A stretch of 64,000 nt of DNA, from assembly GCA_964016885.1 (NCBI GenBank), contig OZ024740.1:224006001-224070000 (forward strand), written 5' to 3'. The DNA comes from Eledone cirrhosa. Lineage: Eukaryota. This document shows positions 1 through 64,000 of the stretch, one piece after another (the stretch's first letter is position 1; each line of letters opens with the position of its first letter). The notes beneath the pieces were generated by a model that saw only the letters and a program-made list of their open reading frames with translations, had not been told where the DNA came from and did not search any database. Made by a program: the position numbers and the translations under genes.

Positions 1-115
1 TTGTAATGTTGTTCTTACTGTAAATACCAAATTGTCTGTATCAGATTCCTTAAGTAAATACTTTTATAATATATAGATTTCTGGAGACCTATGTTCATAA
101 TACATTAGATTCTAT

Positions 116-1332
116 CAGTCTTCTGCCCTGGGGACATTGCCATCCACTGAGATGTACCCATTAGTAACAGAGTTAAATGCAGGCTCAAGAAAAGACCAAT
201 TTAAGAAGAGGGTGAGAGAATAAAAGAAGAGAAACATTTCAAAAGCATTTAAAGAAAGAGTAAGTGTATTAAGGTGGCTATAAGACAGAAAAGATTGACA
301 GAAATAGTATATGATAGGGATTGTTTGAGTTGAATGGCAAGTAAAAGGACTTCGAAAAATAAGACTGGTGTTGTCAACAAGAAAGTTAATCATAGGACAG
401 TATTAATACACTGAGGCTTTTCTGTTGGTTATGAATATTGAAAGCAGAAAATACTCTGACACTACAAAATAAAGTCTTCATGCCAGTATTTATAGATTTT
501 AGTTTTATGGCTGCAGCTATAAAATTGCATATAAATTTATATCTAGTAATGTGATAATTTTTAACAACAATTGAATGCATATTTTTTCTTATTTGAATGG
601 AAACTATCACCAATTTTTTACACCTTCAGTCTTCAGCCCTGGGGACATTGCCATCCACTGAGATGTACCCATTAGTAACAAAGTTAAATGCAGGCTCAAG
701 AAAAGACCAATTTAAGAAGAGGGTGAGAGAATAAAAGAAGAGAAACATTTCAAAAGCATTTAAAGAAATAGTCAGTGTATTAAAGTGGCTATAAGACAGA
801 AATGATTGACAGAAATAGTATATGATAGGGATTGTTTGAGTTGAATGGCAAGTAAAAGGACTTGAAAAATAAGACTGGTTGTGTCAACAAGAAAATTAAT
901 CATAGGACAGTATTAATACACTGAGGCACATGGCTTAGTGGTTAGAGCATTGGGCTTGCCATCGAAAGGTTGTGAGTTCAATTCTCAGTCCGGGTGATGT
1001 GTTGTTTCCTTGAGCAAGACACTTTATTTCACATTGCTCCAGTTTACTCATCTGTAGAAATGAGATGATAGGGACTGGAGTCCCTATCATTCCACTGCAA
1101 AGTGGTCGTGTAGGTGCCATGGCAAAAAAGCACCCAGCACTCACTGTAAATGAGGTTGGTGTTAGGAAGGGCATCCAGCTGTAGAAATCAAGCCAGAATC
1201 AGTTCCCGTCCCACCCTTGCAAGCAGGGAAAAGCGGACGTAAAATGATGATGATGATGATGAGGCTTTTCTGTTGGTTATGAATATTGAAAGCAGAAAAT
1301 ACTCTGACACTACAAAATAAAGTCTTCATGCC
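116..1332. repeat. Local direct duplication of about 370 bp (copy 1 116-484; copy 2 627-1332, interrupted by a SINE)
   Basis: cagtctt.gccctggggacattgcc...aaagtcttcatgcc occurs twice with few substitutions. Copy 2 is split at ctgaggc by a SINE. Confidence 0.95.
925..1260 (+). mobile_element. tRNA-derived SINE (family A) with RTE-derived body and tail
   Basis: A-box TGGCTTAGTGG at 931 and B-box GAGTTCAATTCTC at 974. The 3' end gtcccacccttgcaagcagggaaaagcggacgtaaaa(tga)n matches the RTE 3' end at about 23690-23755. TGAGGC is duplicated at 922-927 and 1260-1265. Confidence 0.9.
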
Positions 1333-1830
1333 TTGTCTTGGAACATGTAAATGCCACATGATTGAATGGTGGAGAAGTTAGCTCCACAATCACAAGGTCT
1401 CACGTTTAATCTCATCTTGTGGCATATTGAGGGTAATTTACCAAAGTGCCATTAGAACCCAAAATAGGTGATTGAAATTAGGTCCAGCGTAATACATTCT
1501 CAATCTTGTCAGCTGGGACCTTGTTATAAAGGTGTGTTACATGTGTTAGTATATCTCTACGAACGAGGATAAAACCAAAGTATTCACTAGGCGTAATTTT
1601 GAACTACCAATGAGATCACTACAATCAGACTCTGTATAAACAGTCTACTGACAGATCACCCACCGGTATATTAATTGGATGAATAGTCCATTCCATTGAT
1701 TGCACAACAGTAACAACATACATCGTCGAAACTGATGGAGATCCATTCCATTTTTCTTTGAAATTTTTCATGAGGACAATTCAGTCTCAAGAAATGTTTT
1801 AAAGTTTTGTATGTTGACTCTAGAAAAACC

Positions 1831-1946
1831 ATAATCGTTTCTACTTTAGGCACAAGGCCAGCAATTATCCAGTGCATTACTGGTACTTTATTTTATCGAC
1901 CCCATAAGGATGAAAGGCAAAGTCAACCTCGGCGGGATTTAAACCA
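1831..1946 (-). mobile_element. SINE family B, partial
   Basis: Reverse complement of the ctttgcctttcatcctta.ggggtcgataaaataaagtaccag core and the (TAA)-type tail seen at 10096-10285. Confidence 0.85.
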
Positions 1947-3615
1947 TAATACAACATGTTTACTACTATCCATGTACATAACAGGTTTCATGTGGGATTC
2001 TTTTTGAGGCAATGTTTTATAGTCAGATTCTACTATTGACAACAACCCTCTTATTCACTTCTTATGACATGCAAGGATATGTGTACTTATTTTAAACTGG
2101 ATACAAACAAATATGTGTGAGCTCAGTTTTCAAACATATCCAGTTAAGTCTTAAGATATCATTTGAAAAAATTACATTTACTTGAAACAATGCATTTCAT
2201 ATAGAAGCAAAATCTCTGGTGATAAATTTGCTTTTCAATGAAGAGAACATTCACTTCCTCACAATGAATAAGAAACTGACAAAATATTGGAAATAATATT
2301 TAAATTTCCAAATTTGTAGGAAAATTATATATTTGAATTAATTTGAAGCTAAAGAGCAAAATAAAATGCCATTGCTTTGCCTTTAAATTATATCTTTTAA
2401 TTTTTTCAATAGCTAATTCAAAACATATCCTTGGTTAAAATCAGTTAACATTTTTTAATGTTTCCTGACATCTTTTCTTTGATTAAAATATGCATTTTTT
2501 ATAAGTTTCTCACTGAAATTGTTTATCTATTTAATTAGCAGTATCCTTTGCACTCTTGAAATAACTTTAATTTGGGGATTAATTTTCTAATTTGATTATA
2601 TAGTGAAAAAGATATTTTAAAATATTACCATAGAAAACTTTGATTTATTGAGATAGTGAAAATATATTTTTTTTAAATTAATTTCATAAGTATGAAATTA
2701 CAAATATTATATGAAGATTTTTATTGTTTTCCTGCTTTATCAGTGTCAAATATATGCTCATTCAATGTCTCCTTCAGTAATCATGAATTTGAATGTATTG
2801 GCAAGGGTGAGTGGATTTCTCAGTCATGCTAAGGGCATGACAACCTATCTGGTGATGATTCCCTGATAAAATGTACACAATACACTGTAAAATGGTTGGC
2901 ATTAGGAAAGGAATCCAACTGTAAAATGTTGCTAAAAGTAGAGCATAAGAAAGCAAGATGTGGACTTGGCCCACCTTAGGAGGAAAGTAGATCTAATTAA
3001 GAAATGACATCATCAGTAATGGCACATCCCCCTCATACCAGCATGAACATGTGGATTTAAAAGGAGAATGGTGATAAAAACAATGATGATCATCACAATA
3101 TTAGTAATTTTTCAGGTTACAAGAATTTTCTTTTAATATATAATTTATTTTTAGCGGTTTTTATATAAAATAATCAACTTCTGTCACTTTATCAATTTTG
3201 AATAGAGTGGATTATAAAATTCTATAAGTAGGTGTAAAACAATGACAGAAGCTGAAGAAGGTTAACACAAGGAAGTTGGTTGTTAGTTGAGGTGTTTCAA
3301 TTTCTCAATAGAAAACTTAGTTGAATAATTATTGTGATTTATAAAATATTAAAAGGGTAATCAAAAATTCAGAGTACTGTAGCTACTTTATCTATAAGTG
3401 ACAAGTTAATTAGAAGATGTGAATAAAAACACCTCAAAGTGAATAAGTAATTTTTATGCAAAAAAGGCATGTGTGATAATATATATTCAGGTCAGGCGAA
3501 ATGGGATCGCAAGTGGACTACTTGGCATGGGTCGATAATTTTAAGTCAGCTTATACCTCTAAAGTTTGAGTTTTTATTGTATTTTGGAACTAGGAAGTAT
3601 ATCATGTACACTATA

Positions 3616-3617
<2 letters not shown>

Positions 3618-3671
<54 letters not shown>

Positions 3672-3688
3672 ATGTGTGTGTATGTATT

Positions 3689-3748
<60 letters not shown>

Positions 3749-3797
3749 CATATATGTATGTGTGTGTGTGTGTATGTATGTGTATATATATATATAT
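3618..3797. repeat. Compound (TA)n/(TG)n microsatellite
   Basis: Read directly from the sequence. Confidence 0.97.
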
Positions 3798-4069
3798 AAT
3801 AAGCTGACGGAACTAGCATGGATATCACTGCTAAGAGCAGTTGCATCTCAGCTTACTTAAAAGGTAATGTTAAATAAACTCCCAGAGTATACACATAGTT
3901 ATTCGCTTCAATACAATGCACATAAATGGGTACCTTCAATTATTCCGAACTTGAGTTTTGGCCACACTTAATGCAGCAATAGAGTGCACAGCACCCTCTG
4001 TCCACATATATTATGCAACAATACATAATTGGTGCATGTGGCTTCATCATATATATATATATATTTATA

Positions 4070-4270
4070 TAGAAGTAGTAATACAACAGTTAGTTCACCA
4101 TACCAAGAACAATTGTTTCACCTCAACGGATCTGAAGCTGAAGATCCGCTAAGGTGAAACAATTGTTCTCGGTATGGTGAACTAACTGTTGTGTTACTAC
4201 TTCTACCAAACTTGCCCGATGGACTGAGTGCACTACCCCTACAGATGTTACCTTCTAGTGTTCTACCTCT
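4070..4270 (+). mobile_element. (TA)n-embedded fold-back element, probable PLE pseudo-LTR relic
   Basis: Inverted arms of about 64 bp (4070-4133 and 4142-4205), a unique extension of about 65 bp, TA runs on both sides, and an HHR core inside. Confidence 0.7.
4136..4169 (+). ncRNA. Minimal hammerhead ribozyme motif (stem I truncated by the inversion)
   Basis: CTGAAGA-tcc gctaa ggt-GAAA-CAATTG-TT. Stem III is palindromic and stem I is only about 2 bp. Confidence 0.6.
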
Positions 4271-6540
4271 ATATATTTATATATATATATATATGAGTGT
4301 GTGTGTGTGTATCTGTTACACAAATTGTATTAAAATATTACTAAAATACTTTTTGGGATAGAGTCTACATTTGACATTTAGCAAGATCTTATTACCACCT
4401 TTCGGGCTTACCTTCCACATCTGATCTGGGTCTATTACCAGCTTTGCACAGAGTGGTATTTATTAGCATATAGAATTTTAAGATATTAGAATGTACTTAA
4501 ATTGTCACTTGAAAGTTATCTAAAAGTTATCTAAACTGCTTTTTATCCCTTTATTTTGATAAAATTGGGTAGTCTTTTAAAAGACTGTTTGTATGTTTGA
4601 GCTGTGTTTGACCTGTGACATAGTTATACTCAACTGAAATACTTCGCGCTACCTTAGCATTCAATATAGTTGTAGCTGTATGATTCAGTCATGCATCTCA
4701 GACAGATATTGGTTTTATTATTGGACTCAAGAAAAAGAAGAATTAATGCACCTTGGTAGAATTTGAATTATGTTTACAATATAGATTTAAACATGTCTAT
4801 GTGAGTTTCATTCCACTGCTTGAAACCATAAAAGAATCTCTTCTATGTGGGAAAAATCCAAACTTCATGAGTGAAAATGGATTGATGAAAACAGTGTGGG
4901 AGACTATCATGGAGATATATTCTGTTCTTGTAGTAGTTGACTTAATTATTGCCTGGTGTGACCCATGGGTGCATTTGAGACACATCTACAGTCTGAATAT
5001 AACTTCCTCTCACCTATCTCAGAGGTTCTGAAACAGACCATGTATGCTATCTTTTCTCCTGTAAGTCTTATAAAAATCTCTGTCTATTGTACCACCAGAT
5101 AGAACAATTTATACCAACACCTGGTATCTTGGCAAGTAATGTAAATAATAATTTTATCCTCATCATCTTCATTTTAACACCTGCTTCCCATGCTAGCAAG
5201 AGTTGGACATGTCTACATAGACCAAGTCAGGACTGAAGCAGTGTCTATTGATCTCCCAGACACGCCAGGGATCTATTATCTCGCTTATATATGATCTCAT
5301 GTTCTTCAAAGTGCACAGAATAGGTAGTCATGTCTTTGGTACAACTGTGGGTCCTACTGGCATGATTTCTTCAGCTGAATGCCCTTCCTATCACAAACTA
5401 CTTTACAGTGTGAAGTGGGTACATTTATTTTGTAGATCACAAAACACTAGGGAAGCTGTCACATTTTGGTACAACTGAAGGGTCCTCCCAAACCTTTGTT
5501 TGGCAAGCCCACCATGGCTGGATGTCTTTTTCATCACCAACCACTTCACAAGGGGCAGCATCCAGACATGTTTGTGGGAAGGGGACATGGGATATATTTT
5601 GAACAGGAAAGCCTGAGAATCGGGGTTAAAGTAAATGCTGGTGTGTTGGACATAACATGGATGATGAGAGTTAGAGAGAAGAAGAGATAAGTGAGTTGGG
5701 AATGAATTATTACAATTCCAAAATATATGAATGCAAAATGTAAAGAAGAATAACTAATTACATTTACTATAACAGCATATTATATGATGTCTATCATAGA
5801 CTGTTACAATATTTATTGCTATTCAGAAATTGACTATATATGGCATAAAACACAGTGATACCTAAATATAGAACTACAAAGTGGTGTAAAACAGAATAAC
5901 TAATTATAACTTCTATGAGAGAAAGGTGTACCATATTATTTTCTATCCATCATAGACTGTTGTCATATTGATTGATTCATTTCAAAACTTTCAGTTTTGA
6001 ATAAATCTCCATATTGAAATTGCTAATTTTGTTTTCTTTTAAGTGACATATATGGAAAAAGAAACAAAGCATCAAATTGACTATATTTGACTAATTTATT
6101 TATCGAATATACCTTTAATTGTGTTTAAAATTTTCTCATGGAGTATTTGTAGGAATTTTAAAATAGAGTAGAGCACACCATGTAGTATATTGTTTTATAG
6201 TACATTGTTATTAGAACACACTTAGGTGTCTCAATTACTGAGAAAAACCTGACTTGAACCTAATATATATATATATGTGTGTGTGTGTGTATGTGTGTGT
6301 GTGTGTGTGCATGTGTGTGTGTGTGGGAAAATATTCAGGACCCACTCTACTAACCCAAGTATTGAGTACTCTGATGTTATAGTCCACCTGGACTATATAT
6401 ATTGTGTGTGTGTTCATAGAATATGAACTGAAAAGAAATAGCTTGTGATGTTTATTTCCAAATGAATTATTTTCATTGACAACATGATGATGATGATAAT
6501 GACACCAATGACTATTTTGTATTTTGTTTCGTATAAGAAC

Positions 6541-7080
6541 TGTAGTGACCTACATTCCGCGGGCTCACATACATTCTCTGTGCGTGATTTGGCTCAGTTC
6601 AGCCAATCAGTGCCAGTAGAAGAGGATATATCCCTATGCGCCCTGAGGAAGAAATTCCCCGCTAAGATTTGAAGAATCTCTCTCTTGTACCGGAAACTTC
6701 AAGCCAGCAACACGCATAATGTAACGGTGAGATTTGCACCCTAGCCTCAACGGCGCAATGGCACATTCCCTTTTGTAACCTCTTTTTATCTGTAACTTCA
6801 ACCATATAAGTTAACAAACATTGTTTGTACTACATCAAAAATAAACAAACATTTCATCTCTAATTACTGCTGTTGAAATCATTGTTATGTTACTCGTGTC
6901 TCAATAACATCTATAATCCATGCTGCTGGAATTGGCGACCTGACGAAAGGAATATTGTAAATAGATCGAGGGACCTTCCCTCACGTCTATGTCAACAAGT
7001 TAATCCAACGAGGATACTATCACTTACCATACTGGCAACTAACGACCTTCAATCATCTACCCTGTTAAAGTGGCGACTAC
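6541..7080 (+). mobile_element. Possible LTR relic with a PBS-like motif
   Basis: Starts TGTAG, has AATAAA near 6840 and TGGCGACC at 6933. No clear CA end or TSD was found. Confidence 0.3.
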
Positions 7081-9061
7081 TCTATAACCAATACTGCTAA
7101 AGAACACTGAAATGTACATGAGATAAAAAGAAAAAGGTCTAGACCAATATAACTGCTTAAACCCCATAAATCTATTCTATCCCAAGCTAGCCACAGTCCA
7201 ATGACTGAAATTCTTATGAAAATGTCAATAGCAGTAAACTGTTTTACAGTTTATCAAATTATTTTTCAATAAGTGTTGCATCTTAGTCTGTAGAAGAGAA
7301 AAATATAATTTTCATTAAAATTCAAACATTGTCTCTAGCATGGTCAGCGAGGTATGTTTAACCAATAAACATGACTTCACTACTTTACAGACATTTTATT
7401 TTCTTGGTCGAAGAGGCAAATCTGCCTTGGCAAAATTTTAATTCAAACAATATCTAGAACAAATATCGTAAGGTTTTGTGTCCCATACTCTAAAAATTCT
7501 GTCAATCCACCAGCCATATATTAAAATTTAATTATGAATATGTCAACAATAAATTGTATTCTTTTTCCTTTTTTCCCTTTTTTTAATTTTTGAATAAAGA
7601 AAACCTAACTCTTGACATTACAAGAAATTGTAGCTATATTTTCATAGACAATTTCACAATTATCTCTTCTAATTAGTTCAGCACTTTAACATATCCATTG
7701 GCTGCAGACTTAATTTGTTCAATTTCAGATCTAAAATACCTTAGGCAACTCATGTTATATTCTGTGACATTCATCGTTGAAGCTGATGAAGGTCCATGCC
7801 ATAGTTTTGAAAGCTAGGAATGTTTATTCATGACCTTCGTCAAACCAGACTTGTAGTTTTCTCTAAAATTGAAGGATTCATAACAGAAAAATCAATTGTC
7901 CCAATGGACCTCCAATTGAAATGTCAGGAACTTCAGACCTCACAAACTTGATTATGGAAGAAATTTTAATTGCATTAAAGTTGCCTGCAAGCCATAAAAA
8001 TCAATTGGAATGTCCCAAAAGAATATATTTTAGTTTGAAGCTTTCAGATTGAGTAATGAAAATGGTGATATAGAATAATGTAAAATTTGTCAATGTTACG
8101 ATAATGCTATTGAGGATATGCCTAAGAGAAAGCTAACAGATATTTTGCAAGAAATGAAGTTAAAATAGGATTTGCAACATCACTTCATTGAAATACAGAA
8201 AAACAGATCTATAAAAAGAAAAATATTTAACATGTTTGAGACTGCCTTTATAGTAGCCAGAAGAAATTTTGATAAATTTAGCTTTTGTTGACATGAAAAT
8301 TGAAGCAACATCCTCCAAGTGTTTTGTCAATGAAATACAAAGATGCCACAAGTGACTTATGGTTAATTTAATAATTTTTATTCTGTTCAGTGAGCTGTAA
8401 TATGCGTAGAATGATCATTTGCATAATACCCATGCTTGAACTAATGAAAATCCTTCCTTTACAGAGGGAAAAAAGGAAACTCTCAATGTCTTTTTTTTTG
8501 TTATGACAAAATGTATAAAGTATAACATTTTCTTTCCCCTTCTCTCCCATTTGTATTTCTATGCCTGTGTGAAATAGACAAACATACATGTTTTTTTATC
8601 TGCTTCTCTACATAGCTATCTTTTTGGCATCAATTTCCTTTCGTTCTTTCATATTAACCAATACTCTCTATTCAGGTATCTTTAACACACATTAGCTGTA
8701 GCTACAGTTCTGTTAGTATGACATTTCGGAAGGGTTTAAAACTTAGTGGAAAACAAAGCTGTATCATGAATTTGTTGGCTTTTTTTTTTTTCTTATAGTG
8801 ACTTTTTAACAATTTGAATATTCCATCTGGCATTTTGATGATTTATGACTGTATCCAACCAGCTTAGTATTTTATCTGCTATGCACATCTGTTTACTATT
8901 GGTAGTTTACACCACTTTTTACCTGAAGCTGTGATTGTTTTACATCATTGCTTCAGGCTAAATTCATTGGTATGGATTGCCATGGTTTAGTTAAATTACA
9001 CTCATTATCCTTTTTGAGCTATAATTGATGAATATCATATTTTTCAGTGATTTTCATGTAG

Positions 9062-9139
9062 ATGTCCAAAGTTGAGAATTATATGCATGGTAGATGGCTG
9101 AAGGATCAATGGTCTAATGTCTGGGATATTCCTAAACAG
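9062..9139 (+). CDS. Candidate internal exon (MSKVENYMHGRWLKDQWSNVWDIPKQ), gene unknown
   Basis: Acceptor ttttcatgtAG, 78 nt open in frame, donor CAG/GTATAT, non-repetitive context. Confidence 0.3.
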
Positions 9140-10095
9140 GTATATGGTTTTATAAATAGATCAGAGGCTTGGTTTAGTTAAGTGACACCTCTCATTACAT
9201 TCTGCTATTCTGCTCTAAAATATCTGATTTTTACTCCAAGATTTTACTTCAGTAAAAGGAACATCTTAAGGAAATTAATAGACGTTTACTCTATATAAAA
9301 TCTGTCTTTGACATACTTTAGCAAAATTAGCAAATATTTCTTTAATAATTACCATTCAAATTAATGCATTTTTAAGGACCAGCACAAGGTAGGTTTATGG
9401 TTCGATCGTTGTTCATAGTCCTCATATATATATGACTATTCCTGTTAATAAAGATGTTACAAAAGTGTTTTTCTTTTAAAAAAAGAAAAGCAATACCATC
9501 ATTTTATGTGATCTATATTTAATCTACCCTTTGCTTTTCTATTAAAAAATATTTGTTATGCCGTTTGTAGTTTGATAGTCTGGACATACTATTTATGACT
9601 GCTTATTTCAGAATGCCTCAATGATTTTTAACTGAAAGATCGTTTTTTGTTGGTCATTATCAAAGAGCTATTAACATAGTCAGATCATTTTTTCAAAGCT
9701 GTGAAGACATTGGAAAACGTTTCATGTGACATTTATTTTCCTGATTCTAAAAAAATGTGCAACATTTACAACAGAGGATTAAATATTTCACATTTACTAC
9801 AAAAAAAGTATTTTTTTATTTCCTTTATTTATAAAACAATATAGTATTTACTTCAGTTTGAGCTAGTTTTTTTTTATATTTAAATATTTATAAATGCAGC
9901 GATTTTAGAATAAATTATTTTATATAATATAAAAGAACTTCTCATTGAATTAGGTATTCAAGTTGTTTTGGGGAAATTGTTTTATATTATTTAGTTAGCA
10001 TAGGCCATTTCTGACTGGTGAACTTCAGAGGGAATAGCTTCTTACAAAACTCATTTTGATCTTTTGTGTACCCATATTCTGCACTCATTATTACA

Positions 10096-10285
10096 GGTGG
10101 ATTGGCATTATTGGTAGAGGGTCGGACGCCATGCTTTGACGCATAGAGTTACGGCCATTGCCATTCTGAGTTCAAATCCCGCGAAGGTTAACTTTGCCTT
10201 TCATCCTTACGGCATCGATAAAATAAAGTACCAGTAACTCACTGGGTAATTGTTGGCCTTGTGCCAAATGTAGAAACAATTATTA
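10096..10285 (+). mobile_element. SINE family B, near full length
   Basis: B-box GAGTTCAAATCCC, conserved core gcctttcatccttacggcatcgataaaataaagtaccag, tail gaaacaattatta, and a TSD-like ATTATTACA on both sides. Confidence 0.85.
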
Positions 10286-11163
10286 CACAGTATCATATTT
10301 CAAGCTACTCCATGTCTACATATAGATCAAAGTATTTCAGTCATATACACTTTGGTACAAACTGACACCTCTCTCATTGCATTATTGTCTGTTAGGTTTT
10401 TAATTCTTTTCTGCAGAACTTTAATAAATTCCTCGATTAGAAAGAAGTTAATATGTACTAAGTCACTGTGGGATATAATTCCCACCGTTTTATGCATATA
10501 TTTTGGTTTCTATTGCAAGCCCAGAGCATAGTTTGGTAGATAGTTATAAGTGGATTTTTGTACACAATCTTTTAAGAGAAACCTGCGACTTGTCTATGAG
10601 TATATGCAGTAAATTATTAATAGTAAAATCCTTGGATAAATTCCGGGTAAAAAACCGGTGTTTACACAATATTCTCCACCATTCTTGCTGACAATCCTAA
10701 TTCTAATTATACCACACTTATGTATTGTCCTGTTCTTTTATGTTATGCATACCATATTAAAAGCATTACAGCCATAACATCTGCAACAATTCTTGCTAAA
10801 TGGTTCTATTTATCTATAAAGACAGGATATAAAAAATGATTCCTATCTAATAATGTATTTACATGGAATTTAATTTAGAACAGTTCGATATTACTTTTTC
10901 TATTTATATGAAATAACTAATTCATAGTTTCAGATGTATGAAATAATTTATTGATGATACTAACTGCTTCTGGTGTGTTGTCATAACCAACACCTGAATA
11001 ACCTCCTCATATCAATGTTCTGGAATTTTTATTATAGCAAACTTACATTAATTCTCAAGTAGACAGGCAATGCATTATCAATGGAATCATGAAATAGCAA
11101 CTAAATGTTCCTTTTATAACATACTATTATATCAAAAAAGGAAGACACTATATTTTATTTTAG

Positions 11164-11213
11164 GATTGAAGGATTGTGGCTGAATGCGTTTGATCATAGG
11201 TTTATTCAGTCAG
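11164..11213 (+). CDS. Candidate 50-nt exon (IEGLWLNAFDHRFIQS), gene unknown
   Basis: Acceptor tattttattttAG, donor CAG/GTAATG, and only one of three frames is open. Confidence 0.3.
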
Positions 11214-11461
11214 GTAATGATAATGTTGTTGGTGAATATGTTGGCTATGATGTACATTTCGTATCAGATTTCCATTTTCTTTGGAATCAAACCTATACTG
11301 AATTCTATCCAAACTTGCCTCAACTGAAAACTGTACAAATATATAAATAACTGTATATTACCTGAGAGACATACAGTAAAATGTTACAGAACAAGTTAAG
11401 AATTTTAAATAGGAAATTAGTTGCTTTCAATAAATTCATCAGGAAAATATATTTGAGAATG

Positions 11462-11600
11462 TAATTAATTGTTTCTACTATTAGCACAAGGCCAGAAATT
11501 ACCCAGTACATTACTGGTACTTTATTTTATCGACCCCGTAAGGATGAAAGGCAAAGTTAACCTCGGCGGGATTTGAACTCAGAATGGCAAGGGCCGTAAT
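11462..11600 (-). mobile_element. SINE family B, partial
   Basis: Same core as 10096-10285, on the opposite strand. Confidence 0.85.
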
Positions 11601-12816
11601 GCCAAGAAATTAGAAACATTGATGGAATGCTTGATATACTCGTATCTCACCCTCTCATCTCAAATAAGGGAGACAATCATTGGATAATGCAGTACCAGAT
11701 GTACTATAGCTGGTAAAATAAATTGGGTTGTTTACAGTTCATATGCTATTGATCATATGTCTTGTACACCACAGTAACTTTTCTGAAAGATTAAAACAAA
11801 GAAAACATTTCTAATAACCGGATGAAAACATAATGTGCCTAATTATGAATATACTTGAATATATTTGTCAATTTATGGAAGAATATCCAATGTTGTCCGC
11901 AATGAAAGCCTATGCATCATCAGTGATTTCCTCAAATACATACATTACACCTTCTGCCATGAAAGACATCAAGAAAAACCAACATATGACTTATATACTG
12001 AACCTACAATAATTTCAACTCAATATATGTAATATATTGTAAACGATATGACCTATCTATCAATATGATTTATACACTAGTTTATTACCAAAACAATATC
12101 TTCAGGTATATAAAAGTTTGTTTAAAACTGTTTTTTCTTTCTCTTTTAAAATCACTGTTGACCTGATCACACAAAACAATATAAAAAAAAAAAAACTATT
12201 CACTGAAATGTCCACTACAACTGGACACATCATAGCCAAATGGTTAAGATGTTTGCATCTTAAACACAAGTTTCTAGATTGGATCACACAATGTAGCAAC
12301 TTTTGAAAAAATATTTTCCATTGTCTGTGAGTGAAATTGGGTAGATAGAAACTGTTGAGAAGTCCTTCAGATAGACTATACCTGTAATTCAAAGGGCCAA
12401 CTTTGTCACAATCTGTACCATATGAAATCTCCTTATGAAAATTAATTTAAGCATGCATGAAACAACTGGCATGTTAATTTAATGAGTAATCCACACCATT
12501 GATTGAACAACTTGTAGACACATTTTCAAAATTGCTGGTGGTCTAATTACCACTACCATCCCAAGAACCAAGCAAATTTACAATACTTGCAAATTATGAG
12601 AAAATACAGGCAAATATAAAGTTGATGAGTATTAAAAATTGTGATTCAAAAATTATAAATAATTACATTAATACTGTTTTATTAATATTGTGATAATTGA
12701 TTATGAAAAGTTTTATTCAATGGATAATTCATGAATTTAATCAACACACTGTATCTGTTTTTGATATATTGATTATTCTGGAAAGGAATTGGTCCAGATT
12801 TTTAATTTTCAGCTAT

Positions 12817-12880
<64 letters not shown>

Positions 12881-12959
12881 TAATAAAAGGAATTCCAACT
12901 TTGTCTGATTTACTCGTTTTATTTACAATCCTTTAAAATTATAATGATATTATAATGAA

Positions 12960-15880
12960 ATAGTATGGTAGAATATTAAATGATAAATGTTAATTGAACA
13001 AGTACTTTCATGCCTTCGCAATCTTCAGGTTCATATTCAGTGGTGACAGTCAAGTTTGCAATTTTCAACTGTAATGAGATGGGTAAAATCTGTGCCTTAT
13101 ATACAGTAAAGAGGGGCTACAGAATGCTAAGTTTTGAAAACTGTATTTCGACTAATCGGTGCGTGGTTTCACTAGGTTACTAAAGCTGATTGGTTTAGGC
13201 ATCACGGTTGATTGAGCATGTCTAACGACTTCTATTTGACCCTATCCAAAGCATCAATTGTTTTGCTATTTTTAGAAATGGTGAAAATAGTATTTTCTAT
13301 GGTTTTTATAAAAAAAATCCTCAGTAATCATCAACATCAACATCTCTTTTATTATTATTGTTGTTGTTGTTGTTAGTGGTGGTAGTCGACATGGTCGTAG
13401 GCGTAGTCATAGTGGAAGTAATACCCCTAAGCATTATTATTGTTAATTTAGCCTGGGTTGGAATTTATAAATAAAATTCTTTTTAATTTTTCTCTTGATT
13501 TCACTTGGGCTGTGTAGTTTGTAGAATGGAAATATAAATATTTTCTGACCGCATGTTGCTAGATGGTTACTCAGGGGTATCTGACGGACATTTGGGTCTC
13601 TGATATGCTGTCGGTGCACCCGTGTACGTTCCGATAGTGCATTTCCAGTTTGACCGACATATTGCCTTCACAATTCGGGCATTTAATGTAGTAAATTAGA
13701 TTTCTGCTTTTGCAGTTCATATTTGCATTTGGGAATATTTTTTCAGTTTTTGTTTTCATATATTAACCAGTATGTATGAACTGACATATGCCACATCGAC
13801 TATCATTGGATTTAGATACAGTGGATGATTGGTCTTTGTTCTTAAGGTCAAACTTTGCCTTTGTTAGTAATTGCTTCAAATTTGCGGCTGTCTTTTACTA
13901 AGAGTCAAAGCTCGGTCTGTGATTAAACCTTTTAATTCATTACTTTGAGCAATGATCGGTAGGTTTGCTTTGGCAGTGTTGAAGATATTCTGGTGACATG
14001 GGTTGTGTGTCATTATAAATGGTATGACCAGTTCTTGGTTTCTTCTTCCTTGGGTTGTCCTAAATTGTTGTATAGGTATTTTTATAGCCCACTGTATGCC
14101 ATTTTCTATAAGTAGAGATGGGTATTTTTGTTTGAGCAAAAATTCTCTCAGTTCTGTTAGGTGTTTGTTCCTGGTATTCGTATCTTCTACAATGACACAA
14201 ATTTTTCTGGCTAGGCAGTGTGGGATGTTGCGTTTTGTATGAGGTGGATGGCACGACTTAAAATTCAGATATTGATGGGTGTCTGTGTGTTTATAGTATA
14301 TATCCGTGGTAATGGTGGTGTCGTTTTTGATTACCATTATATCTACGAATGTTAATTTGGTACTACTCATCTCTTTTGTAAATTGATGAGATGGGGGGGG
14401 GGTGTAGGTTATTCAGGAGGATATTGAACTCATCCAGAGTATCTAGAGAATCTGTCCAGATGATGAAACAGTCGTCAAGGTATCTCTTCCAAGACTTTTC
14501 AATGTACTTTCTAAAATCAGTGCTATATTTTTCCTCTATTTCTTGGTAGAGTTGTTGTTCTAAGTATCCCATTACGAGTTCGCATAAACAGGAGCAAACT
14601 TCGTTCCCATCGCTGTGCCTCTAATTTGGATGTAATTCTTTCCATTGAAGAATAATGTGTTGTTTTCCAGAATAAGTCTGACTGCGTCTAATATAAATGG
14701 CACTGTGAATCTGGTGGGAATCACTTCTCTATGTTTTTCCACCCAGTATTTAACCGCCTTTATTCCTAAATCATGTGTAATGTTGGTTTAAAGGCTTACC
14801 ACATCAAAACTAAGGAGAAGTGAATTTGTTTCCGAGGTTTTGGGAAGATGAGACAGGAAGTCGATATCATCTCGGATGAAACTGAGTATGTGAATACATA
14901 GTGGTTTCAAAATAATGTCAACAAAATTGCTTAGACGGTGGGTAGGACATGTTGGACCAGCTATAATAGGTCTAAGTTTTAAGTCTTTTGGTTGTAGTAA
15001 TTTAATGTACTCACTTTTTTGTTCTTTTACTGCCAGTTGTATTTCTTTTGACTTATCGATTTTCGTTAAGTCATAAAAGTTGCTGGGTTTTGGCTCAAAA
15101 TTGGTGATGTAGTCTCTTTCAGTAAGGGAGTTGTAATATTTTGAAGCCAGGTTGTTGATCTTCTTCATGATGTTGTGGTCTATATTTGACGGTATTTCAT
15201 GGTAGAATGTTGTGTCTTTCAGTTGTCCCTCGACCAAATCTTTATAGTATTCAGCATCCATTATAACAATTGCGCCCCCTTTATCTGCTTGTTTAATTAT
15301 TATTGTTTTATCGTTTTGTATAAGTTTAAGTGCAGACATTTCCGATTTGTTAGTGTTTGGCCTAATATTGGTATTACGTCTAAGAGGAAATTTAGACAGG
15401 ATATCAATGTATTGGTCGAGATAGATATTTCTTCCTTTTGACGGAGTGAAATTTGATTTATTCGTTACTAGTGATTCTTCACTCTCATTACTTCTATCAC
15501 CGAAGAATTCTACAAGTCTTAACTTACGACAGAATACTTGGGTATTTTCCTTTCGTTCTTGGTGGTTGACTGTTGAAGTTGGTGTGAATTTCAGTTTTTT
15601 TGACAGAATTTGCATTTCATCATTGTCAAGATCTCTTTTGGATAAATTTATTATTTTAGGATCTACGCGTTCAATTGTCTTGGGTATGTTTCCTCCTGGA
15701 GTTTTTCTTTTTTCGGTTTTTGTTGTCCTGACGTTAAAAAATGGATTTTTTTCTGTTCAGGATTTATATTCCTGTTGGTGTTTGCTTGATGAACTTTTGG
15801 TCGTGATATTATATTTAGTTTCGTTATGCTTTTTTTCCTATTTTTGGTATTATGTATATTATTTTTCCATTTCTTGTTAG
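12960..15880 (-). mobile_element. Penelope-like retroelement (Neptune-like), frameshifted
   Basis: Consecutive minus-strand ORFs give the PLE motifs ADKGGAIV, LRPIIAG, SFDVVSL, RYLDDCFIIW and DIYYKHTDTHQYL..SCHP, a Cys-rich linker, and GIY-YIG (NLIYYIKCPNC...). An HHR lies in the 3' region. Confidence 0.9.
12995..13033 (-). ncRNA. Type-I minimal hammerhead ribozyme
   Basis: Minus strand: TGAAC-CTGAAGA-tTGC gaag GCAt-GAAA-GTAC-TT-GTTCA. Stem I is 5 bp and stem III is palindromic. Confidence 0.8.
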
Positions 15881-15989
15881 CATATATATATATATATATA
15901 CACACACAAAAAAAACATATATATATTCTCTCCATCTTAACATGCTAACCATACTCACACACATAGCACACATACACACACAACTCCCT

Positions 15990-16770
15990 CCCCCATTTCT
16001 ACTAATAGAATCATCTTCCTACACACACACACAAGCACACAGATAAACATACATATCTCTACTTTCTTTATTTCAATAGAATGTCTGAATTCTGACACCC
16101 CAGTGCACTAGACATATTCACTAAACCAGAACAATTCTCCCCATCCCATTTTTCTTGACCATTATCTTTTGTTTGGCATACAATTATCTAAAAGGCTACA
16201 AAATAAATTCCAAAATATGGGCGCGAAATTTAATGTACTTGTTCACGTGACAGTCATAATTTCATTTATAACCAATTAAATTACATTTATAAAAAAAAAG
16301 CCCTCATGAGCCACCCTTTAGTAAAAAAGAAAAACAAATTCAAACACAAACTGGCGCGAAAGCTGATGTGCTTATTCACGTGACTGCATCAACCAACAAA
16401 ACTTCACTCATATATGAAAATTAAAAAAACCCTTTGTTTGAAGAACTTTGTAACGTCAAATGGCGTGAATTTTATTATACTTATTCACCAACTAACCAAA
16501 TTACTTCTCTAAAAACATGGCATTTCGAGCCACTTTTTTCCATATAAAACAGAAGTAACATTCATAGATCAACCAGATGTGAGAAAAACCACAGACCTTC
16601 CATCTCAATTCTACTTTTCAAAAGCAGAAGAACTGCAAAACCGGTAAAGGAACCAAATATAAAAAAAAGACTCCATTTGAATTTTCGATTTCATCTTTTT
16701 TCCTTATACTTTCACTCGTGTAGGACACCTCGGTTATTTTTCATTTTGTAAAAAAAACCTCACTTTCTAA
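15990..16770 (+). mobile_element. Probable PLE 3' end / pseudo-LTR relic
   Basis: Bounded by simple repeats. Contains three internal subrepeats and a decayed HHR at 16614-16649 (ctt-TTCAAAA-GCAG aagaa CTGC-AAAA-CCGG-TA-aag). Confidence 0.55.
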
Positions 16771-16788
16771 TATATATATATATATATC

Positions 16789-17506
16789 AACTAGAAATTG
16801 ATTGACATATATATATCTAAAATAAACATGTGAAACAATCATAGGGAATAATTTGTAAAAGTGTGTAAGCACACATAGCTAGATAGGTAAAACATTAATG
16901 TTTAACTTGAACTTTAAATATAGATACCTAATCAATTGATTAATATTCCTTGTATATATTTCATTAAAGAAATATATTTTACCATATATATATCGATCGG
17001 TAAACCACTAACCAAATTCCGGATTTTCAGCAAGGGAGAAGATTTAACTATCTGTGTTTACACAGCAAATTCAAATTTGCGAATGACTAGCAGCACGTGT
17101 TGCATTTTTTTAAAATACACATATCGTATCAGCTTCATCCCAGTGGCGTGAATAGGGTTATCGACAACTAGAAATAGCAGCTGAGCCCTTTCAACTGAGT
17201 TAGCTCTATAATTAACGGGTTGTATATATATCCAAAATTAAATTAAGGGCGTCATGCCAGAGAGACATGCGCCATATCCACTGTAGAATATGCCCCAAAA
17301 TTCCAATGAATAGATCCGAGCATTTTATATGAACTAGAAATTAATTGACATATATATGTATCTAAAATAAACATATGAAACAATCACAGGGAATAATTTG
17401 TAAAAGTGTGTAAGCACATTTACAAATTATTCATTGGAATCTTGGAGTATATTCTACAGTGGATATGGTGCATATCTCTCTGACATAACACCCTTAATTT
17501 AATTTT

Positions 17507-17515
<9 letters not shown>
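16789..17515. repeat. (TA)n-bounded element with direct (16789/17332) and inverted (about 17225-17311 / 17428-17515) repeats
   Basis: An 85-bp direct repeat with 543-bp spacing plus an 85-bp inverted repeat. The architecture is PLE-like, but no HHR was found. Confidence 0.7.
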
Positions 17516-17600
<85 letters not shown>

Positions 17601-17799
17601 TTGCAATCCAATCAATATGTAATATGAACATTTTGAAATGTGAAATGTTATGTTTGCACACACACACACCACATGTACATACAAGGTTGTGTCCAAACAG
17701 ATGGAAAAAAGCAATCAGCCCATTATATATAAGCTATATGTATGTAGTAACAGTTTGTGTTAATCAAACATTATCATACATTTAATAAATATATGGAAA

Positions 17800-18166
17800 A
17801 TGGCTTAGTGGTTAGAGCATTGGTCTTGCAACCGAAAGGTTGTGAGTTGAATTCTCAGACCGGGCGATGTGTTGTTCCCTTGAGCAAGACACTTTATTTC
17901 ACATTGCTCCAGTTTAATCAGCTGTAGAAATGAGATGATAGGACTGGGGTCCCTATCATTCCACTGCAAAGTGGTCGTGGAGGTGCCACGGCAAAAAAGC
18001 ACCCAGCCGACACAGTAAAGTGGACGTGTAGGTGCCACGGAAAAAAGCACCCAGCACTCACTGTAATTGAGGTTGGTGTTAGGAAGGACATCCAGCTGTA
18101 GAAATCAAGTCAGAATCAGTTCGCGTCCCACCTTTGCAAGCAAGGAAAAGCAGACGTAAAATGATG
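17800..18166 (+). mobile_element. SINE family A with a short internal duplication
   Basis: Homologous to 925-1260. The block aagtgg.cgt..aggtgccacgg.aaaaaagcacccagc is present twice. Confidence 0.9.
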
Positions 18167-18180
18167 ATATATATATATAT

Positions 18181-18624
18181 AAATGTATGTATGTATACGT
18201 ACATACATATATGTATATATATACACACATGCACATATATATATATATATGCGCGTATCGGTTTGCCGAACATTTATTATAATGTTCGGTTTGTTTGTTT
18301 GTTACAGCCCGAATTACGCAGTACTTAGGCAACCATGTCACCATCTGGCAGGAAGGTATACGATGCTGACGATAGCTAATAACCTTGAAACTAGTACATC
18401 GTTCCTGTGTCAGTAATAAACAAAAAGGTGACGTGGTTGCCTAAACACTGTACGGCGTAATTCGGGCTGTTCGTTTGTTTACAAACAAACACACCGAGTA
18501 TTATAATAAATGTTCGGCAAACCGATACATGCATATATATATATGTGCATGTGTATATATATATACATACTACTGTACGTCTGTATACATATATGTATGT
18601 ACGTATACATACATACTTACATTT
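18181..18624 (+). mobile_element. Fold-back element with an HHR in its loop
   Basis: Arms gtatcggtttgccgaacatttattataat / attataataaatgttcggcaaaccgatac and ttaggcaaccatgtcacc / ggtgacgtggttgcctaa. The symmetry extends into the flanking simple repeats. Confidence 0.75.
18360..18402 (+). ncRNA. Type-I minimal hammerhead ribozyme
   Basis: ACGATG-CTGACGA-tagctaataacctt-GAAA-CTAG-TA-CATCGT. Stem I is a perfect 6 bp, stem III is palindromic and stem II is weak. Confidence 0.8.
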
Positions 18625-18786
18625 AAGTAAGTGCCGTACTAAGAGTGAGAAATGAAATTTCGTTTCATTCTATTCCATATATATATATATATATATAATA
18701 TAGTAATAATAATAAATTTCAAGACTAAAATCCAAAGAGGGCTCGATAAGGATAAATATATATCAAACATATAAGAACCCTAGTTT

Positions 18787-18817
18787 CAGAAGATCCCGTT
18801 AAGGGTGAAAGCAGCGA
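18787..18817 (+). ncRNA. Degenerate HHR-like motif in a (TA)n-bounded island
   Basis: CAGAAGA-tccc gttaa gggt-GAAA-gcagc, which resembles the motif at 4138. U4 is changed and there is no clear stem I or cleavage triplet. Confidence 0.35.
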
Positions 18818-18848
18818 TTCTTTGCTTAAACTTTAATCTGTTATTTTA

Positions 18849-18887
<39 letters not shown>

Positions 18888-19060
18888 AGTATATCTACTA
18901 ACATATGCGTACAGATGTACGCTAATGCTAGCAAATACACGGGTTATATCATAGTACCTAAGTGGTTCAATGCAGGAGGATGCAGAACAATAATATAAAA
19001 GACGTAAAATAAGAAAATTTTAAAAAATTAAAAAAAATTAACTTACTTACTAAAATGTTC

Positions 19061-19141
19061 ACTCCAACTAATTAGTTTCTGCAATGGGATAAAGACAGTT
19101 ATGTAATAAACTGTCGAGAATTCATTGCGTCATCAGGGAGT
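19061..19141 (-). ncRNA. Type-I hammerhead ribozyme with long stem II
   Basis: ACTCC-CTGATGA-[gcaatg..gacagtt..aactgtc..cattgc]-GAAA-CTAATTAG-TT-GGAGT. Confidence 0.85.
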
Positions 19142-19599
19142 CTATTCTCAGCTAAGTCTCCAGGCAATGCGCGGACACTGGGGACTCATATAAAAATAAT
19201 AATAATTCGGTATATGGAACAGCTAGCGGGGACTGAATTCCATGCACTGAAAAGCTCGCTGTCGCTGGTCAAATGGCAGATTCTAAAGAATCAATCACGT
19301 GACACTGAGGCTAGTCGGTAGGAGTGGGATGGTAAGATAACAGAAGCCTACTAGCACACCAATAAATTAGTAGTGGTTTTGGCAGGTTTGCTCAACAAAT
19401 AAGTAATTTGGAGATAAATATAGAAAATTTAGTATATCTACTAACATATGCGTACAGATGTACGCTAATGCTAGCAAATACACAGTTTATGTCATAGTAG
19501 CTAGGTGGTTCAATGCAGGAGGATGCAGAACAATAATATAAAAGACGTAAAATAAGAAAATGTTTAAATATTTTAAAAAATTAACTTACTAAAATGTTC

Positions 19600-19680
19600 A
19601 TTCCAACTAATTAGTTTTTGCAATGGGATAAAGACAGTTACGTAATAAACTGTCGAGAATTCATTGCGTCATCAGGGAGT
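19600..19680 (-). ncRNA. Second copy of that HHR, with GAAA changed to AAAA (G12 lost)
   Basis: Direct repeat of 19061-19141, with tttt in place of tttc on the + strand. Confidence 0.7.
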
Positions 19681-20600
19681 CTATTCTCAGCTAAGTCTCC
19701 AGGCAATGCGCGGACACTGGGGACTCATAAAAATAATAATAATAATTTCAGTGCATGGAAATCAGTCCCCGCTAGCTGTTCCATATACCGAATTATTATT
19801 ATTTTTATATGAGTCCCCAGTGTCCGCGCATTGCCTGGAGACTTAGCTGAGAATAGACTCCCTGATGACGCAATGAATTCTCGACAGTTTATTACGTAAA
19901 AACGGAAAAACAACCATACGAATACGCATGCGCAGAAACGATCACTTCTCCTGTGAGAGGTAATCCCACGATCGATGTAAGGGAGATAACTGTGGATGTG
20001 CTGACTAAATTAATCGAGATATTCAGAATATTAGATTGTTGATGTTAGTCAGTCTGGAGCTTTGTAATTATGTAATAGGTGTTTCCAGACGTGTGGACAA
20101 CATGAAAAAAGTTCATTCCGTGAATTTAGGCAATCATTATTACGTAAACACTTCAGGATATTGATCTTTTCTTCAATGCACAGTCCACAAGACAGATTTC
20201 CGCTTGCGTATGGCTTGGAGTTAGTAATAGCTTTCCATTGTATGGAGTAGTTTATGCTTGAGTCTTTGAGAGACCATACGTGGCTCGCAAGTTTCTTGGA
20301 CAATCGTTTGTCCAGGTATCTCAAGCTCGAATCATGGTTCAGAAAGCACTCATTAAACCAGTGATCCGCCATACCTACATACGGTTTAACCTCTTGCTGT
20401 TGATTTGGTCGGTTGGAAGTGACCACAGCTTTGTAAATTACAGTGGGTGTGTTGCATTGTTATTGAAGGGGACATGCTTCAGATTTTCGGCAAGAGCATC
20501 CTGGTGGTATGTTCCTCTTAGGGCTGTGTGTGATGAGGGCCTTCATATTCTTAGCAGAGGAGTATCCTAGTTTCACCCTGTGTCTGTTAAAGATGGAGTA

Positions 20601-20634
<34 letters not shown>

Positions 20635-20636
<2 letters not shown>

Positions 20637-23600
20637 TGGTGTTAGGAAGGGCATCCAACCAGTGTATCAATGCCAAAACGATTATAAGCACAGAAACAAG
20701 TATATAGGAACAACAAAATATGAAGGCGTCGCATCTCAAAGTTGGAACACTTAATGTTGGCATTCTCAGAGGTAGATCTGATGAAATAGCGGAGATGCTG
20801 GAGAGAAGGCATATGGATATGCGCTGCGTGGAAGAGGTAAGATGGAGAGAAGCCTCTGCGTGACTAGTCTGTGTAGATAAGGATGATGGGTTAGCGGGAG
20901 TAGGCACTTTCCTAGCTGAGAGATGAATCAATAAGACAATAGAGATAGTTCGAGTTAGTAATCGAATAATTAAGCTTAGATTAGTTGTAGGCAGGAGACT
21001 ACTGACAATCATCTCTGCCCATGCTCCCCAAGCAGGCCTAGGCAAAGATGAGTAAGATGCTTTTACGAGCAACTTTTACGAACAACCGCAATGACAGAGG
21101 ACGGAGACATCGTTATGCTAGCAGGGGACTTCAATGGTCATGTTGGACAGCTCCAGGATGATTACACTGGGGTACATGGTGGGCATGGTTACGGCTCAGG
21201 AAATGAAGAAGGAGTGAGACTTCTTGAATTTTGTGATGCAAGTACACAGACTATTTGCAACACTAACTTCCAGAAACCTGCCAACCACCTAATAACCTAC
21301 AAATCAGGCGAGCACATGAGCCAGATTGACTTCTTATTAGTTAGGCAGCCGGACAGGCAGATAGTGTCTAATACCAAGGCATACCCTGGGGAAACTTGTA
21401 CCCCACAGCATAGGTTAGTCGTTAGTGATATCTCAGTAAGCAAGAGATGGAATGAGACATAGAGGAAGGTGTGGAGAAGAAAGATCTGGAAGCTAAAAGA
21501 CCTTTCACTAAAATACAAATTTAGGAAAGCCCTTCAAGATGTGTATGACGAAAAAGAAGACGATTTAGAGACGTATGACATAGATAATAACTGGAATTTC
21601 TTACGTGACAACTTACTCCAGGCAATTGATGAAACTTTTGGCTGGAGCAGAGCTCCAACCAGACAGAGAGTGACCTGGTGGTGGAACAGCACAGTAGATA
21701 AGGCCATTAGAGACAAAAGACTAGCATGGAAGGCTTGGAAAAAGGGTGGGAGTAAAGAAGGATATACAGCCGCTAAGAGAGACGCTAGACGTCAGGTGTA
21801 CTTAACACGAAGGGAGGCTGAGAGTAGGAGGTTTGCCAATGTTCTACGACTGGTAGATCAGAGGCGTGCGGTGTTCCATATTGCAAGGCAGTGTGTCAAT
21901 GCAAATCAGGATGTTGTCGGAGATAAATGTGTCCGGGATGATGCCGGTGTACTTAGTGTCACGAATGATCAGAAAAAGAAGGCCTGGAAATGTCATTATG
22001 AGAGATTGATGAATGTGGAGAACGAATGGGAGAGAGAGAAGTTACCCTCAGTAGATCCGACAGAGGGACCAGCTATTGAGATTGACAAATATAGGGTCCA
22101 AGAAACAATTAAGGAAATGAAAAATGGTAAGGCTGCTGGACCCTCGGGGATAGTTACTGAGATGCTGAAGGCATCAGGGGACGTATGCACTAAACTGGTT
22201 GCCTGCATCATCAATCAGGCTATATATGGAGGTGTCATACCCAAAGACTGGTGCAACAGTATTCTCATAAATTGCTACAAAGGTAAAGGGGATGCTCTGG
22301 AGAGGAGTAATTATAGGGGTATAAAACTGATGGATCCGGTTATGAAAGTTGCAGAAAGGATATTAGCACAACTAATTAGAGAAGGGGTCAAACTAGATGA
22401 GATGCAGTTTGGTTTTGTGCCTGGGCAGAGTACAACAGATGCACTCTTCTTGGTGAGACAATTGCAAGAGAGGTTCTTAGAGAAAAATAAGCCACTATAC
22501 TTAGCCTTTGTTGACCTAGAGAAGGCCTTTGATAGGGTACATTGATCTGTCATCTGGTAGTCCCTAAGGAAACTAGGTGTTGAGGAATGGCTTGTGAGGA
22601 CAATGTAAACTTTGTACAGAGGTACTGTCAGTAAAGTCAGGGTAGGAATGTAGTTTAGTGAGGAATTCCAGATACAAGTAGGTGTACATCAAGGCTCGGT
22701 CGTCAGCCCGCACCTGTTCCTTATAGTTCTCCAAGCCATAACAGAGAAGTTTAAGACTGGCTGTCCATGGGAACTTCTCTATGCTGACGATCTGGTTCTT
22801 ATAGCAGAATCAGTAGAGGAGCTAGAGAATAAATTCTGGCTATGGAAACAGCAGTTGGGAGTAAGAGGACTGAGAGTGAACCTAACGAAAACAAAAGTGT
22901 TGATGAGTAGAAAAGAGGACAAAACTGATTACATCAGAAAAGGAACTGGCATAAATTCTATAAAATGCATACAATGCAGATTCTGGGTACACAATATATG
23001 TAGTGGGATAGCAGGCAAAATAAAAGGTAGGGAGAAATACGTATGCAGTAGATGTACAGGGGAATTAGACAGTAGAAGTCACATTGATAAACACATTTTT
23101 CAAATGCAGGCGGGTGCTATTGATGTGGTGGATAGCTTCCGTTACCTAGGAGATCAGATTAGCATGAGTGTTCCGAGGCCATAGTATCTATAATAAGGAC
23201 GGGTAAAAGAAGTTTAGGGAGATGCTTCCTCTGCTGACGAAGAAGGGTTTCTCCCTGCGTACGAAAGCTCGGTTATATGATGCCTGAGTGAGGAGGGGCG
23301 ATGTTGCATGGTAGTGAGACATGGGCAGCAACTGCAGAGGATATGCGATAGCTGGAGAGAAATGAGGCAAGCATGCTCCGTTGGATGTGCAATGTCAATC
23401 TGCGTGAACGACCCAGCATAAATGTGTTGAGAGAGAAACTGTGTCTGAGAGCGATAGAATGTAGTGTGCGAGAGAGGAGACTGAGGTGGTATGGACGTAT
23501 GATGCCCATGGAGGATGACCGATGGGCGAAGAAGTGCCAGCAAATACCAGTTGAAGGAAAACGTGGTAGAGGTAGACCACGGAAAATATCGGCGGAGGTG

Positions 23601-23724
23601 GTAAGAACAGACCTCAGATCGCTGAAGCTCACGGTGGAGATGACGAAGGACCATGACAAGTGGAGAGATGCTGTGCTGAATAAGAGCCGTCCCACCCCTG
23701 CAAGCATGGAAAAGCGGACGTAAA

Positions 23725-23755
<31 letters not shown>
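20635..23755 (+). mobile_element. RTE-clade LINE, near full length, disrupted (APE endonuclease, RT, PHD-like finger)
   Basis: Motifs VGTLNVG, AGDFNGHVG and QHRLVVSD (APE); YRGIKL, QFGF, FVDLEKAFDRV and a YADD codon run (RT); RLRWYG and RGRGRP; (GAT)n tail. Confidence 0.93.
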
Positions 23756-23756
<1 letters not shown>

Positions 23757-23868
23757 ATATATATGCTTAACTCTAATGTAGATGAACACCTTGTGAGTGA
23801 AATGTATTTGCTTACATGTATGAACTATGTGACAATTTTGGAGTAAAACAAAATGCTGATAGACACAT

Positions 23869-23908
<40 letters not shown>

Positions 23909-24516
23909 ACACACACTCAGATATATGCATTTGATTTTCTCTCGCTCACTGACATACACATGTTGAGTTTGTGGCTGCTTATGCATTTACATTTTCCATT
24001 ATAGACATGCACTTTGAAACAGTAATATTTCTACTAGATAAATTATAACAATTCAGTTTTACATCTTTTTTTTTATTACGTTTGTCAACATTATTTTCAG
24101 CAAAATCGATCCATTGTAGTCAAAATTCAATAAAATCAAAGGTTTACCCATCAGCAATAAATGTTGAAAATTACAGGACTAGCTTTGCATTAGTCGCTAA
24201 GAAAACAATTAGTTTTGTTCTTCTATTATCTAAAAACTATTTGTTGTACATCTAATAAATCGGTTTCGAAGAAAAATAATAATATTAATAATAAAAAATA
24301 ATAATGATAATAAATAACTATATAAATAAATATATAACATTTTTTCAAAAGGTTTTAATTGGAAGGTGAAAGACAGAAGGCAGTCCCAATGTTTATTTTA
24401 TAATAAAAGCTAATAATGTGTTTATTTTGTTTCAGAAATAGAAAGAAAAAAAAAAGATAATAGCAGCAGCAATGTTTTCTTTTAGAACATAGGGTAATAA
24501 TAGCAATAATAATGAT

Positions 24517-27500
24517 GATTTTATTTATTAGCCACAAGGGTCGACATGTAGGGGACAATACAAAGACAGGGACAGTGGGGTTTACAATAAGGTGGAGTAA
24601 AAGTGCACAATGGCAAGACTAATTTAACAATGAAAATATAAAAATATAAATTAAACTATGCATAAATACAACAAAATAAATTCCCCGATAGGGGGTGTAC
24701 GACACTGAGGTGCTTCAGGTACCCCACCAATCCTGAACCACCCTGCACTTCTAGGGCACCCAGGGAGAGCACCCCTCTCCTCAAGTTAGCTAGCCTATAG
24801 GCGCATGGTCAGAGTAGGCCCATTCACACGAGCCATTCTCGCCACATTCACCCACCTTTTAGCAAATGTACTGGGGGCAGCACTTCTCTCTCCACCCTCA
24901 CCTTCCTTTCCAGGTGAAACTTGAAGAAGTTGATGAGGTATTGGCCGAAGTTAAAAGTGTCTGTCTTAAGTCTTTTTAACCTGGTCCACCATATAACCTC
25001 TTTCGCAACTGCCACCAGACAGAGGAAAATTGCCTGCTCTTCCTGACCTAAGGAAGGCGGCGGGTCGATCTTCACTATGGACTCGGCCGATAGCCGGATT
25101 CATTACACACGCGACAGTAGCTGTTCGACATTACTCCACAAGTCAGTAATGCATGGACATTGGACAAGTGCGTGCAGAATGGTTTCGTCGCTCTGTGCGC
25201 ATCTTGGGGAGGGTCCGTCTGACAGCACTTCCGTGCCTGTAGAGTTTATCCCAAACCGGCAGACCCCCCCCCTGTAGCACTGCCAAGCGAGGGATTTCTG
25301 GGAATTATCCATCGTCCCCGGCTCAAAAGTCCTCCAGTACAGACTGGTCAGTTCGACTTCGTCGAGGCCCAAAGCTTCTCCGAGTACGTCATCCCACTTG
25401 CCCACCACTAATCCTCTATAGTCCTCGAGAGCAGAAGTTCCACTGATCGCAATGCCGCTTGGTAGAGGGCAGTGAGTGCCTGGCAACATTCCAGGTGCCA
25501 GTCACCCAGTCTCAGTCTCTTCTTGACCCAGGACTGCAGCTCAATTAAAGAAGAGAGCTGCGGAAAGGCCTGTATGATAAACGGCGACCACACCTGTTCA
25601 CCGTTGAGGCAGAATATCTGGAGATGTCACAGCCTCAACGCATGTCTGCGCATTATTAGCCACGGCATTCCCAGCCCTCCGCGTAGAGGGTGCTCGCAGC
25701 AGATGGATCGCCTCACCAACGGAACTTGTCCCCTCCACAAGAATTTGAAGAGGAGCGGTTCCAGCTTGACGGGGCGCGGACGGGGGCAAGTCACGACGGT
25801 CAGCCGGTAGTAGATGACGGACGCGATGTACGTATTCGTCACCTCCGCGGGACCTTTCAGTGATAGCTTCCTCCCAGCCCATTTTTGGGTGGGACTGGCT
25901 ACTCTGCTCGTTACCTCGTCCCAATTCTTTTCCACCTGGAGGTCTGGTCCGAACCAAACTCCGAGCTACTTTACCGGTCCGTCCGTCCAGCGCCCCACGA
26001 CGCTGTTGGACGGCATGGGCTTTCCTCTCCAGGTTCCGAGCTGCAAGCCCACCAAGTTTTCTGGGTTAAGTTTGGCTCCTGTCAACCTTTCATATTCCTT
26101 CAATAAGGTGCCGACCACCTCGATTTCTGAGGTGTTCAACACCATCACGGTGATGTCGTCCTCATAAGCCGACACTGCCTTTCCACATTCCGGTTCGAGC
26201 GGGATGCCCTGCAACAGCTCCAGCTTCCGCAGTAAAGGCTCGAGAGTCAATACGTACAGAAGGGAAGAGAGAGGGCACCCTTGACGGACCGATCGTAGGA
26301 GTCGAAATGGTTCCGAGAGGTGGCCATTAACCTTGACCACTGAGCGTGTGCCGTGTGCATTGCAGCGATCCAGTTTCTGAAAACAGGGCCGAAGTCAGCT
26401 GCTTTGAGAACAAACTCCAGATGCCGATGGTCGATCCTATCGAATGCTTTCGATTGATCTAAATTGGTCAGTGCCCCACCGAAGCCAGGTTTACACCATA
26501 CCCTCTCTATGATGTATCGCATGAGGTGGAGATTGTCGTGTATGGACTGGCTGGGATTGCGCAAGTTTGCGCCTCCCCAACCAAATCCTCGACGACAAGC
26601 GCCAATCTCTTTGCTAACACCTTGACCAAAATCTTAAACTCTGTGTTGAGAAGAGTTATGGGCCTGAAGTTGTCTAATGTATCCCTCTTGTTCTCGTCTT
26701 TCCTTATCAGCGTCACCACTCCGCTGCTCACAGCAGTGGGAATACTCCCATTCTGCTGCCAGTTGCAGTAGAGCGTTTCGAGGAGATCGGAGAACAAGTC
26801 TTGCATATTTACGTAAAAGATCGTAGGCCAGGCCATCCAAACCGGGTGACTTGCGCTTTACGCAGCCGACAAGGGCGTCCTGAATTTCGGCTGAAGTAAT
26901 TGGCCTTTCGCAGCACTCAACGTCGACCGTCGAAATACGCGGCAAGCCGTCAAGGTAGGGACTGAAATCCGCTACTCTCTCTGAATTGCCACTCTCCCCG
27001 AACAACCGAGCAAAATGCTGGCGAAAGGCCTCACACATCCGCTTGGAATCGCTTATCTTGTGTCCGTCTCGGTTCGCCAAAGACCGAATTGTGATTTTGT
27101 TACCACGCTGCGCCTCCTCCACGCGGGCCCATCGAACAGCTTTTGTTACCTCGTTTCTCAGCGCTCGCGCCTTAGCTCTAACAATGCAACCTTCGTGTTT
27201 CGCATTGAAGAAATGGCCTAATGCCATTCTCGCTGCTAGCACGTCAGTTGCGATGCCACTACAAATAGCCTCGTCTAACTTATCTACCAGCTCCCCCTCC
27301 TTTCTATTTTCCTCTAACGCTAGTTCTTTGCTGAGCTCTATCGAAGTTACTCTAATCTCTCTTTTGAAACCCCCCACCATCTGTTGTTGATGATCCCTCC
27401 TGTCAACTTTTGCTTAACTAAATTGTTGACTCGGTCCCTGTAAGCCTTACGTGCCGGAAATGACATGTTCAGCTTTCAGTAACCCGGTCCTAACCAAATT

Positions 27501-29762
27501 TGTGAACTGAATAAGCGACCGTTTTAAAAAGTGGGCAGCCCACACTATTTCTATCTATTTTTCATTTTTCAAATGAAGATCCTGTCTATATACGATCTAG
27601 ATGACCCATTCGGTTGATCCATGTCCATACTGGCCCAGTGGGGAAATCTAGTCCATACATGTCAGACAATTGGAACTGGCTGAGTAGGTGCTTGAGGCTT
27701 TTGCACCCTCGCTCCTATCGGCTACTCCCACACAATCCCAGCGTGCGTCTAAGATGCCATTCCAATCCCCCGCTAACAATAAAGGGCGAGACGTACCCAG
27801 AAAGGTCTCCAGGCGCCTAAAGAAGTCCGATCGTATGGGCCCTGTAGGGGCGTAGACGGCCAGCAGTCTAAAGGTACCACCTTTGCTACTGCTCACATCC
27901 AAGACCACCAACTTACCGTCCGGGTCCCGGAAGATCGATCTTACCTCGAGATCCAGTCCTTTCCTAAACAGCACTGCCACCCCACCCAACATTCCCGGCC
28001 TGCTAACAGATGCGAAGATCTGATAGTCGTCGAAAATGGGGGCTAGTGCGCGCGTGTCGGAAATTCTGGTCTCGCTGACGGCAATCACATCCATTTCCAG
28101 CGACCTGAGGTCGTTGAGCAGGCGACCCTGCTTCCAGGGTGACCCCAGGCCGCGAACATTTAAACTTCTTACTCTTAATATGGACCATGTTGGTAAGCTA
28201 AGAGAGAGAGGGAATGTTTACTTACCTCCCGGGGTCTTGTGAAGGTCGGGTGATTCGACTTCCATGATTGGTGGGGTTTCTTTTGGGAACCCCTTTAAAA
28301 GTCTCGATGTGGGTTTCACATTCGGGGTTCCAATGTCTTGAGGAAAGCTCTCTCGAATTTCTTTGAAGGAATTGAGTGACTTTCGGACCAGAAGCAAATC
28401 TTCTGGCACGCAAAATGCGCTCATTTAAAAACCTCCCCGTCTGTTTGAATGTCCTCGCTTCGTGCTAAGAGGGCCATCAGTTTATCGTTGGCCCTTCTGA
28501 CAAGCACGAAGTTTTTTACATTTCGTTGGTGTGGTTTTATTTGTTTTCGTTTTGGTGACTGTGGTGGTGATGGTTTTGGTGGTGTTGTTTCGGGTATGTC
28601 TGTGTTTGTTGTAGGTGTGATGTCTGCAATTTCAGGTATTTGTGTGTTTATTTGTACTTGTGTTTGTTTAGGTTGTTTGCGTTTCGGGGATTGTAGGTGT
28701 GGTGTCGATGTTGCTGTTGGTGCTGATGTTATTGGGGAAGTTTTTGCGTTAGCGGTGTCTGTATGTTTTATTGTGTATGTTTTTGTGTTTTGTTGGGGCT
28801 TTTTATTTTGGTGAGTTTTCTCTGTTTTTTTTGCACTTTTGGGTTTTCCTTCATCTTCGCTGCTGGAAGACAAAGGGTCTGTGGCTGTGAGTGTCTCTGT
28901 GTCTGTGTGTGCGTTTATTGTTTTGTCTATGTGTATAATTGGGGGGATAGGGGGAGTGGGAGAGCTTTCCTTGTTTTCCCCTTGGATTGGTTTTTGTGTT
29001 GGTGGTGATCCGGCTGTTTTTGATGTTGGTGTCCGTGTCTTTGTTAGTGTTGTTTTTGGTGGTGGTGCAGCTTTCTGTCCTGACACTGGTGTTGGCAACA
29101 AAGGAGGTTTGCGACCCCTTGCATTTTTGCGCTGAGGGCAGAAGGCTTGCAGATGCGTTGTTTCCCCGCAGACGAAGCAGCGTGGCCTACTTCCGTCAAT
29201 GATTAGTTGGATTATTGTCCCGTCCTATAGGCGGGAAAAATCCGGGATGTTGTTCATGTCCTCCGGTTTCATTTGGAGAAGAATCTCCAAATCCATTCCG
29301 GACCAGTCCTTTCTCTCTGTCCTTTTGATATCCAGGAGGGTAGTGTATGTCCCCTCCTCGATTACGCATCCCAGCAGCCACCATATGTTCATTCCTGGTG
29401 GGATGCTGGGAAAGCGGACGTTTACTGTCCATTTACCCATGTAGGACGGATGCATGATAATGCGTTCCGTTCTGCAGGGGGTCACCGAGTGCTTAATAGC
29501 GAGGGCCTCGGTTTTGAACAGTACCGAGATGGTACCGAACTGTTTGCTTCTTGCTTATACTCTATGTTACTTCCAATGTACTCCAAAGCAGCCTCGACAT
29601 CTGCTTGGCTGGTAAGTTCCACTTTTCGTGTCTGCACCGAAATGCATCGAAAGTACACCGTCCTCCTTTGCATGGCTGCTATTGCCTCGTCCGGGATGGT
29701 CAGGTTTGCCCAGGACTTCTCCCGTTTAATTAGCCTCCACGCTTGGGCCAACTGTTCGTCTT
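24517..29762 (-). mobile_element. L1/Tx1-type LINE, frameshifted
   Basis: ORF1 remnant with a zinc knuckle and a P/T/K-rich tract; APE (SET, GGVA, VYAP, GDWN); RT (SPGLDGL, FRPITLLN, DQSKAFDR, VRQGCPLS, YEDD); C-terminal PRC...ETILHALVQC; ATT-type tail. Confidence 0.92.
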
Positions 29763-30099
29763 TAATAATGATAATGATAATAATAATTAGTTGTAATTTA
29801 GGCACAAGGCCAGCAATTTTGAGGTGTATGGAAAGTAGATTTTACTGACTCTAATTCCTTTCTGTTAATTTATATATCAATCTTGAAAGAATGACAGGCA
29901 AATTTGCCCGTGGTGGAATTTGAATCCAGAATGTAACGGCCCATAACTAAATACTATAGACCATGTTTTCTAATGCTTTAATGGTTTGACTAATTCACAG
30001 TAATGTTTCTATACTAACATAGGCAGAAGGTTAGTAATTTAAAGAAAGGCATTAGTAATTTAAATCAACACATCTAATAAACTGGAAATTTAATTTAAG

Positions 30100-30680
30100 G
30101 ATACAGGAAGGATGTTGACTTTGATGGTATTTGAAAGAAAATGCAAAAGACTGGGAATGAATACTACAATAGTAATGAATGTGAAGACAATGAAAGGTTT
30201 CCCCCTAGGTTCACAAGGATGACTGTATGACACCTGTGTGTGAAGTGTGATGCTACACGGTATTGGAACATGGGGTGACTCTAGAGGACACGCATGGACT
30301 AGAAAGAAATGAGGCATCCAAGCATCAATTGATGTGTAATGTGAATGTGACAGAAAGGCAGATTTTGGAAGAACTGAGGGAGAAACAGGTTTAAGAGGAA
30401 TCTGAAGTGATGTACAAGAGATAAGACTGCATTGGTAAAACAAATTACATGTAAGGATGATGATCGTTGGGTGAAGAATTGCCAGTCAATATCAGTGGAA
30501 AAAAGCCGCTGTAGAGTTAGACAAATGAAGACCTGAAAAGAATTAGTGAGAGCTGATTTCAAATCCCTGAGACTCACAGAGGAGATGACAAGTGAAGATA
30601 GGCTGTGCTGAAAAAAACCCAACTAACCCATGCAAGCATGGAAAAACAGATGTAAAAAACAATGACGTTGATGATGATGA
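30100..30680 (+). mobile_element. Old 5'-truncated RTE copy
   Basis: Diverged homolog of 23150-23755, ending catgcaagcatggaaaaacagatgtaaaa...gatgatgatga. Confidence 0.75.
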
Positions 30681-31074
30681 GAAGACATTGTGATGTTTTG
30701 AAAACAAATCAAATATCATATAAAAAATGTGATAGTCTACACAGTGTATATATATATGACAGTCCTCTGGTAGAAGAACCATCGACTAGGGTCAATCCAG
30801 GAAACCCACAGATACAGAAATACCTTGACTACAAATATTAAGTGCTTCAATTTTTATCAACATTCACACACAACAAATTGTATTTGAATATTGATGTTTT
30901 TATTATCAAAAGCATTGCTAAAATTGTCCTCAATATATTTAATAATATCCCTTTTAAAGCATGTGGCCGATTGCAAAACATTTTGTGGAAAATTCCCAAT
31001 AAATGTATTAAAAGAAATGCAATGCATACACATTTCTTACCAGGAAAGGAATGATGATAATAATGATAATAATA

Positions 31075-31335
31075 ATTGTTTCTACTTTTGGCACAAGAGC
31101 AGCAATTATCTCAGTGCATTACTGGTACTTTATTTTATCGATCCCGTAAGGATGAAATGCAAAGTTAACCTCAGTGGGATTTGAACTGAGACTATAAAGG
31201 GGCATAACTCTATGCTGCAAAGCATGGCGTCCAACGCTCTACCAATACTGCCAATCCACAATAATAATAATTGTTTCTACTTTTGGCACAAGGCCAGCAA
31301 ATTACCCTGTGTATTACTGGTACTTTATTTTATCA
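31075..31335 (-). mobile_element. Two adjacent SINE family B copies (one full, one partial)
   Basis: tgtttctacttttggcacaag...ctggtactttattttatc occurs twice. Confidence 0.8.
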
Positions 31336-31399
31336 ATGGTAATGATGATAATTTATGTAATGGTGATAATGATAATAATTCTAAAGACACTCTTTAGCC

Positions 31400-32540
31400 T
31401 AGTAAGGACATAACATAAACAAGGAATCTTATCCAAACCATTGCGCTACTTGTTGAGGAGAAATTACAATTGACGAAAACAAAGCAAGGTAATACAAAAG
31501 AACTACAGTGGAAACGACATTGAAAATGACATAGCACAGTTAAGGTAAGATCTAAGTAAAATTAAGGAAAGGTTTAGAGGAAAATGGAAAAATGACTGAT
31601 TAAGATATATTAGAAAAGAAAATATAAAGTAAAGAAGAATCAAATCTATACAGTAATGGAACAATCATAACAGAGGACTTTCTCAAAAAGTCAGAAGATT
31701 TGAAGATATCTGAATGGAAATAAGCATTTTGAGGAGAATAGATTGTTAAAAAATAATTCAAAATAATTCTTCCACAGTTTGAAAGGAGACAATATGAAGG
31801 ATGCTGTCCGTGATACTGACCAGGCCAAAAAGTTTGGAATGGAATATAGGGAAACACTGTGATGCATAGAAGGGATGCCAAGTAGACAGAAACCACCAAG
31901 ACAGAATTGTGATGAGTAACTAGACTAAGAAATATTACCATAAGCACAGTGGATGTGAATGATCCATTGTCCAACGTACCAAACTGCAGTTCATGAAAAA
32001 CTAGATACTCAAATGAATGGATCTGTCCAGAGAAGTGCAGTTTCCACTTGAAAGATAACAAGAAGGACAATGCTTATAATATAAGATAGAAGTAAGGGGA
32101 CTGTTGTGGGAAGCTAGTGTCCTAATGGTGCTTACTGGAATATTTGCAGAGGAGGCATATGCTTTTTTGTTACAAGAATGAATATTACCAAGGGAACAAA
32201 AAGGGTGTAAGAGAAGATCTCAGGGTACCAGGGATAACCTTGCTATTGATAAAACAGTTTTGAGGTATCGTAAAAAATATCATATCAATCTGTCTGTGTC
32301 CTAAATTGACTTTCAGAAAGCATACTAGAGTGGAAGACCAAGTTGTTGTAAGAGGGTAATGTGAAAGTGATACCAGTCATGATCGGGGCATTAGAGACTA
32401 TCCTATTGACTTTTTAAAGTAGTTGGGAATAACATAAAAGATTGGTATCATATAAACATCACACTGTATAAATTTAAGGAAAGTATTATGTATCTGAAAT
32501 ACTTGTTGTGATTTGACAGATGATTAAATTCTCCAGTGCA
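31400..32540 (+). pseudogene. Heavily decayed R4/Dong-like retrotransposon
   Basis: Residual gaacaaaaagggtgtaagagaagatctcagggtacc (EQKGCKRRSQGT), attgataaa, gactttcagaaagcata and gtgataccagtcatgatcggggcatta (VIPVMIGAL) match motifs of the ORF at 53762-56773. Confidence 0.65.
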
Positions 32541-33110
32541 TATTCCCTCTATACTGTGTGTGCTAAGTTTTTAAAGAATCTTCGTTATTCATATAAATGT
32601 TTTAATAATATGTCTATATATTTTTTTAAAATTATCAATAGATATTGTAGAATGTTAAATGTATACACTGTATCCCTGTTTCATAAGAGGTGATTAAAAG
32701 GCATCCAAAATTGTAAATATTTTCCTTAAAAGGATCCCATGATGAATATGGTTAAGCCTGACAGGGAGCCAGCAAAACAAAGCATACATTGCTTGAAAAA
32801 GAAAAGAGAGGGAGAATAAGACAGAGATCATGATTATATTTACTGAAAAATATTAAAAAACTCTAGCTTTGAAATATTCTATTGTTGAGCTGGTTAATAG
32901 TTATTCTGAAGAAAAGTAATTCATATAATATGGATTCATTTTGGACAAATGCATTGATCACTAATGTGAAAAAAAATTGAATGTTATCAAAAAGAGATTA
33001 GAGAATATTTACACACACACATATATAGTCATATACACATATATATATATACGAAAATATGTGTGTGTGTAAGTAAATATATACATTTACATATGCATAC
33101 AAACACACAC

Positions 33111-33334
<224 letters not shown>

Positions 33335-33347
33335 CACATAATGTAGA

Positions 33348-34120
33348 TCCTGGGTACACAAGAGATGTAGTGGGATAGCAGGCAAACTAACAGATAGGGA
33401 AAAATAGATATGCAGTAGATGTACAGGGAAATTAGACAGTAGAAGTTGCATTGATAGACACATTTTTCAAATGTAGGCGGGTGCTATAGAAGTGGTGGAT
33501 AGCTTCCGGTACCTAGGAGATCAGATTAGCATGGGAGGGGGGTGTTCCGAAGCCATAGTATCTAGAATAAGGACGGGTTGGAAGAAGTGTCGGGAGCTGC
33601 TTCCTCTGCTGACGAAGAAGAGTTTCTCCCTGCGTACGAAAGGCTGGTTGTATGATGCCTGTGTGAGGAGCGCGATGCTGCATGGTAGTGAGACATGGGT
33701 AGCAACTGCAGAGGATATGTGATGGCTGGAGAGAAATGAGGCAAGCATGCTCCATTGGATGTGCAATGTCAAAGTGCGTGAACGACCCAGCATAAATGTG
33801 TTGAGAGAGAAACTGTGTCTGAAAGGGATAACATGTAGTGTGCAAGAGAGGAGACTGAGGTGGTATGGACATGTGATGCGCATGGAGGATGACCGATGGG
33901 TGAAGAAGTGCCAGGAAATGTCAGTTGAAGGAAAACGTGGTAGAGGTAGACCATGAAAAACATGGGTAGAGGTGGTAAGAACAGACCTCAGATCGCTGAA
34001 GCTCACGGTGGAGATGACGAAGGACCGTGACAAGTTGAGAGATGCTGTGCTGAATAAGACCCATCCCACCCTTGCAAGCAGGGAGGAGCGGACGTAAAAT
34101 TATGATGATGATGATGATGA
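33348..34120 (+). mobile_element. 5'-truncated RTE copy of the same family as 20635-23755
   Basis: High similarity to 22984-23755, motifs FRYLGD and MLHGSETW, and a (GAT)n tail. Followed by (GA)n at 34143-34235. Confidence 0.92.
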
Positions 34121-34161
34121 TATATGTATATATATATATATAGAGAGAGAGATAGATAGAT

Positions 34162-34238
<77 letters not shown>

Positions 34239-35585
34239 TCATCCTCAACATATAATATCTGTTTTCCGTACTTGCACATTCTTGGTTTGGGTGTTCTCTC
34301 TAACACATACTTCTTTATAGTGGGAACTGGGTGCTTATATACATACATACATAAATACATACATTCATGTATACATACTTATAAATACATACTTATATAT
34401 ATAAATAAATACATACTTATATACATATATGCATATACGTATATACATATATTTGTGTGTATTTTTATGTGCGTGTTTGCATAGCCGTATTTAACTGATG
34501 CAGTATTTGTAGGGGCAATATTTTAATTGCAGCTTGACAAGTTTCAATCACTTGAAAACTATTTTCTATATGATTATCAAATGCTGTTTCAAACCAACAT
34601 TATCACATTTCCAATATTACCGGCTTTACAAATATCTTTGAAGTGAGGTTTTCCAATACTCATAAAATACTAGAATAAACTTTGTTGTCTGGTGGAGCCT
34701 CTAGCAATACAAAGTATGTATTATGTATTTACAGAGTTATTACGACATTGGATTAAATGCCTCTTAATTTGTTTAGGCTCACTGTGTTCTGAGTTCTAAT
34801 CCTGTTGAGGTAAACTTTGCCTTTTCATTATTTGAAGAGCACAAAATAAATTACTATTCCAGACCTGGGGGACTGGGAAAATTGTTAGCGAGTTCAACAG
34901 GAAGTTTTCTAGTATTTGATATGGCACTGTGCATTACGGATCAAGCAGTACAGCCTTCTATCATGTTTTGCAACTGGCAGATAGTATCAGTAATGGAAGC
35001 ATCGTTTCCTTGGTTCAATTTATTGATTACCTTCTTTCCTTTTTTAGCTGTTTTGTTGCTGTAAGATATAGGGGATGAGCATTAGTGATTATATGTGTAC
35101 TTAATGGTATTCAAACATTTCCCAGTAACAAGGATAGCTGCTGCATTAAGTTACACAAACCAAAAGTAACATTTAATGATTAATTTAAGAACACTTATTT
35201 AATAATCTAAAAATGGTGAAATTTCTTAGCTAAGAAGGCAAGACCAATTAATTGATAATCAGTAAGTGGCTAGTTTGCTTATTGGCGCATCCCTAGAAAC
35301 AATATTACACTTACGTAGTATCACTTCACTTATGTAGCATGATTACACTTACATAATATTTATATAACAACATCACTACACAAATAAAAAAGATAAAGAG
35401 ATATAGAGGGAGGTTGCCGGCTACACCTTATGATCTGATTTAAAATCCCGGCTAGGTGGAATTTGCCTTTATTTATTCTATGGACTATGAAATAATTACC
35501 AGTTATTGGGGTCGAAATCAATGGCTATACTCTTGAAGGTAGAGCTTCAGAATGGATACAGCCTAAGTAAAACTAGTAAAAAAAA

Positions 35586-35773
35586 TAATTGTTTCTACTT
35601 TTGGCACAAGGCCAGCAATTACCCAGTGCATTACTGATACTTTATTTTATCAACCGCGTAAGGATGAAAGGCAAAGTTAACCTCGGCGGGATTTGAACTC
35701 AGATCATACAAGGAGGTAACTCTATGCTTCAAAGCATGACGTCCGACCCTCTACGGATACTGCCAATCCACCG
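35586..35773 (-). mobile_element. SINE family B
   Basis: Full reverse-complement match to 10096-10285. Confidence 0.85.
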
Positions 35774-35931
35774 CATAATAAAAATAATGCAACTCAGAAA
35801 TCTTGAGTGAGTATAATAATGAAAAGAAATATTATTTAATCATTTTGTTGCCATTTTGTTAAGGAAAGTCACATTCTATGTGCTTCAATTAATTTTGAAA
35901 ATAATCAAGAATTTTGAGGGATTTTATAACA

Positions 35932-36118
35932 TAATTGTTTCTACTTTAGGCACAAGGCCAGCAATTACCCAGTACATTACTGGTACTTTATTTTATCGAC
36001 CCCGTAAGGATGAAAAGCAAAGTCAACCTCGGCGGGATTTGAACTCAGATCGTAAAGGGACGTAACTATGCTGGAAAGCATGGCGTCCGACCCTCCACCG
36101 ATACTGCCAATCCACCGC
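35932..36118 (-). mobile_element. SINE family B
   Basis: Full reverse-complement match to 10096-10285. Confidence 0.85.
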
Positions 36119-36634
36119 TCTATTTAATAACATAATGAACATTATTAAGTCATTGTTTGCAACATAAAACGTTCTTACATAAACGTATCAAGTAATCTTT
36201 TAATACAATTATCAATACTTTAAAATGACCAGTTTTGTATAACAAAGCTTGGGATTGTTTCTAACTGTTTTATATATAAAGTGTTAATCTGTTAATTTAG
36301 AATGTTGCATAGCACCAAGGTTTTGCAATTACTAATAATTATAAACTTGCAGAAAATATTGGCGTTCTTATATAATAAAAAGGATCTTACATCACTTACA
36401 TAACTTATATAGCAATTATAACAGTAGATTTTATACAGACAATTAAAACAGAATCCAATATCCCAGTTAAATATTATATATAAGCATGCTAACGAACTAC
36501 CATGAATATCTATTACTCTCTCACCAGTATCATTGAAATAGACTTTGAGAAATAAAGGATGAAATACAAAGGTAGAGAGTGAGATGAGGAAGGATGTGGA
36601 AAAATCTTTTGAGAATGGGCATGTATTATATATT

Positions 36635-36980
36635 TCATTCATTTCATTTTCATTTCATTGTACGTCCGCTTTTCCCTGCTTGCAAGGGTGGGACGGGAAC
36701 TGATTCTGGCTTGATTTCTACAGCTGGATGCTCTTCCTAACACCAACCTCATTTACAGTGAGTGCTGGGTGCTTTTTTTGCCGTGGCACCTACACGTCCA
36801 CTTTGCAGTGGAATCATAGGGAACCCAGTCCCTATCATCTCATTTCTACAGCTGAGTAAACTGGAGCAATGTGAAATAAAGTGTCTTGCTCAAGGAAAAA
36901 ACACATCACCCGGTCCGAGAATTGAACTCACAACCTTTCGATTGCAAGGCCAATGGTCCAACCATTAAGCCATGTGCCCC
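36635..36980 (-). mobile_element. SINE family A with an (AATGA)n tail
   Basis: Reverse complement of 925-1240. The tail repeat unit differs from the (GAT)n of the other copies. Confidence 0.9.
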
Positions 36981-36981
36981 C

Positions 36982-37038
<57 letters not shown>

Positions 37039-37089
37039 AACCAATCTTCTTTCACAGAAGTCCAGAAGTTCAGCCTAGTGTCTTTCTAG

Positions 37090-37310
37090 AGGAAAACCTA
37101 CCTCGGATCTACTGTGACAAACGATAGTAAGCATGATAAATAAATTGAAATAAATATAGGCAAGGCAAGATCAGCTTTTGACAAACTCTATCAGCAAAAC
37201 ACTGGAATATCTATTACGTATGTCTCTATTAAAACTAAAATTGAAATCTACAAAGCAGTCACCATAACAACTTGTATGGAGTATAATCCTGGGCAACCTA
37301 TATGTAAGAT
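37090..37310 (+). pseudogene. Fragment of another RTE-type LINE (post-RT region)
   Basis: Translates to IGKARSAFDKL...SIKTKIEIYKAV. Confidence 0.55.
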
Positions 37311-37992
37311 AAAATGGTATAATTGACTGAGCAACAGTGATATCTTGTCTACACTCTTATAGAAACTTTCTTAATCAGGACTCAGCTGAGCTAATGGGGT
37401 CATGATTTGCAAATGAATATAATAGAATTCCAAAGAAAGTCTTTTATGAACAACTAGAAACTTTGCAGTGTAGGCTCGGTAATTTACTATGGTGTAAAGA
37501 AAATTTAGACATAACTTAATATGCTTCAACTGAAACTGTAATAGCTGTGGAATATAGTGCCATATAAAATTGTTAATCTTTGAAGCAAACGAATCCTTCA
37601 ACATGACGAGCTACATGAAGAAAAAGCAAGATCATCGTTTTGTCTGAATATTCATCTCTTCCTATTACTTCAAGGCTGCTGTTGTTTCTATCTTCATTAC
37701 TGAACATTTGTATGTCAATTTCAATAAGATATATATTCTATTATGTATATAACAGTAAATGTAAAGGATTAACAAGGCAGTTGCAGTTTTGACTAGTTAC
37801 CTCTTCAAGCTTTCATCAAGAAAATTTTTTGAATTTAAAGGAAATGAGAGGAAAGGTGGGAGTTAGAGACAAAGATGGAAGAGGAGGAAAAAAGAATTGG
37901 AAATGCGTGTGCGTTTATGTTTATGTGCATTTGTGTGTGTGTTTGTTATAAATGAGATAATAAGGTTTCACTTTAAAATGTTTTATTCCATA

Positions 37993-38806
37993 CTAGCAGT
38001 AAAGCCTGGCGTTGCTCGGGGTCGCTCAGTAGCTGTGTTAAAGTTACAATGTTAAGTTTCTTTTTTGGCTTAAAAACTGTAGTGTCTACTGTGCAGACTT
38101 GCATGTGGTGTTTTTGATTAATATTCCCTCAACCAACAATATGCCTTATGAAGTTAAGAAAACATAACGATAACCCGAATGTTATAACAAAAGAGGATGC
38201 TGGGGATAAAAACTGCACTGGTTATTTATTAACAAAGATCGAAAATGTAAACACTGCAACGCAGAGAAAAACATTAGCGTAACCAAATTATCAGTTATGT
38301 CTGTCTGCACGCCTATATCACCTCTCTGCACGACTGTCTGTCTGCACGCCTGAAATATTTGCTTGTTTTACGTAGTCTTTAAATAGACTTGTTTTCAAGT
38401 AAAAATATTGTTTTAAAATGCTTTTAAATGGAAATGAAGCAAAACGGAAGCTTAGTGTTCGAACTGATGAATTTTGCAGGTCAATATTTTGCTGGCTCGA
38501 CAACTGTTCGTGTATTGTGTTAATGTCATTTTAAACGCTGAGAAAGCCAGCGTAATTTTTTACGTAAGACGCTCAATGTAAACAGAACAAAGGGAAATAA
38601 CTGATAACTTACGCTCAAAAATCGATACATTATATTCGATTTCGTCACATAGGGTGGGTCAATTTGAAATATTTTTTTCCGATGTCTTCGCTAGGGCTCA
38701 ATGTACAAGTATAGCAATTTCGGTGCAATTCCGTCAGAGATTCTAAGAGGAGATGTGTGCCAAAAATCGATAGACAGACAGACAACCACAGTTTTATATA
38801 TATAGA
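37993..38806 (-). mobile_element. Non-autonomous Helitron
   Basis: The minus strand begins TCTATATATATAAAA and ends with the hairpin CCCGAGCAACGCCAGG, 8 nt, then CTAG. Inserted between A and T with no TSD. Confidence 0.85.
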
Positions 38807-38874
38807 TTAAACGTAACTATTGTTGAAAGTTCAGTTTCTGTACACACAAAGAATATCTCGTATAGCAGATAGGC

Positions 38875-39640
38875 TGTAGAAGACAATTCAAGAAGTGTGG
38901 AAAATGCTTTGTTGATAAATGTTCAATTCTTTTGCTGCTGGATTATGGGAGGAACACACTAGGAGTTATCTTGTGGTAGGTCTTTTCATCTCACTGTCCA
39001 AGAGAGTTTTCTCTCTGCTGGACCAGCAGCTTTTGTAATGAGGCGGCAACAATGTATTCATATGCGATCTAAAACGATTGGTTTGTTTAACCAAATCACG
39101 TATGAATACATTGTTGTTGCGATAATATATGAAATAGTTCCGCTACACCACCCTCTGCTTAGACTGAGAAGAAGATCTCTAAAAAGGTAACACAAGTCAA
39201 GCAAACTAAATACAACAATGAAGAAAAAGAGAAAAAAAGAACAGTTCATATATAAATTGTTTTACAAAGTTTCTTGAGCCAATGAACACGATCAACACTC
39301 CGGGTTGTTGTGATGTATGTTGAAGGTGAAGGAGTATGTGTATGAACGTGTGGTGCTTGTGATGGTGTTTGTATTGACACAGTGAAGGAGGGGGAGTATG
39401 AGGCTCTCGTGAGAGCATCGGTGTAGGCCCACTTCAATCTGTCAATAGAGACACAGTCTCTATGACCGTCCATTAAAGTCAATGGTGAAATGTTTGTCTC
39501 TATGTGCTAGCACACGATAGGGTCCAGAGTAAGGTGGAGTGAGATGATTTCTCACTGCATCATTTCTGACAAAGACATGGGTCCATGAGGCAATTTCCCT
39601 CGGAACCGAAGATTTAACTGCTTATTGCCGAATGTTCTGC
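38875..39640 (-). mobile_element. Gypsy LTR-retrotransposon 3' remnant (integrase tail, PPT, 273-bp LTR)
   Basis: HVFVRNDAVR..LTPPYSGPYRVL...VSIDRLKWAY (GPY/F module). PPT AGAGGGTGG at 39148-39156. LTR 38875-39147 is bounded by TGTAG...CTACA. Confidence 0.85.
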
Positions 39641-41609
39641 TACACTACATATGTTTCACAGATCATTAACTCAAGCTCTTTATTGACCAGAAAGAGCTGA
39701 CTCCAGTATTGATCTGTTCATCAGACTAGTGGAGAATATGTACAGTGTTCATTGGTTCAGTCATTTTTAAAACCAACTGTTGTAGCTAAAATATTATTTA
39801 AACTGTTGCATGTCATACCTTCTAACCACAGATATTACAAACTGCTCAGCAAAATACATTTGGAAATATTCTATTCTACTATATCTAATAGAACTTATAA
39901 CCAGAAATATTATTTATCTTTTAGAAAGCAAAGATAGATATATTTATAGCTATACCAGTTTTATTAGTTTTAACATTCATTCATAAACATAAAATTGCAG
40001 ACTATGACTTCTGATAATCAACTAATATTTCTATTAAGCACCATGCATGGTGATTGCATATCATAGAATTACAGAATTGAACCAGAATCGAAGTGCATTA
40101 AAATTATTTTAGCATAGACCATAATCAACTCAACATGTTTAATTTAGTGTTAACACATATTACACTGGGTGTATTAACATTTTAATAAGAAACAAAAATG
40201 AAGTAAAGAAAAGTAAGATAGCTATATTCCTTCACTTATGGGAAACACTTATGGGAAATACTAATGTTTTGGTTTTATTAGATCTCTTCAGGAAAATATA
40301 AACTTCACATTACTTGTCAAAGTTGAGATAAGAGAATCATAATGCTGATAATATCAAAACATTTGGTCCTCATATTGAAATATTGAAAATAATATTACAC
40401 ATTGATTAATATTGTTTTTCCTTTATCATTTAATTATTTATAGGTAGCTTTTTGATGCTTACTGCATTAAATATGTTAGAATTAACCATCATTTTCCATG
40501 AAGAGTAAATTATTCTCTAGATTTACCAAAAGCAGATATCAAACTCGATTTGTAGTGTCAAACAATCATAACTATTTAGTTGTATATATATGTATGCACA
40601 TGCACATATTAGGGTGAATATGAGTATGGGTATTTTATGAATACCAGGGTTATCCAGAGATAGACTGGCATCCAATCTGAGGAGGAGGATCGTACTCTCC
40701 ATCACTTAATCTCCATGAAACTGAGATAAATACCAAGTTTTATTAAACCCATGCAAAATAATAATTCAAACAACTATACCATACTTATGAATTAAGTATA
40801 AGATAGCATTTTGAAAATGATGGATCTGTTGTAAAGAAACCGCCTCAAATGTTTCTACTGGTGCATGCTGGCATGGAAAAGTGGAAAGAAATGATAAAAA
40901 CTATGATATATTCACTTTTGAGAATTGTACCTATTTACAAATTTGTTTGAGTAAGAAAAGTAATACTGTAGTGTGAATCAATACGAAGTAATATATTTAA
41001 GAAAGGTCAATATTACTTATACTTTAAATTGAATAATATTTGCTTTATGAACAGTTATTGTGTTCAAATGTTGTCATAGGCATTGTAGTATGCCCTAAGG
41101 GAAGTTAGAATTACTTTAGTATTAACTCATATTAAGTACTGTCCTCAATTTATGGTAACTAACTTAACACTCATACTGGCAGCTTGTTAAAAAAAACCTT
41201 TAGGCATGTTTTGAATATAGAGACTTATTTGAGCTGTGTAAAAATGTAGATTACAATAGAAGAATTAGGAAATTATATGAATTGTATTTTCACAATTCAT
41301 ACAGCAAAAATCATTGTAAAAGGTTTTGGCAAAGTAAAGTAATACTGATAGCATTGCTGATCTCAAAGTGTGTTTAAAATTGCTTTTAGCTGTTAATAGT
41401 CAAGCTATTAGGGTTTTACTTTTTATGTTTTAGATGCTTAGCCATAGCTCAATCTTGATTGAGCAGGTATATGATCAAAAGCCTTCTAATTGTGACCATC
41501 CCATTTTTCTAGACGCATATTGGTTCATATTATCCAATGATTCTTTTCATTATTTAAGAAAGCATCGGCCCTGGTGGCTAATAAATGAAACTATTATTTA
41601 AGAAAGTAG

Positions 41610-41831
41610 GGGTGGTGGATTAGCAGTATCAGTAGAGCCTTGGACAATATGCTTTACACCATATAGTTGTTGCCCTGTATGTTCTGATTTAAAATCCCAC
41701 CGAGGTTAGCTTTGCCTTTCATCCTTACAGGGTTGATAAAATAAATTACCAGTAATGAACTGTGGTCGAATTACTCGACCTTCCCTTTCCCTTTCTAATT
41801 GCTGACATTGTACCAAAAGTAGAAACTATTA
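41610..41831 (+). mobile_element. SINE family B
   Basis: Core present, and tttaagaaagtag is duplicated on both sides. Confidence 0.8.
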
Positions 41832-42042
41832 TTTAAGAAAGTAGAAGTGATTGGAAGGATATTTGATTGTTTGAGCAACAACATAGAGGGTTCCTGGTCA
41901 GTTTATTATTTGTGTGTATTGTGGTTTCTAAGATAAAGTCAATGCATTCATTTTCCTTTTTCTTTAATTAAAATCATAACATTGAGTGTGTTATAGCTTG
42001 TTATTATCTGTGTCTGATATCTTGGGATGATAGCAGTTTGCT

Positions 42043-42950
42043 ATGGTATCTCTGGGAAGGTGCATGCTACAAATACGTTTTTTTCTCTTTGATACAACTC
42101 TGAAGGTTGTGGTAAATGGCCAATTGCCAGATGCTAATAGAATCAATGCTGACATGCCCCAGGTGTCTCTCCTCAGACCGATTGTTTTCCTAATCTTTAT
42201 AAATGATCTGCCTTACCACATCATAATATCATTTGTTGACATTTACACAGATGAAACCACAGTCTATAGTCATACATCCAGAAACCATAATGACCTATAC
42301 TTGGCAGCTGAACTCTTCTCTGAATTTGAGTGCACTGCTCAATGGGAAAATGAATGGCATGTTACATTTAACACTTTGAAAAAACTAAGCTTCTCTCTTT
42401 CCACTGCCCAAATGCTTCCGTTGTTAATATGAATGGTATCTTGTTGAAAGAAACTCACAGCGTTGAGCTTAAAATTCATTCCTATAATCGTTCAGTTTTC
42501 AAAGTTTCTGGGAAAATGATGGGTCCTTCTAGCATTCAAGACCATATCCTACTCCATCTGCAAATTTGTTTCTTATTAAAAGATAGGACTGAAAATGCTG
42601 CTGAAATGCTGCTCAAGCATATATATCTTGTCTTGATAGAGTACAGAGAAACTAATGTAACCTCGTTTTAAACGAGCTCTTCTCACCCCTCAAGCCACTT
42701 TCTCACATACCTGGTGCCATAAGCCACAGGAAATGTTCTAGAAACCAAAACGAAGCCTTCTCCATGAGGACCCATCTCACTAAGTCCATCAAGGCAAACC
42801 AAATACACTCTCATCATATTCCCAAAATCACTCATGGAAAAAGTTTTATTCATTAAAAATGCATGAAACAAACTGCCAGGGGTTGCTTTCCTTGAAGCTA
42901 CAACATTGACCTTTTTGAAAAAGGGTCAATAAGTACCTCACCATGTCATA
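42043..42950 (+). pseudogene. CR1/L2/Jockey-type LINE RT fragment
   Basis: MPQVSLLRPIVFLIFINDLP...IYTDET is a decayed form of VPQGS.LGP.LF.IFINDL...YADD. Confidence 0.75.
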
Positions 42951-43005
42951 ATTTCATCAAAACTGCCGGTTTATTCGTTATTTTTGCACTTATAGCAGTG
43001 ACTCT

Positions 43006-43207
43006 TAAGAGGATCAGCTGAAAAGTTGATAGGCTGATCATGAGACTCTCACGGAATGACCAAATGAGGTTTATATGTCTACATAGTCTCTGACAATAAA
43101 CAATGCAGTTATTAATAAGAAGAACTGAAATAAATGCATGTAAGATTTCACAGCTCTAGCATCAATCCTTCATATTTAGCCCATGAAATTTTCAGCCAGC
43201 TATCATA
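43006..43207. mobile_element. Possible mariner-type MITE
   Basis: Imperfect TIRs of about 30 bp (taagaggatcagctgaaaagttgataggct / agcccatgaaattttcagccagctatcata) with TA ends. Confidence 0.5.
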
Positions 43208-43344
43208 CATTTCCCCACATAATCCTTTTCTTCATATTCAGTCATGTAAATTCAAGTGGCTTTAACACTTTTTTATGTGGTGACATTTAGTACATAAAAG
43301 GTATGGTGATTTTTCTACATTTTGGGTTCCTACATCTTCTAAGC

Positions 43345-43347
<3 letters not shown>

Positions 43348-43429
<82 letters not shown>

Positions 43430-43452
43430 ACACACATACATACATACATACA

Positions 43453-43488
<36 letters not shown>

Positions 43489-43503
43489 TATATATAGAGA
43501 GAG

Positions 43504-43542
<39 letters not shown>

Positions 43543-43545
43543 GAG
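43348..43545. repeat. Compound (CA)n-(TACA)n-(TA)n-(GATA)n microsatellite
   Basis: Read directly from the sequence. Confidence 0.97.
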
Positions 43546-44215
43546 TGGGGGAGCATATCCATGCAAGTATGGAAAAAGAGGCATAAAGTATGATGATGAC
43601 AATTACAGCTTTTACAAACAAACATCAAACATGCACACACCTCAACACTTATCACCACAGCTTCATACTTACGATAAAACACAAACACACTCTTAAACTT
43701 ATATAAACACACACATCGTCATAGCATTGTACAGAAAATGTCAGACACACATGCACACATACACACTCTATATACAAAAGGATGTTTTCCTTTTCAGCAA
43801 GACACCTTTGATCACTGCCTTTTAAAACAAGACCAACTGATTTTCTTATACACCAATGCCTCTCCTCAATCTTTCAATTTCTACTCTCCTCAATCTTTCA
43901 ATTTCTTCTTTAATTTCACATTCTATTTTCTGAAAAAGTACTACTGTCCGAAACATTAATAGTTTTTTCCTATGATATCAAGTGTAAAACTAATATATAT
44001 CATCATTGTACTGTGTTGTTTGCTTTGCATATATATTTATATATATATAAGAAGCAAAGAAAATTTCAATGATACAAAAGATTTCCTGGTGGAAGTTCAG
44101 GTGTACTCCGGGTTGGTATCCAATTTTGGCGTGAAAATCCAACAAATTTATCTAAATATATTTTTTTCCAATTCCAACCTGCCCGTCCCCTCAATCTATC
44201 TTATTTCTCATTCTT

Positions 44216-44251
44216 TCTTCTGATAAAGGACTGGCGTCCGAATCGTTAAGA
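44216..44251 (+). ncRNA. HHR motif with two core substitutions, in a (TA)n-bounded island (about 44050-44335)
   Basis: TCTT-CTGATAA-aGGAC tggc GTCC-GAAT-CG-TT-AAGA. Stems I and II are perfect. Confidence 0.65.
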
Positions 44252-44359
44252 CCTTCTTCCTGCTATATCGAGGGTTAACCTAATATATCCCTTTCATATA
44301 CTGTACCGATTGTGTTATTTCTGTTTACCTTTTACATACATATACATATATATATATCT

Positions 44360-44749
44360 ATTAGAATTGGTGCTCTGAAATAGCTATATATATATATGAA
44401 TGTATATATAGTGTATTTTTCAATACACTGTATGCTTAATTAAAAGCATTTCGAAGACCTTATGCTATTGTTTTAGAGTAGTGATAGTCTCACTTACTTT
44501 AATTTTCAGCCAACAGGGGAGATAAAGCCGACAGAGCCCTGTTTCGCATTTGTTGATGCTTATCAAGGCTTACTACTCCTCCTGTTTGCCGAAAATCATG
44601 GTTGTTTTATTCTTATAGAATTCTAGTAAATAATCAGGAACTGATTATACAGAGCAGTTGCCGGTCAAGCAGAAATTGAAAATTAGAATTGGTGCTCTGA
44701 AATAGCTATATATATATGAATGTATATATAGTGTATTTTGCAATACACT
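44360..44749 (-). mobile_element. Terminally redundant 322-bp non-coding unit with an HHR (retrozyme-like or PLE pseudo-LTR)
   Basis: Direct repeats of about 70 bp at 44360-44429 and 44682-44749, with TA flanks. Confidence 0.65.
44525..44571 (-). ncRNA. Type-I HHR with a U3-A8 core
   Basis: AAGCC-TTGATAA-GCAT caacaa ATGC-GAAA-CAGGGCTCTG-TC-GGCTT. All three stems pair and the triplet is GUC. Confidence 0.8.
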
Positions 44750-44775
44750 ATATATACATATATATATACACACAC

Positions 44776-44846
<71 letters not shown>

Positions 44847-44928
44847 TAGATAGATAGATAGATATATGTGTGTGTATGTATATATATATATATATATATA
44901 TAGATAGATAGATAGATATATGTGTGTG

Positions 44929-45015
<87 letters not shown>

Positions 45016-45578
45016 ATGTATGTATGTACTGAATATATGAAGAAACTAAACGAAGTTGTAAACAAACCAGAGGTATAACAATGCATCACACAGAGAAGTA
45101 GATTAGATTACAAATTATATTTGAAACTGAAATTTTATACATTGTGACAATAGTTTCCTTCTTTATCTATTTTCTATCAATCATTGTTAAAGATAAGATA
45201 ATTGTATATCTGTATATGACATAATCTACAACATTTCATGTGGAATTAGTCCTTGAATAATACAAAACTTTTTTATGTAGTTAGAAGGTTATTGTTTAAG
45301 GCTATCAGTTATTCACTCACTTGTCGTTTTGATGTATGATGACAAAAGTAATGTATTTTATTATTTATATTTACAGTAGGAAATATTAGTTACTTATAGC
45401 TGAACTCTTTTTCCAGTGAACGTTAAGTCTTTTTATGTTTATCTATATTTGTTTATAATCAATGCAGCGTGCTGGCATTAATGTATGATTAAAAATCTTA
45501 CTTCTCAATATCACCGCTTCAAGTTCCATCCATCCCACTGTTTCATAGCTACCATATTAGTAGAAGCCCACCATATAT

Positions 45579-45609
<31 letters not shown>

Positions 45610-45619
45610 ATCATTATTA

Positions 45620-46480
45620 ATTTTATAACTTTATGAATTTAACTCCTCTAATACGTAAACATCTCAATGGAAAGATAAGATATATTAATAAATTATCTCC
45701 TCAGAGAACTAATAAAGTGTATTAAATTTAAGCCAAAATGTCAATATTGGGTCGATATAAGCTAGATCAGCTAAATTAAGTCGGTTTTACTTATATAGTT
45801 CCCCGACCATGGTTTCTGGAACTCAAGAAACATCAATCATTCCAAGATGTTGGAATAACCAATATTGGAATAATTTCAGTTCCTTTATTGGGAAGAGAAT
45901 TCTTACTTACGAATAAAGGAACAAAGTGAATATATATCATACATACCAACATACATACAACTATATGTACATACTTCATAATTGTCCCATCAACAATGCA
46001 GAAATGTGCACAAGACCATATGAGGTTGACAAGGTCAGAGGTAAAGTATGTAGCTCCTTATAAATCGGAAGCACTATTCAGATACTGCATATGTGGATCA
46101 AGAGGCACATGATGATGAAATCTTTTTTTGCTAAAAAATAGTTTGACAGATGCTGCAGCCAAGACACTTAGGTCACCCTAAAGGTGACTAAAGGAATGTG
46201 GGCAATTAAAGAATCAAAGACGCCATTATCAATAACAAGAAAAAAATAAACAGAGATAAATAATAGATTGGAAATGCACGAAACAGATTGACTACTATAA
46301 CGACTTCAACCATGCATGTACAGAAGAAAGGGTCTTTGTTTCACATTTGAAAAGGGGATGCGCCCCGAAATATGATGTTGTATTATACTGAGTAAAACAT
46401 TCTTTTGTTTTGCTTTAATTATTATCCTGTGTCCTTTATATATATTTAACACATTCTAATGGTTTTAAAAACTTATCAGT
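45620..46480 (+). mobile_element. Decayed PLE 3' part (GIY-YIG relic plus HHR)
   Basis: About 46047-46110 translates CSSL*IGSTIQILHMWIKRH (compare C..YIGST.R.L..RI.EH). HHR at 46343. The left boundary is approximate. Confidence 0.55.
46343..46378 (+). ncRNA. HHR motif with a U3-A8 core; cleavage nucleotide is G, so probably inactive
   Basis: ACAT-TTGAAAA-GGGG atgcg CCCC-GAAA-TA-TG-ATGT. Confidence 0.7.
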
Positions 46481-46487
46481 CATTTGT

Positions 46488-46519
<32 letters not shown>

Positions 46520-46548
46520 AAAGAATAGAGGTGTAACACACAAGTTAT

Positions 46549-46942
46549 TATATATTGGTAAACGGAATAGAAAATGCTGACAAATTGTTCACAGTTGAAA
46601 AATGGTTTAATTAGGAATAAAAGAGTATTAGTGATTGTATGGGTTAGTATTCAGTTGTGGTTTTAAGTTTTTAAGTTTTTACCGGTTGCGCATTTCTAAA
46701 TGCTTTTCAAAAATAATTTTGAGATAGAGTGTCCGTGCTGTTTGCTCTGATCAGAGCAAACAGCACGGACACTCTATCTCAAAATTATTTTTGAAAAGCA
46801 TTTAGAAATGCGCAACCGGTAAAAACTTAAAAACTTAAAACCACAACTGAATACTAACCCATACAATCACTAATACTCTTTTATTCCTAATTAAACCATT
46901 TTTCAACTGTGAACAATTTGTCAGCATTTTCTATTCCGTTTA

Positions 46943-46952
<10 letters not shown>
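46549..46952. repeat. Apparently perfect 404-bp spacerless palindrome in (TA)n, with an HHR-like motif in each arm
   Basis: Centre ctga|tcag at 46750/46751. Motif ttt-TTGAAAA-GCATTT ag AAATGC-GCAA-CCGG-TA-aaa at 46788-46824 (+) and 46677-46713 (-). Confidence 0.9.
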
Positions 46953-46993
<41 letters not shown>

Positions 46994-47005
46994 ATATATA
47001 TTATA

Positions 47006-47097
<92 letters not shown>

Positions 47098-47223
47098 GTA
47101 GGAGGTGAGTTTTATTGTAGTACAATAAAGCAATGCAGATATCGGATAAGAAGCACTCTACAGTTTGTAGGGCTGGAGTATACATAATATAAGATCAAAA
47201 GATGGTTAAAGGAGTTCCATGTA

Positions 47224-47290
47224 TTTTATTATGCGCATTTCAAAAACAAACATCATCATGCAATAATATTTGTGTTTTCATCAGATAAAA
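47224..47290 (-). ncRNA. Type-I HHR (left arm copy)
   Basis: Mirror image of 51982-52048. Confidence 0.85.
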
Positions 47291-48303
47291 CAGGAGAACA
47301 TGATATGAAGGCTAAAAAACACTTGTGGATAGTGCAGTTTTAAATCAACATATGAAAAGTGGTTTTAGATTGATGTGTGATATTGGGAAAAATATTTTAT
47401 TTAGAGAGGGGGGGTGGAAAGGATGAAAAAGGGGAGGAGATGAGAGGGAGAGATGGGTGATAGAGAGAAAGAGATAGTTTTTATAACTGAGAGGAGATAT
47501 ATTGTTTTACATAGAGAGGTTGAAAACCGTTGGAAGATAATGTATAAATTAAAAAAAAATTGAAAATTAACGAAAGGAGGATATGTGCGAGGAAAAAGTA
47601 TTTTATTTAGGGAGGGGGGGGGGGATGAAAAAAAGGGGGAGGAGATGAGAGTGAAGGTGGAGAGGGAGAGATGGGTGATAGAGAGAAAGAGATAGTTTTT
47701 ATAACTGAGAGAAAGATATATTGTTTTACATAGAGAGGTTGAGAAACCGTTGGAAGATAATGTATAAATTAAAGGAATTTGAAAATTAACGAAGGGAATT
47801 TATGTATGAAGATAGAGAGAAGAAATAATAATTGTGGATGAATATTCTAACGTCAAAAAAGGGTATGTTGTGGCAATTTCAAAATTAACGAAGAGAAAAA
47901 TTATTAAGGTTTGTGTGTAGAAGGATTTGAGAAAAATAATGTGAAGTTAAAGTTTGTATATTGGAGGAATTGATAATATATGCGAATAGAGTTAATATGT
48001 ATTAAGAATGAGTTCGTTGATGGGGAGAAACAAATATAATAAATTAAGGATGAAATTGAGATTAAAAAGATTTATGATAGAGAGAAAAAATAATGATTGC
48101 GGATGAATATTCTAACGTCAAAAAACAGATGTATATGTTATGAATGATTTTACAAGGTGAAGATAGAATGAGGGTAATGAGTAAACAAGTATTATAGAGT
48201 GTATAAAGCCCTTTAAAGTATGGTAGGAAGATGGGTCTATTTTAAAGAGGTGTATGTATATGTGCCTTTGAGAAAAGATTCTAAATTGATAAAGAATTGA
48301 ATA

Positions 48304-49291
48304 TTAACTGTATACTTTGTGAAAAGTTCTATGGAATTTATGCAGGCAGATAGAAAACAAATCTGTACGTCTATTTATTATAGAATCTAGGTTAGAGATA
48401 ATGATAAATTTTTCATTTAGGCAGAGATTACAGATTTTAGATAGAGAGCTGTTCAAGTATGGGGATGCAGAAGAAACCTTCTTCCAAAAGATGGTATATT
48501 TAATGTTTTTGTCTTTTAAGGACCATATGAGTTCTGAGAGAGCAGTGTTGGTTCTTTTAAGTTTGTATTTGAAAGATGAATGATGATTATAGAGACGAGC
48601 TTTAAAAGAGGTGGAAGTGGAGCCAAAATAGGTGAAGGAATTGGTGCTAGTTATAATTTTACATTCATAAATTAAGTTTTTATCGAGACAATGGTTGTTG
48701 AGAGGACATTTATTTTTAATGCGGCAGTTGCAATTAGAGAGATTATTAATGAGTGACCTAGTGTTATCTATAGAAGGAATTGGATTGGAGAAGTTGTTTG
48801 CGATAGGAATAATAGGAATAATAGTTTCTTGATTTAGAGTTGGATTATGAACATTTAGCGAAGTTGTGTTTGACGTTGTATTTGGGTTTACAGAAGTTAG
48901 CCTAGGGTTTACAATGACGTCGGGAGTACTATTACTGTTATTATGAAATTCAATGTTGGAAGGAAGAGATTTAGTATTTAGTATTTTATTGTTGTGTTTA
49001 GAGATGATGTTGGAAATATTGGAGGATGTGGAACAAGAAAATTTGATGGTGTGTTTGTTAAATATTTTACTATAGATATGTGAGGGAGGGAAGCATTTAT
49101 TTAAGGCACTAAAAAATAATTTAGGAATATTGTTATTAATAGAGATGGAGAAAGGAGCATTATACCAGATTATGTTTTTGTATCTAGGTCTTTTATTAAA
49201 ATTATTGGAATGATCATGATTAATTATTCTACTGTAAGTTTTTCTAGAATTTGTTTCTTTACTATATTTGATTTTATCTGGATAGCCGGCT
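48304..49291 (-). CDS. Inverted copy of the PLE C-terminal half (GIY-YIG)
   Basis: Identical to the C-terminal about 330 aa of 49295-50968 except for about 5 residues. Confidence 0.85.
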
Positions 49292-49294
49292 GAG

Positions 49295-50968
49295 GTGATT
49301 GGCTGGTTCAACAAATTGGATAATAAAAACAAACTAAAATTTATTCAATTTGATATTGCCAGCTACTATTCCTCCATTTCGCCTTCACTTCTCAAAAATG
49401 CTCTATCTTTCGCACTTAAATATTCTGACATCACCACAGATGAACTTCACATCATCCTCACCGCACGTAAAACCATCCTAGAGTTCAACAACGAATATTG
49501 GACCAGAGCCGATACCTCTAACAACTTCGACATCACAATGGGAGCATCCGATTCATCCCAATTGACTGATTTAATTGGTATCTTCATTTTGAACTCTTTG
49601 AGTCGGAAAATTCCTCAACTTCGAGGTGGAATTTATCGTGACGATGGACTCTTTACTATCCTAAATTGCAATATAGTTAACCTTAATATTATTAAGAACA
49701 ATATACGTAATCTCTTTAACCAACATAACCTAAAGATTGAATTTGATAATAGTATCAAACTAGCTAATTTCTTGGATGTATCTCTTAATCTTGACACTGG
49801 CCTATATTACCCTTACCATAAAAACAATGAGAACCTAAATTATGTTAACTTTAAATCTAACCATCCTACCAATATCAAGAATGCTATAGTTAGTAATATT
49901 GGAAAAAGAATATCTAACATATCCTCTAATAAAAACATCTTTGATGCTAACGCCAATTACTATAATAACGCACTTTCTAAAGCCGGCTATCCAGATAAAA
50001 TCAAATATAGTAAAGAAACAAATTCTAGAAAAACTTACAGTAGAATAATTAATCATGATCATTCCAATAATTTTAATAAAAGACCTAGATACAAAAACAT
50101 AATCTGGTATAATGCTCCTTTCTCCATCTCTATTAATAACAATATTCCTAAATTATTTTTTAGTGCCTTAAATAAATGCTTCCCTCCCTCACATATCTAT
50201 AGTAAAATATTTAACAAACACACCATCAAATTTTCTTATTCCACATCCTCCAATATTTCCAACATCATCTCTAAACACAACAATAAAATACTAAATTATA
50301 AATCTCTTCCTTCCAACATTGAATTTCATAATAACAGTAATAGTATTCCCGACGTCATTGTAAACCCTAGGCTAACTTCTGTAAACCCAAATACAACGTC
50401 AAACACAACTTCGCTAAATGTTCATAATCCAACTCTAAATCAAGAAACTATTATTCCTATTATTCCTATCGCAAACAACTTCTCCAATCCAATTCCTTCT
50501 ATAGATAACACTAGGTCACTCATTAATAATCTCTCTAATTGCAACTGCCGCATTAAAAATAAATGTCCTCTCAACAACCATTGTCTCGATAAAAACTTAA
50601 TTTATGAATGTAAAATTATAACTAGCACCAATTCCTTCACCTATTTTGGCTCCACTTCCACCTCTTTTAAAGCCCGTCTCTATAATCATCATTCATCTTT
50701 CAAATACAAACTTAAAAGAACCAACACTGCTCTCTCAGAACTCATATGGTCCTTAAAAGACAAAAACATTAAATATACCATCTTTTGGAAGAAGGTTTCT
50801 TCTGCATCCTCATACTTGAACAGCTCTCTATCTAAAATCTGTAATCTCTGCCTAAATGAAAAATTTACCATTATCTCTAATCTAGATTCTATAATAAATA
50901 GACGTACAGATTTATTTTCTATCTGCCTGCATAAATTCCATAGAACTTTTCACAAAGTATACAGTTAA
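49295..50968 (+). CDS. PLE RT plus GIY-YIG endonuclease, 5'-truncated, uninterrupted 557 aa
   Basis: FDIASYY, DITMG, IYRDDGL, NFLDVSL, SNHP, CNC..K..CPL...C, LIYECK...YFGST...FKARLYNH, CNLCLNEK, SICLH. Confidence 0.9.
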   Translation: MIGWFNKLDNKNKLKFIQFDIASYYSSISPSLLKNALSFALKYSDITTDELHIILTARKTILEFNNEYWTRADTSNNFDITMGASDSSQLTDLIGIFILNSLSRKIPQLRGGIYRDDGLFTILNCNIVNLNIIKNNIRNLFNQHNLKIEFDNSIKLANFLDVSLNLDTGLYYPYHKNNENLNYVNFKSNHPTNIKNAIVSNIGKRISNISSNKNIFDANANYYNNALSKAGYPDKIKYSKETNSRKTYSRIINHDHSNNFNKRPRYKNIIWYNAPFSISINNNIPKLFFSALNKCFPPSHIYSKIFNKHTIKFSYSTSSNISNIISKHNNKILNYKSLPSNIEFHNNSNSIPDVIVNPRLTSVNPNTTSNTTSLNVHNPTLNQETIIPIIPIANNFSNPIPSIDNTRSLINNLSNCNCRIKNKCPLNNHCLDKNLIYECKIITSTNSFTYFGSTSTSFKARLYNHHSSFKYKLKRTNTALSELIWSLKDKNIKYTIFWKKVSSASSYLNSSLSKICNLCLNEKFTIISNLDSIINRRTDLFSICLHKFHRTFHKVYS

Positions 50969-51981
50969 TATTCAATTCTTTATCAATTTAGAATCTTTTC
51001 TCAAAGGCACATATACATACACCTCTTTAAAATATACCCATCTTCCTACCATACTTTAAAGGGCATTATACACTCTATAATACTTGTTTACTCATTACCC
51101 TCATTCTATCTTCACCTTGTAAAATCCTTCATAACATATACATCTGTTTTTTGACGTTAGAATATTCATCCGCAATCATTATTTTTTTCTCTCTATCATA
51201 AATCTTTTTAATCTCAATTTCATCCTTAATTTATTATTTTTTTCTCCCCATCAACGAACTCATTCTTAATACATATTAACTCTTTATTCGCATATATTAT
51301 CAATTCCTCCAATATACAAACTTTAACTTCACATTATTTTTCTCAAATCCTTCTACACACAAACCTTAATAATTTTTCTCTTCGTTAATTTTGAAATTGC
51401 CACAACATACCCTTTTTTGACGTTAGAATATTCATCCACAATTATTATTTCTTCTCTCTATCTTCATACATAAATTCCCTTCGTTAATTTTCAAATTCCT
51501 TTAATTTATACATTATCTTCCAACGGTTTCTCAACCTCTCTATGTAAAACAATATATCTTTCTCTCAGTTATAAAAACTATCTCTTTCTCTCTATCACCC
51601 ATCTCTCCCTCTCCACCTTCACTCTCATCTCCTCCCCCTTTTTTTCACCCCCCCCCCCTCCCTAAATAAAATACCTTTTCCTCGCACATATCCTCCTTTC
51701 GTTAATTTTCAATTTTTTTTTAATTTATACATTATCTTCCAACGGTTTTCAACCTCTCTATGTAAAACAATATATCTCCTCTCAGTTATAAAAACTATCT
51801 CTTTCTCTCTATCACCCATCTCTCCCTCTCATCTCCTCCCCTTTTTCATCCTTTCCACCCCCCCTCTCTAAATAAAATATTTTTCCCAATATCACACATC
51901 AATCTAAAACCACTTTTCATATGTTGATTTAAAACTGCACTATCCACAAGTGTTTTTTAGCCTTCATATCATGTTCTCCTG

Positions 51982-52048
51982 TTTTATCTGATGAAAACAC
52001 AAATATTATTGCATGATGATGTTTGTTTTTGAAATGCGCATAATAAAA
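51982..52048 (+). ncRNA. Type-I HHR with long stem II
   Basis: TTTTAT-CTGATGA-[aaacacaaatattatt gcat gatgatgtttgttttt]-GAAA-TGCGCA-TA-ATAAAA. Confidence 0.85.
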
Positions 52049-52283
52049 TACATGGAACTCCTTTAACCATCTTTTGATCTTATATTATATATATATATAT
52101 ATATTTATTAAAATTACTATATATATATATATAAAATTACTATATATATATATATATATTTATTATTATTACTATATATATATATATATTCATTAGTTAA
52201 GCAAAACAAGACCACACATTTCACAAGGGAGACATTATTTAAAGATTTTCAACATAGTTGTAGTCTAATGTAAAGAATGTAAG

Positions 52284-52335
<52 letters not shown>

Positions 52336-52337
<2 letters not shown>

Positions 52338-55300
52338 GCACGAGGTGACGGAGGTCATGAAATCGCTCCCGTAAGTTTTGAATTTTTAACATATTTAAAT
52401 CATTTGTGAAATAACAACTCTTAGTACAAATGCTACGTAAAGCACCCGGCTTGAGCCCCAAAAAATTCGGACCCAAAATATATTGTTATAAGGCTCAAAT
52501 ATTCAAATATTCAACTTTGTATTGTACACTGTATATCCAAAAAAGAAAATGGCTATAAATGGAAGAAGAACCCCCCCCCCCCCTCCTCCTCTGTCTACAC
52601 TATATAGAACAGCCAAACTCACCAACACCAGAAACTAGATACACCACCCACCCCATCACCTGTGTACACTAAACCACCACCGCTCACTACGGCCATCATT
52701 ACAACCATTATCCCATCACCGCCGCCACCACCCCTTCACTCCTCCACTGCTACCACCGCTACAGCACCATCACTACAGTAATACGGTCACATCACCGCCA
52801 CCACTGCCTCGGTATCGACATCACCACCACCACTGTCTCAGTATCGCTACCGCCGCCAGTCTCCCACTTCTTTAGCTGGCTGCTGCCACCACATTATAGA
52901 ATCCCTACTGCTAAAAAAGAGGAAGGCATCAAAATATATAGATAGACTCAAAAGAAAAAAGAAAAAACAAACAACAAAACCAAAGCAGCACAGCAACAAC
53001 AGCAAAAAACGAGAAAAACAAACAGAGAAAAACAAAAAGAAAAAAAAACAAAAAAACCCCAAAACGTAAAGAAAATAAGAATGAAGAGAGAAGCAGGCGG
53101 ACGGACAGAGAAGAGGGGGGAAAAACTAAAACTTAAAAAAACAAAAACTAAGTCAGACATTCGAACACTACATTACAATGAAACTTATGCTTATTCATTT
53201 TTGGGGCCCTTTCTGCCTGTGTGTTTGTTTGTTTATGTGTGTTCGTATACAGCGTGGTGATAATGCCACACAAGGGCCAAGTGGAATGGCGGATCCACAG
53301 ATGGATATGTAACCATACATTCGCCAATCCTCGATATGAGTGTTTAAATATCGAACATAAACAGTTCGAATAACGGTGAAATGGAGACTAGAACGTCATG
53401 TGACAGACTCTCACCCAACAGGTGCCCCCTGGCTCAGCAGCAGGAACCTGACTGTCAACCAAATACTGCTGATGTTGGAGGAAGGAGAAGAAGGAAAGGG
53501 GCCAGAACCAACTGGACGAAAGAATTGAATAGAACTGTTATGCAATGTTACCTGAAAAGTAACCCCAAGGAGAGGGGCTACAGGAGACGGATGCATAACA
53601 TCTGGAACGAGATTGGTTTATTTAAATTAGATGAATAAAAATTGGCCGGGCAGGCTCGGGTAATAAGAGCTAATGGATGGATAAGCGAGCTGGAACTGGA
53701 GGAACTGAGCAGAGAGAATGGCTTGGAGATGGCGGGTGTAGTATGCTAGACAAGCGAGCCAGTGGGAAATGAAGGTGAAGAGGTCCTGAGAACGGAGGAA
53801 CCACCCGAAGCAGACAATGATCTGAATACTGAGATAAATAATACCTGGAACAGAGATACGGCCACTGAGGAGATGAATGCTGACGGGCTAGGACAAGATT
53901 CGGTTGACATCCTAAATTTAGTGGTAGATGAATTGAACAATGATAGTGGGAGACCTATGAACCTAAGATTTGTAGACAGGAAAAAGTTAAAAGAAACAAC
54001 AGCTAAGGTAAACAAAGTCATCCCATACCTTGAGGCGAGGAGCCTTCACCAGTGCAACAGTATCCTCAAAGCAACAGCAAATACGGTGAGGAAACTACTT
54101 GGTATAAAAGCGAGAGGAAACAACAGACAAGAAAGATCAGAGCCGTGGTGGAAGAAGCGACTGAGTGGGCAAATCGGGGAAATGAGAAATGACATAGGAA
54201 AGCTTGAGTCACTACTAAATGGGACACTAAAAAACATAGGCACTAAAAATAGACTGGAAATAAAATACAAAACTAGGAGGAAAAAGCTAAATATTATCAT
54301 AGAGGAACTGAAGCAACGCATTGTAGCAAAGAGTGCAAAAATCAGGCGATACGAGAACAGAGTCAGTCAGTATAAACAGAACCGCATGTTCGACAACAAC
54401 CAGAAGATGCTGTTTGGACAGCTTGAGGGGAAAGAAAGAGGCAACGACTTGATCCCTGGGGCGGAGCAAACTAAAACATTCTGGAGAGGAATATGGGAGC
54501 AGGATGTTAGACACAATGCCCAGGCAGGGTGGATTGAGACAGTACAGAGGGAGATCGGTGAGCAGGCACAGCAACAAATTGATTTGAGTATCACAGTTGA
54601 AACTCTTAAGGGGCAGGCAAAAAAACTAACCAACTGGAAATCACCAGGCCCAGATGGTGTGCAGGGGTATTGGATTAAACATTTAACATCCCTCCACCCG
54701 AAGCTGACGGCCATGTTCAATGACTGCTTGGTGTCGGGTGAGGTGCCAGAGTGGTTGACAAAAGGTACCACAGTTCTGATAATGAAAGACCGAATCAAGG
54801 GTAATGATGTTACCAACTATAGACCTATCACATGTCTGTCCGTAATGTGGAAACTGTTGACGAGCATTGTGTCTGAGGAAATCTACCATCACCTCCACAC
54901 AAACAACTTGTTACCGGACGAACAGAAAGGATGCCGAAAGAAGTTACGTGGTACAAAGGACCAGTTACTTATTGATAAGATGGTAATGGGGAATTGCAGG
55001 AGGAGACACACTGATCTTGCCATGGGATGGATAGACTACAGAAAGGCATTTGACAAGGTGCCTCATTCCTGGATCACCAAAAGCCTGGAGATCTTCAGGG
55101 TGGCAGATAACATCAGACAGTTGCTAGGCAGGAGTATGGGGTCCTGGGAGACAGAGTTGACATCAACTGGAGTATCCTTGGGAAGCGTGAAGATCAAGAG
55201 AGGTATCTTCCAGGGAGATAGCCTGTCCCCTCTGTTGTTTGTCCTTGCCCTGATGCCCTTGACCATTATGCTGCGAAAAGTGAGAGCAGGATACAAGTTG

Positions 55301-56859
55301 GGAAGGGGAGAGCTTACCATCAATCACCTCCTCTTCATGGACGATCTTAAGCTCTTCGGGAAAAGTGAGAAGGAGTTGGATGTGCTGGTTGACACTGTCC
55401 GTATTTTCACCAGTGATATATGTATGCAGTTTGGTATTGGTAAATGTGGAGTCATTGTGATGAAGAGGGGTAGGTTGAGCAGAAGTAACGGGATCCAGAT
55501 ACCAACAGGTGAGATGATAAAGGAAATTGACTCTGAGGAAGGATACAAGTATTTGGGCGTTCTGGAGGCTGATGGCATAAAGAACAAAAAAATGAAGGAA
55601 TTGTTAAGAACTGAATACATTCGGAGAGTAAGGAGCGTATTGAAGTCACATCTGAACAGCAGAAATGCCATAAGCGCAGTAAATTCCCGAGCTGTGTCTA
55701 TTATTAGGTACAGTGCGGGAATTCTGAGATGGAATGTTGCTGAACAAAAAGAAATGGATAGGAAGACTAGGAAGCTATTGACTATCTACAACATGTTCCA
55801 CAAGAGGAGTGATGTCGATAGACTCTACCTAAGGAGATCTGAGGGTGGAAGAGGTCTTATCAGCATAGAGGACTGTGTTCAGATGGAGAAAAACAACCTA
55901 TACAAATACGTGACCTATAGTAAGGAGCCAATGCTCAGAACTGTACTGAAGGAGGGGACAGTAGGCCAGGGGATGTCCAAGGAGGAAATAACATCAAGGA
56001 GGAAGAGCAGCCTTAAGGGAAAATCCCTTCATAGTACCTTCTTTGAGAAAACGGAATTTAGAGATCCACAGACATGGAACTGGTTGAGAAGAGGAGACCT
56101 CAAAAAGGCTACAGAAGGAATGCTAATGGCTGCGCAGGAGCAGGCCCTCAAAACGAAGTGGTTGAAGCACCATATCTACAAGGAGGAGGCTAGCCCACTG
56201 TGCAGGATCTGTGGAGAGAGAGAGGAGACTGTGGCTCACATTGTGTCCGAGTGTAAACACCTAGCCCAGACCCACTATAAGGGCTGGAGACACGATGTGA
56301 TGGGCAGGGTGATCCACTGGCACCTGTGCAAAGTAAACAATTTACCACATTTTGAGAAATGGTATGAGCATAGGCCAGAGGCGGTGATGGAGAACAATCA
56401 GGTGAAGGTGCTGTGGGATTTTAGGATACAGACGGACAAAAAACTGGAACACAATAGACCTGACCTGGTGGTTGTGGACAAAGAAAAAAGAACGTGTCTG
56501 ATTGTGGATGTGGCCTGCCCGTTCGACACGAGAGTGCAAGAGAAGGAGAGGGAGAAAATTAACCGATACCAGGACCTAAAGTGGGAGGTGAAAAGGATTT
56601 GGAACTGCCATGAAGTCAAAGTGATCCCGATTGTCATAGGCGCACTGGGGACTATCTCCAAAAGTTTCCAGGGATGGTTAAAGAAAATCGGCCCCTTCAC
56701 GCTTTTTGGAACGCTTCAAAAGGCATGCTTGCTTGGAACAGCAAGAACCCTCCGATACGTCCTGAATATCTGAGGCTGCAGGTAGTGGCTTGATATTCAA
56801 TCCAACGGACTTTCCAGTTAACCAACATCAATGACTGAGATTCAAGGAATAACAACAAC

Positions 56860-56860
<1 letters not shown>
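52336..56860 (+). mobile_element. R4/Dong-clade non-LTR retrotransposon, near intact, between (AAT)n tracts
   Basis: (AAT)n at 52286-52335 and 56860-56897. The 5' region is shared with the copy at 62230. The 5' boundary is uncertain. Confidence 0.85.
53381..56773 (+). CDS. RT plus restriction-like endonuclease; two in-frame stops (53636 TAA, 53747 TAG), then 1003 aa open
   Basis: SPGPDG, YRPITCL, EQKGC, DYRKAFD, GIFQGDSLSP, FMDDLK, YKYLG, CRIC...H....C, RHD, RPDLV..D, KINRY. ORFs 53381 and 53762 share a frame. Confidence 0.92.
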
Positions 56861-56890
<30 letters not shown>

Positions 56891-56897
56891 GTAATAA

Positions 56898-59800
56898 TGA
56901 TTTCTTTATTGGCCACAAGGGCTGACATCAAGAAAAACATTGCAGACGGAACAGGGCGGTACGATGTGGGTTTTGTGCGTGTAAATATTTTTATTATTTA
57001 TATAAGAAAAGAAAAAAGACATAAAACATATATATATATATAAACAATAAAATGAAAATTGAAACAATGAAAAATTCCCTAATAGGGGGGAAACCTCCGA
57101 GGGTTACTCGTGGCGAATACCACACAAGAGACCACGGCCACCCTGACTACCAGGGGAAGCGCCCTCTCTCAATTTTCCATCTCTCAAACTACAGACGTAT
57201 ATTCAGAGTGGTCCCGTTCACTCGGACCATTCTCGCTACATTCACCCACCTTTCAACAAACTTGTTAGAAAGCAGCATTTGCCTCTCCACCCTGACTTTC
57301 CTCTTCAAGTGAAACTTGAAAAAGTTAATCAGGGATTCGCCGAAGAGGAAAGTGTTTGTCTTTAATCCTTTTAACCTTGTCCACCACACAATCTCTTTCG
57401 CCATGGCCACCAGGCAGATGAAAACCGCCTGCCCTTCCTCCTCAAAGGAAGACGGCGAGACCATCTGCACAATGGACTCAGTCTAAACCGGATCAGTCCC
57501 ACACGTGACAGCAACTGTTCGACATAGCTCCACAAGTCAGCAGTGCTCGGGCACTGAACGAGTGCGTGCACAACGGTTTCGTTGCTATGCGCGCATCTCA
57601 GACAGGCTCGGCTGATGGCACTTCCGTGCCTGTAGAGCTTATCTCGAACCGGCAGCGCTCCCCGGTAGCACTGCCAGGCCAGGGATTTTTGGAAGTTATG
57701 CATAGGCCCCGGGCTGAAAGTTCTCCGGAAAAGAGCAAGCAGCTGATCTTCTTCGACGCCCAGGATCTCTCCGAGAACGTCGTCGCTCTTCCCCTCCAAT
57801 AGTCCTCTATAGAACGCCGAGGTGGATGTTCCACCGATACTGGTTCCCAACTGGGAGAGGGCAGTGAGCGCCTGGAGACATTCCAGTTTCCAAGCGCTAT
57901 CCCTCGGTCTTTTTCTGACCCAGGACTGCAGCTCCGTCAAGGAGACGAGCTGTGGGAAAATGTGCCTGGCGCACGGCAACCACACCCGTTCACCATCAAG
58001 GAAGCACCAGAGATGTCGCAGCCTCAGCACATGTTTGCGCATCATCAGCCATGGCATGCCCAGTCCTCCACGCAACGGGTGTTGACAGCAGATGGATCGT
58101 CTGAACATGAGAGCGCGTCCCTTCCACAAAAAGCGGAAGAGGAGGCGCTAAATTTCTGTGAGAGCTGGGCTGGAGCAAGGGACGACGGTGAGGCGGTAGC
58201 AGATGACGGATGCGATGTACGCATATGCCACTTCCGCCCGGCCTTTCAGGGACAGCTTCCTCTCAGCCCATTTCTGGGTGAGAGAGGCCACCCTGCTCGT
58301 CACCTCGTTCCAGTTTTTCTCCATCTGGAGGTCCGGTCCCAACCAAAACCCGAGCAATTTAACCGTTCCGTCCGTCCAACGCCCCACGACACTGTCGGAC
58401 GGCATGGACTTGCCTCTCCAGGTGCCTAGCTGCAAGCCCACCGACTTTTCCTGGTTTATCTTTGCTCCTGTCACCGTTTCGTATTCCTTGAGAGCGGTGC
58501 CGAGCATCTGAACCTGTCTGGTGCTCGACAACACCACGGTGACGTCGTCAGCGTAAGCCGACTCGTTTTCCCGCATCTTAGTTCGCGTGGGACGCCCCTC
58601 ATCGCCCCCAGTTTGTGCCGTAACGGCTCGAGAGCCAATACGTACAAGAGGGACGAGAGGGGACAACCCTGGCGGACTGAGCGCATGATGCTGAACGGCT
58701 GCGACAGGTGACCGTTCACCCTCACAACTAAGCATTTGTCGCTGTACATTGCTGCGATCCAAGCCCTGAAAACGGGCCCGAAACCGGCCGCCTCGAGGAC
58801 CGCCGCCAGGAACCGATGGTCGACCCTATCGAATGCTTTGGATTGATCCAAGTTTATCAGGGTCCCACCCTTGCCAGGTTCCTTAACCACCCTCTCTATG
58901 ATGTATCGCATGAGGTGGAGATTGTCGTGTATGGATCTGTCCGTGATGGCGCATATCTGCACCTCTCCCACCAGACCCTTGACGACAAGCGCCAACCTCG
59001 TTGCTAACACCTTGGCCAAAATCATGAACTCTGCGTTTCGCAGAGTTATAGGCCTGAAATTATCAATAACATCCCCCTTGTTCAGGTCTTTTCTCAGCAG
59101 CGCCACTGCTCCCCGGCTCACAAAACTGGGAATGCTCCCGTTATGCTGCCAGTTGCAGTAGACGTCTGCCAAGAGGTCACCGAACAAGTCTGGCATAAAT
59201 GCATAAAGCTCGTAGGGCAGACCATCTAAACCTGGCGATTTACCTCTTGTGCAGTTAGCCATCGCTTCCCGTATTTCACCAGCTGTTATTGGCTTTTCGC
59301 AACACTGTGCTGCGGTCGTCGAGAGCCGAGGCAGTCCGTCGAGGTATGCACTGAAGTCCATGCCCCGATCCGGGCCGCCGCCGCTCCCGAACAGTTCAGC
59401 AAAGTGCTGCTGAAAAGCTTCACACATCCGCTCAGGTTAGAGCATCACGCACCCGTTTTGGTCAGACAAAGACCGAATTGTGGCTTTATTGCCACGTCGC
59501 GCCTCTGCCACCCGGGCCCATTGGACGGCTTTTGTCCCCTCGTGTTTCAGAGCACGCGCTCTAGCTCTGACAACGCAGCCTTCGTGTTGTGCGTTGAGTT
59601 GAAGAATTGGTCGAGTGCCAATCTCGCCGCAAGCATGTCGGTTGCGATGCCTGTCCTAAACGCCTCTTCTAGCTTTCTAACTAGCTCTCCCTCTACTCTA
59701 TTTTCCTTTATCACTACTCCTTTGCTAAACCTAATCGACTCTACTTTAATTGCCCTTTTCAGAGCGAACCACCACCTGTTGTTGACGACCGCTCAACTAA

Positions 59801-62170
59801 TACGCTAATCCGGTCTCTGTAGGCCTTATGCGCCGGGAAAGACGCGTTCAGCTTCCAGTAACCAGGCCCTTGTCTATGAAGTCTGTCTATGTCGATCTCA
59901 CAGATCACAAATTTGTGGTCTGTGTAGTCGACTATTTTAAATTGTAGACAACTTATACTAGCCTTATCTAGTTCCCTGCAGAATACCCTATCTAGATACG
60001 ACCTGTATGACCCGATGCGGTTTGTCCATGTCCACATTGGCACAATCGGGTGATACAGTCGATACCTGTCAGACAGTTCAAAACTTCTGAGCATGTTGGT
60101 GAGGCTCTTGCACCCTCCTCCCCTATCCACTAGCCCCACACGATCCCAGCGTGCATCCAAGATACCGTTCCAGTCGCCCACTAACACTAAAGAGCGGGAC
60201 ATTCCAAGAAAGGTCTCTAGACGTCTGAAGAAATCTGGCCGTCCTGTCCCTGTTGGGGCGTAGACGACTACTAGCCTGAAAGCATTGCCTTCGTTGCCGG
60301 TCACGTTCAGCACCACCGACTTACCTTCTGGGTCCAGGAAGATGGCCCGTATCGCGAGATCCAAGCCTCTCCGAAAAAGGACGGCTACCCCTCCCCCCGA
60401 TCATGGACGGCTGGGTGATGCGTATACATCGTAGCCGCCGAAGATCGGTGCGAAGGCTTGTGCTTTGGAGATTCTGGTTTCACTGATGGCCACCACATCT
60501 ATGTTTAGTGACCTGAGGTCATTGAGCAGAGGACCCTGCTTCCAAGATGACCCCAGGCCACGTGCATTTATACTACCTATTCTGAGTACGGCCATGTTGG
60601 ATGAGAAACGGGGCAAGTGAGAAAGGGTAACTTACCTTCTTCGTGTGGTGAAGGGACAGTAGAACCGTCCCTTTCGCTACTCATGGGTGTTTCCAAGAGG
60701 ATGTCAGTGTATATCCTCTTGGTAACCGACCCTCTGAAGTCTCCAACCGCGTTGGGGAATTTTTGTTTTAAAGGTTTGTACTGTTCTATTGAGATTTCGA
60801 TGATGCTTATGTTTGTCGGGAGAATTCTTGGTGTTGGTGGGGTGTAGTAGTTTTTTTCTGTGATGTCTGTCTGCTGCTTCATATATTGTATGAGTTCTTT
60901 TTTTGCCATGTTTATGGCAGTGTACTATTTGTGGGGAGGGGTGATTTTGTTGCTGTTTGGTGTGTGTGTCTTGTTGTGTTTGCGTTGTTGGTGTTTTTGG
61001 TGATCCTGGTGGGGGTGTGGTTGTTGTTGTCAGTGGTGCTTTTCGTGGTGATGGTGGTGGTGTTGCTGCAAGTTTCCTTGCTGCCTTTAACCCTCTTTGT
61101 ATGCCTTCGCTTTTGGAGGGTGAATCTAAGGGTTTTTTTTTTTTCTTTTTTGTGGCAGACCGTTTGCCACTTCACTCTCGCATCAAACTCCATGTCGGAT
61201 TCTGTGGCGTCTGGGAGGGTTATGTCCTCCACGGCTGTTGGTGGTGGTAGTGGACCCCTCTTCAGCAATTTTGTTGCTGGTGTAGCTACTTCAAATGGAG
61301 CTATTGGTGTTGCCGCTACTAATGATGCTGCTTTAGTTGTCCGTGACCTTGGTACGGGTGCTACGGACGTTTCCCTCCTACTCACCGTGGAAGGGGCTTC
61401 TTCGTTTGTTGCCTGCCCTGCTCTTGGTAGCAGCGGACCAGGTATTGGAAGGAGAGGTGCCTACTTCGCTGTCTTCTGCGGGCAAAAGGCCCTGAGGTGA
61501 CCTTTCGACCAACAGAGATAACATTTTGACCGTCTTCCTTCTACACTTATAGGGAGTTGGAGTCCTTCCTCGATGTCTATGGTATCGGGGATAGCGTCGA
61601 TACATTCCTGGTCAGTTTGTATAAGCATTTGCATGCCTATACCTGACCAGTTCTCTCACCCTATTTGTTCTACTTGCAGCATGGTCGCCCTGTTCTCGAT
61701 TCCAGCAAGGACAGACGTCGGGTGGGGCCTGGGTCATTTTGACCCTCACAATTTTCAGCCCGCAGTAGGAGGGCAGCAATACTATCTCCTCACTCTTTAG
61801 GGTTCCCAAAGAGTGAGACTTTGCTTCCTGGGGGTGGCGAAAAGTACGTCTACTGTGGCGTACTTTCTGCCTCGGGTGATGTGGGATTTGCGTGCCCAGA
61901 CGCACCCCAAGGCCTTTGGGATTTGAGCCTCCGTGGCTCTCTCCACTCGATGTGAGATTTTGCTTACGGTGCGGTATGTCACCGTCCGTAGTTGCTGGTC
62001 CTTGAAAAAATCGGGTGGTGGTTTCAGGGAAACTCTATTTGCGCTTCTTGTCACCATGGTCCTTGCGACTGCCATCTCCTCCTCTGTGACTAACACTGTC
62101 TCGATATTTCGGGCGACTCCTGCAAGAGAAATGGCCCCTTTTCAGCAGCACCACCATTGCTGCCGCTACT
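56898..62170 (-). mobile_element. Second L1/Tx1-type LINE (related subfamily), frameshifted
   Basis: ORF1 knuckle CYLCWSKGHLRAFC near 61500; APE (SINARGL, SET, GDWN, TDHK); RT (YADD); CLRC...ETVVHALVQC. The 3' end tttatt.gccacaaggg is shared with the copy at 24517. Confidence 0.92.
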
Positions 62171-62229
62171 GGTCTTACTGGTGGTGCTGAGATCGCTATT
62201 ACAGTAATAAGTGGACAGACAGGCAAATA

Positions 62230-64000
62230 ATTTCACCACCAACACCATCACCACTACCACGCCAAAAACTCTAGTCAAGTTACCTCAACTTCTATTTCTA
62301 CTTCAACTTCAACACCATCACTACAGTACTACGATCACATCACCACCACCACTGCCTCATTGTCGCTACCGCCGCTATTCTCTCCCACTACTTCCTGCTA
62401 AGTACTACTAGCACAGCACCACCACCACTTCCTCATTATCGCTACCGCCTATATTCTCTCCCACTACCTCCTGCTAAGGCAAGCATCGTAGTTTTCTCCA
62501 CTAACAGAGGAAGGCATCAAAAGATATAAATTAGAATGATTTGATAACCCGGTCAAAAAATCAAAAAACCAAAAATCTAAATCAAAACAGCACAGCAGCA
62601 ACTAAAAATGTAAAGAAAAGAAAAAAGAAAAGAAAAACAAACAGACAGACAGAGAATGAAAAAAAAAACTAAGTCAAACATTCAACAATTACATTACAAT
62701 GAAACTTATGTTTATTATTTTTTGTTTTGTTTTTACCTATTTATTTGTTTGTTTATTTATGTTTGTCTACAGCGTGCCACACTAAAATCACCGGTGGTTA
62801 TGTAACCATACAATCACCAATCCTCGAAAAGAGTGTTTAAATGTGGAACATAAACAATTAGAATAACGGTGAAGTGGAGACTGGAATGTCATGTGACAGA
62901 CTCTCACCCAGCAGGTGCTCCCTGGCTCAACAGCAGGGACCTGATAGTGGGAAACCTATGAACCTAAGATTTGTAGACAGGAAAAAGTTAAAAGAAACAA
63001 CAGCTAACGTAAACAACGTCATCCCATACCTTGAGGCGAGGAGCCTTCACCAGTGCAACAATATCCTCAAAGCAACAGCAAATACGGTGAGGAAATTACT
63101 TGGCATAAAAGCGAGAGGAAACAACAAACAAGCAAGATCAGAACCTTGGTGGAAGAAACGACTGAATGGTCAAATCAGGGAAATGAGAAATGACACTGGA
63201 AAGCTTGAGTCCCTACTAAATGGGACACTAAAAAACATAGACACTAAAAATAGACTGGAAATAAAGTACAAAACTAGGAGGAAAAAGCTAAATATTATCA
63301 TAGAGGAACTGATGCAACGCATTGTAGTAAAGTGTGCAAAAATTAGGCGATACGAGAGCAGAATCAGTCAGTATAGACAGAACCGCATGTTTGACAACAG
63401 CCAGAAGATGTTGTTTGGACAGCTTGAAGGGAAAGAAAGAGGCAACGACTTGATCCCTGAGGCGGAACAAACTAAGACATTCTGGAGAGGAATATGGGAG
63501 CAGGATGTTGAACATAATGATCAGGCAGTGTGGATTGAGACTGTACAAAAGGAGATTAATGAACAGGCACACCAACAAACTGATTTGAGTATCACAGTTG
63601 AAACTCTTAAGGGGCAGGCCAGAAAAATAACCAACTGGAAATCACCAGGCCCAGATGGTGTGCAGGGGTATTGGATTAAAAATATAACATCCCTCCACCC
63701 GAAACTGACAACCATGTTCAATGACTGCTTGATGTCAGGTGAGGTACCAGAGTGGTTGACAAAAGGTACCACAGTTCTGGCAATGAAAGACCGAATCAAG
63801 GGTAATGATGTTACCAACTATAGACCTATCACATGTCTGTCCGTAATTTGGAAACTATTGACAAGCATTGTGTCAGAGGAAATCTACCATCACCTCCACA
63901 CAAACAACTTGTTACCGGACGAACAGAAAGGATGCCGAAAGAAGTCCCGTGGTACAAAGGACCAGTTACTAATGATAAGATGGTAATGAGGAATTGCAAG
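62230..64000 (+). mobile_element. Second R4/Dong-like copy, running off the window end
   Basis: The 5' region aligns to about 52640-53450. ORF 62874-63986 is highly similar to 53381-54980, with an internal deletion and a frameshift near 63970. Confidence 0.9.

What the first reader, a model, noticed from the sequence alone, without database searches (positions are those of the whole stretch)
44525..46824. Recurrent U3-A8 compensatory HHR core (TTGAnAA) in four unrelated families
Seen: TTGATAA (44560-44566, -), TTGAAAA (46347 and 46791) and a decayed TTCAAAA (16617). Each sits exactly where CTGAnGA belongs, between paired stems I and II. Established: C3 and G8 form a Watson-Crick pair in the active full-length HHR, so U3-A8 is the compensatory double change. 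Inference: these are covarying functional variants rather than decay, and searches requiring CUGANGA would miss them. The 44525 motif has three intact stems and a GUC triplet.
Basis: partly seen in the sequence, partly recalled or inferred. Interest (0 to 1): 0.75.

Follow-up and report, generated by a model that had tools for sequence, protein, structure and literature searches.

The report
Known U-A hammerheads in Penelope repeats
The four motifs are hammerhead-shaped RNA sequences, predicted to cut themselves, carried by jumping-gene families of an animal genome; their swapped U-A core pair is fixed in each family but already published, and the one surprise is a family of over 10,000 copies that also has a normally invariant core base changed and is likely impaired.

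Summary
All four motifs are real type I hammerhead folds, and U3-A8 is the family state, not decay: 33 of 33, 98 of 100, 99 of 100 and 35 of 37 copies. They form three lineages, not four. 44525 belongs to a 320-bp retrozyme-type repeat whose relatives carry C3-G8; a tree of 96 units needs one C-G/U-A switch, with compensatory helix changes. 16617 and 46791 are end repeats of sister Neptune-like Penelope elements; 46347 ends an old, unrelated Penelope element. The window copies at 16617 and 46347 carry private damage. Natural U3-A8 is published, including in Penelope elements (PMC3088659, PMC4209133), and this scan noted it repeatedly on other DNA. The residual novelty is the 46791 family: 10,270 matches, 97 of the first 100 with A13C, while its reverse transcriptase stayed under purifying selection (dN/dS 0.09-0.40). 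I found no A13C report. Cleavage is untested for every motif. Verdict: new members of a known kind, modest interest.

The parts
44360..44753 (-). F1: 1.2 units of a non-coding ~320-bp retrozyme-type repeat, between (TA)n tracts
   Evidence: Terminal direct repeat 44360-44433 / 44682-44753; tandem and inverted copies elsewhere, e.g. three units at 320-bp period in L005
44525..44571 (-). F1 type I hammerhead, U3-A8 core at 44566-44560, closed helix III, GUC triplet, predicted cut between 44530 and 44529
45943..46458 (+). F2: decayed 3' end of an old Penelope-like element (GIY-YIG remnant about 46060-46320 plus end repeat)
   Evidence: 67-69% identity over about 510-570 nt to L044, L047, L058, which translate to a GIY-YIG-like stretch
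46343..46378 (+). F2 minimal hammerhead, U3-A8 at 46347-46353, 4-nt palindromic helix III; this copy has a private G17 (46374)
46549..46952 (.). F4: perfect head-to-head palindrome of two 5'-truncated end repeats (202-nt arms, no spacer), between (TA)n tracts
   Evidence: I7; same end repeat follows an RT + GIY-YIG frame in L203, L204, L212, L214, L215
46788..46824 (+). F4 minimal hammerhead, U3-A8 at 46791-46797, family-wide A13C at 46813, 6-nt palindromic helix III, GUA triplet
46678..46713 (-).
15897..16790 (+). F3: end repeat of a Neptune-like Penelope element, sister of F4; a separate insertion from the adjacent PLE_A frame
   Evidence: PLE_A RT only 46-47% identical to F3/F4 RT
16614..16649 (+). 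F3 minimal hammerhead, U3-A8; this copy decayed (G5C at 16619, G12A at 16637)
12996..13032 (-). Comparison: C3-G8 minimal hammerhead of PLE_A, a more distant element of the same protein group as F3/F4
   Evidence: same motif in L091, L177

Best explanation
The four motifs are type I hammerhead sequences in Penelope-like element end repeats (16617, 46347, 46791) and in a 320-bp retrozyme-type repeat (44525), and each family carries U3-A8 in place of C3-G8, a compensatory swap that likely keeps the core pair and so likely keeps some self-cleavage in the intact family members. Shown: the folds, the family-wide U3-A8 state, the link of F3 and F4 to RT + GIY-YIG frames, and a joint change of positions 3 and 8 on one branch of the retrozyme tree. 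Inferred: the swap arose separately in three lineages and was then inherited; F1 would cut multimeric transcripts into ~320-nt units as a monomer (closed helix III), whereas F2 and F3 would cut as dimers or with protein help (palindromic helix III). F4 most likely lost most of its catalysis through A13C and kept spreading because cleavage is not needed for insertion. The window copies at 16617 and 46347 are likely dead or weak relics.
For: Family states: F1 33 of 33 exact-flank matches; F3 98 of the first 100 of 4,420; F4 99 of the first 100 of 10,270; F2 U3 37 of 37, A8 35 of 37. Only C-G and U-A occur with A13 in a 1-Mb unbiased sample, about 9 and 3 families. Retrozyme lineage: C-G units lie on one side of a 100/99 branch, tested columns removed; on 16 hand-picked rows the 3-8 pair is U-A 9, C-G 7, never broken, and all four helix II pairs show two-sided changes (30 cells against 9.8 in shuffles). 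F3, F4 and a third sister F5 (L006, L017, read by eye) share U3-A8 and the same palindrome, while PLE_A has C3-G8; F3 and F5 keep A13, so C13 is derived. F4 RT/N-terminal pairs give dN/dS 0.09-0.40 in 6 of 6 comparisons. Literature: U3-A8 natural and active in vitro by citation (PMC3088659); in S. mansoni Penelope elements (PMC4209133); hammerhead-dead mutants of an Anolis Penelope element still insert in vitro (PMC11167929 passages).
Against: No cleavage data for any motif. Each switch is one event inherited by many copies, so the counts are not independent; three events is a small number, and C-to-T and G-to-A are the changes an AT-rich genome favours. In PMC9901934 (passages) only the G-C swap rescued one hammerhead. 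The F1 active fold is a minority in the computed ensemble. The F4 motif shows 0 majority differences in 32 columns between its two subfamilies against 21 in 215 flanking columns, which fits continued constraint better than plain loss, though most of those loci were picked with a pattern that fixes the motif. The listed first 100 matches come from the start of contig C1, not a random draw.
Confidence: 0.8

Rival explanations
1. The F4 core (U3-A8 with C13) is a tolerated natural variant that still cleaves, probably as a dimer through its palindrome or with help from the element's protein, and is under selection.
For: C13 is shared by both F4 subfamilies (dS about 0.09-0.13 apart) while the rest of the core, helix II and the palindrome are unchanged (mean distance 0.006 against 0.08-0.17 in flanks; five copies found by other routes agree). 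A protein-assisted Penelope hammerhead is known (PMC11167929). One copy (L134) begins about at the predicted cut.
Against: A13 is listed as invariant core (PMC3088659); helix I of F4 is only 3 A-U pairs; motif conservation is inflated by how loci were chosen; only 1 of 6 short copies starts near the cut.
Confidence: 0.2
2. U3-A8 is a weak or dead state that was fixed by drift and AT-biased mutation and amplified passively, because these elements do not need to cleave.
For: Both changes are transitions toward A/T; cleavage is dispensable in vitro and Naiads spread without canonical hammerheads (PMC8557442 passages); U-A was not among the rescued pairs in PMC9901934; F4 tolerated A13C.
Against: No family with a mismatched 3-8 pair in the 1-Mb sample; after the switch the F1 lineage split into several subfamilies that kept the whole core while changing helix pairs in compensated fashion.
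Confidence: 0.12
3. The heptamers are chance matches or private double transitions in these copies.
For: TTGAnAA is common in AT-rich DNA; a loose scan gives other hits such as 24164; three of the motifs do not fold better than shuffles on their own (z -0.5 to -0.8).
Against: Family counts, shuffles and position in Penelope end repeats.
Confidence: 0.01

Closest known systems
Minimal hammerheads of metazoan Penelope-like elements, including the U3-A8 variant of Schistosoma mansoni Cercyon (Cervera and de la Pena 2014, PMC4209133; parts 1-2 of 4 read)
   Same: Type I fold in the end repeat, short helix I, palindromic helix III, solo truncated copies and opposite-strand pairs, and the same U3-A8 covariation.
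   Different: Other host and element families; F4 adds a fixed A13C that the text I read does not mention (its supplements were not opened).
Metazoan non-LTR retrozymes (Cervera and de la Pena 2020, PMC7229834, passages; Li et al. bioRxiv 10.64898/2026.07.22.740005, part 1 of 5)
   Same: Non-coding, AT-rich ~320-bp unit with one type I hammerhead, as solo copies, dimers and arrays.
   Different: U3-A8 core and a closed 4-bp helix III; circular RNA not shown; no autonomous partner identified.
Natural U3-A8 hammerhead cores (Perreault et al. 2011, PMC3088659; passages and part 3 of 8)
   Same: Same covariation, reported in several natural examples and cited as active in vitro.
   Different: Here the switch is placed on a branch within one repeat lineage; A13C is not among the variants named in the parts read (Figure 5 and Figures S6-S7 not seen).
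Neptune-clade Penelope-like elements (as described in Craig et al. 2021, PMC8557442, passages)
   Same: RT followed by a cysteine linker and C-terminal GIY-YIG, insertion in (TA)n, inverted 5'-truncated copies.
   Different: Clade not tested against reference proteins; Nematis elements also have a linker.

Membership tests
Type I hammerhead ribozyme | Three helices around the core, ends joined in helix I | tested here: met
   helix III is a closed hairpin in F1 and a self-complementary palindrome in F2-F4
Type I hammerhead ribozyme | Watson-Crick pair at positions 3 and 8 | tested here: met
   U-A in all four families; covaries with C-G in the F1 lineage
Type I hammerhead ribozyme | Remaining invariant core (U4 G5 A6 A9 G12 A13 A14 A15.1 U16.1 H17) in F1, F2, F3 families | tested here: met
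   family majorities; window copies at 16617 and 46347 fail individually
Type I hammerhead ribozyme | Remaining invariant core in the F4 family (46791) | tested here: not met
   C13 in 97, A13 in 2, G13 in 1 of the first 100 matches; filed as hammerhead-derived, not as a ribozyme
Type I hammerhead ribozyme | Site-specific self-cleavage after position 17 | not testable with these tools
   needs an assay; copy ends in held loci were inconclusive
Penelope-like element end-repeat hammerhead | Lies in the repeat downstream of an RT + GIY-YIG frame, same strand | tested here: met
   F3 and F4: 0.8-1.3 kb behind the frame in many loci; F2: only a GIY-YIG remnant seen, RT not reached
Penelope-like element end-repeat hammerhead | Inverted or tandem truncated copies, microsatellite targets | tested here: met
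Neptune clade | CX2-5CxxC linker between RT and C-terminal endonuclease | tested here: met
   present in F3, F4, F5 and PLE_A translations
Neptune clade | Groups with reference Neptune RTs in a tree | not tested
   no reference proteins fetched; Pfam gave 0 families for 4 of 4 window frames
Non-LTR retrozyme | Non-coding 170-400-bp AT-rich unit with one type I hammerhead, in tandem repeats | tested here: met
   322-bp unit; tandem units in L005, L002, L014; relative with 11 scored units in L149
Non-LTR retrozyme | Accumulates as circular and linear unit-length RNA | not testable with these tools
   needs RNA data from this animal

The most novel reading that the evidence does not exclude
The 46791 family is a protein-coding Penelope element that has spread to more than 10,000 copies with a doubly variant hammerhead core (U3-A8 plus C13) that still cleaves, or that is kept as a non-catalytic fold read by the element's protein; with its A13-bearing sisters F3 and F5 it is a natural experiment on whether Penelope elements need their ribozyme.
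Probability: 0.25. Interest if true: 0.6.

Novelty: new member of a known kind. Interest (0 to 1): 0.3.

Why it matters
The headline claim is a correct rediscovery: U3-A8 hammerheads are in print, also for Penelope elements. What this locus adds is small but usable. First, one retrozyme lineage holds both C3-G8 and U3-A8 subfamilies in the same sequence background, a ready-made natural pair for measuring the cost of the swap. Second, the role of hammerheads in Penelope transposition is open; a highly successful coding family with a fixed A13C, beside intact sisters, bears on it either way: a dead motif shows cleavage is dispensable in vivo, an active one widens the core consensus that search descriptors use.

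Tried and rejected
Rfam scan of the window: no hammerhead family at E up to 1, canonical motifs included. DNA search for 46752-46900 found nothing because very common words are skipped; a first F1 pattern was too tight and found only the window copy. Sequencing runs: no RNA holder listed; the three runs laid are contigs of one sample and show only that F4 and F1 are high-copy. 'Fossil cut marks' (lead from e1-8643110): in held loci most F4 5' ends lie 58-125 nt or more upstream of the predicted cut, and 1 of 6 short F4 hits starts near it; the F3 short hits are alignment breaks at an A run; these loci were chosen for intact motifs, so the test is inconclusive, and no genome-wide count of copy ends was obtained. 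Linking 16617 to the adjacent PLE_A frame was rejected: a (TA)n tract separates them, PLE_A has its own C3-G8 motif and different protein. RT frames near F1 copies belong to neighbouring elements; no partner found. A U-G intermediate was not seen among 96 F1-lineage units. The 24164 hit has weak helices and was not followed. Papers not held: Przybilski and Hammann 2007, Lunse et al. 2017, Martick and Scott 2006, Nelson and Uhlenbeck 2008; the first two may bear on U3-A8 activity and on A13 variants. Search for 'hammerhead ribozyme' + 'A13C' gave 0 papers; two searches gave listings only, of which I read passages in PMC6257768, PMC3907566, PMC2837043 without finding an A13C case. No supplements were opened.

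Full report
Setting. The window lies in a 3.0-Gb, AT-rich animal genome (G000:C1:224006001-224070000) full of (TA)n tracts and retroelements.

Observation. A descriptor scan of the window finds all four motifs at the stated places. 44525-44571(-) is a complete type I hammerhead with U3-A8, intact GAAA and GUC. 46347 has U3-A8 but G at position 17. 46791 has U3-A8 but C at position 13, and is mirrored at 46710 in a perfect 202-nt palindrome. 16617 has G5C and G12A. The window also holds canonical C3-G8 motifs at 47284(-), 51988(+) and 13028(-). In 1 Mb of evenly spaced genome stretches, with positions 3, 8 and 13 free, hits were 34 C3-G8 (about 9 families; 16 hits from two arrays), 8 U3-A8 (3 families), 2 others, and none of the other 14 pairings with A13; shuffles gave at most 0.4 per class (one search gave the same picture on 600 kb).

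F1 (44525). It sits in a 322-bp non-coding unit found as solo, tandem and inverted copies. All 33 exact-flank matches with 3, 7 and 8 free read U3-A8. Homologous units with C3-G8 exist (77% identical in L086). From three seeded searches (best 25-30 loci each, so not a random sample) I aligned 96 distinct units of 129: 62 U-A, 31 C-G, 3 single-copy mismatches. With the two tested columns removed, the C-G units are one side of a 100/99 branch; the most distant relative (L149) is C-G, so the change likely ran C-G to U-A, once (midpoint root, bootstrap not fully settled). After it the lineage split into several subfamilies that kept the core. On 16 hand-picked rows the 3-8 pair is never broken and all four helix II pairs change on both sides (related rows inflate such scores). 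This is direct covariation in one background. The active fold competes with a more stable misfold in this copy. F1 meets the sequence criteria of a non-LTR retrozyme; circular RNA is not shown.

F3 (16617) and F4 (46791). These are end repeats of coding Penelope-like elements: RT, cysteine linker, C-terminal GIY-YIG, then the motif 0.8-1.3 kb downstream on the same strand. They are sisters: 73% over 125 nt around the motif, proteins 56-57% identical. F3 has 4,420 exact-flank matches, 98 of the first 100 U3-A8 and none C3-G8, so the window copy is a damaged member of an intact family. F4 has 10,270 matches; of the first 100, 99 are U3-A8 and 97 have C13. A third sister, F5 (L006, L017; 66-70% to F4), has U3-A8 with A13 (read by eye), and the more distant PLE_A has C3-G8. 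So U3-A8 arose once in this group and C13 later in F4. F4 copies with C13 differ by dS 0.02-0.13 with dN/dS 0.09-0.40 in 6 of 6 pairs, so the family went on transposing with its own protein. Between its two subfamilies the motif shows 0 majority differences in 32 columns against 21 in 215 flanking columns, a weak sign of continued constraint because most loci were picked by a motif pattern.

F2 (46347). An old family (about 80% identity) behind a decayed GIY-YIG only about 25% identical to that of F3. U3 in 37 of 37 and A8 in 35 of 37 rows; position 17 is C or T in 35 (two rows are partial or spurious). G17 is private to the window copy; G17 lowers cleavage 8- to 100-fold in natural hammerheads (PMC3884650 passages).

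Mechanism. Established: C3 and G8 pair in the active core, and the 2'-OH at position 8 acts in catalysis (PMC6257768 passages), so a U-A pair can keep the geometry. Inferred: F1 would cut multimers into unit-length RNA; F2 and F3 would cut as dimers through their palindromes or with protein help, as proposed for Penelope motifs (PMC4209133; PMC11167929). F4 is likely impaired; cleavage-dead mutants still insert in vitro and Naiads lack canonical motifs. Against activity of U-A: one mutagenesis study saw rescue only by G3-C8.

Prior art. Perreault et al. 2011 report natural U3-A8 and cite in vitro activity. Cervera and de la Pena 2014 report it in S. mansoni Penelope elements, about 1,300 hits missed by their first descriptor. 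I found no paper naming A13C, but two key papers were not held and no supplements were opened.

Verdict. Observation partly confirmed, interpretation partly supported, new members of a known kind, interest 0.3. The part worth a bench test is the F4 A13C family beside F3 and F5, and the paired C-G / U-A retrozyme subfamilies.

Noticed in passing
window 47179-52093: Penelope-like element with long inverted arms (1207 and 460 nt, 97-99% complementary), a 560-aa RT-end + GIY-YIG frame at 49286-50968 and canonical C3-G8 minimal hammerheads at 47284(-) and 51988(+) with a long helix II.
   Followed up: partly
window 12996-15756 (-): Decayed Neptune-like element PLE_A; its C3-G8 hammerhead begins helix II with a U-U mismatch, also in L091 and L177, and F5 shows the same U-U start; U10.1-U11.1 is reported as tolerated in PMC3088659.
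   Followed up: partly
window 18900-20459 (-): GIY-YIG remnant followed by tandem and inverted end repeats with a canonical 5' core heptamer (about 19675 and 19135) that my type I descriptor does not complete; possibly a rearranged hammerhead of the kind other notes describe in this genome.
   Followed up: no
L149 and L152: Arrays of a ~310-bp C3-G8 retrozyme (11 and 5 scored motifs) distantly homologous to F1 but with a palindromic, dimer-type helix III, so the lineage also switched between dimer-type and closed helix III.
   Followed up: partly
F4 copies, e.g. window 46751, L047, L093, L099, L100, L196: Many short F4 copies begin in a narrow zone about 60-80 nt upstream of the predicted cut and end about 130 or 170 nt downstream, suggesting preferred start and end points.
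   Followed up: partly
window 53750-56773 (+): A 1007-aa open RT frame of a non-LTR retrotransposon, with a second partial copy at 62862-63986.
   Followed up: no
L216:6234-7352 (-): An intronless 373-aa frame that looks like a rhodopsin-type G-protein-coupled receptor (by eye).
   Followed up: no
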